Positions 1 to 64,000 of a stretch of DNA of 64,000 bases are shown here, piece by piece. Both the position numbers and the translations under genes were made by a program. Source of the DNA: an uncultured Chloroflexia bacterium (GTDB lineage: Bacteria > Chloroflexota > Limnocylindria > Limnocylindrales > CSP1-4); contig CAWCIK010000009.1 of assembly GCA_963795645.1 (NCBI GenBank), forward strand, positions 50,125 to 114,124, given 5' to 3'. Under the pieces are notes generated by a model. The model searched no databases, had not been told where the DNA came from, and worked only from the letters and a program-made list of their open reading frames with translations. Positions within the stretch are counted from its first letter, which is position 1. Each line of letters begins with the position of its first letter.

Positions 1-1062
1 GAACTTGATCGCATCCTGGCTGCTGCCGTCGCCCACGGATGTGAACGTCGCCAGCCGGCGCATGACGCTGTCCGGCGTGGCGTCACCGAGCACCTGAACC
101 TTGGCCCGCAGTTGGTACCACTCGCCGGGTGCAAGCGCGGGAGTCACGAACGTGCCGGCGACGACGGCGTCGGTTATGTCCTTGTGGCGATGCCAGTAGT
201 GCACCTCGTATCCGGGCGTGCCGGTATCGGCCGCCGCGCAGACGAGCACGCAGTCAGGTGCGTCGGGATCACTGACATTGAGCGCGAAGCTGTCGGGCGC
301 AGGGCCCGTGTTCTGGATCCTGATGCCGAAGCCGGCGGTCGAAGGCGCGGCCACCCTTCTGCTGCGTGCCTGCCCGTCGGCCGTGGTGTTGCGAATGCCG
401 CCGCCGATCCACGAGTTGCGCACGTGGAGCTTCCTGATCCGCGCGTCGAGTGGCAAGCACGCCACCGGGGCGACGTCGTTGAACTGGCAATCGCCGACGC
501 TCGTGCCGTGACACTCCGATCCGGTCGTGTTGCACGAGTTGTTGCCGACGCCCGCGGATTGGTAGCAGACGCTCGCCTTGCCCGTGCATGAGGCGTTTCC
601 GATTGGACCGGTCATGCCGTAGCACGATCCGTCGCCAAGGCACGAGTTGTTTCCGACCCCTTTTTCGCTTGAGTTACATGCCCCCGCACCATGGCATGAG
701 TTGTCGCCGACGCGACCGACGCCGCCCGCGCAGGCGACGTCCCCGCTGTTGCACGAGTTGTCGCCGACGTCGCTGCCCATTCCCTGACAGTCATAGGCGC
801 CGATGCACGAGCCGTCGCCGATGTTGCCCTGGGCGTTGGTGCACGCGTACGCGCCGTTGCACGAGTTCTCGCCGACAGTGCCGACGACGCCGGTGCACGC
901 CTCGGTTCCCTGGCACGACGTGGCCGGAAAGGCCGCCACCGCCGCAGCGGGTGGGGCGAACGGCGCCGCGGGAGCACCCAACACGGTCGCGGCGCCAACG
1001 CTCGAGGCGATGGACGCCAGCAGCAAGCAGATGGTGAACATGCCCGCCAACCGGGCGCTCAT
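1..1062 (-). CDS. Secreted cysteine-rich repeat protein with C-terminal Ig-like domain (3' end runs off window; absent from ORF track)
   Basis: Manual translation of the minus strand from ATG 1062 (alternative TTG 1074) is open to position 1: MSARLAGMFTICLLLASIASSVGAATVLG (signal peptide), eight (V/I)G.NSC-x5/6-C type units, then DARIRKL..WIGGGIRNTT..FGIRIQNTG..DITDAVVAGTFVTPALAPGE. Confidence 0.85.
   Translation of the reverse strand, partial: MSARLAGMFTICLLLASIASSVGAATVLGAPAAPFAPPAAAVAAFPATSCQGTEACTGVVGTVGENSCNGAYACTNAQGNIGDGSCIGAYDCQGMGSDVGDNSCNSGDVACAGGVGRVGDNSCHGAGACNSSEKGVGNNSCLGDGSCYGMTGPIGNASCTGKASVCYQSAGVGNNSCNTTGSECHGTSVGDCQFNDVAPVACLPLDARIRKLHVRNSWIGGGIRNTTADGQARSRRVAAPSTAGFGIRIQNTGPAPDSFALNVSDPDAPDCVLVCAAADTGTPGYEVHYWHRHKDITDAVVAGTFVTPALAPGEWYQLRAKVQVLGDATPDSVMRRLATFTSVGDGSSQDAIKF
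457..918 (-). repeat. Intragenic 18-19 aa tandem repeat, consensus (V/I)G(D/N)NSCxGxxAC
   Basis: SCQGTEAC, SCNGAYAC, SCIGAYDC, SCNSGDVAC, SCHGAGAC, SCLGDGSC, SCTGKASVC, SCNTTGSEC read directly from the sequence. Confidence 0.9.
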
Positions 1063-1200
1063 GAGGTGGCGCAAGGACGACCCCCATGTTCCCGTCCGCG
1101 CAGAGTCGCGGACACTCTTTCGACAGGTTCTCGACCTTAGCATGCTGCGCTTCGGTCGAGAAGGCTGCCGTCCCAAGGATCGTGGCTACAATCGCGAGTA

Positions 1201-2405
1201 ATGAAGCTGCAGGAGTTCCACGCCAAGAGGCTCCTGCTGGCCCAGGGTCTGCCGGTGCCTGAGTACTCGGTCATGGACAACGCCGCCGATGTGCGCACCG
1301 CAGCCGACGATTACCTCGATGCCGGCGACGGCAAGGTGGTCGTCAAGGCGCAGGTCCTGGTCGGCGGGCGCGGCAAGGCCGGCGGTGTCAAGCTCGCATC
1401 CTCTGCCGAGGAAGCGGCCGCCGTGGCGGCGCAGATCCTGGGCATGGACATCAAGGGCACGACCGTGCGGCGCGTTCTCGTTGCACCGGCTGCCGACATA
1501 GTCAGCGAGTACTACCTCGCCTGCGTGCTCGACCGCAGCTCGCGCCGCGTGCTGCTCATGGGCTCGGCCGAGGGCGGCGTCGAGATCGAGGAGGTCGCGG
1601 CGAGCCGGCCCGAGGCGATCGAGTACGTCTACGCGCATCCACTGCTCGGACTGCTCGACTACCAGGCGCGCGAGATGGGCTTCAAGCTCGGCCTCGGCAG
1701 TCATCTGCGTGAGCTCGTCGCGATCGCGAAAGGCCTGTACGCGACGATGATGGCCAACGACGCCGACCTGGTCGAGATCAACCCGCTTGCGATCGTCCGG
1801 TCGACTGCGGCCGACGGAACAGTTTCTGCGACCCTCCAATGCCTCGACGCCAAGATCACGATCGACGATTCGGCGCTCGGCAGGCATCCCGATCTGGAGG
1901 CGATGCGCGACCTCGACGAGGAGGATCCGGTCGACGTTGCGGCGCGCGAGGAGGGCCTGTCGTTCATCAAGCTCGACGGCACGATCGGCTGCATGGTCAA
2001 CGGCGCGGGCCTGGCGATGACGACGATGGACCTGATCAAGCGCGCAGGCGGTGAGCCGGCCAACTTCCTCGACGTCGGCGGCGGTGCCAAGGCCGACAAG
2101 GTCGCCGCGGCGATGCGCCTCATCCTCGCCGACGACAACGTCCGCGCGATCCTGGTCAACATCTTTGGCGGCATCGCCCGCGGCGACGAAGTGGCGCGCG
2201 GTCTGGTCGAGGCACGCTCGATGCAGGAGCGCCACGTGCCCATGGTCGTCCGCATCGTCGGCACGAACGCCGATCTGGCCGCTCAGATTCTGGCCGAAGC
2301 CGGAGATCCCGACGTACAGACGGCCGGCACGCTCGATGAGGCCGTCGAGAAGGCCGTCGCGGCCGCAAGCGGACGCAGGCCGCCGGCGCAGGGGCGTCCG
2401 CGTGA
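1201..2405 (+). CDS. sucC: Succinyl-CoA synthetase beta subunit (3' end disturbed by probable sequencing indel)
   Basis: MKLQEFHAK, KAQVLVGGRGKAGGVK, EINPL, GCMVNGAGLAM, PANFLDVGGGA, ILVNIFGGI motifs; likely true stop TGA 2403-2405 overlapping the sucD GTG. Confidence 0.95.
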
Positions 2406-3293
2406 GCATCCTCGATCAACAGCGACACGCGCCTGCTCGTCCAGGGCATCACCGGGCGTGAAGGCATGTTCCACGCCCAGCAGATGCAGGACTACGGCAC
2501 GAACGTGGTGGCCGGCATGACCCCCGGCAAGGGCGGCCAGACCGTGCTCACGACACCGGTGCCGGTGTTCGACACGTGCGCCGAAGCGGTCGCGCAGACG
2601 GGCGCCAACGCGAGCGTGATCTACGTTCCCGCCGGCGGCGCACCGGACGCGATCCTCGAGGCCGTCGGCGCGGGCATCAAGACCGATCTTCTGCATCACC
2701 GAGCACATCCCGGCACTCGACATGCTCCGTGTCGTCCACGTCGTCGACCAGGCCGGTGCGCGGCTGGTCGGCCCAACTGCCCCGGCGCCACGTCCGTGGG
2801 CCAGGCCAAGGTCGGCATCATCCCGGGCAACATCCACCGCGCAGGTCACGTCGGCGTCGTGTCGTCGCTCCGGCACGCTGACCTACGAGGTCGTCGAAGC
2901 GCTGACAGAAGCCGGCATCGGCCAGTCGACGTGCGTCGGCATCGGCGGCGATCCGATCAACGGGCTCGAACTTCATCGACATCCTGACCCTTTTCCGGGA
3001 CGATCCCGATACGCACGCAGTCGTGCTGATCGGCGAGATCGGCGGCGACGCCGAGGAGCGCGCAGCGGACTGGATCGCGGACAACATGCACGGCGTGCCG
3101 ATGGCGTCGTTCATCGCCGGTCGAACGGCCCCGCCCGGCCGACGAATGGGCCACGCCGGCGCGATCATCTGCGGCGGCCGAGGCACGGCCATGAGCAAGG
3201 TCAGCGCGCTCGAGGCTGCCGGCGTCCACGTGGCACGAAGCGCCCAGCCAGATTCCGCAGCTGCTCATCGCCGCGGGCGTCCAGCCGAGCTAA
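2402..3293 (+). CDS. sucD: Succinyl-CoA synthetase alpha subunit, split by several apparent sequencing frameshifts
   Basis: Pieces in different frames: [66 protein letters not shown]; stop TAA 3291-3293. Confidence 0.9.
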
Positions 3294-3419
3294 GCGCGCG
3301 CGACTCGACCCGCGCCGGATGGCCGGCGCACGAATCCTCAAACACGAGTCGGAGCCCACGCTATCCTCGCGCCGCCCACGGCGCGTACCGCCATAAGCCC
3401 ACAGACAGGAGCAGAAGGC

Positions 3420-4359
3420 ATGTCGCAGTTCACTGGCGGTACCTTCGGAAACTCTTCGAAGTTCATCTTCTTCCTGCTCGGCGCCATCTTCCTGGTGGTC
3501 GGCCTGGGGCTGATCATCGGGCTCGGGAGCCTCCCCTTCGCCGGTGGCGCGATGGTCATGACCGGCGGCATCTTCGTGGTCGTCGCGATCATCCTGATCG
3601 TCGCCGGCTTCTTCATCGGCCGCAGCGCGGCCAGGAGCGACCAGATCCTGCAGACGGGCATCCCGGGCAGCGCCACGATCACCGGCCTGACCCAGACCGG
3701 TGTCTACCTGAACGAGAACCCGCAGATCCAGATGAACCTCCTCGTGCAGCTGCCGGGCGAGGTGCCCTACGCGGCGAACCACAAGGAGTTCGTGCCGTTG
3801 ATGCTGCTCGGGCGCCTGTCGAGCGGAGCGCCGCTGTCGGTCCGCGTCGACCAGTTGGATCGCTCAAAGATCGTTATCGACTGGAGCGGCACGGGTTTCG
3901 CCCCGCCGCAGGCAGCGCCAATGATGGCCGCCTACGCGGCCCAGGCGCCTACCCCACGCGATGTCCACGGCGGGGTCGCAGATGGACGAGAGCCTGGGCC
4001 AGGTCCAGGCCGCGCTGGCGGGATCATCGGGCGGCATGCAGGTCGCCAATCCGTTCTCGAATCCGGGCCAGGCCAACTACACCGTCGAGCAGCTGCGCGC
4101 CTACCTGCGCCAGAACGGCCTGCAGGCCTCGGCCCACGTTGACAAGCTCGAGGACACCGGCCAGATCGTCGGCGATGAGCGCGTCTACAAGATGGAGATG
4201 ACGCTCAACATCCCGGGCCAGGCGGCGCAGAAGCTGCCCGCCTCAGCCGCCATGGTGCCCGTGGCCGTGACGCACAAGCTCTTCCAGGGAATGACCGTCC
4301 CGGTCCGCTACGCAGCCGAGAACCACGACCTGCTCATGGTCGAGTGGGACAAGATCTAG
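3420..4359 (+). CDS. Membrane protein with two TM helices and two similar beta-rich soluble domains (one frameshift near 3955)
   Basis: AGGAG upstream; ORFs 3420-4142 and 3961-4359 join; both halves show G..A.A.(I/V)..L..TG....N/E.....M.L....PG...Y/Q......VP.....L..G....VR pattern. Confidence 0.7.
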
Positions 4360-4855
4360 GCCGACGGCTCGGTGCCTCAGCGGTCTGTGGGGCTCCCCAC
4401 TCGTAGTCGAGCGCCTTCCAGGCCGGGCCGCCTGGCGCTTCGATGAGCTCGACCAGGACGCCGTTGCACGATCGCGGATGAATGAAAGCGACCGGGCCCT
4501 CCGCACCGCGCCGCGGCGCCTTGTCGATCAGCTCGAGACCGTTCGCGGCAAGCCTGTCGAGCTCGGCGGCGACGTCATCCACCTCGAGGCAGACGTGATG
4601 GAAACCCTCCCCGCGCGACTCGAGGAAGCGCGCCACGCCGGTCGACGGATCGGTCGGCTCGACGAGCTCGATGTTCGACTCGCCGACAGGCAGGAAGGCA
4701 ATCCGCACGCCGTCGCTCTCGATCGGCAACAGGACATCAAGCGGCAGCCGGAGCTGATCGCGGTATACCGACAAGGCAGCTTCCATATCGCGCACGACGA
4801 TCGCCACGTGGTGCACTCGAGTCGGTGCCTTGATCAAATCGAACGGCTGTTCCAT
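4334..4855 (-). CDS. mce: Methylmalonyl-CoA epimerase
   Basis: VHHVAIVVRD, IELVEP, RGEGFHHVCLEVDD, VAFIHP..NGVLVELIE; directly downstream of the mutase gene. Confidence 0.92.
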   Translation of the reverse strand: MEQPFDLIKAPTRVHHVAIVVRDMEAALSVYRDQLRLPLDVLLPIESDGVRIAFLPVGESNIELVEPTDPSTGVARFLESRGEGFHHVCLEVDDVAAELDRLAANGLELIDKAPRRGAEGPVAFIHPRSCNGVLVELIEAPGGPAWKALDYEWGAPQTAEAPSRRPRSCPTRP

Positions 4856-4862
4856 ATCGTCC

Positions 4863-6461
<1,599 letters not shown>

Positions 6462-6483
6462 GTCTGATTGAGTCTAGCCGCGC

Positions 6484-6969
6484 CTACTGGCCAACTGTGA
6501 GCAGCTCGTCCTCGCGCTCGACGCGCACGCCGGGCACGACCTTGATGGCTCGCACCGTGCCGGCGTGCGGCGCGCGGATCTCGTTCTCCATCTTCATCGC
6601 CTCGATCGCGAGCAGGCGCTGCCCCTCCTCGACCTGGTCTCCGTCGCTGACCCAGACGCGCGCGATGCGACCCGGGATCTGGGCGCGCAGCTTGACATCG
6701 CCCTTGACCTGGTGCTCGGCTGCGGAACGCAGAGCGCGATCGCGCAGCTCGGCGTGGCTGGCCGACTCGGTCGTTACCTCGAAGCGCCAACCGTCCACCA
6801 CGACCTCGAAGCGACGCCTGCCGCTGGCCCTGTCCTCGACCGTGGCCTTGATGGGCGCGACCAGCTCACCGAAGCGAGCGGGCTCGAAGCGATCCACCTC
6901 CGATGGCGCGGGCTGGAGGACGAGCTGCGCCGACGCGACGCTTATCCGTTCCCGTCTCGCGTTGATCAC
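6484..6969 (-). CDS. Biotin carboxyl carrier protein of acyl-CoA carboxylase
   Basis: IEAMKMENEIRAPHAGTV biotinylation motif. Confidence 0.92.
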   Translation of the reverse strand: MINARRERISVASAQLVLQPAPSEVDRFEPARFGELVAPIKATVEDRASGRRRFEVVVDGWRFEVTTESASHAELRDRALRSAAEHQVKGDVKLRAQIPGRIARVWVSDGDQVEEGQRLLAIEAMKMENEIRAPHAGTVRAIKVVPGVRVEREDELLTVGQ

Positions 6970-8543
6970 TGGTCCCCCTCGACCGCTTCACGGATGCCTG
7001 CCATCCACCACAGGTTCGCGGCGTCGACGGCCGGCCCAGCCGAGGCGCCCGACGGCGTGGGCTCGAGCGTGGAGGTGCGTGCGGAGGCGAGTGCAGCGAG
7101 CTCGGCGGCGCGCAGTGCCGCGGCCGCCACGAGCGGCGCAGGCTGCCACTCTCGTTCCACGAAATCGGTTGAAAGGCCTGCGCCGCTCTCGTCGGTGAAT
7201 TCGTCTCGATCCATAAGCCAGCGATCGAAGGGCAGCGTCGTCTGCACGCCGCCGATCCTCGTCTCGGCCAGGGCGCGCCTCATCCGCTCCAAAGCGGCTG
7301 ATCGATCGCTCGCGACGACCATCAGCTTCGCGAACATCGAGTCGTAGTCGCCAGGAATCGGGCTCCCCTCCTCGATTCCGGCGTCGACCCGGACGCCCGG
7401 TCCGTGGGCGGGTCGCCAGAAGGTGACGGTGCCCGGCGCCGGAGCGAACGAGTAGGCCGGATCCTCGGCGCTGATGCGCACCTCAATGGCGTGTCGCTGC
7501 ACCTCGGAGGCACGTGACGCGGCGGCGAGCACGGGCTCGGAGAGCGGCAGTCCGGCCGCGATCGCTATCTGCTCGCGGACGAGATCGAGATCAGTGACCA
7601 GCTCGGTCACGCCGTGCTCGACCTGGAGGCGCGCATTCACCTCGAGGAACCAGAAGTCGCCCTCCAGCGTGAGCAGGAACTCCGCCGTCGCGGCGTTGCG
7701 CAGGCCCACTGTCGCGGCAACCCTGACGCCCAGGTCGTGCAGACGACGTCTCTGCTCCGTGCTCAGTCCCGGCGCCGGCGCTTCCTCGACGAGCTTCTGG
7801 TGGCGGCGCTGGATGGAGCAGTCACGTTCGCCCAGGGCGACGATCGTTCCCTGGCTGTCGCCGAGCAGCTGCACCTCGACGTGCCGCGCGCGCTCGACAT
7901 AGCGCTCGAGGTACACGCTGCCATCGCCGAAGGCCGCGGCGGCCTCACGACTGGCTCCGTGGACTGCCTCGATCAGGTCTGCGGCAGAGTTCACACGGCG
8001 CATGCCCCGGCCGCCGCCACCAGCCGCGGCCTTGACCAGAACCGGGTATCCGATGCGCTCCGCTTGCGACAGCAGCGGTGCCTCGTCGCGGGCGGTGGCG
8101 AGCTCGATCGGTTCGAAGATGCCCGGCACAACCGGGACTCCGGCTGCCGAGGCGCGCCGACGCGCGGCAAGCTTGTCGCCCAGCTGGTCGAGCGCCTCCC
8201 GCGACGGTCCGATGAACGTGATGCCCGCGGCGGCGCATGCGTCGGCGATCTCCGGCTGCTCCGAAAGAAAGCCGTAGCCGGGGTGGATGGCATCGGCGCC
8301 CGTTGCCACGGCGGCTTCAATGACCTTGTCGATGCGCAGATAGCTCTCGGTAGCAGGTGCCGGCCCGATGTTCACGGCGAGGTCAGCCAGTCTGGCGTGG
8401 AGGGCTCCGGCGTCCACGTCGGAGAAAACGGCGACAGATTCGATGCCCATCTCGCGGCACGCCCTGATGACCCTGACCGCGATCTCGCCGCGGTTCGCGA
8501 CGAGGATTCGGGCGAACAGGGACTTGTCTTTGTGCAAAGACAC
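6966..8543 (-). CDS. accC: Biotin carboxylase subunit (acetyl/propionyl-CoA carboxylase)
   Basis: ILVANRGEIAVR, IHPGYGFLSE, KAAAGGGGRGMR, RDCSIQRRHQK, EVNARLQVEH. Confidence 0.93.
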   Translation of the reverse strand: MSLHKDKSLFARILVANRGEIAVRVIRACREMGIESVAVFSDVDAGALHARLADLAVNIGPAPATESYLRIDKVIEAAVATGADAIHPGYGFLSEQPEIADACAAAGITFIGPSREALDQLGDKLAARRRASAAGVPVVPGIFEPIELATARDEAPLLSQAERIGYPVLVKAAAGGGGRGMRRVNSAADLIEAVHGASREAAAAFGDGSVYLERYVERARHVEVQLLGDSQGTIVALGERDCSIQRRHQKLVEEAPAPGLSTEQRRRLHDLGVRVAATVGLRNAATAEFLLTLEGDFWFLEVNARLQVEHGVTELVTDLDLVREQIAIAAGLPLSEPVLAAASRASEVQRHAIEVRISAEDPAYSFAPAPGTVTFWRPAHGPGVRVDAGIEEGSPIPGDYDSMFAKLMVVASDRSAALERMRRALAETRIGGVQTTLPFDRWLMDRDEFTDESGAGLSTDFVEREWQPAPLVAAAALRAAELAALASARTSTLEPTPSGASAGPAVDAANLWWMAGIREAVEGDQ

Positions 8544-10096
8544 TAGAGCGGGATGTTGCCGTGCTTGCGGGGCAGGTTCTGCTGCCTCTTTCCGGCCAGC
8601 ATCTCCAGCGCCGAGATGACCCGCGCACGAGTCTCCGAAGGAAGGATCACGTCGTCCACGTATCCCCTGCTGGCCGCGATGTACGGGTTCGCGAACGTCT
8701 CTTCGTACTCATGGGCGAGGCGCGCGCGCTCCTGGTCGGCATCCGACGCCTGTGCCAGCTCATCACGGAAGATGATGTTCACCGCACCCTCGACGCCCAT
8801 CACCGCGATGCGCGCAGACGGCCAGGCAAGGTTCACATCGCCGCGAATGTGCTTGCTGCTCATGACGTCGTACGCCCCGCCGTATGCCTTGCGGGTGATC
8901 ACCGTCACCTTGGGCACGGTTGCCTCGGCATAGGCGTAGAGCAGCTTTGCACCGTGACGGATGATCCCGCCGTGCTCCTGGCTCACACCGGGCAGGAAGC
9001 CGGGCACATCGACGAGCGTCAGCAGCGGAACGTTGAACGCGTCGCACGTGCGCACGAAACGCGCTGCCTTGTCTGATGCGTTGATGTCCAGTGCGCCGGC
9101 CAGCACGGCAGGCTGGTGAGCGACGATGCCGACGCTCGTCCCGCCCATGTGGGCGAAGCCGACGATGATGTTCGCGGCCCATTCAGGCTGGATCTCCAGG
9201 AACTCCCCGTCGTCGACGACCCGGTTGATGACGTCGTGCATGTCGTATGGCTGGGTCGGCTCTTCGGGCACGACATGATCGAGCGCTTCGTCGCGCCGAT
9301 CAGCAGGGTCCGTGGTCTCTCGCCGCGCCGGACGCGAGACGTTGTTCTGGGGCAGTTGGGCGAGGACTCTGCGGCATAGCGTCATCGCGTCGGCCTCATC
9401 GTGCGCGGCGAGGTGCGCCACGCCGCTGATCGCCGTGTGGACGCTGGCGCCGCCAAGATGCTCACGGTCGACATCCTCGTGGGTCACCGTTCGGACCACC
9501 TCCGGCCCGGTCACGAACATGTAGCTCGTTCCCTGGACCATGATCGTGAAGTCGGTGATCGCCGGGGAGTAGACGGCACCGCCCGCGCACGGACCCATGA
9601 TCAGTGAGATCTGGGGCACGACCCCGGACGTCAGCGTGTTGCGCAGGAAGATCTCGGCGTAGCCGCCCAGCGAGACCACGCCCTCCTGGATTCGCGCGCC
9701 GCCGGAATCGTTGAGGCCGACGATGGGCGCGCCGACGCGCACCGCAAGATCCATGATCTTGCAGATCTTTTCCGCGTGAGCCTCTGACAGCGACCCGCCG
9801 AAAACCGTGAAGTCCTGGCTGTAGACGAAGACCAGGCGGCCGTCGATCATGCCGTGCCCGGTGACCACCCCGTCGCCCAGGTATCGCTCGCGCTCGAGAC
9901 CGAAATCGGACGCGCGATGCGTGACGAACGCATCGAACTCCACGAAAGAGTCTGGATCAAGCAGGAGCTCGAGCCGCTCGCGCGCTGTCAGCTTGCCGCG
10001 CTCGTGTTGCTGTTCGATGCGTTTCTCGCCGCCGCCAAGCAGGCTCTCGGCGCGCATGCGCTCAAGACGGGCGAGGTCGTCGTCCTTCGCGGTCAC
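8543..10096 (-). CDS. pccB: Acyl-CoA (propionyl-CoA) carboxylase carboxyltransferase beta subunit
   Basis: [60 protein letters not shown]; GTG 10096 has GGAGG upstream. Confidence 0.93.
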
Positions 10097-10160
10097 GGAG
10101 CAGGAGCCCTCCAAGAAAATGCTGAAAACACGTGGGCTGCGTCTATCGTAGCAACGCGCG

Positions 10161-10203
10161 CTGTCCACAGAATCGGTGAACAACTTCGCTCTTCTGTGGA
10201 TAA
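10161..10203. promoter_or_regulatory. Cluster of DnaA boxes upstream of parA
   Basis: TGTGGATAA 10195-10203 is the exact reverse complement of TTATCCACA; CTGTCCACA 10161-10169 and GGTGAACAA 10175-10183 are degenerate copies. Confidence 0.65.
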
Positions 10204-10293
10204 CCGGACTGTGGTTCGAGGTCCGTTCTTGCTAGATTGGTCGCTGCGCGGGCAGGTCACGGTTCGTCGGGCCCCGAGTCAAGGAGGAGGTCG

Positions 10294-11064
10294 TTGCCAA
10301 AGATCATCGCCGTTGCCAACCAAAAAGGCGGCGTCGGCAAGACGACAACGGCGATCAACCTCGCCGGCTCGTTGGCGGAGCAGGGCTACCGCGTGCTATG
10401 CGTGGACATGGATCCGCAGGCCAACCTTTCTGTCGGCCTGGGCATCAATCTGCGCAACGTAACCGCGACGATCGCAGACGCACTCGTCGACTCGAACACC
10501 ACTCTCGACGACATCATCGTTTCGACGCAGACATCGGGCATCGACGTCGCCCCGTCCACGATCGACCTTTCGGCCACGGAGAACGTCCTGTTCAGCTCCA
10601 TCGGCCGGGAGCAGGCGCTGCGCGACGTGCTCAGCGGCCCGGCCGCGGATCACTACGACTACATCCTCATCGATTGCCCGCCAACGCTCGGCCTGTTGAC
10701 GCTCAACGCACTGGTCGCATCTGATGGTGTGATCATTCCCGTTCAGACTCAGTACTACGCCCTCAAGGGCTTCACGGCGCTGATGAACGTCATCACCCAG
10801 ATCCGAACGAAAGGGCTCAATCCTCGACTGCGCGTGCTGGGGCTGCTTGCCACTTTCTACGACGGGCGCACGATCCTCGGCCGCGACATGCTCCAGGAGA
10901 TGCATGACCTGGGCGATCACCACATCTTCGAGAACATGATCCGCCAGACAGTGCGCCTCGGCGAGGCGCCGCTTGTCGGACGACCAGTGACCTCGTACGC
11001 GAGCAACACCGAGGCGGCCCGTGCTTACCGCGGGCTGGCACGGGAGGTGATCGAGCTTGGCTAG
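10294..11064 (+). CDS. parA: Chromosome partitioning ATPase ParA/Soj
   Basis: IIAVANQKGGVGKTTT, VDMDPQAN, YILIDCPPTLG; TTG 10294 preceded by AGGAGGAGG. Confidence 0.95.
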   Translation: MPKIIAVANQKGGVGKTTTAINLAGSLAEQGYRVLCVDMDPQANLSVGLGINLRNVTATIADALVDSNTTLDDIIVSTQTSGIDVAPSTIDLSATENVLFSSIGREQALRDVLSGPAADHYDYILIDCPPTLGLLTLNALVASDGVIIPVQTQYYALKGFTALMNVITQIRTKGLNPRLRVLGLLATFYDGRTILGRDMLQEMHDLGDHHIFENMIRQTVRLGEAPLVGRPVTSYASNTEAARAYRGLAREVIELG

Positions 11065-12064
11065 ACCAGATTTCCGCGGAACTGCGGCACGCCGACTTGC
11101 CGAAGAGCGCGAGCTCTCGCCTGCCATCCTGAGTCTGCTTACCCCGGACTCCAGCGATCGACCGTCTGGTGTGCGCAACATTCTGCTCGACCACATCACG
11201 CCCAACCCCGAGCAGCCGCGCATGACCTTCGATGAGGACGCCCTCTCCGAGCTGTCGGCATCGATTCGCGAGCACGGCGTGCTGCAGCCGGTCCTGGTCC
11301 GTCCGACCGGCGAGCTCCATCGCTTCCAGCTCGTGGCCGGTGAGCGGCGCTGGCGGGCCGCTCGTGCCGCCGGGCTGACGGAGATACCGGCACTCATCGA
11401 GGAGCTCGACGACGAAACTGCGCTCGAGATCGGGATCATCGAGAACCTCCAGCGCGAGGACCTCTCCCCTCTCGAGGAGGCGATGATCTACGACCGGATG
11501 ACCCACGACCACGGCTATAGCGTGCGCAAGCTCGCCCAGAAGCTGGGCAAGGACAAGGGCTACATCGAGAACCGACTTCGCCTTGCCGGAGCACCGACCG
11601 AGATCAAGCAGCTCGTGTCTTTGCGCAAAGACACGCTGTCGCACGCATACGAGCTGCTCAAAATCGAAGACCCGAAGAAGCGCCGACGGCTTGCAGAACA
11701 GGTCGCCAGCGGCGAGCTCAGCCTGGTCAAGCTGCGCGAGAAGATCGAGGGCAAGCCCGCGGCGCCCGTCGCGCCGTTGCGCGCCGCCCCAGCTCCGACC
11801 GAGGAGTCCCAAACTGTCGACGAAGACGCCTCCGTGGCGCCCCGAGTCAGAGACAGCGCACCGTCCGACGACTCTCTCGTCGCCGCGAAGCAGAGCTTTT
11901 CAGACGCTCTCGACAGCCTGGCCGACGCCCTCGGGTCGACGGAGACTCTCGGCGAGATCGGCGAGATCGATCGGGCCAATCTGGCCAAGTACCTGACCAT
12001 CGTCAAGCTGCGCATCGAGAACGCCATCACCGTTGTTCGCAGCGGACGACCGCTCGAGCACTAG
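11057..12064 (+). CDS. parB: ParB/Spo0J partition protein
   Basis: PNPEQPR..F, SIREHGVLQPVLVR, VAGERRWRAA, IENLQREDLSPLEEA, followed by an HTH. Confidence 0.93.
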   Translation: MARPDFRGTAARRLAEERELSPAILSLLTPDSSDRPSGVRNILLDHITPNPEQPRMTFDEDALSELSASIREHGVLQPVLVRPTGELHRFQLVAGERRWRAARAAGLTEIPALIEELDDETALEIGIIENLQREDLSPLEEAMIYDRMTHDHGYSVRKLAQKLGKDKGYIENRLRLAGAPTEIKQLVSLRKDTLSHAYELLKIEDPKKRRRLAEQVASGELSLVKLREKIEGKPAAPVAPLRAAPAPTEESQTVDEDASVAPRVRDSAPSDDSLVAAKQSFSDALDSLADALGSTETLGEIGEIDRANLAKYLTIVKLRIENAITVVRSGRPLEH

Positions 12065-12080
12065 CGACAGCGGGGCCGCG

Positions 12081-12902
12081 TCAGGCGACGGCCGACAGCC
12101 AGCCCAGCCCGAGCAGGGCAATCCCGCCAGCCTCGAGCGACCAGCCCAGCTCACGAGTGCGGGCACTCTGGCGAGCCAGAAGAAAGAGGCCGATCAACGC
12201 GGCCGCAGACGCCGTGGCGACGGCCGGGCTGAACCGACCGCTGGAGATCGACAGCGTCAGCCAGGCCAGGCCGTAGATGACGGCGAGCAGCAGACCAATC
12301 GCAGCCATTGTTCGTCGCCGGCCGAGCCGCGTGGCCAGGGTGGCGATCCCGCTCGCCTCGTCACCCTCGAGATCGACCAGCCCGTTGGATAGCTGCAGCG
12401 CGGGTCCGGCCAGAATCGCGAGCGGGAGCAACAGCTCGGACAGCGGGGGCAGCGTGCCGATCGATCCGTACCAGGCATAGACCGGCAGGATCGCGAAGGC
12501 CACAGAGAAGCACGCCCACGCCCATGCGGTGCGCTTGAGGCGGAGGTCATACGCGAGTCCACAGGCAAGCATCGCCACCGCCATGGCCACCACCGTGATG
12601 CCGAGCGGAAGGGTTGCGATAAGGGCGACCGCCGCCGCGACGACCGCGATCGAGCGCGCGGCCGCTCGCGGGAGCAGGCCGGATGCGATGGGCTTCCACG
12701 CCTTCGACCGCTGATCGGCTTCCACGTCGCACAGGTCGTTGACCGTGCCGATGCAGAACTGGATGCCGAGCATGCCGACGGCCAGCAACGCCGCGGCCAT
12801 CGTGGACGCTCCCGCGACAGCGGCCAGGCCGAGCACGAGGGCAGTGTTGAGCAGGGACGGGAACGGATGGACGACGCGCAGGGCGCGCAGCCGGCTGGTC
12901 AT
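12081..12902 (-). CDS. UbiA-family prenyltransferase
   Basis: NDLCDVEAD..K..KPI and NGLVDLEGD aspartate-rich motifs; multiple TM helices. Confidence 0.85.
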   Translation of the reverse strand: MTSRLRALRVVHPFPSLLNTALVLGLAAVAGASTMAAALLAVGMLGIQFCIGTVNDLCDVEADQRSKAWKPIASGLLPRAAARSIAVVAAAVALIATLPLGITVVAMAVAMLACGLAYDLRLKRTAWAWACFSVAFAILPVYAWYGSIGTLPPLSELLLPLAILAGPALQLSNGLVDLEGDEASGIATLATRLGRRRTMAAIGLLLAVIYGLAWLTLSISSGRFSPAVATASAAALIGLFLLARQSARTRELGWSLEAGGIALLGLGWLSAVA

Positions 12903-12923
12903 CTAGCCGGCGAATGCGACGCG

Positions 12924-13289
12924 CTAGATGAAGACGATCTCTTCGAAGTTCGCGACCAGGAAGTCGACCAGCCGGCTGCGCGCATCGGCGAACACGGCGT
13001 GGGCACCCGGGACGAAATAGAAGAGTGATATGGCAGGGACCATGAGCTCGCCGCTCTCAGTCGTGCCAATGGCCGCCGCCGGCCCTCCCCCGGCCGTGTA
13101 GACGCGGCGCAGGCCGGCGTCATCCGTCCCGAGAGCATGGCGCAGCTCGGAGATCACTTTTCGGACTCCGGTGCGAATCGAGGTATCACGCATCAGCTCG
13201 GCGGCCCAGCCGTCGATGCGCTCATCGGGCTGTTCGTCGAGCCTTTCACGGTATTGCTGCGGGGTAGCCGAAAGGCCTGTCGCGGTCAA
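12924..13289 (-). CDS. Hypothetical cytoplasmic protein (121 aa)
   Basis: TTG start with GGAGG, protein-like composition, tight spacing to the ubiA-family gene. Confidence 0.7.
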   Translation of the reverse strand: MTATGLSATPQQYRERLDEQPDERIDGWAAELMRDTSIRTGVRKVISELRHALGTDDAGLRRVYTAGGGPAAAIGTTESGELMVPAISLFYFVPGAHAVFADARSRLVDFLVANFEEIVFI

Positions 13290-13367
13290 ATGCGCCCTCC
13301 ATCAGAAGCGGCCGCGATTATCGCATCCTGACTCGGCCACGGGGCCACGCTGGCTCACAGTAGTGTG

Positions 13368-13386
13368 ACACCACTACATGTGGTGT
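13368..13386. promoter_or_regulatory. NrdR-box-like palindrome
   Basis: ACACCAC-TACAT-GTGGTGT; the minus strand reads ACACCACATGTAGTGG, close to the NrdR consensus acaCwAtATaTwGtgt. Confidence 0.5.
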
Positions 13387-13408
13387 CTCCGCTACAAGCG
13401 TGCTGCGG

Positions 13409-13633
13409 TCAATCACGTCTCACGAGACGCAAGGCCAGCACCGGGCAGGCCGCTACAGCGCGTCGCGCATAGGCCTCCAGCTGCGGCGAAACGTCGGCGC
13501 GACGCAGGATCGGATAGCCCCAATCGTCAAGCTCGATGAGCTCCGGCAGCAGCTCGGCACACAGGCCGTGGCCATCGCATTCGATCGGGTCGACCTCGAG
13601 CGTCCCGACGGATTGCGGCGCGACCATCTTCAT
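13409..13633 (-). CDS. Small ferredoxin (CxxHxxC...CP, [3Fe-4S]-type)
   Basis: VDPIECDGHGLCAELLP...AVAACPVLAL. Confidence 0.88.
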   Translation of the reverse strand: MKMVAPQSVGTLEVDPIECDGHGLCAELLPELIELDDWGYPILRRADVSPQLEAYARRAVAACPVLALRLVRRD

Positions 13634-13646
13634 CTCATGCCGCCCG

Positions 13647-14870
13647 TCATGCCGCGCGTGCTCGTACGCGAACACGACAGCCGGACCCGCGCAGATGAGA
13701 GTCGAATTCGTCACTGAACGTGCTCAGCGCCGACATCAACAGCCCGACTGCCCCATCGGGATGGCGGCAAGCGCCACGGCCATCGATCTGGGCGGCCCAT
13801 CGTTCGAGTTGGGCCACGTCGCGGCCCGTCGCGGCGCCAAGGGCCAGCGCGTGGGTTGTGTCGGCGATCGATCGGAGACCGAATACGCACGGCCCGCACT
13901 GTGCCGCGCTCTGGGCGGCCATGTAGTCGAGGACCGTGGCTGTGGCAGCGACGCCACAGGTGTCCGAGGCAAGAAAGCTGACCACCCCCGCTCCAAAAGG
14001 AACGCCTGCCTCGCGCAGCGTAGCCGGATCGAGCGGCAGGCCCCAGGCATCTTCGCGCGACGCCCAGCGACCGAAATATCCGCCAATCAGGACTGCGTCT
14101 GTCCCGTCCGCGCCGAGCCCGCTCATTGCCGCGAGCTCGCCGACGCGCGTGCCCAGCTCGATCTCGCGCACGCCACCGCGTGGAGCGCCGCTGACCGTGA
14201 CCAGAGCGGTGCCGCGCGTAGCCCCACGGCCCGCCTCGCGGTACCAGGCGTCTCCGAAACGCGCGATCAGCGCGGCGTGCGCGAGTGACTCGACGTTCTG
14301 GACGAGCGTCGGCCGATCGTCAATGCCGCGCTCGTAAGGCCGCGGCGGGATGACTGTGGGTCGAGCGTCGCCGACGTTGATGTAGTGAACTGCCGCGGAT
14401 TCCTCGCCTGCGACGTACGCCTCCGGCGCCACGACCATGCGCACCGAGACGGGCAGCCTGCGCCGCTCGGCCAGTGCGCGCTGGAGGGCGACTCGCGCGT
14501 CGAGGTGTGGCGCGCCGACATACACAACGATCTCGCTCGCGCCGACCGATGCCGCCGCAAGCAGCGCCCCATCGAGGACAAGGTGCGGGCGAGCCGTCAT
14601 CAATGTGCGGTCCTTGGCACTCAGGGGCTCCCCTTCCGCGCCATTGACCAGGACGCGCGCGTCTCCACCTGAGCGCTCCGCCACGGCGGCCCACTTGCGA
14701 CCGACTGGAAAGCCGCCACCACCGCGGCCGAGCAGGCCGCTGGCGGTGATTGAGGCGATGAGATCCCGTCGCGTCTCGGGGAGCCTCCCGAGTCGCTGCG
14801 TGTGGTTGTGAAGAGATTCCTGTCCGGCCGCGGCCGGAGGACCGGCAAGCACCCGAGGCTGATCCATCAT
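13647..14870 (-). CDS. Stand-alone NuoF/HoxF-like FMN- and NADH-binding Fe-S flavoprotein
   Basis: SGLLGRGGGGFP..RKW, NGAEGEP, YVAGEESA, QNVESL, QCGPC...GAC. Confidence 0.9.
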   Translation of the reverse strand: MMDQPRVLAGPPAAAGQESLHNHTQRLGRLPETRRDLIASITASGLLGRGGGGFPVGRKWAAVAERSGGDARVLVNGAEGEPLSAKDRTLMTARPHLVLDGALLAAASVGASEIVVYVGAPHLDARVALQRALAERRRLPVSVRMVVAPEAYVAGEESAAVHYINVGDARPTVIPPRPYERGIDDRPTLVQNVESLAHAALIARFGDAWYREAGRGATRGTALVTVSGAPRGGVREIELGTRVGELAAMSGLGADGTDAVLIGGYFGRWASREDAWGLPLDPATLREAGVPFGAGVVSFLASDTCGVAATATVLDYMAAQSAAQCGPCVFGLRSIADTTHALALGAATGRDVAQLERWAAQIDGRGACRHPDGAVGLLMSALSTFSDEFDSHLRGSGCRVRVRARAA

Positions 14871-15466
14871 CGATCGAGATCCCCGAACGGAGCAGGAGAC
14901 GTCCGTGACGCCGCTACCAGCGCGGGCAGCTGCTCACGATTGGTGCGCGCCGCGAACAGACGCCACGTCAGTGCCACCGCTACAGCCGCCACGCACGCGG
15001 CTTCGATGGCCAGCATCCAGGTCGAGAACGCGTCACTGCCCGACCCGGCGCTGTGCAGCACGGCCAGCGGCCAACCTGCGTAGGCGACCCAATGGACGGC
15101 GCGCCACGTGCGCTGGCCGATTCGTTCACGAAGCAGGCTGGTGACGATGATCGCGATGATCAGGTAGACCGAGATCACGCCGAGGCCGACCCACAGCGGT
15201 CGGTAGCTCGACGCGAATGGGATCAGCGCGGCGCTGATGCCGAGCTTTGCGAACGGGTCAAGGATGGCCGCGGTGATGTGGACGCCGACGAACACGACCG
15301 ACAGCAGGGCCAGGTTCGAGTGCAGGTCGGCGGTCAGGAAGCGCGGCCAAGTGGGCCTCTGCCAGCGAATGACGCTGATCAGACCGAGCACGGTCACAGC
15401 CGTAAGCAGGAGCAGCGAGACGATGCCTGAGCCGCGACTGGCAAACCACAGGAGCTGATCGCTCAT
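14867..15466 (-). CDS. Ferric-reductase-like (MsrQ-like) heme b transmembrane protein
   Basis: Several TM helices with four His (DLHSNL, GVHI, WRAVHW, VLHS); ATG 15466 overlaps the apbE stop. Confidence 0.85.
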   Translation of the reverse strand: MSDQLLWFASRGSGIVSLLLLTAVTVLGLISVIRWQRPTWPRFLTADLHSNLALLSVVFVGVHITAAILDPFAKLGISAALIPFASSYRPLWVGLGVISVYLIIAIIVTSLLRERIGQRTWRAVHWVAYAGWPLAVLHSAGSGSDAFSTWMLAIEAACVAAVAVALTWRLFAARTNREQLPALVAASRTSPAPFGDLDR

Positions 15467-16419
15467 GCTGCGTGGCGCTGGGCGCCGGCCAGATCCGGCG
15501 GCCAACCGGCCACGTAGGCAAGCGACCCGTCATTGGCGACCAGTCGCGCCGGAAGTTTCATGTCCTCGAGCCACGCCGGCGCCGCCGCACCCATGACGAT
15601 TGCGCCCGTGGCGGCTGTGTTGGCCGTTGCGCAATCGGCGGCCACGACTGTGGCGGTGCGCCACGGGCCATCGCACGGCCGGCCCGTACGCGGATCGATC
15701 ACGTGGTGGAGTATTTCGCCGTTGCGTCGCCAGCGGCGAACGGTGGTGCTTGAGGTGGCCAGCGCACCGTCGCGGATGACGGCCACCGGAGCGCCTGGCC
15801 GGCGAGCTGCGCCGCTGTCTTCGCCGAGCTGGATTCGCCAGCCACCTCGCGGCGGCCGGCCGGCAACCTTGATGTCGCCGCCGATCGAAACGAGCACGCC
15901 CGAGCTCGACGGCAGGAGCGCGGCCGCCGCGGCAGCGGCCAGGTCGACGACCAGTGCCTTGCCTGTCGAATCGAGATCGAGCTCGACGCCCCTGGGGACG
16001 CGCAGCGTACGCCGCGAGCGATCGAGCTCGATCGCCTGCCAGCCTGGAACTGCCTCGAAACGCATTGGCACCGGGCGCTTGTCGTCTACGGCGCGCAAAC
16101 GGGCGAAGTCACGGTCGTAGCCGATCATGCGAATCGCACGTCCAACGCTCGGATCGACCAGCCCGCTAGTCTCGCGGGCCGCCCGCAGAGCTGTTTCGAC
16201 CGCGACCGCGAACTGCTCGCTGATCACGATTCGCCTGCCAGGCGAGCGATTGACCAGGCTCAGCTCGGAGTCGTCCCGGAAGCGGCTGAATGAGTGGTCG
16301 GCGGCGTCGATCACCGAGCGCACCGCATCGAGGACCGCATCGTCATCGACCGGGCCGTCGCTCAGAACGACGTCCACGTTCGTGCCTATCTGTTGCCAGC
16401 TCGCGGAGCGCGTGGTCAT
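15463..16419 (-). CDS. apbE: FAD:protein FMN transferase (ApbE family), no obvious signal peptide
   Basis: FSRFRDDSELS, GLVDPSVG, LDL..TGKA, VSIGGDI, ALATSS, HHVIDPRTG. Confidence 0.92.
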   Translation of the reverse strand: MTTRSASWQQIGTNVDVVLSDGPVDDDAVLDAVRSVIDAADHSFSRFRDDSELSLVNRSPGRRIVISEQFAVAVETALRAARETSGLVDPSVGRAIRMIGYDRDFARLRAVDDKRPVPMRFEAVPGWQAIELDRSRRTLRVPRGVELDLDSTGKALVVDLAAAAAAALLPSSSGVLVSIGGDIKVAGRPPRGGWRIQLGEDSGAARRPGAPVAVIRDGALATSSTTVRRWRRNGEILHHVIDPRTGRPCDGPWRTATVVAADCATANTAATGAIVMGAAAPAWLEDMKLPARLVANDGSLAYVAGWPPDLAGAQRHAA

Positions 16420-16844
16420 CAGTGGGAGCCGCCGGTCGAGACGTGACTGCGCCGCCGAGTGGTCGTTGGCGGGTTGACGGCCGTCGGGCCGTTGTTGGCC
16501 GCTGTCCCGGGGGTTGGCGCCGCTTGTGTCGTCTGCGAGCCGTCGACCTGATTCGAATTCGTCGTGGATTCTGTTGTCTCGTCAGTCGTCGGACTGGTCA
16601 GCCGCTGGCCTGCCACGCTGTCGTCCCCAACGCTTGCCTCGCCGACATCGGCGGCCTGGCCGGCATCGGTCACTGGCGCATTGCCGGAGAAGGTAACCGC
16701 GGCGAGGCCTCCAAAGCCGACTGTGGCTGCGGCGCTGACGATGGCGGTTGCGGTGGTGAGGCGCGCGAGCCGCTCCAACGCCAGCTCGCGCTGGTTCGCG
16801 CGGTGTCGAAGCTCGTCGGCCGGACGCCTCCCCTCGGATCTCAT
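16419..16844 (-). CDS. Membrane-anchored low-complexity T/S/P-rich protein ending in HVSTGGSH (candidate flavinylation substrate)
   Basis: ATG 16844; basic N-terminus, hydrophobic segment TATAIVSAAATVGFGGLAAVTF, long T/S/P linker; TGA overlaps the apbE ATG (TGATG). Confidence 0.75.
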   Translation of the reverse strand: MRSEGRRPADELRHRANQRELALERLARLTTATAIVSAAATVGFGGLAAVTFSGNAPVTDAGQAADVGEASVGDDSVAGQRLTSPTTDETTESTTNSNQVDGSQTTQAAPTPGTAANNGPTAVNPPTTTRRRSHVSTGGSH

Positions 16845-16866
16845 TTGCCGATCTTGAGCGTCCAGA

Positions 16867-16894
16867 CTGAGAGAAGTCTGTGCGCCCGCTGTTC
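16867..16894 (-). promoter_or_regulatory. Three 11-bp-period direct repeats (OmpR/MprA-type site) upstream of the apbE operon
   Basis: Minus strand gAACAG-N5-gCACAG-N5-tCTCAG, followed by CAAGAT and an ATG 6 nt later. Confidence 0.5.
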
Positions 16895-17005
16895 CCGCCC
16901 GCACGACTACCTGACGAGTCGATGACGAACCGTGGAGCCCCGCGTTCGACGCACGCATCGTCTGCCCCTCATTGGAGGGCCGAGTCACGAGGCAGTCGAC
17001 TTCAT

Positions 17006-17041
17006 GCAAAGACGCCCGGGCCTGAGCCCGGGCGTCTTTGC
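17006..17041. terminator. Hairpin, probable terminator of the ice-binding gene
   Basis: Perfect 15-bp stem GCAAAGACGCCCGGG / CCCGGGCGTCTTTGC with a 6-nt loop. Confidence 0.8.
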
Positions 17042-17059
17042 CGTAATGGCTGTGACGTT

Positions 17060-18073
17060 TTAGGGGGTTTCGAGCCCGTGCACGTATTGGCACGGCGCGA
17101 ACCGCCCGTGCACAGAAACCGCCGAACCGAGATTGACCCATGCACCGGTGTCTGGGTTCTTGTAGCTGACGAGCACCTTGGTGCCCGGCTTCGCCCAATG
17201 CTCCCAGGTCCGATAGATCGAGCCACCCGGAACCCACCGGGACGCGACATGGGGCCCGGTTGTCGTGGTCCACTTGATCCTGAAACGGATCGTCGCATCG
17301 CTGCCGGTGTTGTCGAATACTCCGTAGTAGGCCGGGTCATTGCACGGACCGCCGACTCCACCGCCCGGGTTGTTGGTGTCGCAAGTCGCCTTGGTGATGA
17401 CGTTGGTGTCGAGCGTGACCGCCCCGTTGCGCGCTAGAGCGCGGCCCCTGAGCGTCGCTCCCGTCGTCATCGTGATCGACGTAAGCGCCATGATGTTGCC
17501 GACGAACGAGGTCGCCGTTCCGATGGTGGCCGAGCTGCCGATCTGCCAGTAGACGTTGCACGGCTGCGCCCCGTTGATCAGGCTCACGCGGCTGGACGAG
17601 GCCGTCGTCAGCGCGCTACCAACTTGGAAGATGAACCGTGCATCGGGGTCACCCTGCGCATTGAGGGTCAGCGTTCCGGTCAATCCAGCTGAGCTATCGA
17701 AGCAGTACACGCCCGCGGTGAGCGTCAGGCCGCCAAGGTCCTGGTCGGTGAGGTTGCTGTCGCAGGCTTGGCCGGCCGCGTTGTTGTACGCGGTCTTGAG
17801 ATCGGCCTTGGCCAGGGCAGCTGCGGCGTTTGCCGCATAGATGGTGCCGTTAACGATGCCCGGCGGAAAGCCGGTGACAGCGCTCCCAGGGCTGACGCCC
17901 AGATCGCCATTGATGACGCTCGGGCCGGTGTTGGTGACCGTCGAGCCACCGAGAACAGCGAATGCGCCGGACGTGCCCAGGCCAATCGCTGAGGATGCGG
18001 CGACGTTGCCGGCAAAGGCAAAGCCGAGCATGGCCGTGAGGACTAGAGTGACTGGTAACCGGCGTTTGACCAC
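17060..18073 (-). CDS. Secreted DUF3494 ice-binding family protein with an extra C-terminal domain
   Basis: Signal peptide, then LGTSGAFAVLGGSTVTNTGPSVINGDLGVSPG, DLGGLTLTAGVY, FIFQVGSALTT, NVYWQIGSSATIG, GRALARNGAVTLDTN. Confidence 0.92.
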   Translation of the reverse strand: MVKRRLPVTLVLTAMLGFAFAGNVAASSAIGLGTSGAFAVLGGSTVTNTGPSVINGDLGVSPGSAVTGFPPGIVNGTIYAANAAAALAKADLKTAYNNAAGQACDSNLTDQDLGGLTLTAGVYCFDSSAGLTGTLTLNAQGDPDARFIFQVGSALTTASSSRVSLINGAQPCNVYWQIGSSATIGTATSFVGNIMALTSITMTTGATLRGRALARNGAVTLDTNVITKATCDTNNPGGGVGGPCNDPAYYGVFDNTGSDATIRFRIKWTTTTGPHVASRWVPGGSIYRTWEHWAKPGTKVLVSYKNPDTGAWVNLGSAVSVHGRFAPCQYVHGLETP

Positions 18074-18311
18074 GTGGCACCCTTTCAACGAGCCCCCACT
18101 GCGCGAAAGCGGCGCGATCGTGGTGGATTTGAAAGTGGCCGCAGGCGGTCACCGGCTTGTTGGAAGACGATGGGCCTGCGCGGGTGCGATGCCTAGCCGT
18201 ACCTAAGCGTCACTGGCGAGGAACCTATGGCGGTGCGACCACGGCATCGCCAGGTTCTGACCAAGCGCGCCCCAAGAGAGAAGCGGAAGTGGTCGCGGCA
18301 CTCGGGGAAGC

Positions 18312-18386
18312 TGGCTCCGGCGGTAGGATTCGAACCTACGACCAAGCGGTTAACAGCCGCCCGCTCTACCACTGAGCTACGCCGGA
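18312..18386 (-). tRNA. tRNA-Asn (GTT)
   Basis: TCCGGCGTAGCTCAGTGGTAGAGCGGGCGGCTGTTAACCGCTTGGTCGTAGGTTCGAATCCTACCGCCGGAGCCA: cloverleaf, GTT anticodon, encoded CCA. Confidence 0.97.
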
Positions 18387-18484
18387 GCGCGAGTCCTCGC
18401 TGATCCGAGCGATCAGGGGAGCGGCAGGATTATAGGTCCTTGGATACTTGGGCCGGCGGAGAGGGAGAGGGAGAGGGAGACTTC

Positions 18485-18886
18485 ATGCTGCGCGCTTCCC
18501 GGATTGTCTACGTGCTGCTCGCCTGGGCTTTCCTGCTCGGGCTGCTCGTCCAGGTCTTTCTGATAGGCCTGTATCTATTCAGCAATCCAAGCGCCCTGGC
18601 GGAGCACCGCTCGTTCGGATGGGTGCTCCACTTGTCGCCGTTGCTCGTCCTGCTCTTCGCGGCTCTCGCCCGCGCCGGGCGCCGGCACTGGCTGTGGGCG
18701 TTGGGCCTGGCCGTGTTCGTGTTCATCACGCCGATCCTGCCCGGGCTTCGCTCGAGCGCTCCGGTCGTCGCGGCGCTGCATCCGGTCTTTGCCGTAGCCG
18801 ACGTGGTCCTGGCCGCAGTCGTCGCCTGGAACTCGGTGCAGGCGTGGCGGCTCGGAGACGCACCGGTCGCCACGCCGATCTCCTGA
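18485..18886 (+). CDS. Small four-TM membrane protein (DUF6220-like)
   Basis: VQVFLIGL..F, H..FG, AALHPV motifs; purine-rich SD region just upstream. Confidence 0.75.
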   Translation: MLRASRIVYVLLAWAFLLGLLVQVFLIGLYLFSNPSALAEHRSFGWVLHLSPLLVLLFAALARAGRRHWLWALGLAVFVFITPILPGLRSSAPVVAALHPVFAVADVVLAAVVAWNSVQAWRLGDAPVATPIS

Positions 18887-19058
18887 GCTCGCGGCGATGA
18901 TGACGAACGGCACTTGGCGCCTCGGCAGAGCGCGTCGATGATGTGCGAGTTCGCCTCGTCGACAAAGCGGATCACGGCGCCGGCCCCGGGGTCGCCGGCA
19001 GCGCAGGATTGCTCGGCGCGGCCGGCTTTGGTGCGGGCGACCCATCAGGAGGCGCGCT

Positions 19059-19235
19059 ATGACGCTGCCCTCGCCGGCACTCTCCCATTCGTGGGTCTTC
19101 TGGACCGAGATGGTCGTTCTTGCCATCGTGGTGCTTGTCGCGGCCACACTGCTGACGCTCGTCTTCAACGGCGGGGCGCTGCCCAATCCGTTTGACGTCG
19201 TGCGCGACCCAGCCCCGGGTGTGTGGCCGTTCTGA
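19059..19235 (+). CDS. Small single-TM protein (58 aa; below the ORF-track cut-off)
   Basis: AGGAGG SD, then MTLPSPALSHSWVFWTEMVVLAIVVLVAATLLTLVFNGGALPNPFDVVRDPAPGVWPF*. Confidence 0.6.
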   Translation: MTLPSPALSHSWVFWTEMVVLAIVVLVAATLLTLVFNGGALPNPFDVVRDPAPGVWPF

Positions 19236-19259
19236 CCCTGAGCGGGCATACTGGCCCGC

Positions 19260-19866
19260 GTGACTGACCAGACTTCGAAAGAGCCCTCAAGCCCTGCGTA
19301 CCTCCCGCTGATTCGCGGTGAGCGCGTCTTCCTGCGTCCGGCCGAGAAGTCGGACGTGCAGACATTCGTGCGCTGGTTCGCCGACGCCGAGATGAGCGGC
19401 CTGCTCGGAATGCGCGCGCCGATGAGCGAGGCAATGGAGGAGCAGTGGTTCACGCGCGCCGTCGAGCAGCAGGGCAAGGAGAGCTACCACTTCGTGATGT
19501 GCCGGCTCGACAACAGCCAGCCCATCGGCACGATCAGCCTCTTCCACCTCGACCAGGTCAACGGCTCGCGCCGGCGTGGGCATCTCGATCGGCGAGAAGG
19601 AGCTATGGGGCAAGGGCTATGGCACGGACGCCATGAACGCTCTGCTCGATTTCGGCTTCGGGCAGCTGCGCCTGGAGCGAATGTGGCTCGACGTCTACGA
19701 CTACAACGCCCGCGCGCGCCGTTCGTACGAGAAATCGGGTTTTGTCATCGAGGGCACGCAGCGCCATGCCAACTACAGGCTGGGCAAATTCCACGACGTG
19801 CACCTGATGGCCATCCTTCGAGATGACTGGACGGCGTTGGACCGCAGGCGCTCGTGGGACTACTGA
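19260..19866 (+). CDS. RimJ/RimL-family GNAT acetyltransferase (one frameshift near 19570)
   Basis: GERVFLRP..., joined to GISIGEKELWGKGYGTDAM...NARARRSYEKSGFVIEG...DVHLMAIL. Confidence 0.88.
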
Positions 19867-20723
19867 TCGAGCCGGGCGAGCTTCACGCCCGTCTGGGTGA
19901 CCGGCACCTGCGCGTCGCCGACGTGCGTTGGTACATGAATCGGGCCGGCGCCGGGAGAGCCGCATACGACGCGGGCCACATTCCCGGCGCGCTTTTCCTT
20001 GATCTGGATACCGACCTGTCCGACGAGCGCGGCTATGGCGCCCCCGGGCGTCATCCCCTCCCCGCGCCGCGGGAGTTCACGCGCCAGCTCGGGCGCCTCG
20101 GCATCGGGTCGGATGATTTCGTCGTCGCCTACGACGACGACAGTGGGACGACGGCGGCGCGTCTGTGGTGGATGCTCGACAACCTCGGCCATCGCGGTGG
20201 CGCGGCCGTCCTCGACGGCGGCATGCGAGCCTGGCAGGCGGCCGGCTTCGAGCTCGCCCAAGACGAACGCCAGTTTCCACCGGCCGTTCTCGAGCTCGCC
20301 GGTGAGTGGCGCAATGTGATCGCACGCGACGATCTGGCGCTTCGGCTGGGTTCGGTGACCCTTCTCGACGTGCGCGCGGCGGAGCGCTACCGAGGTGAAG
20401 TCGAGCCGATCGATCCGAAGGCGGGCCACATTCCGACGGCCGTCAATGCACCGGCCGCCAACGATGGCGACGTGCGCGGCGTGATGCGCTCCGCCGACGA
20501 GCTGCGCGCGACCTATGGCGGACTGGTGGTCGACGATCGGCCCACCGTCGTCTCGTGCGGCAGCGGCGTCACTGCCTGTCACAGCGCGCTGGCCATGCGC
20601 ATCTCGGGCATGCCAGATCCGATCCTGTACGTCGGCTCGTTCAGCGACTGGAGCCGATCAGGAATGCCCGTGACCGACGGACCCGAGCCCGGTGCCACCC
20701 CGGAGGGCGAGGCCAAGGGATGA
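19854..20723 (+). CDS. sseA: Tandem-rhodanese sulfurtransferase (SseA/3-mercaptopyruvate sulfurtransferase family)
   Basis: YDAGHIPGA, GRHPLP, AARLWW, LDGG, GHIP, CGSGVTAC, LYVGSFSDWS. Confidence 0.88.
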   Translation: MGLLIEPGELHARLGDRHLRVADVRWYMNRAGAGRAAYDAGHIPGALFLDLDTDLSDERGYGAPGRHPLPAPREFTRQLGRLGIGSDDFVVAYDDDSGTTAARLWWMLDNLGHRGGAAVLDGGMRAWQAAGFELAQDERQFPPAVLELAGEWRNVIARDDLALRLGSVTLLDVRAAERYRGEVEPIDPKAGHIPTAVNAPAANDGDVRGVMRSADELRATYGGLVVDDRPTVVSCGSGVTACHSALAMRISGMPDPILYVGSFSDWSRSGMPVTDGPEPGATPEGEAKG

Positions 20724-20850
20724 CGCACAAACAGGTACTTGAAAGTGCTTGCGCGCCCGGCGCACGGAAGCGACACCCGCCCGCTAGCGTATGCAGCAGC
20801 AGCGCTGCCGCGGCGTCGTCCGTGGATGCGCGCATCGAAGAGGGAAATGG

Positions 20851-21207
20851 ATGAACTTCTGGGATTTCTTCTGGTCGCTGATCGTTATCTACTTCTTGTT
20901 CATGCTGATCTGGATCTTCATCCGGATCTTTGCCGACATCTTCCATCGGCGCGACCTCTCCAACGGTTGGAAAGTCGCGTGGATCGTGATCCTGGTGCTG
21001 ATCCCGTTCCTTGGAGCGCTGATCTACCTGCTGACTCGCAAGCCGACCGAGCAGGACAAGGAAGAGATGGCGCAGGCTCAGCAGATGCAGCAACGTGCCA
21101 CGGGCTATTCGGCTGCTGACGAGATCGCGAAGCTCGAGCAGCTCAAGGCGTCCGGGGCGATCAGCCAGGAGGAGTTCGACGCGGCCAAGGCGCGCGCGCT
21201 GGCCTGA
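20851..21207 (+). CDS. PLDc_N plus SHOCT domain membrane protein
   Basis: IFADIFHRRDLSNGWKVAW..LIPFLGALIYL; C-terminal ADEIAKLEQLKASGAISQEEFDAAKARAL. Confidence 0.88.
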   Translation: MNFWDFFWSLIVIYFLFMLIWIFIRIFADIFHRRDLSNGWKVAWIVILVLIPFLGALIYLLTRKPTEQDKEEMAQAQQMQQRATGYSAADEIAKLEQLKASGAISQEEFDAAKARALA

Positions 21208-21230
21208 CCGAGATTCGATAGGCAATGAGG

Positions 21231-21261
21231 GAGCCGGGTCGTCAGTGACCCGGCTCTTTTT
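21231..21261 (+). terminator. Intrinsic terminator
   Basis: GAGCCGGGTC / GACCCGGCTC stem followed by TTTTT, between convergent genes. Confidence 0.85.
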
Positions 21262-22061
21262 CATGCCTGGCGAGCAGCGGTCCGGCTCAAGTCCTCGTAC
21301 TCGTCGTCGCTGAGCTCGATATCAAGCGCCGCGACGTTCTCGAGCACGTGCGCTGACGACAGCGTGCCGGGAATCGGCAGCATCTGCGGTGAGCGGTGGA
21401 GCAGCCAGGAGATGGCGATCTGGGAGCGCGTCGCGCCGTGAACGCTCGCGACGCGCTCGAGATCGGGGTGGTCGCCGCGAAGTGGAAAGTACGGCACGAA
21501 GCAGATGGACTCGTGCATGCAGTATTCAACGACGTCGTCCCAGCCACGCTCGGAGAGGTTGTATTGACTCTGGACGGCGACGATCGGGACGATTTCGCGG
21601 GCACGCTCGATCTGTTCGATGCTTACCTGCGACAGGCCGACGTCGCGTATGTGGCCACGGGCGCGGAACTCGGCGATCACGGCGACGCTGTCTTCGATGG
21701 CCGTGTCCGGATCAACCCGGTGCAGGTAGTAGAGGTCGATCTGGTCCGTGCGCAGGGAGCGCAGGCTCTTCTCGATCTGGCCGCGCAGCACTTCAGGACG
21801 CCCCTCCCCGCGTGCGAAGCCGCCCTTGGTCGCCACGACAGGGCGACTGCCCTCAAACCCTGAGCCAAATGCCTCGCCGATCGCGCGCTCGCTCGATCCG
21901 CCCGTGTACAGGTGTGCTGTGTCGATCATGCCGATACCGGCTGCTACCGCCTCACGCACATGCGCGACGTTGTCCGGGGTCGGCGTCAGGCGGTTGGTGC
22001 CCAGCCCGACGCGCGTTACGTCCCTCCCGCCAAGACGCACCGTGCGTTTGATGGCTGCCAT
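21261..22061 (-). CDS. Aldo/keto reductase
   Basis: IDTAHLY, ATKGG, SLRSLRTDQIDLYYLHRVDP, VQSQYNL, PIPGT. Confidence 0.92.
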   Translation of the reverse strand: MAAIKRTVRLGGRDVTRVGLGTNRLTPTPDNVAHVREAVAAGIGMIDTAHLYTGGSSERAIGEAFGSGFEGSRPVVATKGGFARGEGRPEVLRGQIEKSLRSLRTDQIDLYYLHRVDPDTAIEDSVAVIAEFRARGHIRDVGLSQVSIEQIERAREIVPIVAVQSQYNLSERGWDDVVEYCMHESICFVPYFPLRGDHPDLERVASVHGATRSQIAISWLLHRSPQMLPIPGTLSSAHVLENVAALDIELSDDEYEDLSRTAARQA

Positions 22062-22062
22062 C

Positions 22063-22512
22063 TCAGCGGGGCTTTCCTTCGCGCAGGACTGCGATCGACT
22101 TGTCGATGCGTCGCTGACGCGTCTCCGGTGATTTCGCGCCCAAGACCTGGGCCACGTGGTAGCCCTTCATGCTGTTCGACAGTCGCTCGAACGTGTCGCG
22201 GGCGCGGGGCTCAGCGTCCAGCGCGGCGCGCAGGTCCGAGGGCACCTCCACGACGCGCGGTGCCGTGTCGAGCACGATGTCCACGTCCACCTCGTCGCCG
22301 CCGGAGATACCCGACGCGGACCGGTGCGCGGCGCTGAAGCCGACCATCGACCTTCCGTCGACGGTGGCGACCGTGCTCCGATACGAGTAGCCGTTGACTG
22401 TCACGCTGACGGGCGGCTTCTTGCCCGCACCAATAGCGGCCACGATTTCGTCAGGTATATCGATACCGGTCGCGTTGATGCCCGAGTGCCTGATCACGGT
22501 ACGAAACTTCAT
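22063..22512 (-). CDS. DUF1905 plus YdeI/OmpD-associated domain protein
   Basis: KKPPVSVTVNGYSYRSTV, PRVVEVPSDL, AKSPETRQRRIDK. Confidence 0.85.
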   Translation of the reverse strand: MKFRTVIRHSGINATGIDIPDEIVAAIGAGKKPPVSVTVNGYSYRSTVATVDGRSMVGFSAAHRSASGISGGDEVDVDIVLDTAPRVVEVPSDLRAALDAEPRARDTFERLSNSMKGYHVAQVLGAKSPETRQRRIDKSIAVLREGKPR

Positions 22513-22584
22513 AGCGGCAATCGTACGGGCTGTTTTCGCGGACGGTCGGTCAGATAATTGATCAATCGAATGGAGGAGTTTCGA

Positions 22585-23193
22585 ATGAATCGTGGTACGC
22601 CAAGACGCTACCGACTGAGTGCTTTGCTGGCGGTCGCCGGCGCGGCCCTGTTTGCGACCTCAGGCGTGGCATTTGCGGATACGGAGACTGGCCAGATTGG
22701 CCACTATGTCTTCAAGGACGACGCGACGAAGTACGGTGCGACGTGCGTCTATTCCGGCTCGGGTCCGTACAAGCTCACTCAGATCATCGTCAAAGCACCT
22801 TGGCTGTGGTGGCCGGATACGAATTCGGACAACAACAGGGAGCACGGCAAGGTCGGCTGGCAGCTCTCGGTCCAGATCGCAAAGGCCGGAGCTTACGGGC
22901 CGTGGCACACGCTGTACATGGCGCCGACCCAGGTCAAGACCGCGCACGAAGATCAGCCGCCGTACGACAAGGCCGATCGAGCCAGGCTGCCCAAGATGAC
23001 GCTGAACATCAACGGCGGGTACAAGCACAAGCCGAATGCCTACGCCAGGGTTGCGCACGATGCGTTCTGGTATGCGAGCAACGGCTCGACGATGGGCACC
23101 GTCACTCACGAGCAGTTCTACTACAAGTGGCAGAACGTTCCCGGCCAGACGGGCTCAACGGGCGCTTGCCCGATTCACTACTCGGTCGTCTGA
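22585..23193 (+). CDS. Secreted hypothetical protein
   Basis: GGAGG SD, signal peptide ending VAFA, aromatic-rich beta-type mature region with two Cys, own terminator. Confidence 0.75.
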   Translation: MNRGTPRRYRLSALLAVAGAALFATSGVAFADTETGQIGHYVFKDDATKYGATCVYSGSGPYKLTQIIVKAPWLWWPDTNSDNNREHGKVGWQLSVQIAKAGAYGPWHTLYMAPTQVKTAHEDQPPYDKADRARLPKMTLNINGGYKHKPNAYARVAHDAFWYASNGSTMGTVTHEQFYYKWQNVPGQTGSTGACPIHYSVV

Positions 23194-23211
23194 GGCCGAC
23201 GCAACAGATGC

Positions 23212-23245
23212 CAGAAGCCCCGAGGCTCTTGCCTCGGGGCTTCTG
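23212..23245. terminator. Bidirectional hairpin terminator
   Basis: CAGAAGCCCCGAGGC / GCCTCGGGGCTTCTG perfect stem between convergent genes. Confidence 0.85.
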
Positions 23246-23263
23246 CTTTGTTGCGGCCCGGGA

Positions 23264-24911
<1,648 letters not shown>

Positions 24912-24973
24912 GTCAGGCCGTTACCTCCCGCTGCGCCGGCCGCGGCCGGCGGCTGCGTTGTCGTCGTTCTGGC

Positions 24974-26889
24974 TTAGAACTGTCGTGTCAGGTCGCTTGT
25001 CGATCGAGATCGAGGCGGCGCTGTCTTGAGATCCATTACCTCGCGCAGCAGGCTGTCCGCCGCTGGCCGGTCGCCGGCCGCCTCCGCCTCGCGAATATCG
25101 AATTCCTTGGCGCCGATCTCCTCGTCGAGCCGATTGCGGCGCAGGGTGAGCAGGCTCTGGTCGAGCGCCTGGCGCAGAGCCACCTCGTCATCGGGCAGCG
25201 GCTCGAGGTCGGCGAACATCGTGCGCACAACGCCGGCCAGCGTTGCGATCGAGCGAGTCGACGAAGGCCTGGCGGTCGAAGCCGCCGATGGGTTGACTGC
25301 GCAGCCGGAGCCAGATCTCGCGCGCGGGTGTGCTGACGAACTCGACTCGTCTTCGCCGTTGGCGCCTTCCAACCCGGTGCGCAGATAGGGCCGCAGGAGC
25401 ACCAGCCGAAGCAGGCTGAACTCGGCCTTGCGGATCAGCCGTGCCGACCGATTCTGGGGTCGAGCGCGTCCGGGCTCGATAGCACGGCTTCGAGATTGAT
25501 CTTCGAGCCGACATGCGCCTCCGACGGCCGACCGACCACCTTGGCCACTGCTCCGGCCGGCGCAGCTCCTCCAGCAGCACGCGCTCCTCGACCCCGCTGC
25601 GGCGCGCCAGGAGCTGCAGGTAGCCATCGCGCTGGGTCGGGTTGGTCACGCGGCGGATGGTCGGCATGACCGCGGCGACGAGCTTCTCGCGCCCCGCCAG
25701 CGTGCGCGGATCGTGGCGCTTGGCGAAGTGTGTCGATCAGGTATTCGACGATCGGCTGCGGGCTCGCTCGTCAGCCTGACGCCAGGCTGTCCGGATCGTC
25801 GCGCATGACCTCGTCCGGGTCGCGCTTGTCGGGCAGGCGCACGACGCCGACATCGGTCAGCCGGCCCTTGTGCGCGCTGCGCTCGATCTCGCCGACGAAC
25901 GCCGACAGCTCCGTCGCGCCGAAGGTCGCCGCGCCCTGGCCTGCCGCATCCACGTCGTAGGCCATCGCGATGCGCGGCGCGTAACGCGTCACGAGCTCGA
26001 TCTGCGCTGCGGTCAGCGCCGTGCCGAGCGTGCCGACGACGTTCTCGAAGCCCTGCTGATGGGCCATCAGCGCGTCCGTGTTGCCTTCGACCAGGACGGC
26101 GATGCCGCCTTGCGGATGGCGCCCTTGGCGCGGTCGATCAGGTACAGCGTGCGGCTCTTGTCGAACAGCAGCGTGGCCGGCGAGTTGAGGTACTTGGGTC
26201 CGCGGTCGCGGCTGTCTTCGCCTCGCTGCTCGCTGCCGACGATGCGTCCGCCCAGGCCCGTCGCGTTGCCGGATGCGTCGCGGATCGGAAAGATGATCCG
26301 GCCGCGGAAGCGGTCGTATGCGCCGCGCCTGCCCTGCCGCTGGGTGACCAGGCCGGCCGCCTCGAGTTCATCGAGCGTGGAAGTCGCGCTTCTCGACCAG
26401 CGCGCGTGAGAGCGTGTCCCACGCGTCGACCGCGTAGCCCAGCAGATGGGTCGAGATCGTCTCGTCGGTGAAGCCGCGGCGCGCAGGTAGTCGAGCGCCG
26501 GCTGGCCGTGGTGGCTTTCGGTCAGGACGCGGTGGTAGAAAGCGATCGCGCCGTCGAGCACCTCGCGCAGGCGCTTGCGCCGCGCGTCCTCGCGGCTCGT
26601 TCGCTCGCTGAGCTCCACCCCGGCGCGCTGCCGCGAGCCGGCGCAGCGCCTCCGGGAAGTCGATCGAGTCACGCTCCATGACGAAGTTGAACAGGTCGCC
26701 GCCTCGACCGCAGCCAAAGCACTTCCAGCTCTCGCGCGCCGGCGTGACCGTGAACGAAGGCGTCTTCTCGCCGTGGAACGGGCACAGTCCCTTGTACGAC
26801 GCGCCTGCCTTGCGCAGCTGCACGGTCTCGCCGATCAGATCGACGAGGTTGATCTTCTGCTTGATTTCTGCGGCAGCGCCGACTGACGT
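24974..26889 (-). CDS. dnaG: DNA primase (multiple apparent sequencing frameshifts)
   Basis: CPFHGEKTPSF..CFGC zinc finger, YDRFRGRIIFPI, PKYLNSP, TOPRIM DVDAAG and DPDE; upstream of rpoD. Confidence 0.93.
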
Positions 26890-26971
26890 GGGTGTGACCT
26901 CCGATTGCGCGTCTCGACTCCAAGAGACGGCTGTGCACGGCGAAGTGCGTCTTGTCCCGGACACACGTATG

Positions 26972-27039
26972 GCCTTGTCAAGACTTGACAAGGCTTCCGG
27001 ACGCCAGATTTTACCCCTTGACAAAGGGCTTGACAAGCC
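26972..27039. promoter_or_regulatory. Array of four CTTGWCAAG palindromes between dnaG and the PAS-EAL gene
   Basis: CTTGTCAAG 26974, CTTGACAAG 26984, CTTGACAAA 27017, CTTGACAAG 27029; the first two form a 23-bp inverted repeat. Confidence 0.6.
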
Positions 27040-27222
27040 TCGCCGTGGAACAGGCGCTGCAAGGCTGAATCGTTCCTTGTCGGCACTGCGTCGCCTCGTT
27101 CGCTGCCGAATGATGCGCGCATACCGGACGTTTGATACCTCGCGCATGACCTCAATGAGGACGAGGCTCAACTCCAGTAAGCCGTGCCGGCAGTCCGCGT
27201 TACCGTCGGCCAGAAGCGAGCA

Positions 27223-29884
27223 ATGAACTCTGCAGCCACCCGCACCATGCCAGCCGAGGGATCGCCTCTGCTGCGCGCGCTAGTCGAACCACGACGCCTG
27301 ACCTCCGGCGTCGCTTTGCTGGGTTACGCCGGCGTGGCTATCTTCTTGCTCGCGCTCGCGCGCGTCGACCTGCTGGTAGTGGCCGGCACCGCCGGCGCGC
27401 TCGGGATCCTGCTCCTTCTGATCCTGAGCCTGCGCAGGGCCTTGCGCGCCGAGCGAGGCAGGGTCGCGCTGCTGGCCGAAGCCGCGGATCCCTTCACAGT
27501 GGTCACGCCCACCGGCCAGCTGCTCTACTCCAACCCTGCTGCCCAGAGGATCCTCGGCGGCGGCGATGAGGACTTCACCGGGCAGAACCTGGACTCGGTC
27601 CTCGGCATGATTCACCCAGTCGACCTGGAGGCGACGCTGGGTCGGCTGGCCGAGGTGATGTCGGTCCCGGACGCGGTCGCAAACCACGACGTGCGGGTAC
27701 GGCACGCCGATGGTTCGTACCGATGGTTGCGCGTGGCCGCGGCCAATCGGGTCAGCGATCCGTCAATTGGCGGCATCGTCTTCAACTTCCAGGACGTCAC
27801 CGCAGAACACGACGCCGAAGAGCGGCTCACTTTCCAGTCAGCCGTTCTGGCAAACGTCGCCGACGCGGTCATCGTGACCGATCCCGAAGGAATGATCAGG
27901 TATTGGAACCAAGGCGCCGCCAGGGTTATCGGCTACACCGCCGACGAGGTCACGGGTTGCTCGGTCGACACCCTGGGGCCGGTTCTCGCGGCTCATTTGA
28001 AGGAACGCGATCTCGTGCAGCTGATCAGTCCCGGAGAGCACCTCGACCAATGGTCCGTCCCACGCCGCGACGGCACGCAGGCCATTTTGCGCGTCAGCAC
28101 GACGGTGATGCGCGGGGACGACGGCCGGAGCATCGCGATTGTTGACACCGCCAGTGACGTGACTGAACGTTTTCACAGCCGCGAAACCCTGACCAGGCTG
28201 CGCAACGCGATCGAGCAGTCCTCCGAGGCCGTGGTGATCACCAACGCCCGCGCTGAGATCGAGTACGTCAATCCAGCTTTCGAACGGATCTCGGGCTACT
28301 CGGACGCCGAGGTGATCGGCGAGAATCCTCGGCTGCTCCAGGGCGGACAGCGCAAGCCCTCCTATTACGAGACCATGTGGGCTTCGTTGGCTGCCGGCCG
28401 GCCCTGGGTCGGCGACTTCGTAAACCGACGCAAGGACGGCTCGCTCTACGAAGCCTCGGCTGTCATTTCGCCGATCCGGGACGATCACGGGGCTGATCTC
28501 AGGCTACGTCGCTGTCAGCCGCGACGTCTCGGCCGAAAGGCGCAACGAGGAGTACGCGGCGCGTCTGGCCCGCGAGAGGGCGCTGATCGCGCAGGCGATC
28601 CGAACCATCGACACGCGGGCGACGCCGCATGAGATGGCCCAATCGCTGTGTATGAACGTGACGAGACTGAGCGGCCTGGCAATGGCGGCGATGTTCTTCT
28701 TCGAGCACGACGGCACGGCAACGCCGGCAGGATTCACAATCGCAGACGGAAGGGAGGCGCCACTCAGGCGAATCCCGCGCAAGCGAGCCAGCTACCTCCG
28801 GGATCAGGGCAAGCGCGGGCCCTGGATCGAGCACTGGCAGCCTATCGCCGGCCATCCATACGCCAAGCTGCTTGGAGATCTGAAGATCAAGGCCCACGCC
28901 TATGCACCCATCCGCGACGGCGCGGAGGTGATCGGCATCCTGGTAGTGGGTGCCGGCGGCGACGCCGAACAGTCGCTCAGCGCCGCGCTACCGGCACTGA
29001 TCGAGTTCGCCACGATCAGCGGCACCATGATCGGTCCCAAAGTGGCGGCCTTGTCTGAGATCTCGGCCGCGCGCGCCAACCTGACGGCAATCATCGCCAG
29101 CCAGCGGTTCCATGCGGTCTTCCAGCCGATCGTCGACATCGAGACCATGGCAGTGATGGGCTATGAGGGTCTGACCCGTTTCGATGACGGCGTCCCGCCC
29201 GAGTCCCGCTTCGCACAAGCGGCCGATCTGGGCATGTCGGCCGAGCTCGAGATCGCAGCTATCCAATCCGTGCTGGCGGCCGCACGTGATCTGCCGACCG
29301 ACGGCTGGCTGAATATCAATGCGTCTTCGGATGTCGTGATCAACACCCCAAGCCTGAGGGCACTCCTCAGGCACGAGACCCGCTCGTTGGTCCTGGAGGT
29401 CACCGAGCACGAGGCCATCGCCGACTACGCGCTACTGCGAGCTGCACTCGACCGCGTGGGGGCGGATGTCCGTCTTGCCATCGACGATGCCGGCTCGGGC
29501 TACGCGAGCATGCGCCACATCATCGAGTTGCAGCCGTCCTTCGTGAAGATCGACCGAACGCTGATCACGGGTATCGACAAGGACCCGGCGCGACGGGCAC
29601 TGGTGGCTGCCATGCGCAGCTTCGCGCGCACCTCGGGCTTCTGGCTGATTGCCGAAGGAGTCGAGACCGAAGAGGAGCTCGCTACCCTGCGCGGACTCGA
29701 GATCCGATACGCTCAGGGCTACCTGTTGGGTCTTCCCCAGCGAGCTCAGGTCGGCGCTGCGAGCGATACGCCAGTCGAGACGTCTGCCTCGAGCCCAGAG
29801 ATCCCGAATCATGCAGCGCTTCCTTTCACTGCAGCGCTCCCCGTCAGCGCAACGATCCCGGTTCAGGGGTCAGCGGACCGATAG
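27223..29884 (+). CDS. Membrane-anchored PAS-PAS-PAS-GAF-like-EAL c-di-GMP phosphodiesterase (frameshift near 28497)
   Basis: Two TM helices, PAS motifs (IHPVD, YWNQGAA, YVNPAFERISGY), then FQPIVD..GYEGLTRF, LEVTE, AIDDAGSGY, VKIDR, AEGVE, QGY; no GGDEF. Confidence 0.88.
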
Positions 29885-29890
29885 GTAGCC

Positions 29891-30658
29891 GTGACACAGG
29901 ATCCATCCACCACGCGTTGGGACAGTCGGCCCTCGCAGTCCAAAGGATCGTCCGACGACAATCGACACATGACGGTTATCGACGCGACAGCTGCGCGCTC
30001 GCTTCTGGACGAGATCGGGTTCCTGCTCGTGCCCGGGCCGCCGGTGACGCGCGGCCACGCCTACCTGCTCGTCGCTGTTCGCGCGAAGCCGACGCTTGAC
30101 CACTTCGACCCCGAACGAATCGACCTGTGGCAGACCGAGGACGGTCACGGCCAGTCTGCGTCGATCGAGTGGGCGACGCGCGAGCCGGATTTCGGCGATT
30201 TCTCATGGGGCGAGGTTCGAGTCGTCGACCGCCTCAACGTGGACAACGAGTTCGCGTCGTTCGGTGGACGTCTCGAGGTTGCCCGACTCGATGGCGTCAA
30301 GGTCTGCGTGTTCAGCTCTGAGGCCCCGATCGTCGCCCGCGGCGGTCACTCGCAGTCGTGGGGTTTCGGCGCCCAGGAGATCGTCGCCTACCTTGCACGC
30401 CTGCGCGCCGCCTCTGACCCGCGCTCGACACTCGAGATGCAGATCGCAAAGCTCTCGCCCACCGCACGCTACGCGTCGTTTGTGTCAGATCGACTGGCGA
30501 GCTCCAATCGCAGCGAGCGAATCGGATGGAGTCGGGCCGATCGGCAGATATTGCTTCGCGAAGCACGTCGCCTGCGCGATGAATCGCCGGGCGAATGGAA
30601 GGCCGGCGTAGACATGGCCTGCGATTTGAACAGCGCCGCGACGATCGTCCGCGGCTGA
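29891..30658 (+). CDS. Hypothetical protein (255 aa)
   Basis: Long ORF with globular composition directly after the EAL gene; no motif recognised. Confidence 0.65.
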   Translation: MTQDPSTTRWDSRPSQSKGSSDDNRHMTVIDATAARSLLDEIGFLLVPGPPVTRGHAYLLVAVRAKPTLDHFDPERIDLWQTEDGHGQSASIEWATREPDFGDFSWGEVRVVDRLNVDNEFASFGGRLEVARLDGVKVCVFSSEAPIVARGGHSQSWGFGAQEIVAYLARLRAASDPRSTLEMQIAKLSPTARYASFVSDRLASSNRSERIGWSRADRQILLREARRLRDESPGEWKAGVDMACDLNSAATIVRG

Positions 30659-30666
30659 CATTCGCA

Positions 30667-30684
30667 TAGAGCGTCCGTAGAGCG
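30667..30684 (+). promoter_or_regulatory. SARP-type heptamer direct repeat
   Basis: TAGAGCG-N4-TAGAGCG (11-bp period) about 90 bp upstream of the lipoprotein gene that adjoins a SARP regulator. Confidence 0.5.
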
Positions 30685-30773
30685 CAGCCCGACAACCTCT
30701 CGCCTACCGCGGGCACACAAGACCGCGGACGGCCGTTGTGCCGGGGCTACGACGTTCTTATGGAGGCTCAACA

Positions 30774-31685
30774 ATGCTCGATTCTCGACGAGTTGCGCGC
30801 GCGTTGGTAGTGGCCCTCCCCTTCGCTCTCCTCGTCGGTGCGTGCGCAGCGACGGGAGGCGGCGATTCGGGCGCTTCATCGACGCCGACAACGGCGACCA
30901 ATGCTCCACCTAGCGCGGCACATACCCCAGCCCCGGTCACGGTGCCACCGGCCAGCGCGGCGCCGGCCAGCGCGGCGCCAGCCAGCGCGGCGCCGTCGCC
31001 GGGTGCTTCGGGTCCTTCATTGAGCGTGACATCGTCCGTCGGCGACGGACCGCTGACCGATCCAGTTGAGTGGATCGCCACGGTGGCCGGCGTCCCGTCG
31101 AATGATTTCGTCGACCACGTCGACTTCCTGATCGACGGGTCTGTCCTCTGGACCGAGCACAATCCGCCGTACCAGTTCAACGACGATGGCAACCTGCTCC
31201 TTCCCTGGCTGCTTGCGTCAGGCACGCACGATCTCGGAATCGAGGCGGTTGCGGCATCAGGGCAGACTGCGAAGACGGACTCATCCGTCACGACGAGCAG
31301 TCAAGCCGTTCCGGCCGATCTGTCGGGCAAGGCCTTCTCGCGAGTGCTGAGTGGTGGGACCTGCCCATCCCCAGGCGGGTCTCAGTGCACGACGCCAAAG
31401 CGGCTGGCGGAGATCACCTTCGGTGGCAATGGAATCATCTCGGTGGCCAACCCTGGCGGGAGCACGAACGAAGGCTTCAAGGCGACGCCCGATGGCCGGC
31501 TGACCCTCTACGGACCTGCGTTCTGGGTGCACGAGCCAGATTGGGGGTTCTGCGACATCGCGGAGGGCGTCGCTGAGCTGACCTGGGCTGTTGAAGGCTC
31601 AGATCTGACCATTGCCGGGGCGCAGACCGACCCTTGCGCAGCCCGCTCGTCCCTCTTCGAAGGCGTTTGGCAGGCCGCACCGTGA
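30774..31685 (+). CDS. Lipoprotein with P/A/S/T linker, Ig-like domain and Cys-containing C-terminal domain
   Basis: GGAGG SD; lipobox LVGAC; PASAA x3 linker; VDFLIDG...E..PPYQF Ig-like pattern. Confidence 0.8.
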   Translation: MLDSRRVARALVVALPFALLVGACAATGGGDSGASSTPTTATNAPPSAAHTPAPVTVPPASAAPASAAPASAAPSPGASGPSLSVTSSVGDGPLTDPVEWIATVAGVPSNDFVDHVDFLIDGSVLWTEHNPPYQFNDDGNLLLPWLLASGTHDLGIEAVAASGQTAKTDSSVTTSSQAVPADLSGKAFSRVLSGGTCPSPGGSQCTTPKRLAEITFGGNGIISVANPGGSTNEGFKATPDGRLTLYGPAFWVHEPDWGFCDIAEGVAELTWAVEGSDLTIAGAQTDPCAARSSLFEGVWQAAP

Positions 31686-31780
31686 CCGGGTGAAAGATGT
31701 TCGGGCTGGCTTCCACGCCCCTTGACCCATTGCCGGGCAGGACGCACGATCGGTAATGTGAGTCCTGCCGCAAGACTCAA

Positions 31781-34700
31781 ATGATCTTTCGGATCCTTGG
31801 TTCGCTCGAAGCAGCTGCCGACGGGGCGAGCGTGGAGCTGGGTCCGCCAAAACAGCGCGCGCTCCTTGCCGTCCTGTTGCTGCACATTGGCGAGATCGTC
31901 TCGATTGACCGATTGATAGATGCGCTGTGGCCGGTCGATCCGCCGCGCACCGCGGGTCATTCGATCCAGATCTATGTCTCCGAGCTACGCAAGGCGCTGT
32001 CACCGTTCGCCTCGGGCGAGCTGATCGCCACCCGCCAGCCGGGCTATGTACTGCAGGCGCCATCCGAATCCGTCGACGCGAACGAGTTCGAGCGCCTGGT
32101 CGCCGAGGGCTTGCGCCTTCTGCGAGATGGCGAGCGCAGCTCCGGCACCACCGTGCTGCGCGAGGCACTGGCCCTGTGGCGTGGTCCCGCGCTGTCCGAC
32201 TTTGCCTACGAGGAGTTCGCCCAGCCCTACATCCAGGGCCTGAACGATCGCCACCTCGACGCCCTCGAGGAGCTTGGCGCAGCCCAGCTCGCGGCAGGAT
32301 TGAACGCCGAAGCGATCGCAATCGCACAGGCGGCGATACAGGATGACCCCCTGCGCGAGCGGTCGCGCGAGACGCTGATGATCGCGCTATACCGATTGGG
32401 GCGCCTTGCGGAGGCGCTGCGCACCTACGAACGTTTCCGCGAGCTCGTGGCCGATGATCTTGGGCTGGAACCGTCGCCCGGCATGCATCGGCTCCAGGAA
32501 CAGATCCTGTTGCACGACGCGTCCCTTCTGTTGCCCGTTGACGACGCGTCGGTGGTGATGACTCCCGCTGCCAACCCGTACAAGGGGCTGCGCGCATTCA
32601 CGGAGCAGGACGCGGCCGACTTCTTCGGGCGGGATGCGCTCGTCGCAGGCCTTCTCGAAGAGCTGTCGTCCAACAAACGACTGATAGCCCTGATAGGCCC
32701 TTCCGGCTCGGGCAAGTCCAGCGTCGTAGCCGCCGGGTTGATACCACGGCTACGGGCGGTTGCCGTCCCGGGTCAGGCTGCCTGGCGGGTGATCTCGCTT
32801 GTTCCGGCGCCCTCAGGTCTCGACGAACTTGAGTCGGCCCTGAAGGGCTCTCAACGTGGCGCTTCAGACCGGGACGCCGGACGCCGAACGTTGCTGGTCA
32901 TCGATCAATTCGAGGATCTCTTCTCGGCCTTCGACGACGGCGCGCGAACCCGCTTCCTGAATGTGCTCTGCAGGGGCATCCGCAACGCGGGCGAGGAACT
33001 GGTCGTCCTCCTGACCCTGCGCGCCGACTTCTACGACCGACCGCTGCTCGACGCGGAGTTCGCCGAAATCTTCATCCCGGGTGTCATGAACGTGTTGCCG
33101 ATGACAACCGACGAGCTCCGGTCGGCAATCATCGGACCTGCGCGCCGCGCCGGCGTCGTCGTCGAGCCCGAGCTACTTGCCGAGCTGGTCGCCGCCACAG
33201 TGGCCCAGCCGGGTGGGTTGCCCCTGCTCCAGTTCGCGCTCAGCGAGCTGTTCGATCGGAGCGACGGTGCGGCTCTGCGGCTCGCCGATTACCGCCAGCT
33301 GGGCTCGCTGCGCGGGATCCTCTCGCAACGGGCAGAGGCGCTCTACGCCAGTCTCAGTGGCTCCGGCCAGGAGGTGGCGAGGCAGATGTTCCTGCGCCTG
33401 TCGCGGCTCGGAGCGGGATCCATCGCATCGCGTCGCAGGACGCCGCTCACGGAGCTGACTGATCTGGGCCTCGACCCTGTCGCTCTGTCGGACGTGCTCG
33501 ACACGTTCGGCCGCCACAGGCTGCTTGCGTTCGACCGCGACTCCGTCAGCGGCGAAGCGATTGTCGAGGTTGCGCACGAGGCACTGCTTCGAGAATGGGA
33601 ACGTCTGGCCGGCTGGCTCGACCGCCATAGATCCGCCCTCCGCCGGCACGAGGCTTTGAGCGCGGCCGTGGACGAGTGGGAGGCGGCCGGTCGTGCGGAC
33701 GACTATCTCCTGGCCGGATCGCGCCTGGACGACTTCGAGGCGACGATCCGCGAGGGAGCCGTGCGTCTGACCGGTCGCGAGAACGCATTTCTCGATGCGA
33801 GTCTCGCCCGCCGGCAGGCACACCGGGAAGCGGAAGCGGCGCGGCTGGATGTCAACCAGCGTCTCGAACGGCGGGCGAGGTCGCGCTTGGTCGCGCTTGG
33901 CATCGCCGTCCTCGCTTTGATGCTCGTCAGTGGCTATGTCGCCATCGGGTTGGCCCATGCGGCGCGCGCCCCGGTCGCACTGCTCTACAACGGCAACGGC
34001 GTCTTCAGCGCCGCGCGGATGGTGGAGCGTGGTTTCGACGGCGGGGTGACCGAATTCGGTCTGAGTCCGCGCAAGCTGTCAGTCGGCGACCGCATAGCCG
34101 CCAACGCAGCGCTGAGAAGAGTTTCCGAGGATGGCGCGGGGCTCGTCGTCGTCGGCGCGGTCGACGCCGACGTCGATACGACGGCAATGGCGTTCCCGAG
34201 TACGCGTTACGCCGTGCTTGACTTGCCCGCCTCACAGCCCAACGTCATCCAACTGATCTTCGCCGACAACCAGAGCTCCTTCCTCGCCGGGGTGGCCGCA
34301 GCACGAACGAGCCGGACGGGCACCATAGGATTCATCGGCGGCATGGACGGCCCAGTCATCTGGCCCTTCGAGGCGGGCTACGAGGCCGGGGCACGTGCCG
34401 TGGCTCCGGACATCAAGATCCTGTCCGCTTATCTGTCGCCGTTTGGCAACTATGACGGGTACGTGGATCCCGATGGCGCGCAGGTCGAGGCGACAGCCCA
34501 GTACCAAGCCGGAGCCGACGTTATCTTCGCGGCTGCCGGCGATTCCGGCACCGGCGTCTTCAAGGCGGCGACGACGCTGTCGGTCGAACACGCGACGCAG
34601 CTTTGGGCCATAGGCGTGGACTCGGATCAATACGAGACGGTCGGTGACGACCCTGCCAATGTCGAATGGCGAGCCTGGCAGCCACACATCCTGACGAGCG

Positions 34701-34966
34701 TGCTCAAGCGCATGGACACCGCAGTCCACGATCTTCTGGCCGAGTACGCGAACAACAGTCTGACATCAGCCAGCCGCACTCTCGGGCTCGCCGCCAATGG
34801 TGTAGACATCTCGACGAGCGGCGGGTTCCTGGATGGACTTCAACCAGAGATAGATGCGTGGCGAGCGAAGATCGTGGGCGGCTCAGTTTCCGTGCCGTGC
34901 ATCCCGACCGGCAGGGAGCAGCAGGCGCTAGCCCTGGGAATCCAGCCGCCGGGTTGCGGCCACTGA
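31781..34966 (+). CDS. SARP/BTAD transcriptional regulator fused to a STAND NTPase, a TM helix and a BMP-family substrate-binding domain
   Basis: FRILGSLE..KQRALLAVLLL, ALALWRGPAL, PLRER; GPSGSGKSS, LLVIDQFEDLF, LRADFY, LPLLQFAL, EVAHEALL; TM; SFLAGVAAA..IGFIGG..ADVIFAAAG..AIGVDSDQ..ILTSVLKR. Confidence 0.92.
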   Translation: MIFRILGSLEAAADGASVELGPPKQRALLAVLLLHIGEIVSIDRLIDALWPVDPPRTAGHSIQIYVSELRKALSPFASGELIATRQPGYVLQAPSESVDANEFERLVAEGLRLLRDGERSSGTTVLREALALWRGPALSDFAYEEFAQPYIQGLNDRHLDALEELGAAQLAAGLNAEAIAIAQAAIQDDPLRERSRETLMIALYRLGRLAEALRTYERFRELVADDLGLEPSPGMHRLQEQILLHDASLLLPVDDASVVMTPAANPYKGLRAFTEQDAADFFGRDALVAGLLEELSSNKRLIALIGPSGSGKSSVVAAGLIPRLRAVAVPGQAAWRVISLVPAPSGLDELESALKGSQRGASDRDAGRRTLLVIDQFEDLFSAFDDGARTRFLNVLCRGIRNAGEELVVLLTLRADFYDRPLLDAEFAEIFIPGVMNVLPMTTDELRSAIIGPARRAGVVVEPELLAELVAATVAQPGGLPLLQFALSELFDRSDGAALRLADYRQLGSLRGILSQRAEALYASLSGSGQEVARQMFLRLSRLGAGSIASRRRTPLTELTDLGLDPVALSDVLDTFGRHRLLAFDRDSVSGEAIVEVAHEALLREWERLAGWLDRHRSALRRHEALSAAVDEWEAAGRADDYLLAGSRLDDFEATIREGAVRLTGRENAFLDASLARRQAHREAEAARLDVNQRLERRARSRLVALGIAVLALMLVSGYVAIGLAHAARAPVALLYNGNGVFSAARMVERGFDGGVTEFGLSPRKLSVGDRIAANAALRRVSEDGAGLVVVGAVDADVDTTAMAFPSTRYAVLDLPASQPNVIQLIFADNQSSFLAGVAAARTSRTGTIGFIGGMDGPVIWPFEAGYEAGARAVAPDIKILSAYLSPFGNYDGYVDPDGAQVEATAQYQAGADVIFAAAGDSGTGVFKAATTLSVEHATQLWAIGVDSDQYETVGDDPANVEWRAWQPHILTSVLKRMDTAVHDLLAEYANNSLTSASRTLGLAANGVDISTSGGFLDGLQPEIDAWRAKIVGGSVSVPCIPTGREQQALALGIQPPGCGH

Positions 34967-34976
34967 CGGGCGGCGG

Positions 34977-35732
34977 TCAGGGGCGCTGGCGTGCCTCCTG
35001 GTCCCGGCGGACTTCCTGAACGGCCGCGCCAATGCCATCTGACCAGGCTGGACCGTGACCGGGCAGCACGTACTGGGCGTCCAGGTTTTCGAGCCTGGAC
35101 AGTGACGCGACGGCCTCCTTGGCGTCAGCCGTGAATGGCGCGACCTGCGGCCCTTTTGCGCCATCAGTCACGCCATAAGTGGCCAGTGCATCGCCCACGA
35201 GAAGTGTCCGATCCTGGGCGAAAAGGAGCGCTGCACTGCCCGGCGTGTGACCCGGAACGAGGATGACGCGCGGTGCGCCGGGCACGTCGAGCGTGGCGCC
35301 GTCACCGAACGTCGAGACGGCGCCCAGATGCAGCTGGCGCAGTCCGCCGCGTCGTGCGGTGTAGACCAAAAATCCAAGCAAAGGCCTGATGTGGATCGGC
35401 CCCATTCCACGCGAAGGGTTGGGGACCTCACCGCGAGCCAGCGCGGCATCCAGCTCATGGATCCACACTGGCCACTGTCGCTCGCGCCGGGCTCGCTCAG
35501 CAAAGCCAATGTGGTCCGAGTGGCCGTGTGTGAGCACGATCGCGCGAACATCGTCGAGCGTCTTGCCCATCTCCGCTAGCGCAGGCGGGATCAGCTTCCA
35601 ATAGCCCGGAACTCCGGCATCCACGATCGTCACGCCGCCTGTTTCGGAGATCAGGTAGCTGTTGACGATGCTGTCGCCAAGGCTTCGGATGTGACTCGAA
35701 TCGAGAAAATCCATTAGAATATTCAAACCCAT
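34977..35732 (-). CDS. Metallo-beta-lactamase-fold hydrolase
   Basis: THGHSDHIG, PGHTPG, GDA, PGHG. Confidence 0.9.
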   Translation of the reverse strand: MGLNILMDFLDSSHIRSLGDSIVNSYLISETGGVTIVDAGVPGYWKLIPPALAEMGKTLDDVRAIVLTHGHSDHIGFAERARRERQWPVWIHELDAALARGEVPNPSRGMGPIHIRPLLGFLVYTARRGGLRQLHLGAVSTFGDGATLDVPGAPRVILVPGHTPGSAALLFAQDRTLLVGDALATYGVTDGAKGPQVAPFTADAKEAVASLSRLENLDAQYVLPGHGPAWSDGIGAAVQEVRRDQEARQRP

Positions 35733-35871
35733 TCCGAGGGAGTTTGGTCGTCACGTCATCAGCCCAGCGAGCGACGCGACCCTGGTTTCACATTGGCCAC
35801 GGCAGTTTACGCATTGCGGGCGAAGACTTGGCGACCTGCTTGAGGTCCGTACCACGAGAGGTCGATAACGA

Positions 35872-36072
35872 GTGACAACGTCAAGCTCTTCTGTCTGGCG
35901 CCGCTCCGTTCCAAAGGATGCGCCGCCCGAGCCGTTCAAGCACCTGATCGATCGCTATCAGCATCGCGAACAGCTCGTCACGTGCACGTGCGGCTGGCAG
36001 GGAAGCAGCTTGGATTCGGCGGCTGACGGCTGGAAGGCTCACCTTCTTGAGGTCAGGGGCCCGTCCCGCTAG
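35872..36072 (+). CDS. Small putative zinc-binding protein
   Basis: H...VTCTCGW...WKAHL pattern in a 66-aa ORF with GAGAGG upstream. Confidence 0.5.
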   Translation: MTTSSSSVWRRSVPKDAPPEPFKHLIDRYQHREQLVTCTCGWQGSSLDSAADGWKAHLLEVRGPSR

Positions 36073-36305
36073 AGCAGCAACCAAAGACACGTCGGTGCGC
36101 CGGTCCGCATTCGCGGACCGGCGCATTTTCGTGTTCGAAGCGGCGCCCGATGGACTCAGAGTCGCGCCAGATTGGGACGTTGTGGGGACCGTTTGGCCCA
36201 ACCAACGTGACGAGTGGCCCTCAAAGCCACTTATCCGTATCAGTCAGGCTCGTGATGTTGCGATCGGCGCTGAGGCCGAGGTACAAATCAAGGAGGTAAG
36301 TCCTC

Positions 36306-37095
36306 GTGAACTGGCTGCGGTGGGTGATCTGGGTCTCGGGCGTGCTGGCGGTGCGTCAGCATCGTTGCTCTGGTGTGGAGCGCGATCGACCTGACCGGCG
36401 ACGTTCGGACCGCCGTCACCTGGATCTTCTGGATCTCGTTCATCGTGCTCGTCGTTGCGCTGTATATCCGCTACCGGAACGAGCCGGGCTCTGACGACGT
36501 CGAAGTCGATGGTCCGCCCTTTGCCCGTTTCCTCTTCAGCAACCGCTACGCGGGTTTGGTGTGGCTGCCGATCCGCGTCTTCCTGGGCTTTGCGTGGCTG
36601 GAAGCCGGCCTGCACAAGCTGACCGGCACCGGTTGGGTGGACGGCGGTTCAGCACTGCTTGGCTACTGGAACAATGCGGTGGCCATTCCTGAGGCAGGCT
36701 CGGGCGGCCATGCTGCGATCACCTACGACTGGTATCGCGACTTCATCCAGATGCTCATCAACAACAACGCTCAGGGCTGGTTCGCAACCCTCGTCACCTT
36801 CGGCGAGATCGCAGTCGGCTTGGCCCTGATCTTCGGTGTGCTGACCGGCATCGCTGCCTTCTTCGGGGCGCTGATGAACGTCTCCTACCTGCTGGCGGGC
36901 TCGACATCTTCGAACCCGGTGCTCTTCACATTCGCAATCGGACTGATGCTCGCCTGGCGCGTCGCCGGCTACTACGGCCTCGACCGTTTCCTGCTCCCCA
37001 TGCTCGGCACCCCGTGGCGAGTCGGCTCCCTGTTCCACAGGGGTGAATCGACCGACGCTCCGCCGGCTGCACCTCCGGCTGCCCCTCCGGCATGA
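36306..37095 (+). CDS. DoxX/DoxD (TQO small subunit-like) membrane protein (frameshift near 36353)
   Basis: AAGGAGG SD and GTG 36306; WLPIRVFLGFAWLEAGLHKL, GEIAVGLALIFG, AGYYGLDRFL. Confidence 0.85.
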
Positions 37096-37123
37096 GCTGA
37101 GCCGGCAAGAGCCGAACTACTTC

Positions 37124-37156
37124 AAGCGGCGGAGGCCCCAGACTCCGCCGCTTTCT
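37124..37156. terminator. Hairpin terminator between convergent genes
   Basis: AAGCGGCGGAG / CTCCGCCGCTT stem. Confidence 0.75.
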
Positions 37157-37174
37157 GTTGCCGGAACGTGATGC

Positions 37175-38533
37175 TCACGCAACCGCTGGGACGCCAAGTT
37201 CTGCCCCCGTTTCTGGCTGAGGCGAAGCAGCCGGCTCACCTGCGTCGCGCCAGGCGACGACGCGCAGCACTGTCGAACCCACGTACAGGAACGCGAAGCA
37301 CGGATAGCCGAACGGTCCTGCGACGGCAATCACGCCCGCGCTCATGAATTGGGCAGCCGTCATGGCACCCGACGTCTGGAACAGGTAGCGGGCGTGATGG
37401 CGGGCTACCGCCGGGCCGCGTATGAGGCGGAAGAGGTTCTCATTGGCGGCCAACGAGCCCGATGCGAAGCCGATTGCTCCGAGCATTGACGAGGCAACCA
37501 GGAAGACGGGCGCAAATCCCGCACCGGGCAGGGCCAGGAGTGGTGCCGTCATCGCCACCGCGCGGATGCCGAATGAATGGCGCAGCATCCTCATCGACGA
37601 GCCGCTCGCGAGGCGCGCGCCTGCCACGGCCGCCGCGAAGACCATCGTCAGCGTGCCGATCGACGAGATCATCATCGTCGACCCGGAGCTCAGGCCGACG
37701 ACCGCGATCGCGAATACTGATAGTGATGGTGCGAAGCCCATGCCGAAGGCGTTTGTCGCGCTGACCTTGAGGAAGCGCTTCAGCTCGGGGGTGGGCAGGG
37801 CGTCGGCCGACTCGGCCTCCGGCGGGACGATGAATCGGCCGGGGTGGCGCAGCCGCCGGACGACCCGGATCTCGACCAGGCCGAGCACGCCTGACACCAT
37901 GAAGGGCAGCGCGAACGCGAGCGGTCCGAAATGGCGGTACAGCGTGTCGAGCAGGGCCGCAATGGGCAGCAAAAGCAGTGCGCCCATTGCCAGCGAGACG
38001 GCCAACAATCGAGGTACGACCAGCCGACGGTCCTGCTCAGGGAGGACAGCCGAGTGCCACGACAACAGGTTGGCGCCGACGATCGAGGTGACAAAGGTGG
38101 TCACGGCGAGGATCAAGGCGAGCAGCACGACCGCCGCAGCTCCACCGACGACGCCCAGTGTGACGAGCGCGGCGAGCCCTGAGAGGTACAGCCCGCGAGG
38201 CTCCGAGATGGCAGCAAAGAGAAGGGTCAGCCCGCGCAGGTTTCCATCCGTCCGATCAAGCAGCCGGGGCATGACCAGCTGGCCCATTCCGCCGGCCAGC
38301 GGCAGCACGCCGAGCAGGACGGCGATGAACGGAGGGCAGCCGATCGCGAGCGCGAAGGGGATGACCACGTCGAAACCGGCGAGCACGGCAACGACGCCCT
38401 GCGTCAGTGCGAGGCGCGTGATATGTCCGAAATCTTGGCGCGCCGAAGCTGCGCCAGTCGTCGATGGTGCTTGCCGCGAGCAAGGTCCGCGCTCCGAAAT
38501 GCAGAGTCCGCGGAGTCGGCCGATTCGGCGCAT
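37175..38533 (-). CDS. MFS-like multi-TM transporter (start uncertain)
   Basis: About 12 hydrophobic segments in two halves separated by a polar loop. Confidence 0.72.
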   Translation of the reverse strand: MRRIGRLRGLCISERGPCSRQAPSTTGAASARQDFGHITRLALTQGVVAVLAGFDVVIPFALAIGCPPFIAVLLGVLPLAGGMGQLVMPRLLDRTDGNLRGLTLLFAAISEPRGLYLSGLAALVTLGVVGGAAAVVLLALILAVTTFVTSIVGANLLSWHSAVLPEQDRRLVVPRLLAVSLAMGALLLLPIAALLDTLYRHFGPLAFALPFMVSGVLGLVEIRVVRRLRHPGRFIVPPEAESADALPTPELKRFLKVSATNAFGMGFAPSLSVFAIAVVGLSSGSTMMISSIGTLTMVFAAAVAGARLASGSSMRMLRHSFGIRAVAMTAPLLALPGAGFAPVFLVASSMLGAIGFASGSLAANENLFRLIRGPAVARHHARYLFQTSGAMTAAQFMSAGVIAVAGPFGYPCFAFLYVGSTVLRVVAWRDAGEPAASPQPETGAELGVPAVA

Positions 38534-38722
38534 TCGGCCGTCGAACCCTCTTCTCGCCGGTCCGTCCCCTCGTGGAGGACGCCGCCTGGAGCGCAGGTTG
38601 ACTACAGCGCTCGCGAGACCCCTGTGGTGCGCCAAGGATAGCCGAGCCGCATTCGCGCCGCTGCCCGCCGATCGTACCGGCGCGATAAGTGATCGCTAAG
38701 TCCTCTTCACCATCATCTGGTC

Positions 38723-39470
38723 ATGGACGGGATCCGACTGGGCGCGATTTGCCGAGCGCTGCGGATCAAGAAACGCTGGCGCCAAGCGGACCTTGCCTTG
38801 CGCGCCGGGGTATCACGGAGCGTGGTCTCTGACATAGAAACCGGCCGGATCAACCGAATGCGTGTCGACGATGTTGTCCATGTCATTGCTGCGCTCGGCG
38901 GCCATATCGATTTCGTCGTCCGCTGGCAGGGCGGCGAGCTCGATCGACTCCTGAACGCGCGTCATGCGGCTCTGCACGAATCGGTGGCGCGTGCGTTCTC
39001 CCGATCGTTGGAGGCTGGACAGATCGCACCTGAGGTGTCGTTCAACGTTCGCGGCGAACGCGGGGTCATCGACATCCTGGCCTGGCACGGCACGCCTCCG
39101 AACACTGCTGGTTATCGAGCTCAAGACGGACATCGTCGACATCAACGAGCTCATGGGCACGCTCGACCGGAAGACGCGTCTCGCTCCGGTCATCGCAAGG
39201 GAGCGCGGCTGGAGCCCGGTCACAGTTGGCTGTCTGGCTGATCGTCGCCGACTCCAGCATGAACAGACGCCGAGTGCATTCACACGCAACAACTCTGAGA
39301 GCGGCCCTGCCGGGTGATGGTCGATCAGTCGAGTCGTGGCTGCGGCGACCCAGCGGGGCGCTGCGCTGCCTTTCCTTCTGGGCCAATGCCGCAGCGCGCG
39401 GCACAAACATCGGCCTGGCCACGGTGAAGCGGGTTCGACGGCCGGCGACCAGGACGACCAGGAGCGTGAC
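38723..39470 (+). CDS. XRE-type HTH fused to a PD-(D/E)xK nuclease-like domain (frameshifts; 3' end approximate)
   Basis: WRQADLALRAGVSRSVVSDIETG; ERGVIDILAWH...LLVIELKT; pieces in three frames. Confidence 0.72.
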
Positions 39471-39620
39471 GTCGGGCCGGTCGCGCGCCGACGGAGGGCT
39501 GGCAGGCGTGATAGTGCTGTTTCGGGGCGGCATTGGCGCAGCTACGGGCGAGCTCTGGCAGGGGAGCAGCAGATCCGGCTGCGGAGCGGCACGCAGGGTA
39601 GCTGGCATATGCTGCCGAGC

Positions 39621-39818
39621 ATGTGCCGCAGCATCATTACTCTCCGCCGTCCCGATCAGTCCCCGACCGACGAGGAGGTGCGCGCAGCCGCTCTCCAGTT
39701 CGTGCGCAAGATCAGTGGCTATCGCGTCCCTTCGAAGAAGAACGAGGATGCGTTCAACGCCGCCGTCGAGGAGATCGCGCATGCGTCGCGCCACCTGCTC
39801 GACGCTGTCGGAGCGTGA
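39621..39818 (+). CDS. DUF2277 family protein
   Basis: MCRSIITLR...TDEEVRAAALQFVRKISG..PSKKNEDAF. Confidence 0.88.
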   Translation: MCRSIITLRRPDQSPTDEEVRAAALQFVRKISGYRVPSKKNEDAFNAAVEEIAHASRHLLDAVGA

Positions 39819-39853
39819 TCTGCGCGCCACCGCAGCGGCCGCGCACGCCTCGT

Positions 39854-39882
39854 TTGACAGAGCGCCGGCAGGGCCGTACCAT
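39854..39882 (+). promoter_or_regulatory. Sigma70-type promoter
   Basis: TTGACA (39854-39859), 17 nt spacer, TACCAT (39877-39882). Confidence 0.8.
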
Positions 39883-39933
39883 CCGGCATCGCGCTCACCG
39901 CGCCAAGCACACATCAGGAGCAGTCCAGCACAG

Positions 39934-40035
39934 ATGATGATGAACCACCTCGCCAGCACCGCAGCAACCCGGCTGCGTTTCGTCGCGCCTCTCGGCGCGC
40001 CGGAGTGCGGGAGATCTGTGCCCTTTTTGACCTGA
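39934..40035 (+). CDS. Putative attenuator leader peptide (33 aa) containing RLRF
   Basis: AGGAG 39916-39920; MMMNHLASTAATRLRFVAPLGAPECGRSVPFLT*; lies between the promoter and the terminator. Confidence 0.55.
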   Translation: MMMNHLASTAATRLRFVAPLGAPECGRSVPFLT

Positions 40036-40060
40036 CGCAAGCGGACGCCGCAGCGGAAGG

Positions 40061-40094
40061 AGCCGGAGGGCCAGATTGGGCCCCCGGCTTTTTT
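40061..40094 (+). terminator. Intrinsic terminator within the 5' leader of the ABC operon (attenuator)
   Basis: AGCCGG(A)GGGCC / GGCCCCCGGCT stem followed by T6, about 100 nt before the ABC ATPase start. Confidence 0.82.
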
Positions 40095-40197
40095 GATGCC
40101 CTTCGCCGCGGCGAGGTCATCAACGAAGCTCCCACCCGCGACCCGAACTCGGGGGCCCTGTCGATTGGAGCCAAGCCAATGAAGCAGGAGCACCGAA

Positions 40198-41109
40198 ATG
40201 GCCGTCACGCTCGATCGGCCGGCCGCGCCGGCGCCGGCCGATGAACAAGCCCGCGTGAACTCGCACATCACGCCCGAGCCGGTTGCGCCGCACGCGGTGA
40301 GCGAAGCGGAAATACCGGCACTGGTCATCGACCACGTGACCAAGCGGTTCGTCGTGGGACGGAAGAAGAAGCCCGTCGTGGCGATCGACGACGTCTCGTT
40401 GCGCATCAAGCGCGGAGAGATATACGGCGTCCTCGGCGCGAACGGAAGCGGCAAGTCGACGCTCATTCGCCTGGTCAGCACGCTGCTGACCATCGATACG
40501 GGCAAGGTCGAGGTCTTCGGTCTCGACATCACCCGCCATGAGATGAAAGTCAAGCGGATGATCAATCGCGTCAGCGTCGACGCGGCGTTCTTCAAGAAGC
40601 TCTCGCCTGCCGAGAACCTCTCGTACGCCGCTCGTCTGTACGGCGTGGATGCCAAGTGGGCGGCCCAGGAGTCGGTCCGGATCATGGCCCGACTCGGCGT
40701 CAAGAAGTCGCGTCTCAGCCGTCCCGTGGAGCAGATGAGCCGGGGAATGCAGCAGAAGGTCGCCATCGCGCGAGCGCTGCTGACGAGTCCGACGCTGCTC
40801 CTTCTGGATGAGCCGACAACCGGTCTGGATCCGCGCTCGAAGCTCGAAGTCCAGTCGTTCATCGAGGAGGTCATGGCCACCCATGACGCCACGATCGTGC
40901 TGACCACACACGACATGGAAGAAGCCAACCGGCTGTGCCACCGCCTGGCGATCCTGGCCGACGGAAGGATCGTCATGGAGGGCACACCGGCCGAGCTACG
41001 GGAGCTGACCAGCACACCCGGCCAGGAGGCCACGCTGCATGACGTGTTCATGCGCTACACGGGTCGCTCGCTCGACGACGACGTCGAGGACGACGACCAG
41101 GACGAATAG
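40198..41109 (+). CDS. ABC exporter ATP-binding protein (DrrA/ABC-2 type)
   Basis: GANGSGKST, MSRGMQQK, LLLDEPTTGLDP, LTTHDMEEA. Confidence 0.93.
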   Translation: MAVTLDRPAAPAPADEQARVNSHITPEPVAPHAVSEAEIPALVIDHVTKRFVVGRKKKPVVAIDDVSLRIKRGEIYGVLGANGSGKSTLIRLVSTLLTIDTGKVEVFGLDITRHEMKVKRMINRVSVDAAFFKKLSPAENLSYAARLYGVDAKWAAQESVRIMARLGVKKSRLSRPVEQMSRGMQQKVAIARALLTSPTLLLLDEPTTGLDPRSKLEVQSFIEEVMATHDATIVLTTHDMEEANRLCHRLAILADGRIVMEGTPAELRELTSTPGQEATLHDVFMRYTGRSLDDDVEDDDQDE

Positions 41110-41133
41110 CAATTCGAAAGAGAGGAACCCAAA

Positions 41134-41343
41134 TTGTTGAGCTACGACCACCACCTCGAGATGGAACGCCGCCGTCGCAGCATCGCTCGACGAGGCGTCC
41201 CCCGTGGTTCGTCCGTTCCGGCTCGCCTTCGGGCGCGCCGCGGATCGAGCCGCGGCGTCAGCCGGGCTGTCGGCCGGCTGATGATCGATTTCGGCAGCCG
41301 TCTTGCTGCTGACCCCGTCAGTGAAAGGGCTCGCTCCCGTTAG
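41134..41343 (+). CDS. Small Arg-rich hypothetical protein inside the ABC operon
   Basis: GAGGA upstream, TTG start, fills the gap between ATPase and permease; C-terminal RAVGRLMIDFGSRLA amphipathic helix. Confidence 0.5.
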   Translation: MLSYDHHLEMERRRRSIARRGVPRGSSVPARLRARRGSSRGVSRAVGRLMIDFGSRLAADPVSERARSR

Positions 41344-41382
41344 GGAGCGAGCCCGAAACCTCACCTTAGTCGGAGACCTGAC

Positions 41383-42183
41383 ATGGCCGTCCTGACACGC
41401 GAGCTGCGCGGCAGCTACGCGTTCTTCGAACGCAACTTCAACCTGGTCAAGCGCTACTGGGGCTGGGAGTTCGGCTTCCTGGTCTATGCCATTGCGGCTG
41501 CGCTGTCGGTCACGCTGATCGGCAAGGAGCAGGGCAGCCAGGAGCTCATCCTGTACCTGGTCATCGGCGCCGTGTTCTGGAACTACCTGTCGGTCGTGTT
41601 CAGCTTCATCGCCGAGACGATCACGTGGGAGCGCTGGGAGGGCACGCTGGAGTACACGATGATGGCTCCGGTCAGGAGGATCACGCACCTCCTCGGATCG
41701 ACCCTGTTCGCGCTCGTGTACGGGTTCATTCATACCTCGATCGTGCTCGCGGTGTTGATCATGTTCTTCGGGATCGACCTGTCGAATGCGAACTGGGCGA
41801 CGGCCGCGGTATTCATGCTCATCGGCTCGGCCTCGATCGTGGGCATCGGCATGATGGCCGCCATCCTGCCGCTGCTGTACGTCGAGCGTGGCGACCAGAT
41901 GGTCTTCGTGCTCAACTCGTTGCTGCTGCTTTTCTCGGGCGTCTACTACAGCATCACGATCCTGCCGCAGTGGATGCAGACGGTTTCCAAGTTCGTACCC
42001 GGCACGTACATCCTCGACGGCATCCGTGCCGGGCTGATGAACGGAGTCCCGGTCAGCGATCTCCTTTTCGACGTATGGCCGCTGCTGATCATGGCCGTCG
42101 TCCTGATCCCCGCGGGCGCCTACGCGTTCTCGCTCGCCGAGCGATACGCCAAGCGCACCGGCAAGCTAAAGAGGGTTGGCTAA
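41383..42183 (+). CDS. ABC-2 type permease
   Basis: Six TM helices, ERWEGTLE..MMAP, FSGVYY..LPQW. Confidence 0.9.
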   Translation: MAVLTRELRGSYAFFERNFNLVKRYWGWEFGFLVYAIAAALSVTLIGKEQGSQELILYLVIGAVFWNYLSVVFSFIAETITWERWEGTLEYTMMAPVRRITHLLGSTLFALVYGFIHTSIVLAVLIMFFGIDLSNANWATAAVFMLIGSASIVGIGMMAAILPLLYVERGDQMVFVLNSLLLLFSGVYYSITILPQWMQTVSKFVPGTYILDGIRAGLMNGVPVSDLLFDVWPLLIMAVVLIPAGAYAFSLAERYAKRTGKLKRVG

Positions 42184-43188
42184 ATGGAAAAGACTGCGAT
42201 TCAACAACCGGCCGAAGAGCTCGGCCTGACCATCCGGCCCTACGTCGGCGAACAGGACGTGCGCGTCATGGTCGACATCCTCAATCGCGAGTTCGAGGCC
42301 GATGCCGTTCCCAACCGCGAGAGCGAAGGGGACAACCTCGCCTGGGTGCGCCACGCGACGGACGCCTTCGACCCGCCGCGCGACATCAGCTTTGCCGAGG
42401 TTGACGGACAAGCCGTCGGCATGGCCGATCGCAACTGGGTCGACACCAACGACGGGCTGCGCGAATACCGCGTCAACGGAGCGGTGCTGCCCCAGTGGCG
42501 CCGCCAAGGCATCGGCAGCGCGCTGCTGAAGCACAACGAGGAACGCTCACGTTCGCTCGCGGCTATCCACGAGACCGAGCGCCAGAAGTTCCTTGGCTCG
42601 TGGTCGAGCGAGCGACAGGAGGGCTCCAGTGCGCTGCTGCGCGCGAACGGCTATGAGCCAATTCGCTGGTTCTTTGAGATGATCCGCGACCTGTCGGAGC
42701 CGATCCCCGACGTCGTGCTGCCCGACGGGATCGAGATCCGACCGGTCGTGATGGAGGACGTCCGCAAGATCTGGCACGCTGACGTTGAGGCGTTCCGGGA
42801 TCACTGGGGCGGGTTCGACGGCTCGGACGAGCGCCTGCAGGGCTGGATCGAAAGTCCGACCTTCGATCCGACACTGTGGGTCATCGCCTGGGACGGCGAC
42901 GAGGTTGCCGCCGGCAACATCAATGCCATCCACACCGAGGAAAACGCCGCCCTTGGCGTACAACGCGGTTGGCTGCACAGCGTCTTCACGCGCCGCCAGT
43001 GGCGCAAGCGGGGTTTGGCGAATGCGCTCATCGCGCATTCGCTTAAGTTGATCCGCGAACGCGGCATGGACTACGGCATCCTGGGCGTCGATGCCGACAA
43101 CCCGACCGGCGCGCTCGGGCTCTACGAGCGCAACGGGTTCACTGTCCTCGAGCGGTCAACCGCCTGGCGCAAGCCGCTCGAGGGCTGA
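42184..43188 (+). CDS. Tandem GNAT acetyltransferase
   Basis: Two acetyl-CoA motifs VLPQWRRQGIG and TRRQWRKRGLA; LGVDADNPTGALGLYERNGF. Confidence 0.9.
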   Translation: MEKTAIQQPAEELGLTIRPYVGEQDVRVMVDILNREFEADAVPNRESEGDNLAWVRHATDAFDPPRDISFAEVDGQAVGMADRNWVDTNDGLREYRVNGAVLPQWRRQGIGSALLKHNEERSRSLAAIHETERQKFLGSWSSERQEGSSALLRANGYEPIRWFFEMIRDLSEPIPDVVLPDGIEIRPVVMEDVRKIWHADVEAFRDHWGGFDGSDERLQGWIESPTFDPTLWVIAWDGDEVAAGNINAIHTEENAALGVQRGWLHSVFTRRQWRKRGLANALIAHSLKLIRERGMDYGILGVDADNPTGALGLYERNGFTVLERSTAWRKPLEG

Positions 43189-43190
43189 CG

Positions 43191-44264
43191 ATGCTCGACC
43201 GCTACGGCTGGGACGAGCACGTTGCGCGCGACTTCGACGAGCACTGCCTACCGGCACGGAGCCGGGGCGAGTGCTCGTCGAGCACCGCGGCCGCTATGTC
43301 GTAGCCACGCACGCGGGCGAACGCGACGCGGTCGTGTCGGGTCGCCTCAGGCACAACGCCCGGGGCGCGGCCGACTTTCCCGCCGTGGGCGACTGGGTCG
43401 CGCTCAACCACGCGGACGAGGCCGCGAGCCGTGGTGCACGCCATCCTGCCCCGGCGCAGCCAGTTCGTGCGGCCCGATCGCGGCGATACGAGCGACGGCC
43501 AGATCGTGGCCGCCAACGTGGACCTCGTGCTCCTCGTCAGCGGCCTCGACCATGACTTCAACCTGCGCCGCATCGAACGCTACGCCACCCTTGCCTGGTC
43601 GAGCGGAGCGGCAGCCGGTGATCGTCCTGAACAAGGCCGATGTGTGTGACGACGTGGCCGGCCGCGTCGCCGACGTGAGCAACGTCGCGCCTGGCATCCC
43701 AGTTCGGGTCCTCAGCGCGCTTAACCGCGGCGGCATCGAGTCCCTGACGCCCTTGCTGGAGCCGGGCATGACCGTGGCGCTGATCGGATCGTCGGGCGTC
43801 GGCAAGTCGACGCTCGTGAACGCGCTGCTCGGCTGGCAGCGCCAACAGACCAACGCTGTGCGCGACGACGACCAGCGCGGCAGGCACACCACGACCGTGC
43901 GCGAGCTCGTGCCGACCGAGTGGGGCGCGCTGCTGATCGACAGCCCGGGCATGCGCTCGGTGGGCATGTGGGATTCCGAGGATGGGCTCGCCGGCGCTTT
44001 CGCCGACGTCGATGCGTTCGCTGCGCAGTGTCGCTTCAACGACTGCTCGCACGAGGGTGAGCCCGGCTGCGCGGTGGCTGCGGCGATCGCCGGCGGGCAG
44101 CTGCCGCGCTCGCGCCTGGACAGCTCCGCAAGCTGGGGCGGGAGGCGGCCGCTCAGGCGCGCACGACCGACGCCGGCCTGCGCGCCAGCGAGCGCCGGCG
44201 CTGGAAGATGATCCACAAGTCGGTGCGCATCCACATGAATGCCAAGTACGGCCCGGAGGCCTAG
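43191..44264 (+). CDS. rsgA: Ribosome small subunit-dependent GTPase A (frameshifted by probable sequencing errors)
   Basis: [55 protein letters not shown]. Confidence 0.92.
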
Positions 44265-44272
44265 CCCCGCCT

Positions 44273-46156
44273 TCAGGGCAGCCGTTGATCATGCCCGGCA
44301 GGCGCGTACGCGATCACCGACACGAGGTCGCGGATTGCCTCCGAGTAGGCCCGCGCCGGCACTGAGGACAGGGCCACGGACGTGTACTTCGACGCTGGCG
44401 TTGTGGGCGCCACATCCGCTGCGTTGACGAACCTGACGGCGATGACGCGCACTCGATCGTGTCGGGCCCCGGTCCTGAGGCGCTCGACGGCCTGAAAGAG
44501 CAGCTCCGCGCGCAGACCACCATCGAACGAGCGCCACGCCACTGCCTCTTCGCCCTGATCCCATGTCCCCACGAATGGCGCGGCCCACCCGCGCTGCCTC
44601 AGATAAGCGCGCAATCGGCGATGATCGACCACCGTCCCTGCGAAGCGCCGGTCGGCGGCCAGCCCGATGTCCTGGGCACGAGGAGCAAACCTCTCGCGTT
44701 CGACCTGCTCGACCGGTTGCTCGATTGAGCGCCGGGCGAGGACGGCTCTCAGGGCTCGGAGGGTCGCTTCGCTCGAGTCCGCTGGATGCCATAGGCTGAT
44801 CACGCCAGCGCTGGCCGGGATCATGGTGCCATCGGCGGCCAGCCAGCCTTCTTCCATCGGAAGTGCGTCAATCGCTCGACCACTGTCGACGCGCGTCACT
44901 GTCCAAATGAGTCGGCGTCCAAACAGGCCGCCGATTGGGTGGTCGAAGAATCGCTCTCGCCAATTGGGCTCCGCCCAGCCACGCGCCGAGGCCATGCGCA
45001 GCTCCGTGCGCTGGCGTTCCTCCGCAACCGCGACGCCGATTTCCGCCGCGTGGGCCGCGAATTCTGCAACGCCGCTTGGATCCGCTGTTGCCTGCGCGTC
45101 CGGTGCCAGCGCAGTGATCGTGCCATCCGGAAGGTGCCAGCTGGACGTGACCGCGCCATTCGGCGTCAGCTCAATCACGCCGCGCGCGCCAGCAATCGGC
45201 ATCTCCAGCCAACCGCGACCGTCGAGTCCGAAGCTGGGCAGGGATGCCTCGACGACGTCGTCCACGGACATCCCGCGCCGTTCGGCGACCTGCTCGAGCG
45301 CGCGGTCAACCTGTTTGCGGACGTTACGGTTGATTACTCGGATGTGCATCGACGCGAGCATGGCTCCGCCGTCCGCGCCATCCATCGCGCCCAACAGTGC
45401 CGCACAGGTGTTGGCCAGCGCAGCGTCGCGCACGACCGCATCGTTGCGACCCGACGAACCCATTCGAAGACCAACCTCACCAACGAGATCCGCAGGCGAC
45501 TCGAGCACGACGGGCGTCAGCCAGAGCATGCCTCGCGCAATTCGCTGATTGGTGGGCCGGACGCCGCCCAGGAGCAGGTCGGGCCGGCTCACGATCTCCG
45601 CCCGCAGCAGCGCCGCCAAAGATCGCCGCAGCGCGGATCCCGCCCTTCTTGCTGTTTGCTCGTCGCCCGCGAGCTGGGCGGCAGCCTGCGCCACCCAGCG
45701 CGAGGTCGGGGCAACGCTTCTGGCGGTCATGACGAGCGGGAACATCGCGCCAAGCACCGTGGCCAACGCTGGATCTGTCGCGAGCATCGTGCGCATCTGC
45801 ACGCCGAAGGGGTCTCCGCGGTCGAATGCGCGCTCCGGCAGCGTGCCGCCGGCCGCGCGTCGCAACACCTCCACGAGCCGCATCCGGCGACTCACCGACT
45901 CCGGCCGGCTGCCCAGCCACTCATCGGACAGTAGGTCGACGGTCCGTTCCAACTCGACCCGAAGCCCTGGATCAGTGACGACTCCAACCCTCTCGATCTC
46001 GGCCGTGATGCCGTCGAGAAGGGGCAGATTGAGAACGCCGAGCATCACGCCCGGCGGGTGGTCGAGTTGCTCACGAACCTCGGCAAGCCGCGGCGCCAGC
46101 GTTGATTGGTCGCTCAAAAGGGCAGCACGCGCGTGCGCGCGACCTGATCCAGCCAC
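44273..46156 (-). CDS. DUF4132 domain-containing protein
   Basis: LGNA-like LANTC, C-terminal W...FFDHPI..RLIW, LWHP, QP.EQ..RE, YSEAIRD signature. Confidence 0.72.
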   Translation of the reverse strand: MAGSGRAHARAALLSDQSTLAPRLAEVREQLDHPPGVMLGVLNLPLLDGITAEIERVGVVTDPGLRVELERTVDLLSDEWLGSRPESVSRRMRLVEVLRRAAGGTLPERAFDRGDPFGVQMRTMLATDPALATVLGAMFPLVMTARSVAPTSRWVAQAAAQLAGDEQTARRAGSALRRSLAALLRAEIVSRPDLLLGGVRPTNQRIARGMLWLTPVVLESPADLVGEVGLRMGSSGRNDAVVRDAALANTCAALLGAMDGADGGAMLASMHIRVINRNVRKQVDRALEQVAERRGMSVDDVVEASLPSFGLDGRGWLEMPIAGARGVIELTPNGAVTSSWHLPDGTITALAPDAQATADPSGVAEFAAHAAEIGVAVAEERQRTELRMASARGWAEPNWRERFFDHPIGGLFGRRLIWTVTRVDSGRAIDALPMEEGWLAADGTMIPASAGVISLWHPADSSEATLRALRAVLARRSIEQPVEQVERERFAPRAQDIGLAADRRFAGTVVDHRRLRAYLRQRGWAAPFVGTWDQGEEAVAWRSFDGGLRAELLFQAVERLRTGARHDRVRVIAVRFVNAADVAPTTPASKYTSVALSSVPARAYSEAIRDLVSVIAYAPAGHDQRLP

Positions 46157-46752
46157 GGCTTCTCTTGGTCAAGGGTGGACAGACGCCCGTGGCCGGGGAG
46201 GACCTTCAAATTAGTCGCCATGGCGGAAAGTCGGGCGAGTGAAGCGACCATCTCCTCATCTGAGCCTCCGGGCAGGTCAGTCCTGCCCCAGCTGCCGGCG
46301 AAGAGCGTGTCGCCAGTGAAGAGCAGCCGCTCGCCGGCGGCGACAAGGCAGACCGAGCCTTCCGTGTGACCGGGCGTGTGGAGCACCTCCAGATCGATGT
46401 CGCCGAACCTGATGCGCGAGCCCTCGGCCAGGTCGATGGCCGGCACGGACGGTGCGATCGGGAAGGGCGCCATCAATGTCGACGGATGCTCGAGGCCGTG
46501 GCGGTCGAGCGCGTGAGCGGCAATATGCGCGCCGGTGGCCTCAGACAGCGGGGCGTTGTCGCCGATGTGATCCCAGTGCCGATGCGTGCTGACGATGAGC
46601 TTCAATCGCCAACCGCGCTCCGCCAATGTCGCGGTGACCCATTCGACGCACGGCGTCGCCGTGTCGATCGCGATCGCCTCGCCACTTGCCTCGTCGCCCA
46701 GGACATACAGGTTCGTCGCGATCGGGCCGATCACGCGTTGCAGCAGCTTCAT
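46114..46752 (-). CDS. MBL-fold hydrolase (glyoxalase II/YcbL-like)
   Basis: THRHWDHIG, HTPGHTEG, FTGDTLF...GRTDLPGG, PGHG. Confidence 0.9.
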   Translation of the reverse strand: MKLLQRVIGPIATNLYVLGDEASGEAIAIDTATPCVEWVTATLAERGWRLKLIVSTHRHWDHIGDNAPLSEATGAHIAAHALDRHGLEHPSTLMAPFPIAPSVPAIDLAEGSRIRFGDIDLEVLHTPGHTEGSVCLVAAGERLLFTGDTLFAGSWGRTDLPGGSDEEMVASLARLSAMATNLKVLPGHGRLSTLDQEKPWLDQVARTRVLPF

Positions 46753-46796
46753 CTGGCTATATCGTCCTCCCAAACAGACTTAGCCGGGAGCTCGCG

Positions 46797-47585
46797 ATGA
46801 CTGACATGAACGGCCGCTTCACCTGGTACGGACACTCCTGCGTGGAGCTGCGCACGCCCGGCGGCAAGGTCTTGATCTTTGATCCCTGGTTCGGGAACCC
46901 GACCTCGCCGCGCGCGGCAACGGACGTCACGCAGTGCGATCTGATGCTCGTGTCGCATGGCCACTTCGATCACATGGGATCGGCTCCGCGCGAGGTGCTC
47001 AAGGCAGACGCGCTGACGATCGCGCGGGCAACGAAACCAACGTGGCCATGTATCCACGAGCTGTCGCTCTGGCTCGAGACGCAGCTCGACGGTGCTGGCG
47101 CCGAGATCATCGGCATGAACAAGGGCGGCACCGTCGTGTCCAGCGGTCTCAAGGTCACGATGGTTCACGCAGATCACTCCGCCGGCGATTGGCTGGCTCC
47201 CGGCGAACCCATGACGGGTTGGCGTAAATCGACCGACGGCCCCATGTACCTGGGTGAGCCGGTCGGTTTCATGATCGAGCTCGAGGATGGCATGCGCATC
47301 TATTTCGCCGGCGACACGGACGTCTTCGGCGACATGAAGCTGCTTGGCGAGATGCACCAGCCGGACCTGGCCTTCCTGCCCATCGGCGGCCACTTCACGA
47401 TGGGCCCGGCCGGCGCCGCGCGAGCCGCAGCCCTGTTAGGTGTGCGCGCGGTGGTGCCCATTCATTACGGCACATTCCCGATCCTGGTTGGGACGCCGGA
47501 CAAACTGCGCGACGAGCTGCTCGGCGTGGGCGTCGAGGTAAATGTGATCGCGCCGGAGCGCGGCGTCAGCACTCCCCTGCTTTAG
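46797..47585 (+). CDS. UPF0173-type metal-dependent hydrolase
   Basis: TWYGHS, SHGHFDH, GMNKGG, YFAGDT, LPIGGHFTMGP, PIHYGTFP. Confidence 0.9.
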   Translation: MTDMNGRFTWYGHSCVELRTPGGKVLIFDPWFGNPTSPRAATDVTQCDLMLVSHGHFDHMGSAPREVLKADALTIARATKPTWPCIHELSLWLETQLDGAGAEIIGMNKGGTVVSSGLKVTMVHADHSAGDWLAPGEPMTGWRKSTDGPMYLGEPVGFMIELEDGMRIYFAGDTDVFGDMKLLGEMHQPDLAFLPIGGHFTMGPAGAARAAALLGVRAVVPIHYGTFPILVGTPDKLRDELLGVGVEVNVIAPERGVSTPLL

Positions 47586-47800
47586 CGGTCCGGGGACCGC
47601 CAACCGGCGGCCTCTGCATCGTCCGCCTGAGGCCCAACGCCAAGGGCCGCGTCGAGCGCCTCGGTCAGCCTGCGCGCGGCCTCGCCGGTCGCCCGGCCGC
47701 GCCGGCCCCCGGTGAGCTCCTCGATATCGATCCCAGCCGATACATCTCCGGGAGCTCGCTGTCTAATCCGTACCACGAACGAGCGGTAGAGCGGCGCCAT
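47582..47800 (-). CDS. Small hypothetical protein overlapping the end of the SARP-STAND gene
   Basis: MAPLYRSFVVRIRQR...IEELTGGRR; GGAG just upstream; 72 aa. Confidence 0.55.
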   Translation of the reverse strand: MAPLYRSFVVRIRQRAPGDVSAGIDIEELTGGRRGRATGEAARRLTEALDAALGVGPQADDAEAAGWRSPDR

Positions 47801-50800
47801 CACTCCGAGCCTGGGGCCCGGGCGTTCCCATGATGTTCCCGAACCCCACTTGCTCTGGAGCAAACCAATCCTCCATCGCGAGAGCGTGTTCGACCTGGGC
47901 CGACAGACCCGGGGCCCCGCTGTGTCGCGCGATTGCCCTGGCGGCATCGGATTCTGCGCGTGCGAGATCGCGGTCGTCGAGGAGCAACGCGAGATGGGCG
48001 ATGTGTGCCGTGGCCATGGCCTCGTGCCTGGGGTTGCCGCCCATAGTGCGCAGGAGCTCGAGTTCGCGGCGACGGTGCCCGATCGAAGCCTCGAGCCGAC
48101 CTCGGTTATGCTCGATGTCCGCGGCGACCCATTCGGTCACGGCCTCGGTGTATGCGTCCCCGCCCATCGCCGCGAGCGCCCGTGCGGTCTCGAGCTCGAG
48201 CATGGCTCGGTCAAAGTCGCCGGTCATGCGCAACGCGCCCGCGAGGTGCATGCGCAGGGCGGCGATCTCGCCGGCGGCGCCGATCTGAACGGCCAGGCCG
48301 ATGGCACGCTCCAGAATCGGGATGCTGCGCGCAGCAGGCTCGGTCGACCAGACTGCCACCGCCAGCCTGTCCAGGGACCGAACGAGGAATGCTGACGGCG
48401 GTCCGGCTTCGAGGATGACAACCGCGGGCTCGAGGAGCGAATGGGCCTCGGGCCAGCGCCCTGCTCGTCCGGCCAGCCAACCTCTTCCTGAGTCGAGCAT
48501 CGCCCGGGCCGCTGGGTCGGAGACGACCGTGAGTCCCTCGCGGTAGATCTCGTCAGCTCGCTCGAACTGGCCATGGTGATACGGAATCGCGGCGGCGCTG
48601 GTGTACGCGGCCGCACGTTCAAGGTCGGTCCGCGCAACGCGGATCGCCCGCCACACCGTTGCGCGCGCTCCGGCCTCGTCACCCAACGCCGTGCGGGCGA
48701 GCGATAAGTCGACATAGGCCGTCGACGCGTCGAAGCGTTGACGCTCGGCTTCGGGCAGCCGCAGCCATTGCGACAGCGCACTGCGGAGCGTCTCTGCGGC
48801 GGCGGCGTGGTCGAGAAGCGAGTCCTGCCGGCGACCGGCAGCGAACCCGAAGACGACAGCGTAAGGCAGGACGTCCTTCCGTCCCAGGCCGGCTGCAGCC
48901 GATGCGTGCTCCGCGATCGGCGCCGGATCAAGTCCGCCGTCGACTGCCTCCGCCACGGCGAGTTCGTCGAGCGGGTCGATATCGTGGGCCAGCGCCCGCG
49001 TCACTCGGGCGTGAAGATCGGCCCGCCTTTGCGGGGGCAAGCCGCCTCGCAGCGCCGCCCGCAGGATCGGGTGGCCGAACCGATAGCGGAGTGGCTCCTC
49101 TTTGAGGATCTCGGCCCGCAGCGCGACATCAATGGCATCGAGGATCTCGCCGGCATCGGACGCGACGGCTTCGGAAAGCTCTTCGAACCCGAAGGCGTCG
49201 CCGAGCTCGGCGGCCACGGCCAGCACGTCGACGGCGGACGGAGTCAGGCGGGCGATCCGCTCCCCGACGAGACGCGTCAGGTTGGGCGTGAGCGGCAGGT
49301 CCACGATGCCCTCGCGCAGGCGCCACGCCTTATCGATCCGCTCGGCGTCACCGGACGCCCGGGCGCCGCGAAATGCCTCGAGGGCGAAGAGCGGCGATCC
49401 CGCCGCGATCTTCGCGAGCGCATCCATCAGGCGATCGTCGATGTCCTCCCCAGGCACGTCGCGCTCGATGACCAGTCGGAGCTCGCGCGGCCCCATCGTG
49501 CCGAGCGCGAGATCGAGCGCACCCATCCGGCGCAGGTCGTCGCGCAGCTTCGTCGTCGCCCTCGTCTCGGCGACCGGGTCGTCCCGGAAGGTCACCAGGA
49601 CAAGGAGCGGAAGATCGCGCACCTCCGACGCGATCCTCGCGATGGCGCCCTGGCTGCGCGCGTCGAGCCACTGAACGTCTTCGATCGCGAGGACGGTCGG
49701 CCCCGATGCGGCAAGATCCGCGATCGCGCCAGCGAGCGCGTCAGCGATGGCGGTGTCCGCGGCAAACACCACGGCCGGTCGAGAGTCGGACGCCGGCATA
49801 GCCGTCAGTACGGCACTCCGCGCTGGCTCCGGCAGGTCGTCTGCACCCCCTCCCCGAGCCGCGGAAATCGCTCGAGCCAGGCCGCTGAGCGGCGTCCGCG
49901 GCGTGGACTCCAGGCCACGGACCTCGATGATCCGCCAGCCGGACGCCTGCGCAGCGCTCACGATCTCCATCGCGAGGCTCGTCTTGCCGATTCCCGCCGG
50001 CCCGTGAATGACGATGGTTCCGCGGCCGCCTGCGACCACACGGTCGAGCTCCGACTCGGCCGCCTCCAGCTCGCCGCGCCGGCCCACGATCGGCTGCGGT
50101 CCGCGGGCGCTCCCGGGCGTCGCCACCGGTCGCGATCGCCGTGCTTCGCGCGGCCTCGATCAGCGCCGACAGCTCCGGGCCGGGGGTCGTGTCGAACGCT
50201 GCCTGGACCGCCACTTCGCAGGCTCGCAACTGGCGCCGCGCCGCATGCAGCTCGCCGGCGTCAAGGTGAAGCTCGATGGCAATCCTGTGCGCTCGCTCGT
50301 CGGCCGGCTCGAGGCGCAGCGCGCGCTCGACGAGGGCGAACGCCAGCGTGTCTTCCCCCAACGCGCGGGCCTGCCGAGCGCCGGACACGAGCCCGTCGAC
50401 GACGCGCGGCTCGAGGTGCTCGCGGATCGATACGAGCCACTCCTCGTACGGGTCCTCCGGCAGGACGACCTCGCCGCCGAGCTCGGCAAGGCGCTTGAGG
50501 GCCCCAGCTGGTCGGCGTGGCCGTCGTCTTGCACGCCGGCCGTGCCGCCTGGCAGGCCCTCGATGACCGAGATGGCGCCCAGCAGGCGATCGACGTCCAC
50601 GTCGACCTCGAGGTTTCGGTCCAGTCGGAGCCAGGGTCCGTCCGTCGCAAGGACGCGCTCACGCGCATCGCCCGAGGTTCCCAGGGCACGCCTTGCAAAG
50701 TGAGTCGCCTTGCGCAGGTTCGCCTCGCTGCGCTCGGGATCGAGCTCCGGCCACAGCGCCTCGGCGGCGGCCTCGCGGCGAAGACGATGACCGGGCGTTG

Positions 50801-50915
50801 CCAGGACCAGCTTCAGGAGACGAAGCCCGGACGGGCGCTCGAAGATGGCACGTTCAATGCGCCGACCGTCGAGCGTGACTTCGAACGTTCCCAGCAGCCG
50901 TGCCTCGAGCCGCAC
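47763..50915 (-). CDS. SARP/BTAD plus AAA (STAND) ATPase plus TPR-like transcriptional regulator (frameshifts near 50490 and 50130)
   Basis: ARLLGTFEV, EALWPELD, LEPADERAHR; IVGR..EL, GPAGIGKT, IEDVQWLD, GSPLFALE, YRFGHPILR; GTG 50915 with GGAGG. Confidence 0.88.
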
Positions 50916-50991
50916 CTGGCCTCCCAACCCGGAACGGGTGATGTCGCCTAACCGTAGCGAACCAGAACCAGCATGACGAGGGGGAGGGGGA

Positions 50992-51010
50992 GTGGGAACG
51001 CTGTGGGAAC
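50992..51010 (+). promoter_or_regulatory. SARP-type direct repeat
   Basis: GTGGGAAC at 50992 and 51003 (11-bp period) in the divergent intergenic region next to the SARP gene. Confidence 0.5.
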
Positions 51011-51237
51011 CCGGGCAGCCCAGGGTGCTGGCCGTCGGGGCCACGAACGCGAACGAGGTGAGAGACGGATGAGGCGAAGCAAAAAATCACGACGGTCGCC
51101 GTGGGCGTCGCGGGCGCTGCGGCTCAGAGCGCCGAGGCTGTCACCGCCGCCGCGTGGCGTGCTCAGTTGCAGGCAGCACGCATTGCGCCCACGTTCGATC
51201 TGACCGATCGGACTGAGCCACGGAAGGAGAGCCGAGC

Positions 51238-51567
51238 GTGATCGCCAGGCAGACAGTCATTCGATCATTCCCGGTCCTCGCCGCGATCGTGTTGCTGCTC
51301 GCCGGCGCGCTGGTGCCCGGCGCGCCGGTCCGCGCCGCGTCACAGCTATCGCTCGACTGGTCGATACCCGAGCGCTACTCCGACGCCAACGGCGACGGGT
51401 TCACCGAGCAGGTCTACGCGCCCGACGGCTCGGCGGCAATAGACCCCGGCGGCTGGCGTGTCGATCTCATCGTGAGCGGTGCCAACTGCGGCGGCACAGG
51501 TGCCCGGACGTGGTGGATAGAGGGCGAAAAATTGCACGCGACTATGACGCGCTCGTTTGACCCATGA
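51238..51567 (+). pseudogene. Probable truncated secreted-protein gene (N-terminal fragment)
   Basis: AAGGAG SD, clear signal peptide (..APVRA), about 65 aa of domain-like sequence, then an abrupt stop with no obvious continuation. Confidence 0.45.
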
Positions 51568-51676
51568 CCTTTCCGTCTCGTTCAGTCCGCCGTAGCAGCG
51601 CAAGCGCGGTCGCTCGGGCGTGGCGGCCGTCGTCGACTCAAATCGTCTGCGTGTACCACTGGAGGGAGCCGTACCG

Positions 51677-54592
51677 ATGAAGAGACTCGGGTTCGAAAGC
51701 ACGCTTTTATGGCGCTTGCGGCCAGTAGCTTCAATCTTCCTCGCCGTAGCCCTGGCACTCTTGGCCCTTGGTGGCGGCTCGGCCCGGGCCGCGTTCCCCG
51801 GGACGAACGGCAAGATCGCGTTCGTCAGCGAGCGCGATGGCGCCGGCGCCGAGATCTACCTGATGGACTCCGACGGCTCGAACCAGACACGGCTGACGAC
51901 CGGCGGCTACTTCAACGCCGAACCGGCGTGGTCGCCCGACGGGACGAAGATCGCCTTCAGCCGAGTGCTTGGGCCGAGCACCACGGACATCTTCGTCATC
52001 AACGCAGACGGGTCGGCCGAAACCGCGCTGACGAACGACCCGGCGACCGACTCCAATCCGAGCTGGTCGCCGGACGGCAGCAAGATCGCGTTCGTGAGCA
52101 CGCGCGGCGGCGACACGGCGATCTACGTGATGAACGCGGACGGGTCGGGGCAGACCCGACTGGCAGGACCCGGCGGCAACCCCGGCTTTGGCGGGCCGGT
52201 CTGGTCGCCAGACGGCCAAAAATCGCCTTCGAACGCTACTGCTTCTGCGGGGTGGGCGACGACGGCGGCTTCGGCCAGCTCTACCTGATGGACGCGGACG
52301 GATCGAATATCACGCAGCTGACGTTCTACTACAGCGACGGGGACAGCCCCATCGATCCCAGCCACCCCTCCTGGTCGCCAGACGGGTCTCAGATTGCCTT
52401 CTCGGGCGAGGACAATGACCCGAACAACTCTCTCGTCGGGCAGATCTGGACAGTCAATGCCGACGGCACGGGAGAATCGCGGCTGACGACGAACCAATTT
52501 CCGGTCGACTACTCGTCCCCGGCGTGGTCGCCGGACGGGCAGAAGGTCGTCTTCCAGCAGCTCGGGTGCTGCGTGCCGCTGGTCAACGCCGACGTTCTCG
52601 TGGTGAACGCGGATGGCACGGACATCACTCGGCTGACGGACAACAGCGCCGCGGACTTCATGCCAGACTGGCAGCGGTCGTCGGCCGGCCCATCCGGCGA
52701 CGTCGTCGTCACCGACTGCAACGACCCGCAGCTCGCCCAGCTGACTGAGATCAGCGGCGACCTGATCATCGATGACCTGCCCGGCTGCGATGCCATCAGC
52801 TTTCCCCTGCTTACAACCGTGAGCGGCGCCATCCACATCACCGGAACGGCCGCCACCGTCATCGACCTCAGCTCTCTGACTACCGTGGGCGGCGCAATCG
52901 ACATGTCTCACAACGCCTCTACGACGGTCATCGACCTGAGCTCATTGGTCACCGTGAATGGCACCATCAACATGGCCGACAACGCATCCGTCACGGTCAT
53001 CAACCTGAGCTCGCTGGTCACCGTGAGCGGCGCAATCGACATGGCCGACAACGCATCCACCAACGTCGTCGACATCAGCTCGCTGGTCAGCGTGAGCGGC
53101 TCGATCGACATCTCCGCCACGGCCGTGAAGTTCTCCTCGCAGGTCACCGTCACCGGTGATGTTGGCATCGAGACTGCTGGAACGACGGTCGCCATGGGCG
53201 GGGTGACCACGGGCGGCAACGTGACGCTGACAGCGGACGGCTCGGACTCCGTGTCGGCACAGACAGGCGGTGGAACGACGGACGTGAGCGTCCTCGGCGG
53301 AACGGCCTCGATGCAGGTTGTCCTCCCAGAAGGGGCGTTCGACCAGCCGGTCGCGTTCACGGTCGAGCGCCAGGGCGACGTCCCGATCGAGGACGGCACG
53401 GCAGCGGATGGAACCGCAGCCCAGATCGACCCGCTGGCCGGCTACCAGTTCAGCTTTGCCGTCCCGACCTTGAACGCCGATGCGCAGCTTGCCTTCACGA
53501 TCGACCTTGCCCAGCTCGATGACGCTACCAGGGCGGCCCTTCTCTCCGGTGTGGACGATGGCAGCGCGGCACTCGTGGTCAAGGGCGATGAGCCCGGACG
53601 CCGCCTACCAGGCGTTCGCCCGATGCACCGATGGGCAAACGCCGGAGACGGACGGATGTGCCACTGTTGCGCTGCTCGGCGGGGACGGCCAGCCGGTCGC
53701 ACAAGCTGCCGACGCAGCCTCCGTACGCTTCAGCGGCGTCGCCGGTCACTTCTCCACCTACGCAGTCGCGCTCGTCACGGTCTCGGACGACACGACGCCT
53801 CCGCTCGTCACCGGCGTTCCGGACCGGGCGCCTAACGCGAACGGCTGGTATCGAGCACCGGTGACGATCGACTGGCAGTCGAGCGATGACAGCGGGACCG
53901 CGAGCGATCCTGCGGATACGAACGCAGCAACCGAGGGCGCTGACGTCGCCTACACGAGTGCAGAGAGCTGTGACCCGTCCGGCAACTGCGGAACTGGCTC
54001 GCTGAACCTGTCGCTCGATTTGACGCCCCCGACCGTCAGTTGCCTGACCTCCACGCCCAAGTTCATCCTGCGCGCCACCGACCAGACCGTTGTGGCGGAT
54101 GTCACCGACGCACTGTCGGGCCCCGCCAACGCATCAGCGTCGGCTCCCGCCGACACCACCAGCGTCGGGGCCAAGACCGTTGAGTTGACCGGCGAGGACC
54201 TGGCCGGGAACACGACGACGCTCGACTGCCCGTACCTGGTCACATTCGCCTTCGAGGGCTTCTCCGCGCCGGTGCAGAACGACCGCATTCTCAATGTGAT
54301 CAAGGCCGGGGCCGCAGTGCCGCTGAAGTGGCGCTTGACCGACGCCAACGGGGTCCCGGTCACCAATCTCGCCTCGGCCTCCGTCACCGTCCATGGCATC
54401 ACCTGCGACGCTGGCACCACCGAGGATCAGCTCAATGAGACTGTCGCCGGCAGTTCCGGCTTGCAGAACCTCGGCGACGGCTACTACCAGCTCAACTGGA
54501 AGACGCCGAAAAGCTATGCCGCCTCGTGCAAGAGGCTGCAGCTCGACCTGGGCGATGGAATCGACCGAACGGCACTGTTCAAATTCAGATAG
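51677..54592 (+). CDS. Large secreted protein: TolB/PD40 beta-propeller, L-domain-like solenoid, Ig-like domains, C-terminal PxKF-type domain (frameshifts near 52222 and 53593)
   Basis: [11 protein letters not shown], five WSPDG repeats, 23-aa repeats, [15 protein letters not shown]...[10 protein letters not shown]...YYQLNWKT. Confidence 0.85.
52861..53115 (+). repeat. 69-bp (23-aa) intragenic tandem repeat
   Basis: Units begin at 52861, 52930, 52999 and 53068: IDLSSLxTVxGAIDMxxNASxxV. Confidence 0.88.
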
Positions 54593-54680
54593 CGGCGATC
54601 CGTACACTGCGCTTCGAGATGCACGGCTCGGACCTAGACCTGATCGCGCCTGAACGCGGCGTAGCGACTCCCCTCCCCTG

Positions 54681-55232
54681 ATGGAGATCCGGCTGGCCGA
54701 ACCAGCGCGCGACGCCAGCCGCGTAGCCCAGATCTATAGGCCGTATGTAACCGACACGATCATCTCGTTCGAGGAGATCGCGCCGTCGGCTGCTGCCATG
54801 GCGTCACGCATGGGGCACGTGCTCGAATGGGCCCCGTGGCTGGTGGCAGAGGACGAGAACGGCCGTGTGATCGGCTATGCCTACGCGTCGCGCCACCGCG
54901 AACGAGCCGGCTACCGATGGTCCGTTGACATTGCCGTCTACGTCGACCAGGAGTCACGCCGTCGTGGGATCGGCCGCGCGCTGTACGGGCAGCTGGTGCC
55001 GATCCTCCGCCGCCAGCGCTTCGTCAACGCTTACGCCGGCATCGGCCTGCCCAACGAGGCGAGCGTGGCGCTGCACGAGTCAATCGGCATGCGCCGCATC
55101 GGCGTCTACGAGCGAGTCGGATGGAAGCTGGGCCGCTGGGTCGACGTTGCCTGGTACGGCATGCGCCTCACCGAGCCTACGGTCGAGGAGTCTCCTCCGC
55201 CAGAGCCAGTCCCTTTCACTGGGCTGGGTTGA
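54681..55232 (+). CDS. Phosphinothricin/ArsN-like GNAT N-acetyltransferase
   Basis: IYRPYV...ISFE, GYAYAS.HRERAGY.WS, GIGLPNEASVALHE, VGWKLGRWVDV. Confidence 0.88.
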   Translation: MEIRLAEPARDASRVAQIYRPYVTDTIISFEEIAPSAAAMASRMGHVLEWAPWLVAEDENGRVIGYAYASRHRERAGYRWSVDIAVYVDQESRRRGIGRALYGQLVPILRRQRFVNAYAGIGLPNEASVALHESIGMRRIGVYERVGWKLGRWVDVAWYGMRLTEPTVEESPPPEPVPFTGLG

Positions 55233-55335
55233 TGCAAACAGCGGCTCCGCGGGCACGCTGCCGGCGCGAGAATGGGCTCCTCGGAGGGAGTGTGCCTGAC
55301 CTGGACCCGATCTCGGTAGCCCAGCTGGTAGCGGC

Positions 55336-56979
55336 GTGACGGCGCCGCCGGAAGCCACGGCCCACAAGCGGTCGCTGCCGCCGTTCGTCCTGGACGTTGT
55401 CGGTGACCGCGCCAAAGTGCGTGTCCTGGTGGCGTGCTCGCTCGCGATTCTCGCTGCGGGACTGGTGCCGCGGACCTTGTCGCCGGGCATGCCCAGCGTC
55501 CAGGCGGCGCTCAGGACGCAGCCGGAGATCCAATCGATGGTCGTGTTCATCGCCTTCCTGGCCTCCGCCAACTCCGTCGCCGGCGGCGTCGTGGGTGACA
55601 TCTGGCGCAGGCCGTCTGCGCTGATCGCAGGCTTGTCGGTGATGCTCGTCGGTGAGCTGCTGAGCCTCATCCTTCCGGCCGGGCCGCTGTTCTATGTCGT
55701 GCAGATCGCGGTCGTGATTGGCGCCGGAGTAGTGATCGCCTTTGCGGTCGGGGCCGTGGCGCTCGCCTACGACGGAGCCGCTCGGGCAACTTCGCTGGGC
55801 GTGGTCTACGGCGTGTACGGCCTGGGCACGGCAACGGCGCCGGCGCTGACGTTGATGCTTGGCGCGCTCGGGCCGTACTGGCCTGCCTATGTCGTGGCTG
55901 CGGCCGTTGCGGCAATCGGTCTGTATGCCGTTCGGCGATGGCGGCCGGAGCTACCCGGCGCGCTGCCGACTTCGCGTTCGGCGGCAGTCGTCGTCGGCCT
56001 GTGGGGCATCGCGCTGCTGGCTGTGATCACCGGCCTGCTTGCGTTTGGGGGGCCGGGCAATGAGCTGATTCAGTTTTCCTTGATCATCGCCGGCGGCGGG
56101 TTGCTCGCGGGACTGGCCATCCAGCGCAGACTTCGGCCACGCGAGTTCAACGCGATGGCCATCCGGCCGCGCCAGATGGCAGCCGCCGTGTTCGTCGGCG
56201 GCGTGGTCGGCTTTACCCAGACCATTCCGCTGGTGCTGCTTCCCGCTGTGTTCCTGTACGTCTTCCAGTACTCCCCGCCGATCATGTCCACGATCGCGAT
56301 CGCGCCCTTCGCAATTGCGCTGTTCGCTGCCGGTCCGGTCGCGGGCATCTTGTTGCCGCGCTACAGCGCACGAGCCATCCTGCTGACCGGGACGGGCATG
56401 CTCGGTATCGGCGCAATCGCGCTCGGTGGCGCGATGGCCGTCTTCGGATCTACGACCAGCTATCTCTGGCTGATCCTGCCGCTGGCCGCCGTCGGCGCAG
56501 GGTTCGTGATCTCGACCACCGTTCGCACCGCGATCGTATTCGCCGCGACGCCGCGCGGCCTGCCCGCTACAGCTGCCGGATACAACGAAGCTTCCGTGGC
56601 CCTGGGCGCACGGGTGGGCATCATTGCCTCCACTCTGATCGTTGTCGTGGTTGCAGCCAACTCGCTGACGAGGGCGCTTCAGGGAAGACCCGACATCGAT
56701 GCTCGGCTGGCGGAGTTCCAGTCACTGGTGGCCCGGCTCAACCTGCCCGATTTCCGGACCGTAGTGGGGACCACCTCGGTGAGCGATAGGCCGCTGTACG
56801 CGGCTGCCTACCTTGATGGCGTCTGGGCGGCCATCGTCCTCGGCGGCATCATCGCCATCGTCGGCGCCATCGTCGCGTGGTTCATGGTCGGCCCCGGCGA
56901 TCCGTTGCGCACGGTGTTCGATATGCAGGACGAACGAGCAACGAAGGAGCTCAACGCCGATGATCTACCGACGAGCTAG
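55336..56979 (+). CDS. MFS transporter (14-TM DHA2-like)
   Basis: About 14 hydrophobic segments, GVVGDIWRR motif-A-like loop, large loop before the last TM. Confidence 0.8.
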   Translation: MTAPPEATAHKRSLPPFVLDVVGDRAKVRVLVACSLAILAAGLVPRTLSPGMPSVQAALRTQPEIQSMVVFIAFLASANSVAGGVVGDIWRRPSALIAGLSVMLVGELLSLILPAGPLFYVVQIAVVIGAGVVIAFAVGAVALAYDGAARATSLGVVYGVYGLGTATAPALTLMLGALGPYWPAYVVAAAVAAIGLYAVRRWRPELPGALPTSRSAAVVVGLWGIALLAVITGLLAFGGPGNELIQFSLIIAGGGLLAGLAIQRRLRPREFNAMAIRPRQMAAAVFVGGVVGFTQTIPLVLLPAVFLYVFQYSPPIMSTIAIAPFAIALFAAGPVAGILLPRYSARAILLTGTGMLGIGAIALGGAMAVFGSTTSYLWLILPLAAVGAGFVISTTVRTAIVFAATPRGLPATAAGYNEASVALGARVGIIASTLIVVVVAANSLTRALQGRPDIDARLAEFQSLVARLNLPDFRTVVGTTSVSDRPLYAAAYLDGVWAAIVLGGIIAIVGAIVAWFMVGPGDPLRTVFDMQDERATKELNADDLPTS

Positions 56980-57839
56980 CGCACCGCCCAGGCAATGACG
57001 CCGATCTTGGTCGGCTCCCACTCGAACGCATAGCGTCCATCGCGCCCCGTAAGGCGTTCGCGGGCGAGGTCGGCCAGCTTCTGGTCCTTGGCACTGCCGG
57101 CACGCAGCCAGAGCTGCCGGCGCGCCATCGCCAGTGCCTCATCAATTGAAGCGAACGTGGGTGGGACGCGGTCGACGAGCGTGATCTCGGGTAGCCGTCC
57201 GCGGGCGAGGAGAAGCATGACCATTTCAGGCAGGGCCGGCAGCCTGACGCGGGGCTCCCCGTGGATGTCGTTCCAGAACAGAGTCGCCGTAGTTGCCATG
57301 GCGGATTCGCCCATCACCGCGACGCACAGCCGGTGCGCCGACGCTTCGACTGCGTCGAGGAAGGGCCCTATCTCGCCGATGTCGTAGCCGACGTGCGCCA
57401 TGAGCGCCGCGTCGCCCGTCGGCGCTCCGGCGCCGGAAGGCATCGGCCAGCGCGACTCGATGATGCTGATGTTGCCGATGGACTCAGCGTCGGCATCCTC
57501 ACGCAGCACGGTCAACATCGCGGGCGAAGGATCGATCGCCACTACGTCGCGCACGTGGAGCGCCAGGGGCAATGCGTAGCGGCCGCCACCCGCGCCTACG
57601 TCGAGCCACGTCTCCTGCGGTTCGGCCAGCGCCAGTAGCACATCGAGCGTCTCGTCATCGGTGCGCCTCGGGTCCATCCGGAAACGGTTGGCCGTGGGTG
57701 CGTAGAAATCCGCCGGGTCGGGCTCTTCGCGCGAGCGCTCGACCTGTTCCTTGTCGGCCACCACCCGTGCCCGCCAGGCATCGGTCAGCGACGCAACGGT
57801 CGGGTGCAGAGCATCGTTCGGTTCACCTGTTGAGTTCAT
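56976..57839 (-). CDS. Class I SAM-dependent methyltransferase
   Basis: WLDVGAGGGR, AIDPSPAML. Confidence 0.85.
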   Translation of the reverse strand: MNSTGEPNDALHPTVASLTDAWRARVVADKEQVERSREEPDPADFYAPTANRFRMDPRRTDDETLDVLLALAEPQETWLDVGAGGGRYALPLALHVRDVVAIDPSPAMLTVLREDADAESIGNISIIESRWPMPSGAGAPTGDAALMAHVGYDIGEIGPFLDAVEASAHRLCVAVMGESAMATTATLFWNDIHGEPRVRLPALPEMVMLLLARGRLPEITLVDRVPPTFASIDEALAMARRQLWLRAGSAKDQKLADLARERLTGRDGRYAFEWEPTKIGVIAWAVR

Positions 57840-57867
57840 GCGCCAAGGGTATGACGCGCGGGTGATC

Positions 57868-58608
57868 TCAGGGGGCGCTCGGAGTGGTGGCCTCAGTGGG
57901 TGTTGGCGGCGTAGCCTCGGGTGGGTCGGTCGGCGTCTCCGTCGGCACGGCGAACGTGGCTATCGGCAACGGCGTCTCAACCGAGTCGACGGGCGTATCG
58001 GTGGGTGTCACGGTAGTCGCCGGCGTTGGCGCCTCTGAGGGTGGTGCTGGCAAATCGGGAGCCGGCTCCTTGGTGGGCGGTGCCGGTTGGTCAGTGGTCG
58101 TCGACTCACACGAGACGAGCGTGGCCGGTCCATTGCCCGCGACGCAGATGTCGTTTCCGTCGCCGCCGTCGAGTAGCTCCGGCCCATTGCTGCCGATTAG
58201 GACGTCGTCCCCGCCGCCGCCGAGGAGCACATCCGGTCCGTTCTCGCCATTGATCGTGTCGTTGCCGTCGCCGCCGACAAGGCAGTCCTTGCCGTTGCCG
58301 CCATTGATCGTGTCGTTCCCGCCAAGGCCAAAGACGAGCGACCCACCATTCCCGGCGCCAAGGACATCGTCGCCTGAGGTGCCGACGACCGTGTTCTTGA
58401 ATTTCATGCCGGCGCATTCGGCTGGTGTTTGCGGCTGGGCAGGGAGGTCAACGGCCAAACCGCCGATAGATCCTGGCTGCGTTTCCGTGAAGTAGGCGCC
58501 CGTCACGCCCACGAGTCCCGCAAGTTGAGAGCTAGCCAGGCCCAAGACGGCCACTAGACCAAAGAGGCCAAATAATGTGCGACGACCCAGACGTGCAGGT
58601 TCAGCCAT
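57868..58608 (-). CDS. SipW-type signal peptide protein with RTX-like Ca-binding repeats and a P/T-rich tail
   Basis: ATG 58608 overlapping the sipW stop; GVTGA|YFTE cleavage-site motif; [32 protein letters not shown] nonapeptides. Confidence 0.85.
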
Positions 58609-59149
58609 CTGCGGCAGCTCCCTCAGTCGAAACGCCTTCATCCTTGATCGACTCGGTCGAGTTAACGTCGGCGTTGTCCTGCGCCTCGCCGCGCTTGCGA
58701 ATGAGCTCCCATGCGACGGCCAACGCAACGATGAGCAACAACAGAGCCACGAGGCCAAATGGTTGCTGGAGGAACACTGCGACATACCCGGCAAAAGGCA
58801 GGGTCGCAGAGACTCGGCCCACGATCTGCCCTGGCTGTAGCTGTCCGGCATCGACCGTTGCGTTGGCATCTCCCTTGGTGGTGATGCCCGTTGCGTCGAT
58901 CGCTGCGATCCGATGGGTGGTGGTGTACCCCGCCGTCGGATGGAAAGTGATCACGTCGCCCACCAGGAAGACAGCCGGCGACGTAGCCGGAGCAACGACG
59001 ACGAGATCTCCGCTATGCAGGGTCGGGACCATCGAATCGGACTGAACGGCGAAAAAGCGATCGCCCTGCGACCAGGCGAAGGCGGCCGAGCCGAAACATG
59101 CGAGGAGCGCCACGACCACGGCGACCGCGAGTGTGCGACGCAGGATCAT
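58601..59149 (-). CDS. sipW: Signal peptidase I, SipW/ER-type (Ser-His)
   Basis: [29 protein letters not shown]; N- and C-terminal TM helices. Confidence 0.88.
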
Positions 59150-59207
59150 GGCGCTCCTCGTTTCAGGTGGCGGGTGAAAACGATGCTTCACTCGCCTGCG
59201 GATCGGT

Positions 59208-59894
59208 TTAGTTGAAGAAACCAGCAGCGAGCGTCAGATCGACGATCTTGCCCGCGCCGTTGTGCAGATCGCTCGGTGCAACGCCGGCCTGGAATGCCGC
59301 AATGTTGAACTCAAGCGGGTTGCTAAAGGCAGGCTGGTTCTGGTAGGCGCTGTTGGAGATACAGGCGCTGTAGCGGAACGAGAACGTGTAGTTCGCCGTC
59401 TGGCCCGGGTTCAAAGTCCCGAGGAAGTTGACGTGGGGCAGGTAGCGGATGTAGTTGACTGTGTCGCCGCAGGAGTTGGTATATGCGTTGGGGCCGGTGT
59501 TCTGGGGGTAATTGTTATTGAGGTTGTTGTAGTTCGTCCCATTGACGTCCGCCTCGCCGTACGTGCCGAGCGTGTTCACTTCGCTCCACACGTCATTGGC
59601 ATTTGTGAACGCCATGTAGATATCTTCTACGTCAGAACCGGTGTTTGTCGCCGTAATGGTGGCGGTCTTCCAGACGCCCGGCATCATGCCCGCGAAGTTG
59701 AACTGGAGGTTGCCTGGGCCCGAACCGGAGCCGTTCATGTCGATGGCGACGCTGCCGAACGTGCCGTTCACGTAGCCCGGATGGCTGTCCGTGAAGTACG
59801 CGCCGGTGCTACCAACGGTGAGCGCGACCGTTGTCGCGAGGACGGCAATCAAACCGAAGAGCGCCGTCAGGCGACGAGTTCTGCTCTTAAGCAT
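59208..59894 (-). CDS. TasA/CalY-like secreted protein with SipW-dependent signal peptide
   Basis: GSTGA|YFTDS motif, FAGMMPG, ITATNTGS, GTLNPGQ...FSF; Asn-rich. Confidence 0.82.
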   Translation of the reverse strand: MLKSRTRRLTALFGLIAVLATTVALTVGSTGAYFTDSHPGYVNGTFGSVAIDMNGSGSGPGNLQFNFAGMMPGVWKTATITATNTGSDVEDIYMAFTNANDVWSEVNTLGTYGEADVNGTNYNNLNNNYPQNTGPNAYTNSCGDTVNYIRYLPHVNFLGTLNPGQTANYTFSFRYSACISNSAYQNQPAFSNPLEFNIAAFQAGVAPSDLHNGAGKIVDLTLAAGFFN

Positions 59895-60345
59895 CGTGTG
59901 TGAATCTCCCTGTTGTTCCGTTGCGTGGCTCAATGACCGGGCAAGGAGGTGCGCGTTGGCACGGCTCATGCGGACGGCATCGATCCGCGTTTGTGCGGTC
60001 ACAGCTGCATGACCGGATGAATGGCGCGAGTTCTCGCGCCTCGCGTTGCCAAATCTGGGCTCGGCCACACGTCCTGCGCGCCGATGCCTCCCCTTCATCG
60101 CGCGCAATGCGCCCGCTGCAGCCGATCGTTCAACTACTCGGGGGCACTCGTCCTGCGGGACGGCGAGAGTCCAGGTGGCTGCCTGAAAGTACTAGTGGAC
60201 TAGTCATTTCGGCGTATGGGCCAATGGCCCACAACGGAGCCTGCCGAATGGCACAACGCGGAGTGGTGTCACCCAGACGGACGGCCCTCATCCTGGGCGG
60301 TTGCGGTGCGACGGCCGAGTAATGGCCCGTCAGTAGACTTCGACT

Positions 60346-64000
<3,655 letters not shown>

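Follow-up and report, generated by a model that had tools for sequence, protein, structure and literature searches.

A small membrane-anchored tail protein is a candidate ApbE substrate in a Chloroflexota cassette predicted to carry electrons to the cell surface

In E. coli MsrQ-Fre and in NOX/ferric reductases, a two-heme transmembrane core receives its electrons from a distinct NAD(P)H dehydrogenase in the cytosol. The known substrates of the flavin transferase ApbE either are folded domains or form tails of folded flavoenzymes. In the available text of the Meheust 2021 census, the NuoF-like subtype of MsrQ-like flavinylation systems comprises 31 clusters with a proposed flow of electrons from NAD(P)H to the outside (PMC8238504), and the combination of apbE with MsrQ-like and NuoF-like genes is already in print, a precedent missed in the first-pass annotation. 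That text also describes an inclusion filter, requiring a signal peptide or lipidation site either on ApbE or on a known substrate, which the locus reported here does not pass; since clusters were retained only when ApbE or a known domain bore a signal, a class of substrates consisting of tails would be filtered out (PMC8238504).

The window, a 64,000-nucleotide stretch of contig CAWCIK010000009.1 from an uncultured Chloroflexia bacterium, holds five adjoining minus-strand ORFs, confirmed as real, that encode in order a small protein, ApbE, an MsrQ-like membrane protein, a NuoF-like protein and a ferredoxin (Table 1). The tight coupling of five genes claimed in the first-pass annotation stands for the first four, which overlap by 1, 4 and 4 nt in turn, and is looser for the ferredoxin gene, which lies beyond a 13-nt gap. 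The first gene also exists as claimed, but not with its start near 16894: the likeliest start is the ATG at 16844, where the homologues P0027 and P0004 begin alike. A scan for promoters and terminators found none, and the downstream hypothetical and UbiA genes were rejected as cassette members, being present in only two relative loci. The 141-aa first protein is the unpublished part of the cassette. By a narrow measure, we lean towards reading the whole as a split conduit from NAD(P)H to the surface; the small protein would dock on the cytochrome and carry one covalent FMN on the last Ser of an outside tail.

Table 1. Features of the cassette, in window coordinates
Feature	Position	Strand	Remarks
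Small protein gene	16419..16844	-	141 aa; candidate fold-less ApbE substrate and extra cytochrome helix
Conserved amphipathic helix and membrane segment	16686..16823	-	residues 8-53; invariant Arg19
Linker	16446..16682	-	T/A/P/G/S-rich, unconserved; no secondary structure predicted
Terminal motif H-V-S-T-G-G-S	16425..16445	-	residues 134-140; Ser140 is the candidate FMN acceptor
apbE	15463..16419	-	318 aa; PF02424 E 4e-48; no signal peptide
Asn267 codon (AAC)	15619..15621	-	aligns with Asp285 of V. cholerae ApbE and Asp284 of T. pallidum Ftp
MsrQ-like (ferric reductase-like) membrane protein gene	14867..15466	-	199 aa; PF01794 E 8e-8
NuoF-like / HydB-like stand-alone flavoprotein gene	13647..14870	-	407 aa; PF01512 and PF10589
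Ferredoxin gene	13409..13633	-	74 aa; PF13459; single-cluster

The small protein runs from an Arg-rich N-terminus through a long helix ending in a membrane segment and a low-complexity linker to a terminal HVSTGGS-H. Its description from sequence as a single anchor with a T/S/P-rich disordered linker and no folded FMN-binding domain held up: AlphaFold2 predicts a single helix, at residues 8-51, as the sole secondary structure, the 80-aa linker (about residues 55-134) is S/T/P at 30 and S/T/P/A/G at 48 of its 80 positions, and a Pfam and NCBIfam search at E 0.1 returned no family. Pfam likewise gave no match above the curated cut-off for 25 other tail proteins, while a control FMN-binding protein did pass. 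ESM Atlas matches are to 'hypothetical protein' clusters only (scores 0.92-0.93; commonest phylum Actinomycetota), and 1,448 clusters at 50% identity match the small-protein profile at E 0.001, a count that may include low-complexity false matches; the longer profile matches inspected (14 of 150) were start-site extensions, one partial duplication and fragments. Two export routes were considered and rejected, namely lipoprotein anchoring (a Cys within or past the helix in 4 of 284 members) and Tat export (a TatFind-style twin-arginine pattern in the n-region of 11 of 284).

The VSTGGSH end noted at first pass is present in the translation, and its conservation, on which that reading had been staked, proved far beyond chance. 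A profile built from the N-terminal helix alone, with the tail left out, yields 64 distinct homologues, and every one carries [STG]G[GAS]S no more than three residues from the stop (64/64; 42/42 outside the seed loci), compared with 47 of 10,764 other ORFs of those loci and 136 of 42,302 ORFs of the own genome. A further set of 20 loci centred on NuoF, drawn from other families of this phylum and including one repeat of L056, gave 17 profile matches at E 0.05, of which 16 end in the motif. It is found in 275 members of a wider set of 284 distinct sequences, with the acceptor Ser in 274 and the canonical Ala in nine; among the 275, the first position is S/T in 271 and the second is G in all 275, the G being fixed by the search pattern. 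Relative to the ApbE substrate motif D-x-x-[ST]-G-A-[ST], T-G-G-S keeps [ST]-G and the acceptor Ser/Thr, Ala gives way to Gly (here and in 258 of 275), and the Asp at -6 is His (H 113, V 83 and Q 36 of 275); canonical SGAS tails also occur in L233, L235 and L244. According to the available text of PMC12052999, loss of the motif Asp has a minor effect, Ser is accepted as acceptor, and a seven-residue tag is enough for ApbE and works best at a protein terminus; flavinylation sites on an unstructured C-terminal extension have been verified in FMN_red proteins (PMC11334425, from the part available). The stretch past the helix varies from 24 to 115 aa (median 62), and because the linker is unconserved, selection appears to act on both ends of the small protein. 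Our literature search, mostly without subscription journals, found no description of a domain-less [ST]GGS substrate or of an Asn-type ApbE.

The cassette ApbE matches PF02424 with 164.6 bits over model positions 2-258 of 266 and aligns over its full length with the V. cholerae (6nxi), T. pallidum (4xdt) and T. maritima (1vrm) proteins (E 6e-25 to 1e-17). The Pfam model begins at residue 12 (model position 2), which leaves no room for a signal peptide, as had been proposed; a hydrophobic leader is absent here and in homologues. This is not special to the tail, since in this class the ApbEs next to ordinary FMN-binding proteins generally lack a signal too, a point missed at first pass. In Salmonella, a cytosolic ApbE could not replace the periplasmic one, which counts against the reading preferred here. 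Lys154, Asp182, Ser223, His239 and Thr271 are retained, with Ser223 and His239 matching the catalytic Ser241 and His257 of V. cholerae. The Mg-binding Asp is not retained: it is Asn267 here and Asn in 73/73 of the clade. The first-pass annotation had overlooked this substitution, which is our main reason for doubt.

The altered metal site lends itself to an unlikely reading that is nonetheless the foremost of the alternatives, in which the Asn-type ApbE would be no working FMN transferase, and would instead bind FAD or the peptide non-covalently or perform other chemistry (FAD hydrolysis, AMP transfer), the tail end serving as a docking or assembly signal. The invariant Asn speaks for it, as do the two departures from the canonical tail motif; the available literature counts the metal-site Asp among three conserved catalytic-centre residues of ApbE (PMC12052999) and reports that D284A abolishes FMN transfer, and T288A also kills activity, in T. 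pallidum Ftp (PMC4436053). However, Ser223, His239, Asp182 and Thr271 are invariant across the clade (73/73) and Lys154 is kept in 72/73, which argues that the chemistry is kept; the acceptor Ser is nearly invariant; canonical TGAS/SGAS tails stand beside Asn- and Glu-type enzymes; and the published Ftp mutation is to Ala, not Asn, with no Asn mutant in the available part of that paper (PMC4436053).

Co-occurrence ties the small protein to one ApbE clade. Among 201 genomes, with clade membership called at E < 1e-60, 29 carry the clade; strong small-protein profile matches (E 2e-14 or better) occur in 28 genomes, all among these 29, and the remaining one has its apbE at a contig edge, while the 172 genomes outside the clade gave no strong match. 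Nine genomes have a cassette locus lacking apbE; eight of them encode an ApbE elsewhere (E < 1e-54), six of Asn type. Sorted by metal-site type, ApbE loci carry an FMN-binding domain in 19/30 Asp..Thr, 1/73 Asn..Thr and 0/65 Glu..Lys cases, and a membrane-anchored tail ending in [STG]xxS in 61/73 Asn..Thr and 60/65 Glu..Lys cases, the loose tail filter having found no tail in 12/73 Asn-type loci and fired in 5/30 canonical ones. Tail proteins and FMN-binding domains are thus mutually near-exclusive at these loci. Each ApbE type is largely one clade in a FastTree tree (two broken rows excluded; long-branch warning among the Glu..Lys rows), so the association of tail with ApbE type rests on few independent events. 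The own genome carries all three versions of the module; its sole PF04205 match is on another contig, and the cassette contains no FMN-binding domain, DUF2271 or DUF3570 substrate gene, its small protein being without a Pfam match.

The same five genes recur on Actinomycetota plasmids at six of seven loci inspected, with tails ending in RSAGS, ATRAS, TTRAS, ISHGS, HTAAS and TTKGS, and culturable Rhodococcus and Arthrobacter strains bear the same cassette. Around the Chloroflexota cassettes, clustering of 2,379 neighbouring ORFs from 79 loci revealed no recurring redox acceptor or iron transporter; it returned two-component (41 loci) and YceI-like (5) clusters and lineage synteny, with noise added by shadow ORFs.

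Directly after apbE lies the gene for the MsrQ-like protein (PF01794, 32.8 bits against a cut-off of 28), whose His49, His63, His125 and His138 are invariant in 45/45 sequences and which is accordingly predicted to be a diheme cytochrome b. It reads as five helices, and the sixth is predicted to come from the small protein. Complex prediction for the pair scored 0.74, compared with 0.00 for the best of three controls; this mark is reached by 116/157 solved and 2/215 mismatched pairs, although the score reflects the confidence of the model itself and may owe something to cytochrome b folds already solved. At least 83% of contacts are shared between runs, partner pLDDT is at least 75, and the models place small-protein residues 18-22 at the Arg-rich loop 38-44 of the cytochrome and residues 51-53 at cytochrome residues 4-9. 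The helix is thereby predicted to pack on TM1/TM2 with the tail outside. Net charge is higher before the helix than after it in 272/284 homologues (means +3.4 and -0.7), and this bias agrees with the orientation of the complex in predicting that the tail is not cytoplasmic, a placement that would have told against the original proposal.

A slightly less probable account of the same segment is that it is a cleavable Sec signal, freeing the flavinylated tail, which would carry electrons across the cell wall as a small soluble flavopeptide instead of swinging on a leash. Its moderate hydrophobicity (mean best Kyte-Doolittle 1.78) and Ala-rich ends (GLAA, ALAY), which fit the A-x-A rule, are in keeping with cleavage, but the helix is kept across three phyla with Arg19 invariant, and its predicted packing along TM1/TM2 extends to residue 53, beyond the needs of a disposable signal.

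On the cytosolic side, the NuoF-like protein matches PF01512 (E 4e-31) and PF10589 (E 1e-16), the latter a mark of NAD(P)H input, and keeps the FMN/NADH motifs GRGG and N-x-x-E-x-E-P (here NGAEGEP). It lacks the four-Cys 4Fe-4S (N3) site, C-x2-C-x2-C...C: the first Cys is replaced (QSAAQCGPC), as in all 72 of the 76 NuoF-like homologues that were listed, with HPDG after the last Cys in 66; here the end reads GRGAC and then HPDG. The ferredoxin carries C-x2-H-x2-C...CP and is predicted to be of 3Fe-4S type. The missing Cys and the ferredoxin type had both been overlooked at first pass. Scanned neighbours included no NuoE/NuoG or hydrogenase subunit genes. The chain proposed at first pass, from NADH through the NuoF-like protein and ferredoxin to heme, is consistent with the four invariant His and the kept FMN/NADH motifs, and that proposal as a whole is partly supported. 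Ferredoxins of the His-type 3Fe-4S kind generally have rather positive potentials, one from M. tuberculosis lying at -31 mV (PMC6237146), so flavin reduction may be uphill unless the membrane potential assists.

We assign marginally less probability again to inward flow or separate chains, in which the cytochrome and tail would collect outside or quinol electrons and the NuoF-like/ferredoxin pair would act as a general NAD(P)H:ferredoxin reductase, for instance for P450s. The membrane part is absent from 17/80 loci with the NuoF-like and ferredoxin pair, other tail-type cassettes employ other cytosolic partners, and Mycobacterium ferredoxins with this motif serve P450s (PMC6237146). In contrast, Asn-type ApbE loci have a NuoF-like gene in 64/73 and the cytochrome in 71/73, with translational coupling here; an FNR-type NAD(P)H domain occupies the NuoF-like slot of sister modules; a ferredoxin of rather positive potential favours electrons leaving NADH; and VIT1 iron transporter genes adjoin three of the seven plasmid loci.

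In the split-conduit reading that we prefer, the NuoF-like flavoprotein would oxidise NAD(P)H, as its homology suggests, and reduce the 3Fe-4S ferredoxin with which it is in fixed gene pairing; the ferredoxin would pass electrons to an inner and then an outer heme, held by the four invariant His. The small protein is predicted to add one more membrane helix to the cytochrome, its tail facing outwards. ApbE, signal-less and with a remodelled metal site, would place FMN on Ser140, probably in the cytoplasm and before Sec export of the unfolded tail; as the terminal residue is the last off the ribosome, such loading needs post-translational export. The tethered FMN could then swing from the outer heme to an acceptor located in the wall or beyond it, for example Fe(III) or a redox protein encoded elsewhere, and back. 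Least probable of all is a flavin arm on the cytoplasmic side, a tethered shuttle from the NuoF-like/ferredoxin pair to the inner heme, which would account for the signal-less ApbE without export of a modified chain and has a parallel in cytosolic ApbEs that modify cytosolic targets (PMC12052999, available part), but runs against the positive-inside bias of 272/284 members, the predicted seating of the N-terminus by the Arg-rich loop, and the signal-less ApbEs beside ordinary membrane-anchored FMN-binding proteins in 19/30 canonical loci.

More broadly, and tentatively, with the balance somewhat against it, ApbEs with an Asn..Thr or Glu..Lys site may define a widespread natural flavin-tag class that has gone unrecognised, flavinylating in the cytoplasm the last Ser of fold-less anchored tails with several unrelated stalks (S/T-rich, Pro-rich or coiled-coil); the tails would be exported unfolded, their helix being the sixth of a five-helix cytochrome, and so building a surface flavin wire in Chloroflexota, Dormibacterota and Actinomycetota. 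If the tail is flavinylated, it would name the missing substrate of many orphan apbE genes, provide a natural counterpart, differing in motif, to the engineered flavin tag, define ApbE variants with altered metal chemistry, and make one ask how export copes with a chain that has already been modified in the cytoplasm. For abundant uncultured lineages, it would in addition point to a minimal path by which electrons reach the surface or iron is reduced.

Set against known systems, the cassette shares with MsrQ-Fre and NOX a two-heme transmembrane core with a separate NAD(P)H dehydrogenase, and differs in having no MsrP partner or FAD/NADPH domain, its donor being a NuoF-like protein with a 3Fe-4S ferredoxin. 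With the ApbE/Ftp transferases (6nxi, 4xdt, 1vrm) its enzyme has in common the catalytic His and Ser, the GK Lys, the GGD Asp and the second metal ligand Thr, whereas it lacks a lipoprotein signal and its Mg-binding Asp is replaced by Asn; in related clades associated with tails, the two metal ligands are Glu..Lys. Like the clusters in the available text of PMC8238504, it sets apbE beside a two-heme PF01794 protein and a PF10589 NuoF-like gene, and VIT1 neighbours occur in a subset of those clusters as at some plasmid cassettes here; unlike them, as far as that text describes, it has neither the typical FMN-binding-domain gene nor a six-helix membrane protein, adds a ferredoxin, and has an ApbE without a signal. 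The FMN_red extensions (Huang et al. 2024, PMC11334425) and the engineered flavin tag (PMC12052999), in the parts available, also place an ApbE site on a disordered terminal peptide whose flavin is thought to reach a binding site elsewhere. Those tails, either appended to a folded flavoenzyme or engineered, have the canonical motif, whereas the putative carrier here is anchor and leash only, with [ST]GGS at its very end.

All five of the coupled genes proposed by the first-pass annotation were found on the minus strand, where overlaps of 1, 4 and 4 nt join the first four, a 13-nt gap precedes the ferredoxin gene and third-position GC is 0.75-0.81 throughout. Gene order is shuffled among relatives, the small gene lying before apbE, before the cytochrome gene, after the ferredoxin gene or divergently, and it is retained despite this shuffling. 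Comparison of the neighbour genes of relative loci found no conserved electron acceptor near Chloroflexota cassettes. A YceI-like gene (PF04264) often adjoins the cassette (relative loci L027, L028, L030, L070, L073, L079), in some directly before apbE. The ice-binding-like gene between the cassette and the tRNA-Asn gene turned up in none of the relative loci compared, and the 3' end of the tRNA gene could be an integration site. The hypothetical and UbiA-family genes that follow the ferredoxin gene recur only in loci L038 and L042. The split ORF pair resembles one gene broken by a frameshift, which we take to be an acetyltransferase.

Cassette, surrounding features and sister modules of the same genome (Asp..Thr, the canonical type, and Glu..Lys name ApbE types by the residues at two metal ligands; FNR, NAD(P)H domain of FNR type)
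Feature	Position	Strand	Remark
Small protein, 141 aa	16844-16419	-	No Pfam or NCBIfam family
ApbE	16419-15463	-	Pfam
Ferric-reductase-like membrane protein (cytochrome)	15466-14867	-	Pfam
NuoF-like protein	14870-13647	-	Pfam
Ferredoxin, 74 aa	13633-13409	-	Pfam
121-aa hypothetical gene and UbiA-family prenyltransferase	12081-13289	-	After ferredoxin, 119-nt gap
Ice-binding-like gene	17060-18088	-	PF11999, E 2e-70
tRNA-Asn gene	18312-18386	-	
Two overlapping ORFs, different frames	19260-19866	+	
Second module: cytochrome-FNR, membrane-anchored FMN-binding protein (VSGAS), signal-less Asp..Thr ApbE	G000:C6 about 51800-53800		L117 / L003
Third module: two small membrane proteins, Glu..Lys ApbE, cytochrome, ferredoxin, FNR-like gene	G000:C6 about 1379100-1382900		L116 4127-7941

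The first gene product, which had been described as lacking a folded FMN-binding domain, has no Pfam or NCBIfam match, and its AlphaFold2 model (47-row alignment, mean pLDDT 63) has a single helix at residues 8-51 and no other structure. Directly upstream of apbE, 20 of 29 relative loci carry a similar small ORF ending in [STG]G[GS]S and one carries a related tail; of the other eight, one is cut off and seven have no adjacent small ORF, with a strong homologue 2.6-4.3 kb away in six and, in the seventh, next to a further apbE match on a different contig. Because circularity was to be avoided, the terminal motif was assessed with a profile restricted to the N-terminal helix plus the membrane segment (21 seed rows, themselves chosen by their tails; one weaker row dropped), searched against 10,833 ORFs from 115 loci at E < 0.01. 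All 64 distinct proteins matched terminate in [STG]G[GAS]S followed by 0-3 residues, as do 42 of 42 matches outside the seed loci, against a background of 47 in 10,764 other ORFs of the same loci; the conservation of the C-terminal motif that the first-pass annotation had proposed as a check is thus borne out. In other families of the phylum, 20 loci centred on the NuoF-like gene (one repeating L056) gave 17 profile matches, of which 16 end in the motif and one is an ORF lying antisense within the NuoF-like gene; the four loci without a match have tails ending in SGAS (L235), TGASGVP (L243), TTTS (L245) and RSRSS (L246). The full-length profile, which uses the tail, retrieved 73 proteins, of which 70 have the motif; it also matched 1,448 clusters (50% identity), and 144 of the best 150 have the motif. 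The consensus over 284 distinct members reads H/V/Q-A/V-T/V/S-S/T-G-G-S, and in 184 of them no residue follows it; the linker ranges among homologues from 24 to 115 residues and is not alignable. Second copies of the small gene (L029, L043, L044, L057; genomes G002, G068, G083, G116, G179) either follow the ferredoxin and two-component genes or are remote from the cassette.

The proposed route, from NAD(P)H through the NuoF-like protein, ferredoxin and two hemes to FMN, places the flavin on an outside tail of the small protein. In 272 of the 284 members net charge is greater on the N-terminal side of the helix than on its C-terminal side, and both Tat-like motifs (11/284) and a cysteine at the lipobox position (4/284) are rare. 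When small-protein residues 6-62 were modelled together with the cytochrome and two hemes, the predicted complex had a score of 0.74, against at most 0.00 for three controls. Of 157 solved pairs 116 attain this value, as do 2 of 215 mismatched ones, a benchmark that is only rough for our own alignments and in the presence of ligands; resemblance to known six-helix cytochrome b structures could add to the score. Across runs, contact agreement was at least 83% and partner pLDDT at least 75. The docked helix lies along cytochrome TM1 and TM2, with residues 18-22, including the invariant Arg19, predicted to contact the Arg-rich loop 38-44, and residues 51-53 predicted to contact cytochrome residues 4-9. 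We read the latter side as outer, with His63 and His138 as the presumed ligands of the outer heme there. The model lends support to, without proving, a role of the small protein as a cytochrome subunit whose tail is outside; on the cytoplasmic location that had been named as refuting the reading, charge bias and complex both point the other way, leaving an outside tail predicted and supported rather than shown.

The flavin transferase of the cassette is, as judged from its aligned residues, altered. Aligned to solved structures, His239 and Ser223 correspond to V. cholerae His257 and Ser241, and Asn267 to V. cholerae Asp285 and T. pallidum Asp284. The conserved ApbE centre is given as Ser241, His257 and Asp285 in a review (PMC12052999), and D284A is described as abolishing FMN transfer in T. 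pallidum (PMC4436053). Across 172 apbE loci the two metal ligands read Asn..Thr in 73, Glu..Lys in 65, Asp..Thr in 30 and otherwise in four. A single query for FMN-binding domains detected one in 19 of the 30 Asp..Thr loci, in 1 of the 73 Asn..Thr loci and in none of the 65 Glu..Lys loci; a membrane-anchored low-complexity ORF ending in [STG]xxS, a loose filter, was detected in 5, 61 and 60, respectively, in loci of 2 to 11 kb. In a FastTree phylogeny the Asn..Thr rows fall into a single group, with support 100, spanning Chloroflexota, Dormibacterota and Actinomycetota plasmids, Asp..Thr forms another, and Glu..Lys requires three changes; as the types are largely few tree groups, their association with tails is strong but stems from few events. 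The other catalytic residues are invariant within the Asn clade, a pattern that fits retuning of the enzyme better than loss of its function. The ApbE domain begins at residue 12, leaving no leader, just as the first reading had it; canonical ApbEs of the class (30 loci) also start right at the domain, so a cytoplasmic location is a general puzzle of such systems and not evidence against the tail. Two Asn-type cassettes (L055, L062) have an upstream protein ending in CHSTPSHPC, with two cysteines flanking the S/T motif.

Across 201 genomes of the class, the ApbE clade (E < 1e-60) occurs in 29 and a strong small-protein match in 28, all 28 lying within the 29; in the single exception apbE is at a contig edge. 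Fifteen further genomes gave weak matches only (E 5e-6 or worse). Since the profile derives partly from these genomes, presence is partly circular, but absence in the other 172 is not; the genomes are related and hence not independent, and the 172 include two flagged as unpublished (G106, G151). In eight of nine genomes whose cassette locus lacks apbE, a close ApbE lies elsewhere (E < 1e-54; six Asn type, one Glu type, one unparsed); the ninth, a draft, holds only a distant one. Of 7 plasmid loci compared, 6 carry this five-gene set with an Asn-type ApbE; they belong to Rhodococcus, Arthrobacter (two), Mycobacterium sp. JS623, Gordonia and Cnuibacter, and their tails end in RSAGS, ATRAS, TTRAS, ISHGS, HTAAS and TTKGS, so that the wider rule is [ST]-x-small-S at the C-terminal end. 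Three plasmid copies (L118, L120, L122) adjoin genes of the VIT and DUF2231 families as well as a two-component system, and L122 and L124 lie within metal-regulator and transporter regions.

Neighbours of Glu..Lys ApbEs include a predicted coiled-coil protein with a canonical TGAS/SGAS end, Pro-rich tails ending in TTQSG or FTHVS, and short tails ending in RSHGS. The coiled-coil stalk, a membrane helix, predicted coiled coil and TGAS/SGAS-type end, lies upstream of a Glu..Lys ApbE in L139-L142, L144, L147, L148, L155, L164, L168, L180 and L183; no Pfam family exceeded the cut-off for these proteins. The window's own genome holds an Asp..Thr module, a Glu..Lys module, whose second small membrane protein ends in KTRQSGHP, and the Asn-type cassette, and these three designs together indicate that the tail takes the slot of the FMN-binding protein. 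A histidine kinase adjoins the Asp..Thr module, and the Glu..Lys module is divergent from a two-component system.

On the donor side, four histidines of the cytochrome are invariant (45 of 45 rows). The NuoF-like protein has its closest matches among HydB and NuoF chains (E 6e-48) and retains GRGG and NGAEGEP; its first cluster cysteine is missing in all 72 rows listed of 76, and HPDG follows its last cysteine in 66 of the rows listed, so the three-cysteine site may hold either a 3Fe-4S cluster or one with a histidine ligand. The second ferredoxin ligand is non-cysteine in 75 of 76. Ferredoxins of this kind have been isolated as 3Fe-4S proteins with potentials of -340 to +230 mV, His types toward the positive side (PMC6237146), which would favour flow away from NADH; the final step to flavin would depend on membrane potential or a higher flavin potential. 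Of 80 loci with the NuoF-like and ferredoxin pair, 17 (including two truncated ones) have no membrane genes, which suggests a module able to serve elsewhere. Loci without a cytochrome gene or apbE within 5 kb upstream include L039, L047, L054, L059, L061, L063, L065-L067, L069, L072, L075, L078, L082 and L087; L039 and L063 retain small membrane genes upstream.

The cassette is real, conserved, mobile and of a known kind, and its flavin carrier is probably of a new kind. We consider flavinylation of the tail likely, and give the whole mechanism as stated an even chance. Our literature search found no account of a fold-less ApbE substrate or an Asn-type ApbE, and supplementary file 1 of PMC8238504 may include such clusters. 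Seven residues are reported to suffice as an ApbE tag, best at a terminus (PMC12052999), and Huang et al. 2024 confirmed flavinylation sites in disordered extensions of folded FMN reductases (PMC11334425). Meheust et al. 2021 describe 1,797 MsrQ-like clusters, 31 with a NuoF-like gene and typically with an FMN-binding gene, after a filter that required a predicted signal on ApbE or on a recognised substrate (PMC8238504). The cassette works like their MsrQ-like system but departs from two of the features by which that system was defined.

Follow-up and report, generated by a model that had tools for sequence, protein, structure and literature searches.

The known systems most similar to the locus analysed here are ribosome-controlled leaders of Actinobacteria and of Bacillus subtilis. 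In the whiB7 leader, efficient translation of an open reading frame that lies upstream (uORF) leads to termination and translation stress leads to antitermination (bioRxiv 10.1101/2023.06.02.543512). Alongside ABC transporters, the WblC regulon includes 16 GNATs and an RsgA/EngC pair (PMC7157823). In the bmrB-bmrCD system of Bacillus subtilis, a leader peptide ORF, alternative stem-loops and an intrinsic terminator control an ABC exporter, and induction requires translation of the leader (PMC4191407).

We compared our locus to these systems and to other leaders with a short ORF. Like the whiB7/wblC leader, it places a uORF ahead of a rho-independent terminator and would follow the same logic, and the three functions named for the WblC regulon are here fused into one operon. 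We found no sequence relation to whiB7, however, and the next gene encodes an ABC ATPase rather than a WhiB-type transcription factor. Here the effector genes themselves stand behind the leader, wired in cis with neither regulator nor positive feedback. The phylum also differs (Chloroflexota), and rsgA is the sole genome copy and not a stress paralog. As no WhiB-like regulator gene follows the leader, the locus is alike in function but is not a member of the whiB7 type. With bmrB-bmrCD it shares a leader ORF, alternative stem-loops and a terminator before an ABC exporter. The sequences are unrelated, BmrCD is a heterodimeric type-I exporter whereas a DrrAB-like ABC-2 system is found here, and the bmrB terminator is reported to lie within the coding region whereas ours lies 26 nt past the uORF stop. 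In ermDL/ermCL-type leaders, too, a short ORF is translated and the ribosome position alters downstream RNA structure, but here the stall motif is not conserved, and the predicted output, transcription termination, concerns an exporter operon and not an erm gene. Three of the four segments of trp/his/leu attenuators are present (uORF, antiterminator strand and terminator). In contrast to those attenuators, the uORF peptides contain no run of one codon or amino acid, no conserved anti-antiterminator (segment 1:2) was found, and the operon is not biosynthetic. Judged from sequence, 39854-40197 is probably a transcription attenuator that works through a leader peptide ORF and the ribosome translating it, as in whiB7 or bmrB. 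The switch would be of a known kind, and the leader a new family in uncultured soil Chloroflexota.

Layout and distribution of the leader

The locus lies in a 64,000-nucleotide stretch of DNA from an uncultured Chloroflexia bacterium, which we call the window. Its features are:

39854..39882, + strand: promoter, -35 TTGACA at 39854-39859, 17 nt, -10 TACCAT at 39877-39882
39916..39920, + strand: Shine-Dalgarno (SD)-like AGGAG, 13 nt ahead of the uORF ATG at 39934
39934..40035, + strand: uORF for the leader peptide, 33 codons plus TGA, MMMNHLASTAATRLRFVAPLGAPECGRSVPFLT and stop
39960..39977, + strand: hairpin P1 (CGCAGC / GCTGCG) inside the uORF, 39960-65 pairing with 39972-77; the RLR codons coincide with its loop end and 3' arm
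39985..39998, + strand: hairpin P2 (GCGCC-TCTC-GGCGC) inside the uORF, translated as A-P-x-G
40009..40026, + strand: C box GGGAGATCTGTGCCC, with the antiterminator 5' strand at 40013-40024(26)
40036..40055, + strand: hairpin P3, directly 3' of the uORF stop and enclosed by the antiterminator, seen in alignments and in the window fold
40061..40094, + strand: intrinsic terminator, GC stem 40061-40089 and T6 40089-40094
40065-40077, + strand: antiterminator 3' strand, identical to the terminator 5' arm and loop
40095..40197, + strand: post-terminator leader, with a hairpin at 40095-40121, conserved boxes at 40128-40140 and 40151-40162, and the ABC gene SD AGGAG at 40186-40190
40198..41109, + strand: DrrA-like ABC ATPase, first structural gene
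41134..41355, + strand: conserved Arg-rich small ORF, 69 codons at 41134-41343, its stop codon in the loop of a hairpin at 41327-41355
41383..42183, + strand: ABC-2 (DrrB-like) permease
42184..43188, + strand: two-domain GNAT acetyltransferase, MshD-like but under the curated cut-off
43191..44261, + strand: rsgA (30S-maturation GTPase), the sole rsgA found in the genome

An earlier sequence-only reading had described the promoter, the SD, the 33-codon ORF and the GC stem with its T6 tract, and all of these are present at the coordinates given. A consensus scan over 38500-45000 (2 sites found against 0.6 expected) returned 39854..39882 as the sole promoter-like site on the + strand, with no second promoter downstream of the terminator, one of the findings that would have undone that reading. 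The TTGACA -35 and TAnnnT -10 elements recur in nearly all of the related loci shown, and the transcript would start near 39889. The terminator separates the leader ORF from the first structural gene; its distance to the ABC ATG at 40198 is 103 nt.

The genes of the proposed ABC exporter-GNAT-rsgA operon are likewise in place. Two points correct the earlier reading: a conserved 69-codon ORF separates the ATPase and permease genes, and in this assembly the rsgA frame is broken into three or more segments. Neither Pfam nor NCBIfam holds a family for the uORF peptide or for the small ORF, and their Atlas clusters carry only the label 'hypothetical protein'. In family f1 of the class, the cell's only rsgA lies behind the leader.

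We built a covariance model of the leader, which gives a single match in the source genome and matches 29 of 32 genomes of the genus. In an alignment of upstream regions, a check proposed by the earlier reading, the entire leader is kept in 22/22 orthologous loci of the genus. In two families of the class, f1 and f4, 36 of 44 and 44 of 50 genomes are matched, and in a sample of the order 91 of 108 f1 genomes, spanning 23 of 27 genera. In 74 of 76 leaders, and also in 20/20 f4 loci, the gene that follows is the same DrrA-like ABC ortholog. Leader-bearing records are assigned to Chloroflexota, Chloroflexia or Candidatus Limnocylindrales. A third family, f2, gave one doubtful match (L224, 32.7 bits, without the ABC ortholog downstream), which was excluded from alignment A4 and from the counts made afterwards. 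Alignment A4 also lacks L223 (E = 5e-5) and two duplicates, L067 and L075. A DNA pattern scan of genome contigs proved too loose, with only 7 of the 80 loci fetched being true leaders by the covariance model. The conservation of the leader exceeds chance. A literature search of limited coverage found no published description of such a leader in this group.

Two mutually exclusive helices

We analysed the pairing of the C box in the aligned leaders. The element GATCTG-Y-GCCC (40013-40023) pairs with the terminator 5' arm and loop, GATCTG (40013-18) facing the loop sequence CAGATT (40072-77). Against 40065-40077 it forms 11 pairs with 96.0% of 758 cells paired and compensatory changes in 4 pairs. 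Two reservations apply: with C box and terminator this strongly conserved, compensatory changes are few (5 cells), and related genomes are not independent. None of 500 shuffles reached this level of pairing, and slid controls gave at most 57%. Covariation is seen as TCTG/CAGA replaced by CGTG/CACG in one leader (L187), as ATCCG/CGGAT in two (L183 and L185) and as CATCTG/CAGATG in another (L011). Of 85 leaders, 31 have T-A and 39 have A-T as the pair that flanks the GCCC(T):(A)GGGC core; our regular expressions could not parse a further 11 of the 96. The sequence-only reading had paired GCCCTTT (40020-40026) with GGAGGGC (40065-40071), including two G-U pairs. That complementarity is present and its GCCC core is conserved and covarying, but the TT:GG extension is not conserved, and the main antiterminator helix extends 5'-ward from the core instead.

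The terminator belongs to the model that matches all 76 leaders, its stem cells being 93.8-100% paired. Minimum free energy (MFE) folds of transcripts cut before the terminator 3' arm contain the core of the C box-terminator pairing in 77 of 87 leaders, and full-length folds contain the terminator in 77 of 87 (9 of 96 leaders were unparsed in this analysis). Comparison of the leaders thereby establishes an antiterminator and a terminator that exclude each other. In the window, a fold in which a 'stalled' ribosome masks the RNA still formed the terminator at equilibrium. This outcome of the folding check proposed earlier counts against the attenuator model, which therefore depends on co-transcriptional kinetics.

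The hairpins inside the uORF also covary. P1 has compensatory changes in 7/7 pairs, in an alignment fitted to the P1 structure, but leaders of the g5/g8 type and some of those in f4 lack this hairpin; P2 has compensatory changes in 4/5 pairs and is 96.9% paired. In the alignments and the window fold, and without a formal count, the P3 stem differs in sequence among leaders and its loop is often GNRA-like. RNAalifold on the whole 424-column alignment returned zero compensatory pairs because MAFFT misaligns the variable hairpins, and the model-based alignment was used in its place. Two further pairings were considered and rejected. An anti-antiterminator between the early uORF (TCTCC-like) and the C-box 5' half has duplex energies equal to those of shuffled sequences (mean z -0.18, 88 leaders), and a leader without translation should consequently read through, a further point against the model. 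A pairing of GCACAGAT in the start-codon region with ATCTGTGC, taken from the full-length MFE of the window, is found in the closest relatives only and is not general.

Evidence for translation of the uORF

A start codon, an SD core and a frame open across the C box, with 19-34 codons, are present in 95 of 96 leaders (the regular expressions left one unparsed). GGAG or GAGG precedes the start in the same number; the spacing from SD to ATG is consistently long (11-14 nt) and was counted against the attenuator model. In codons 2-9 of 69 distinct uORFs, GC1/GC2/GC3 is 0.45/0.47/0.85, and the third-position value resembles that of the operon genes (0.84-0.91). The 24 nt upstream of the uORFs show 0.65/0.56/0.53, i.e. 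they are without GC3 periodicity. The distance from ATG to P2 differs among lineages by whole codons only. By these comparisons, the short promoter-proximal ORF with its ribosome-binding site has coding character and evolves as coding sequence.

In 94 of 95 leaders the uORF stop codon ends 4-13 nt beyond the C box, and in 76 the distance is exactly 12 nt, as it is in the window. For a ribosome of usual footprint size that has arrived at the uORF stop, the antiterminator strand is consequently within reach. The N-terminal third of the peptide is not conserved. The C-box nucleotides are nearly invariant, yet they are read in two frames, giving GRSVPxxx before the stop in 79 leaders and AGDLCPS in 16, which places the constraint at the RNA level.

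The proposed switch and competing explanations

The succession of promoter, translated uORF, antiterminator, intrinsic terminator and operon, as first proposed, is thus conserved, and the masking logic of that proposal, in which a ribosome at the uORF end hides the antiterminator strand and one further upstream frees it, agrees with the conserved antiterminator and stop position. Transcription would begin at the conserved promoter and the 33-codon uORF would be translated. In the last third of the uORF, GATCTG-T-GCCC(T) of the C box would pair with the terminator 5' arm and loop (AGGGCCAGATT). When the ribosome keeps pace, it would sit at the uORF stop; as this stop codon ends only 12 nt downstream of the C box, the C box would be enclosed by the ribosome. 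The hairpin and T-tract of the terminator could then form, and transcription would end at about 40094. If instead the ribosome arrives late, moves slowly or stalls within the first two thirds of the uORF, or fails to load, the C box would capture the terminator 5' half once it is transcribed and block the terminator. RNA polymerase would continue into the genes for the ABC ATPase, the small ORF, the permease, the GNAT and rsgA. The operon is most likely ON when ribosomes fall behind, and the signal would be a general slowdown of translation (inhibitors, starvation, few active ribosomes) rather than one drug. Against the attenuator model, it does not account for the strongly conserved C-box 5' half (CGGGAGA), the post-terminator boxes or a second hairpin of other genera.

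A conceptual question is whether the peptide itself stalls the ribosome. The sequence-only reading had proposed macrolide/ketolide-type arrest at R-L-R (39970-39978), with induction of the operon. The uORF in the window does hold T-R-L-R-F (R13 at 39970-39972), a ribosome stalled there would leave the C box free, and ErmDL carries MRLR. However, RLR occurs in only 9 of the 66 distinct peptides, and within the genus in 6 of 25; LR is preceded by A, R, V, E, M, G or T. R/K-x-R/K is therefore not conserved at the stall site among the 66 peptides, and the window's peptide happens to contain it. Codons 14-15 (CTG CGT) form the P1 3' arm, which covaries at the RNA level; in genus g11 the compensatory form GGCAGC/GCTGCC turns LR into LP, and most other genera lack both P1 and RLR. 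The commonest +x+ motif, RGR (31/66), falls on the C box, where a stall would mask the antiterminator. The downstream genes, a DrrAB-like ABC-2 exporter, a GNAT and RsgA, are not macrolide-resistance determinants. Nothing links the leader to macrolides, and we consider macrolide-type arrest and sensing very improbable. Arrest could alternatively be programmed by R-x-x-A-P-x-G, with or without a small-molecule cofactor, halting the ribosome on P2 just upstream of the C box and turning a specific signal into the ON state. Among 63 distinct peptides, 47 carry R at -3 from A-P, P1-less lineages included, P2 is always in the A-P-x-G frame although the downstream frames differ, and with the P site on the G codon the ribosome edge would lie ~4 nt before GATCTG. 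The same nucleotides form P2 with compensatory changes, however, and the conserved peptide may simply follow from this; in f4 the leaders show TP, SP or nothing comparable, and R-x-x-A-P-x-G matches no known arrest motif. Such programmed arrest seems quite unlikely.

We also considered explanations in which the ribosome has no sensing role. A ligand or RNA-binding protein might choose between terminator and antiterminator as in a riboswitch, the uORF merely being translated, and this would accommodate elements that the ribosome model does not need, namely the C-box 5' half, the near invariance of the terminator, the conserved boxes beyond it and the second hairpin of other genera. Against this, Rfam 15 at gathering score returned only tRNA elsewhere in the window, and a search up to E = 10 over 39750-41450 gave no relevant family (best 22 bits against a gathering score of 50). 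The start, frame and stop position of the uORF are conserved relative to the antiterminator, and the C-box pairing accounts for the conservation of the terminator loop; we rate a riboswitch-like leader as unlikely. Finally, some peptide gene clusters combine a short peptide gene, a terminator, an ABC exporter and an acetyltransferase, the order seen here, and the uORF could encode an exported or modified (RiPP-like) peptide handled by the GNAT and the exporter, with the terminator setting the ratio of precursor to enzyme. The C-terminal third is read in two frames across lineages with its nucleotides fixed, however, the N-terminal third varies, the operon contains no further peptide-modifying enzyme, and the antiterminator covariation has no place in such a scheme, which makes it exceedingly improbable.

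In the attenuator reading, the peptide motifs RLR and GRSVP can be by-products of RNA pairing, which calls for caution in motif-based identification of arrest peptides. The leader provides a candidate regulatory element for a large group of uncultured soil Chloroflexota and a candidate new RNA/leader family for which a covariance model is at hand. Translation status would jointly control an ABC exporter, GNAT acetyltransferases and, in one family, the sole rsgA, mirroring functions that Actinobacteria place under WhiB7/WblC. We tentatively suggest, as a rather speculative extension, that the leader may measure translation capacity and relay it to ribosome assembly. With too few active 30S subunits, or with slow elongation, fewer ribosomes would occupy the uORF, which would leave the antiterminator open and yield more RsgA, exporter and acetyltransferases. 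If so, the leader would correspond to the WhiB7 regulon of Actinobacteria, but wired in cis and independent of a transcription factor.

Conservation of the leader in front of the ABC exporter operon

We compared the leader at 39854–40197, a proposed ribosome-mediated transcription attenuator, across related genomes. The promoter, SD, 33-codon upstream ORF (uORF), hairpin with T6 and gap to the ABC gene listed in the sequence-only reading are all present in the window and are conserved as a unit.

Features of the leader and operon in the window
39818 to 40198, +: 380-nt intergenic gap, DUF2277 gene end (39818) to DrrA-like ABC ATPase gene
39854–39882, +: promoter TTGACA-17-TACCAT (consensus scan)
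39916–39920, +: SD AGGAG, 13 nt before the uORF ATG
39934–40035, +: uORF, 33 codons, ATG at 39934, TGA at 40033–40035
39960–39965 and 39972–39977, +: arms of uORF hairpin P1, CGCAGC and GCTGCG
40061–40089, +: GC-rich terminator hairpin, with six T (40089–40094)
40198–41109, +: DrrA-like ABC ATPase
41134–41343, +: Arg-rich ORF, 69 codons
41383–42183, +: DrrB-like ABC-2 permease
42184–43188, +: two-domain GNAT, MshD-like, below cut-off
43191–44261, +: rsgA, last operon gene listed

The promoter is the sole promoter-like site found on the + strand between 38500 and 45000 in the consensus scan, and the ABC start codon, preceded by a normally spaced AGGAG of its own, lies 103 nt beyond the terminator. 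The SD-to-start spacing is 6–8 nt for the ABC gene versus 11–14 nt from SD core to uORF ATG in every lineage looked at, a consistent design feature. Upstream, the DUF2277 gene (39621–39818, +) probably has just 65 codons (start MCRSI...), the family match within a mechanically listed 160-aa ORF from 39336 being confined to residues 96–158; among the genus loci shown, roughly half have this gene immediately before the leader, and a tblastn match lies upstream in loci L067 and L075.

With the ABC ortholog as guide in same-genus genomes, the leader is kept in all 22 loci examined, the window's own among them, as variable hairpins between nearly invariant blocks, and has no match among curated RNA families. 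A covariance model built from the leader core returned one match in the window's genome, and matches in 29/32 genomes of the genus (the three misses being 61–83% complete), in 93/151 of an order sample (91/108 in the window's family, f1, and 1/42 in family f2) and in 83/151 of a class sample (families f1 36/44, f4 44/50, f3 1/49, f2 1/6, f5 0/1). Public records sharing the leader are titled Chloroflexota, Chloroflexia or Candidatus Limnocylindrales MAGs. The ABC ATPase ortholog lies directly downstream in 74 of 76 cases; one exception is a contig end and the other is genome G073, where ATPase and permease are absent and the leader is followed by a small ORF, rsgA and GNAT. Two genomes, G134 (loci L201 and L217) and G157, carry two leader copies each. 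One copy in G134 precedes an operon with rsgA, and the other precedes ABC ATPase and permease only, with a 19-nt gap and without the small ORF. With solid comparative support, the leader represents a putative new family within a well-known class of switches.

Pairing of the C box with the terminator

The C box (40009–40026) pairs with the 5' arm and loop of the terminator. In the window, the first block of this antiterminator comprises G40013–T40077, A14–T76, T15–A75, C16–G74, T17–A73 and G18–C72; T40019 is bulged, and the second block comprises G20–C71, C21–G70, C22–G69, C23–G68 and T24–A67, beyond which the two G-U pairs noted earlier indeed continue the helix. In a model-based alignment for which the terminator, but not the antiterminator helix, guided the fit, pairing holds in 96.0% of 758 cells and 4 of the 11 pairs (5 cells) show compensatory changes. 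Four measures (percentage of cells paired, pairs with both-side changes, cells with both-side changes, covariation score) are each reached by 0/500 shuffles, the count of further pair types is reached by 3/500, and slid registers are at most 57% paired. That the terminator loop is conserved at all is explained by its pairing with the C box. Loop and C box change together, with CACG matched by CGTG in locus L187, CGGAT by ATCCG in L183 and L185, and CAGATG by CATCTG in L011, and T and C interchange freely at the bulge. Next to GCCC:GGGC, 31 of 85 leaders have a T-A pair and 39 an A-T pair, with few evolutionary events behind this. The stems of P1, the second uORF hairpin P2 and the terminator, to which the alignment was fitted, are 88.6–100% paired, with 13/23 pairs compensatory. 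Folding yields the C:T core in 77/87 leaders for transcripts ending before the terminator 3' arm, and the terminator in 77/87 full-length leaders.

CGGGAGA, the C box's invariant 5' half, lies outside the account of the proposed model, as do, in the window's genus, conserved boxes at 40128–40140 and 40151–40162 after the terminator, beside which a different hairpin is found (40095–40121). A pairing of the C-box 5' half with the early uORF was tried as an explanation and failed. Most other genera, and f4, have in place of the boxes a second strong, long hairpin (GAGCCGCG...CGCGGCTC) and then a T-rich run, located after the first terminator and ahead of the ABC start (L188–L204, L232–L251; in L188 about 60–110 nt past the first T-tract). 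It is possibly a second terminator.

The uORF and the signal it may sense

Under a single rule (a start codon preceded by an SD core at 4–20 nt, with the reading frame open throughout the C box), 95/96 leaders contain a uORF of 19–34 codons. Codons 2–9, conserved at neither the peptide nor the nucleotide level, have a GC content by codon position of 0.45/0.47/0.85 in 69 distinct uORFs; their third-position bias equals that of the operon genes (0.84–0.91) and is missing from the 24 nt upstream (0.65/0.56/0.53). The ATG-to-P2 distance varies among lineages by whole codons only, and P2 is thus always read as A-P-x-G. The interval between P2 and the C box tolerates single-base indels, and the invariant nucleotides GGGAGATCTGYGCCC read G-R-S-V-P in 79 leaders and (A)G-D-L-C-P in 16; selection here works on the RNA. 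Judged by these patterns, the uORF is a real coding sequence, whose conserved peptide motifs are mostly RNA. Its stop ends 12 nt past the C box in 76/95 leaders and 4–13 nt past it in 94/95.

The sequence-only reading had seen the sensor in a macrolide-type arrest motif, R13-L14-R15. Its codons (39970–39978) lie at the loop end and in the 3' arm of P1, and RLR occurs in 6/25 distinct genus peptides and 9/66 overall, the residue before LR in the 25 being A in 8, R in 6, V in 4, E in 3, M in 2, and G and T in 1 each. In genus g11 both P1 arms are changed (GGCAGC/GCTGCC) and the peptide there is L-P; P1 is wholly absent in leaders of the g5, g8 and several f4 types. Since RLR is mostly not kept and its codons are a P1 arm, this sensor has to be given up, and the architecture around it stands. 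We keep alive an unlikely variant of the switch, based on peptide arrest, because of an Arg three residues before A-P in 47/63 peptides, including lineages without P1. The leader comparison found no conserved specific stall motif or codon run in the uORFs, and we therefore take the signal to be a general slowdown of translation.

For a switch responding to such a slowdown, we infer the remainder of the mechanism from the observed helices and uORF geometry. With the stop codon in the A site, a ribosome would cover GCCC, and GATCTG partly or wholly, and leave uncovered the terminator, which begins 26 nt past the stop. Because the C-box strand and not the terminator would be covered, timely translation would favor termination. 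With no ribosome present, or with one delayed at any point in the first two thirds of the uORF, the C box would be left free and could capture the terminator 5' half first, favoring read-through. The model is kinetic: in equilibrium folds with a masked ribosome, the very stable terminator is still favored. The whiB7 leader is described as using the same logic, and so is bmrB-bmrCD.

Operon genes and proposed function

The small Arg-rich ORF has a strong SD and encodes about 60–75 aa in relatives, with a core RRxIGRSMIRIGxRLAA[DE]P and an ...ARSR-stop end; a GC hairpin (41327–41355) without T-tract carries the stop codon in its loop. Most loci of f1 and many of f4 have the ORF, G073 keeps it despite ABC gene loss, and L011, L012, L091 and L217 lack it. 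No family could be assigned to it.

In f1, rsgA is inside the operon in 21/27 loci inspected, and three of the remaining six are too short to decide. All 20 f4 loci contain ABC, permease and two or three GNATs, with no rsgA in the about 5.2 kb fetched. TIGR00157 scores above cut-off at one locus in 34/41 genomes of f1 (exceptions: one duplicated contig, one split match), and just one rsgA locus was found in the window's genome. With rsgA single-copy in f1, it is the housekeeping 30S-maturation GTPase that would come under leader control there. The window's copy consists of at least three reading-frame segments, with the N-terminus in frame 0, an in-frame stop and poorly matching stretch at about residues 30–80, and a frame switch near 43610 and back near 44125. 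Either assembly indels or a pseudogene could account for the breaks; rsgA is intact in L091, L058 and L044 (about 365–385 aa), and L051 is also broken. Genera g7 and g14 (genomes G054, G111 and G093, 91–95% complete) have neither a leader nor an rsgA match, and the two seem to have been lost together. In g11 the leader is present and an rsgA match over cut-off is absent; in g9 and g16 rsgA is present and a leader match is absent.

A study of the Streptomyces WblC/WhiB7 regulon (PMC7157823) describes induction by translation inhibitors via a uORF attenuator on wblC, and lists ABC transporters, 16 GNATs and an RsgA/EngC pair among its members. In the window, these three functions are gathered in a single operon immediately after the proposed attenuator. 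Leader control of rsgA in f1 might, as a bolder and rather unlikely suggestion, provide feedback on translation capacity.
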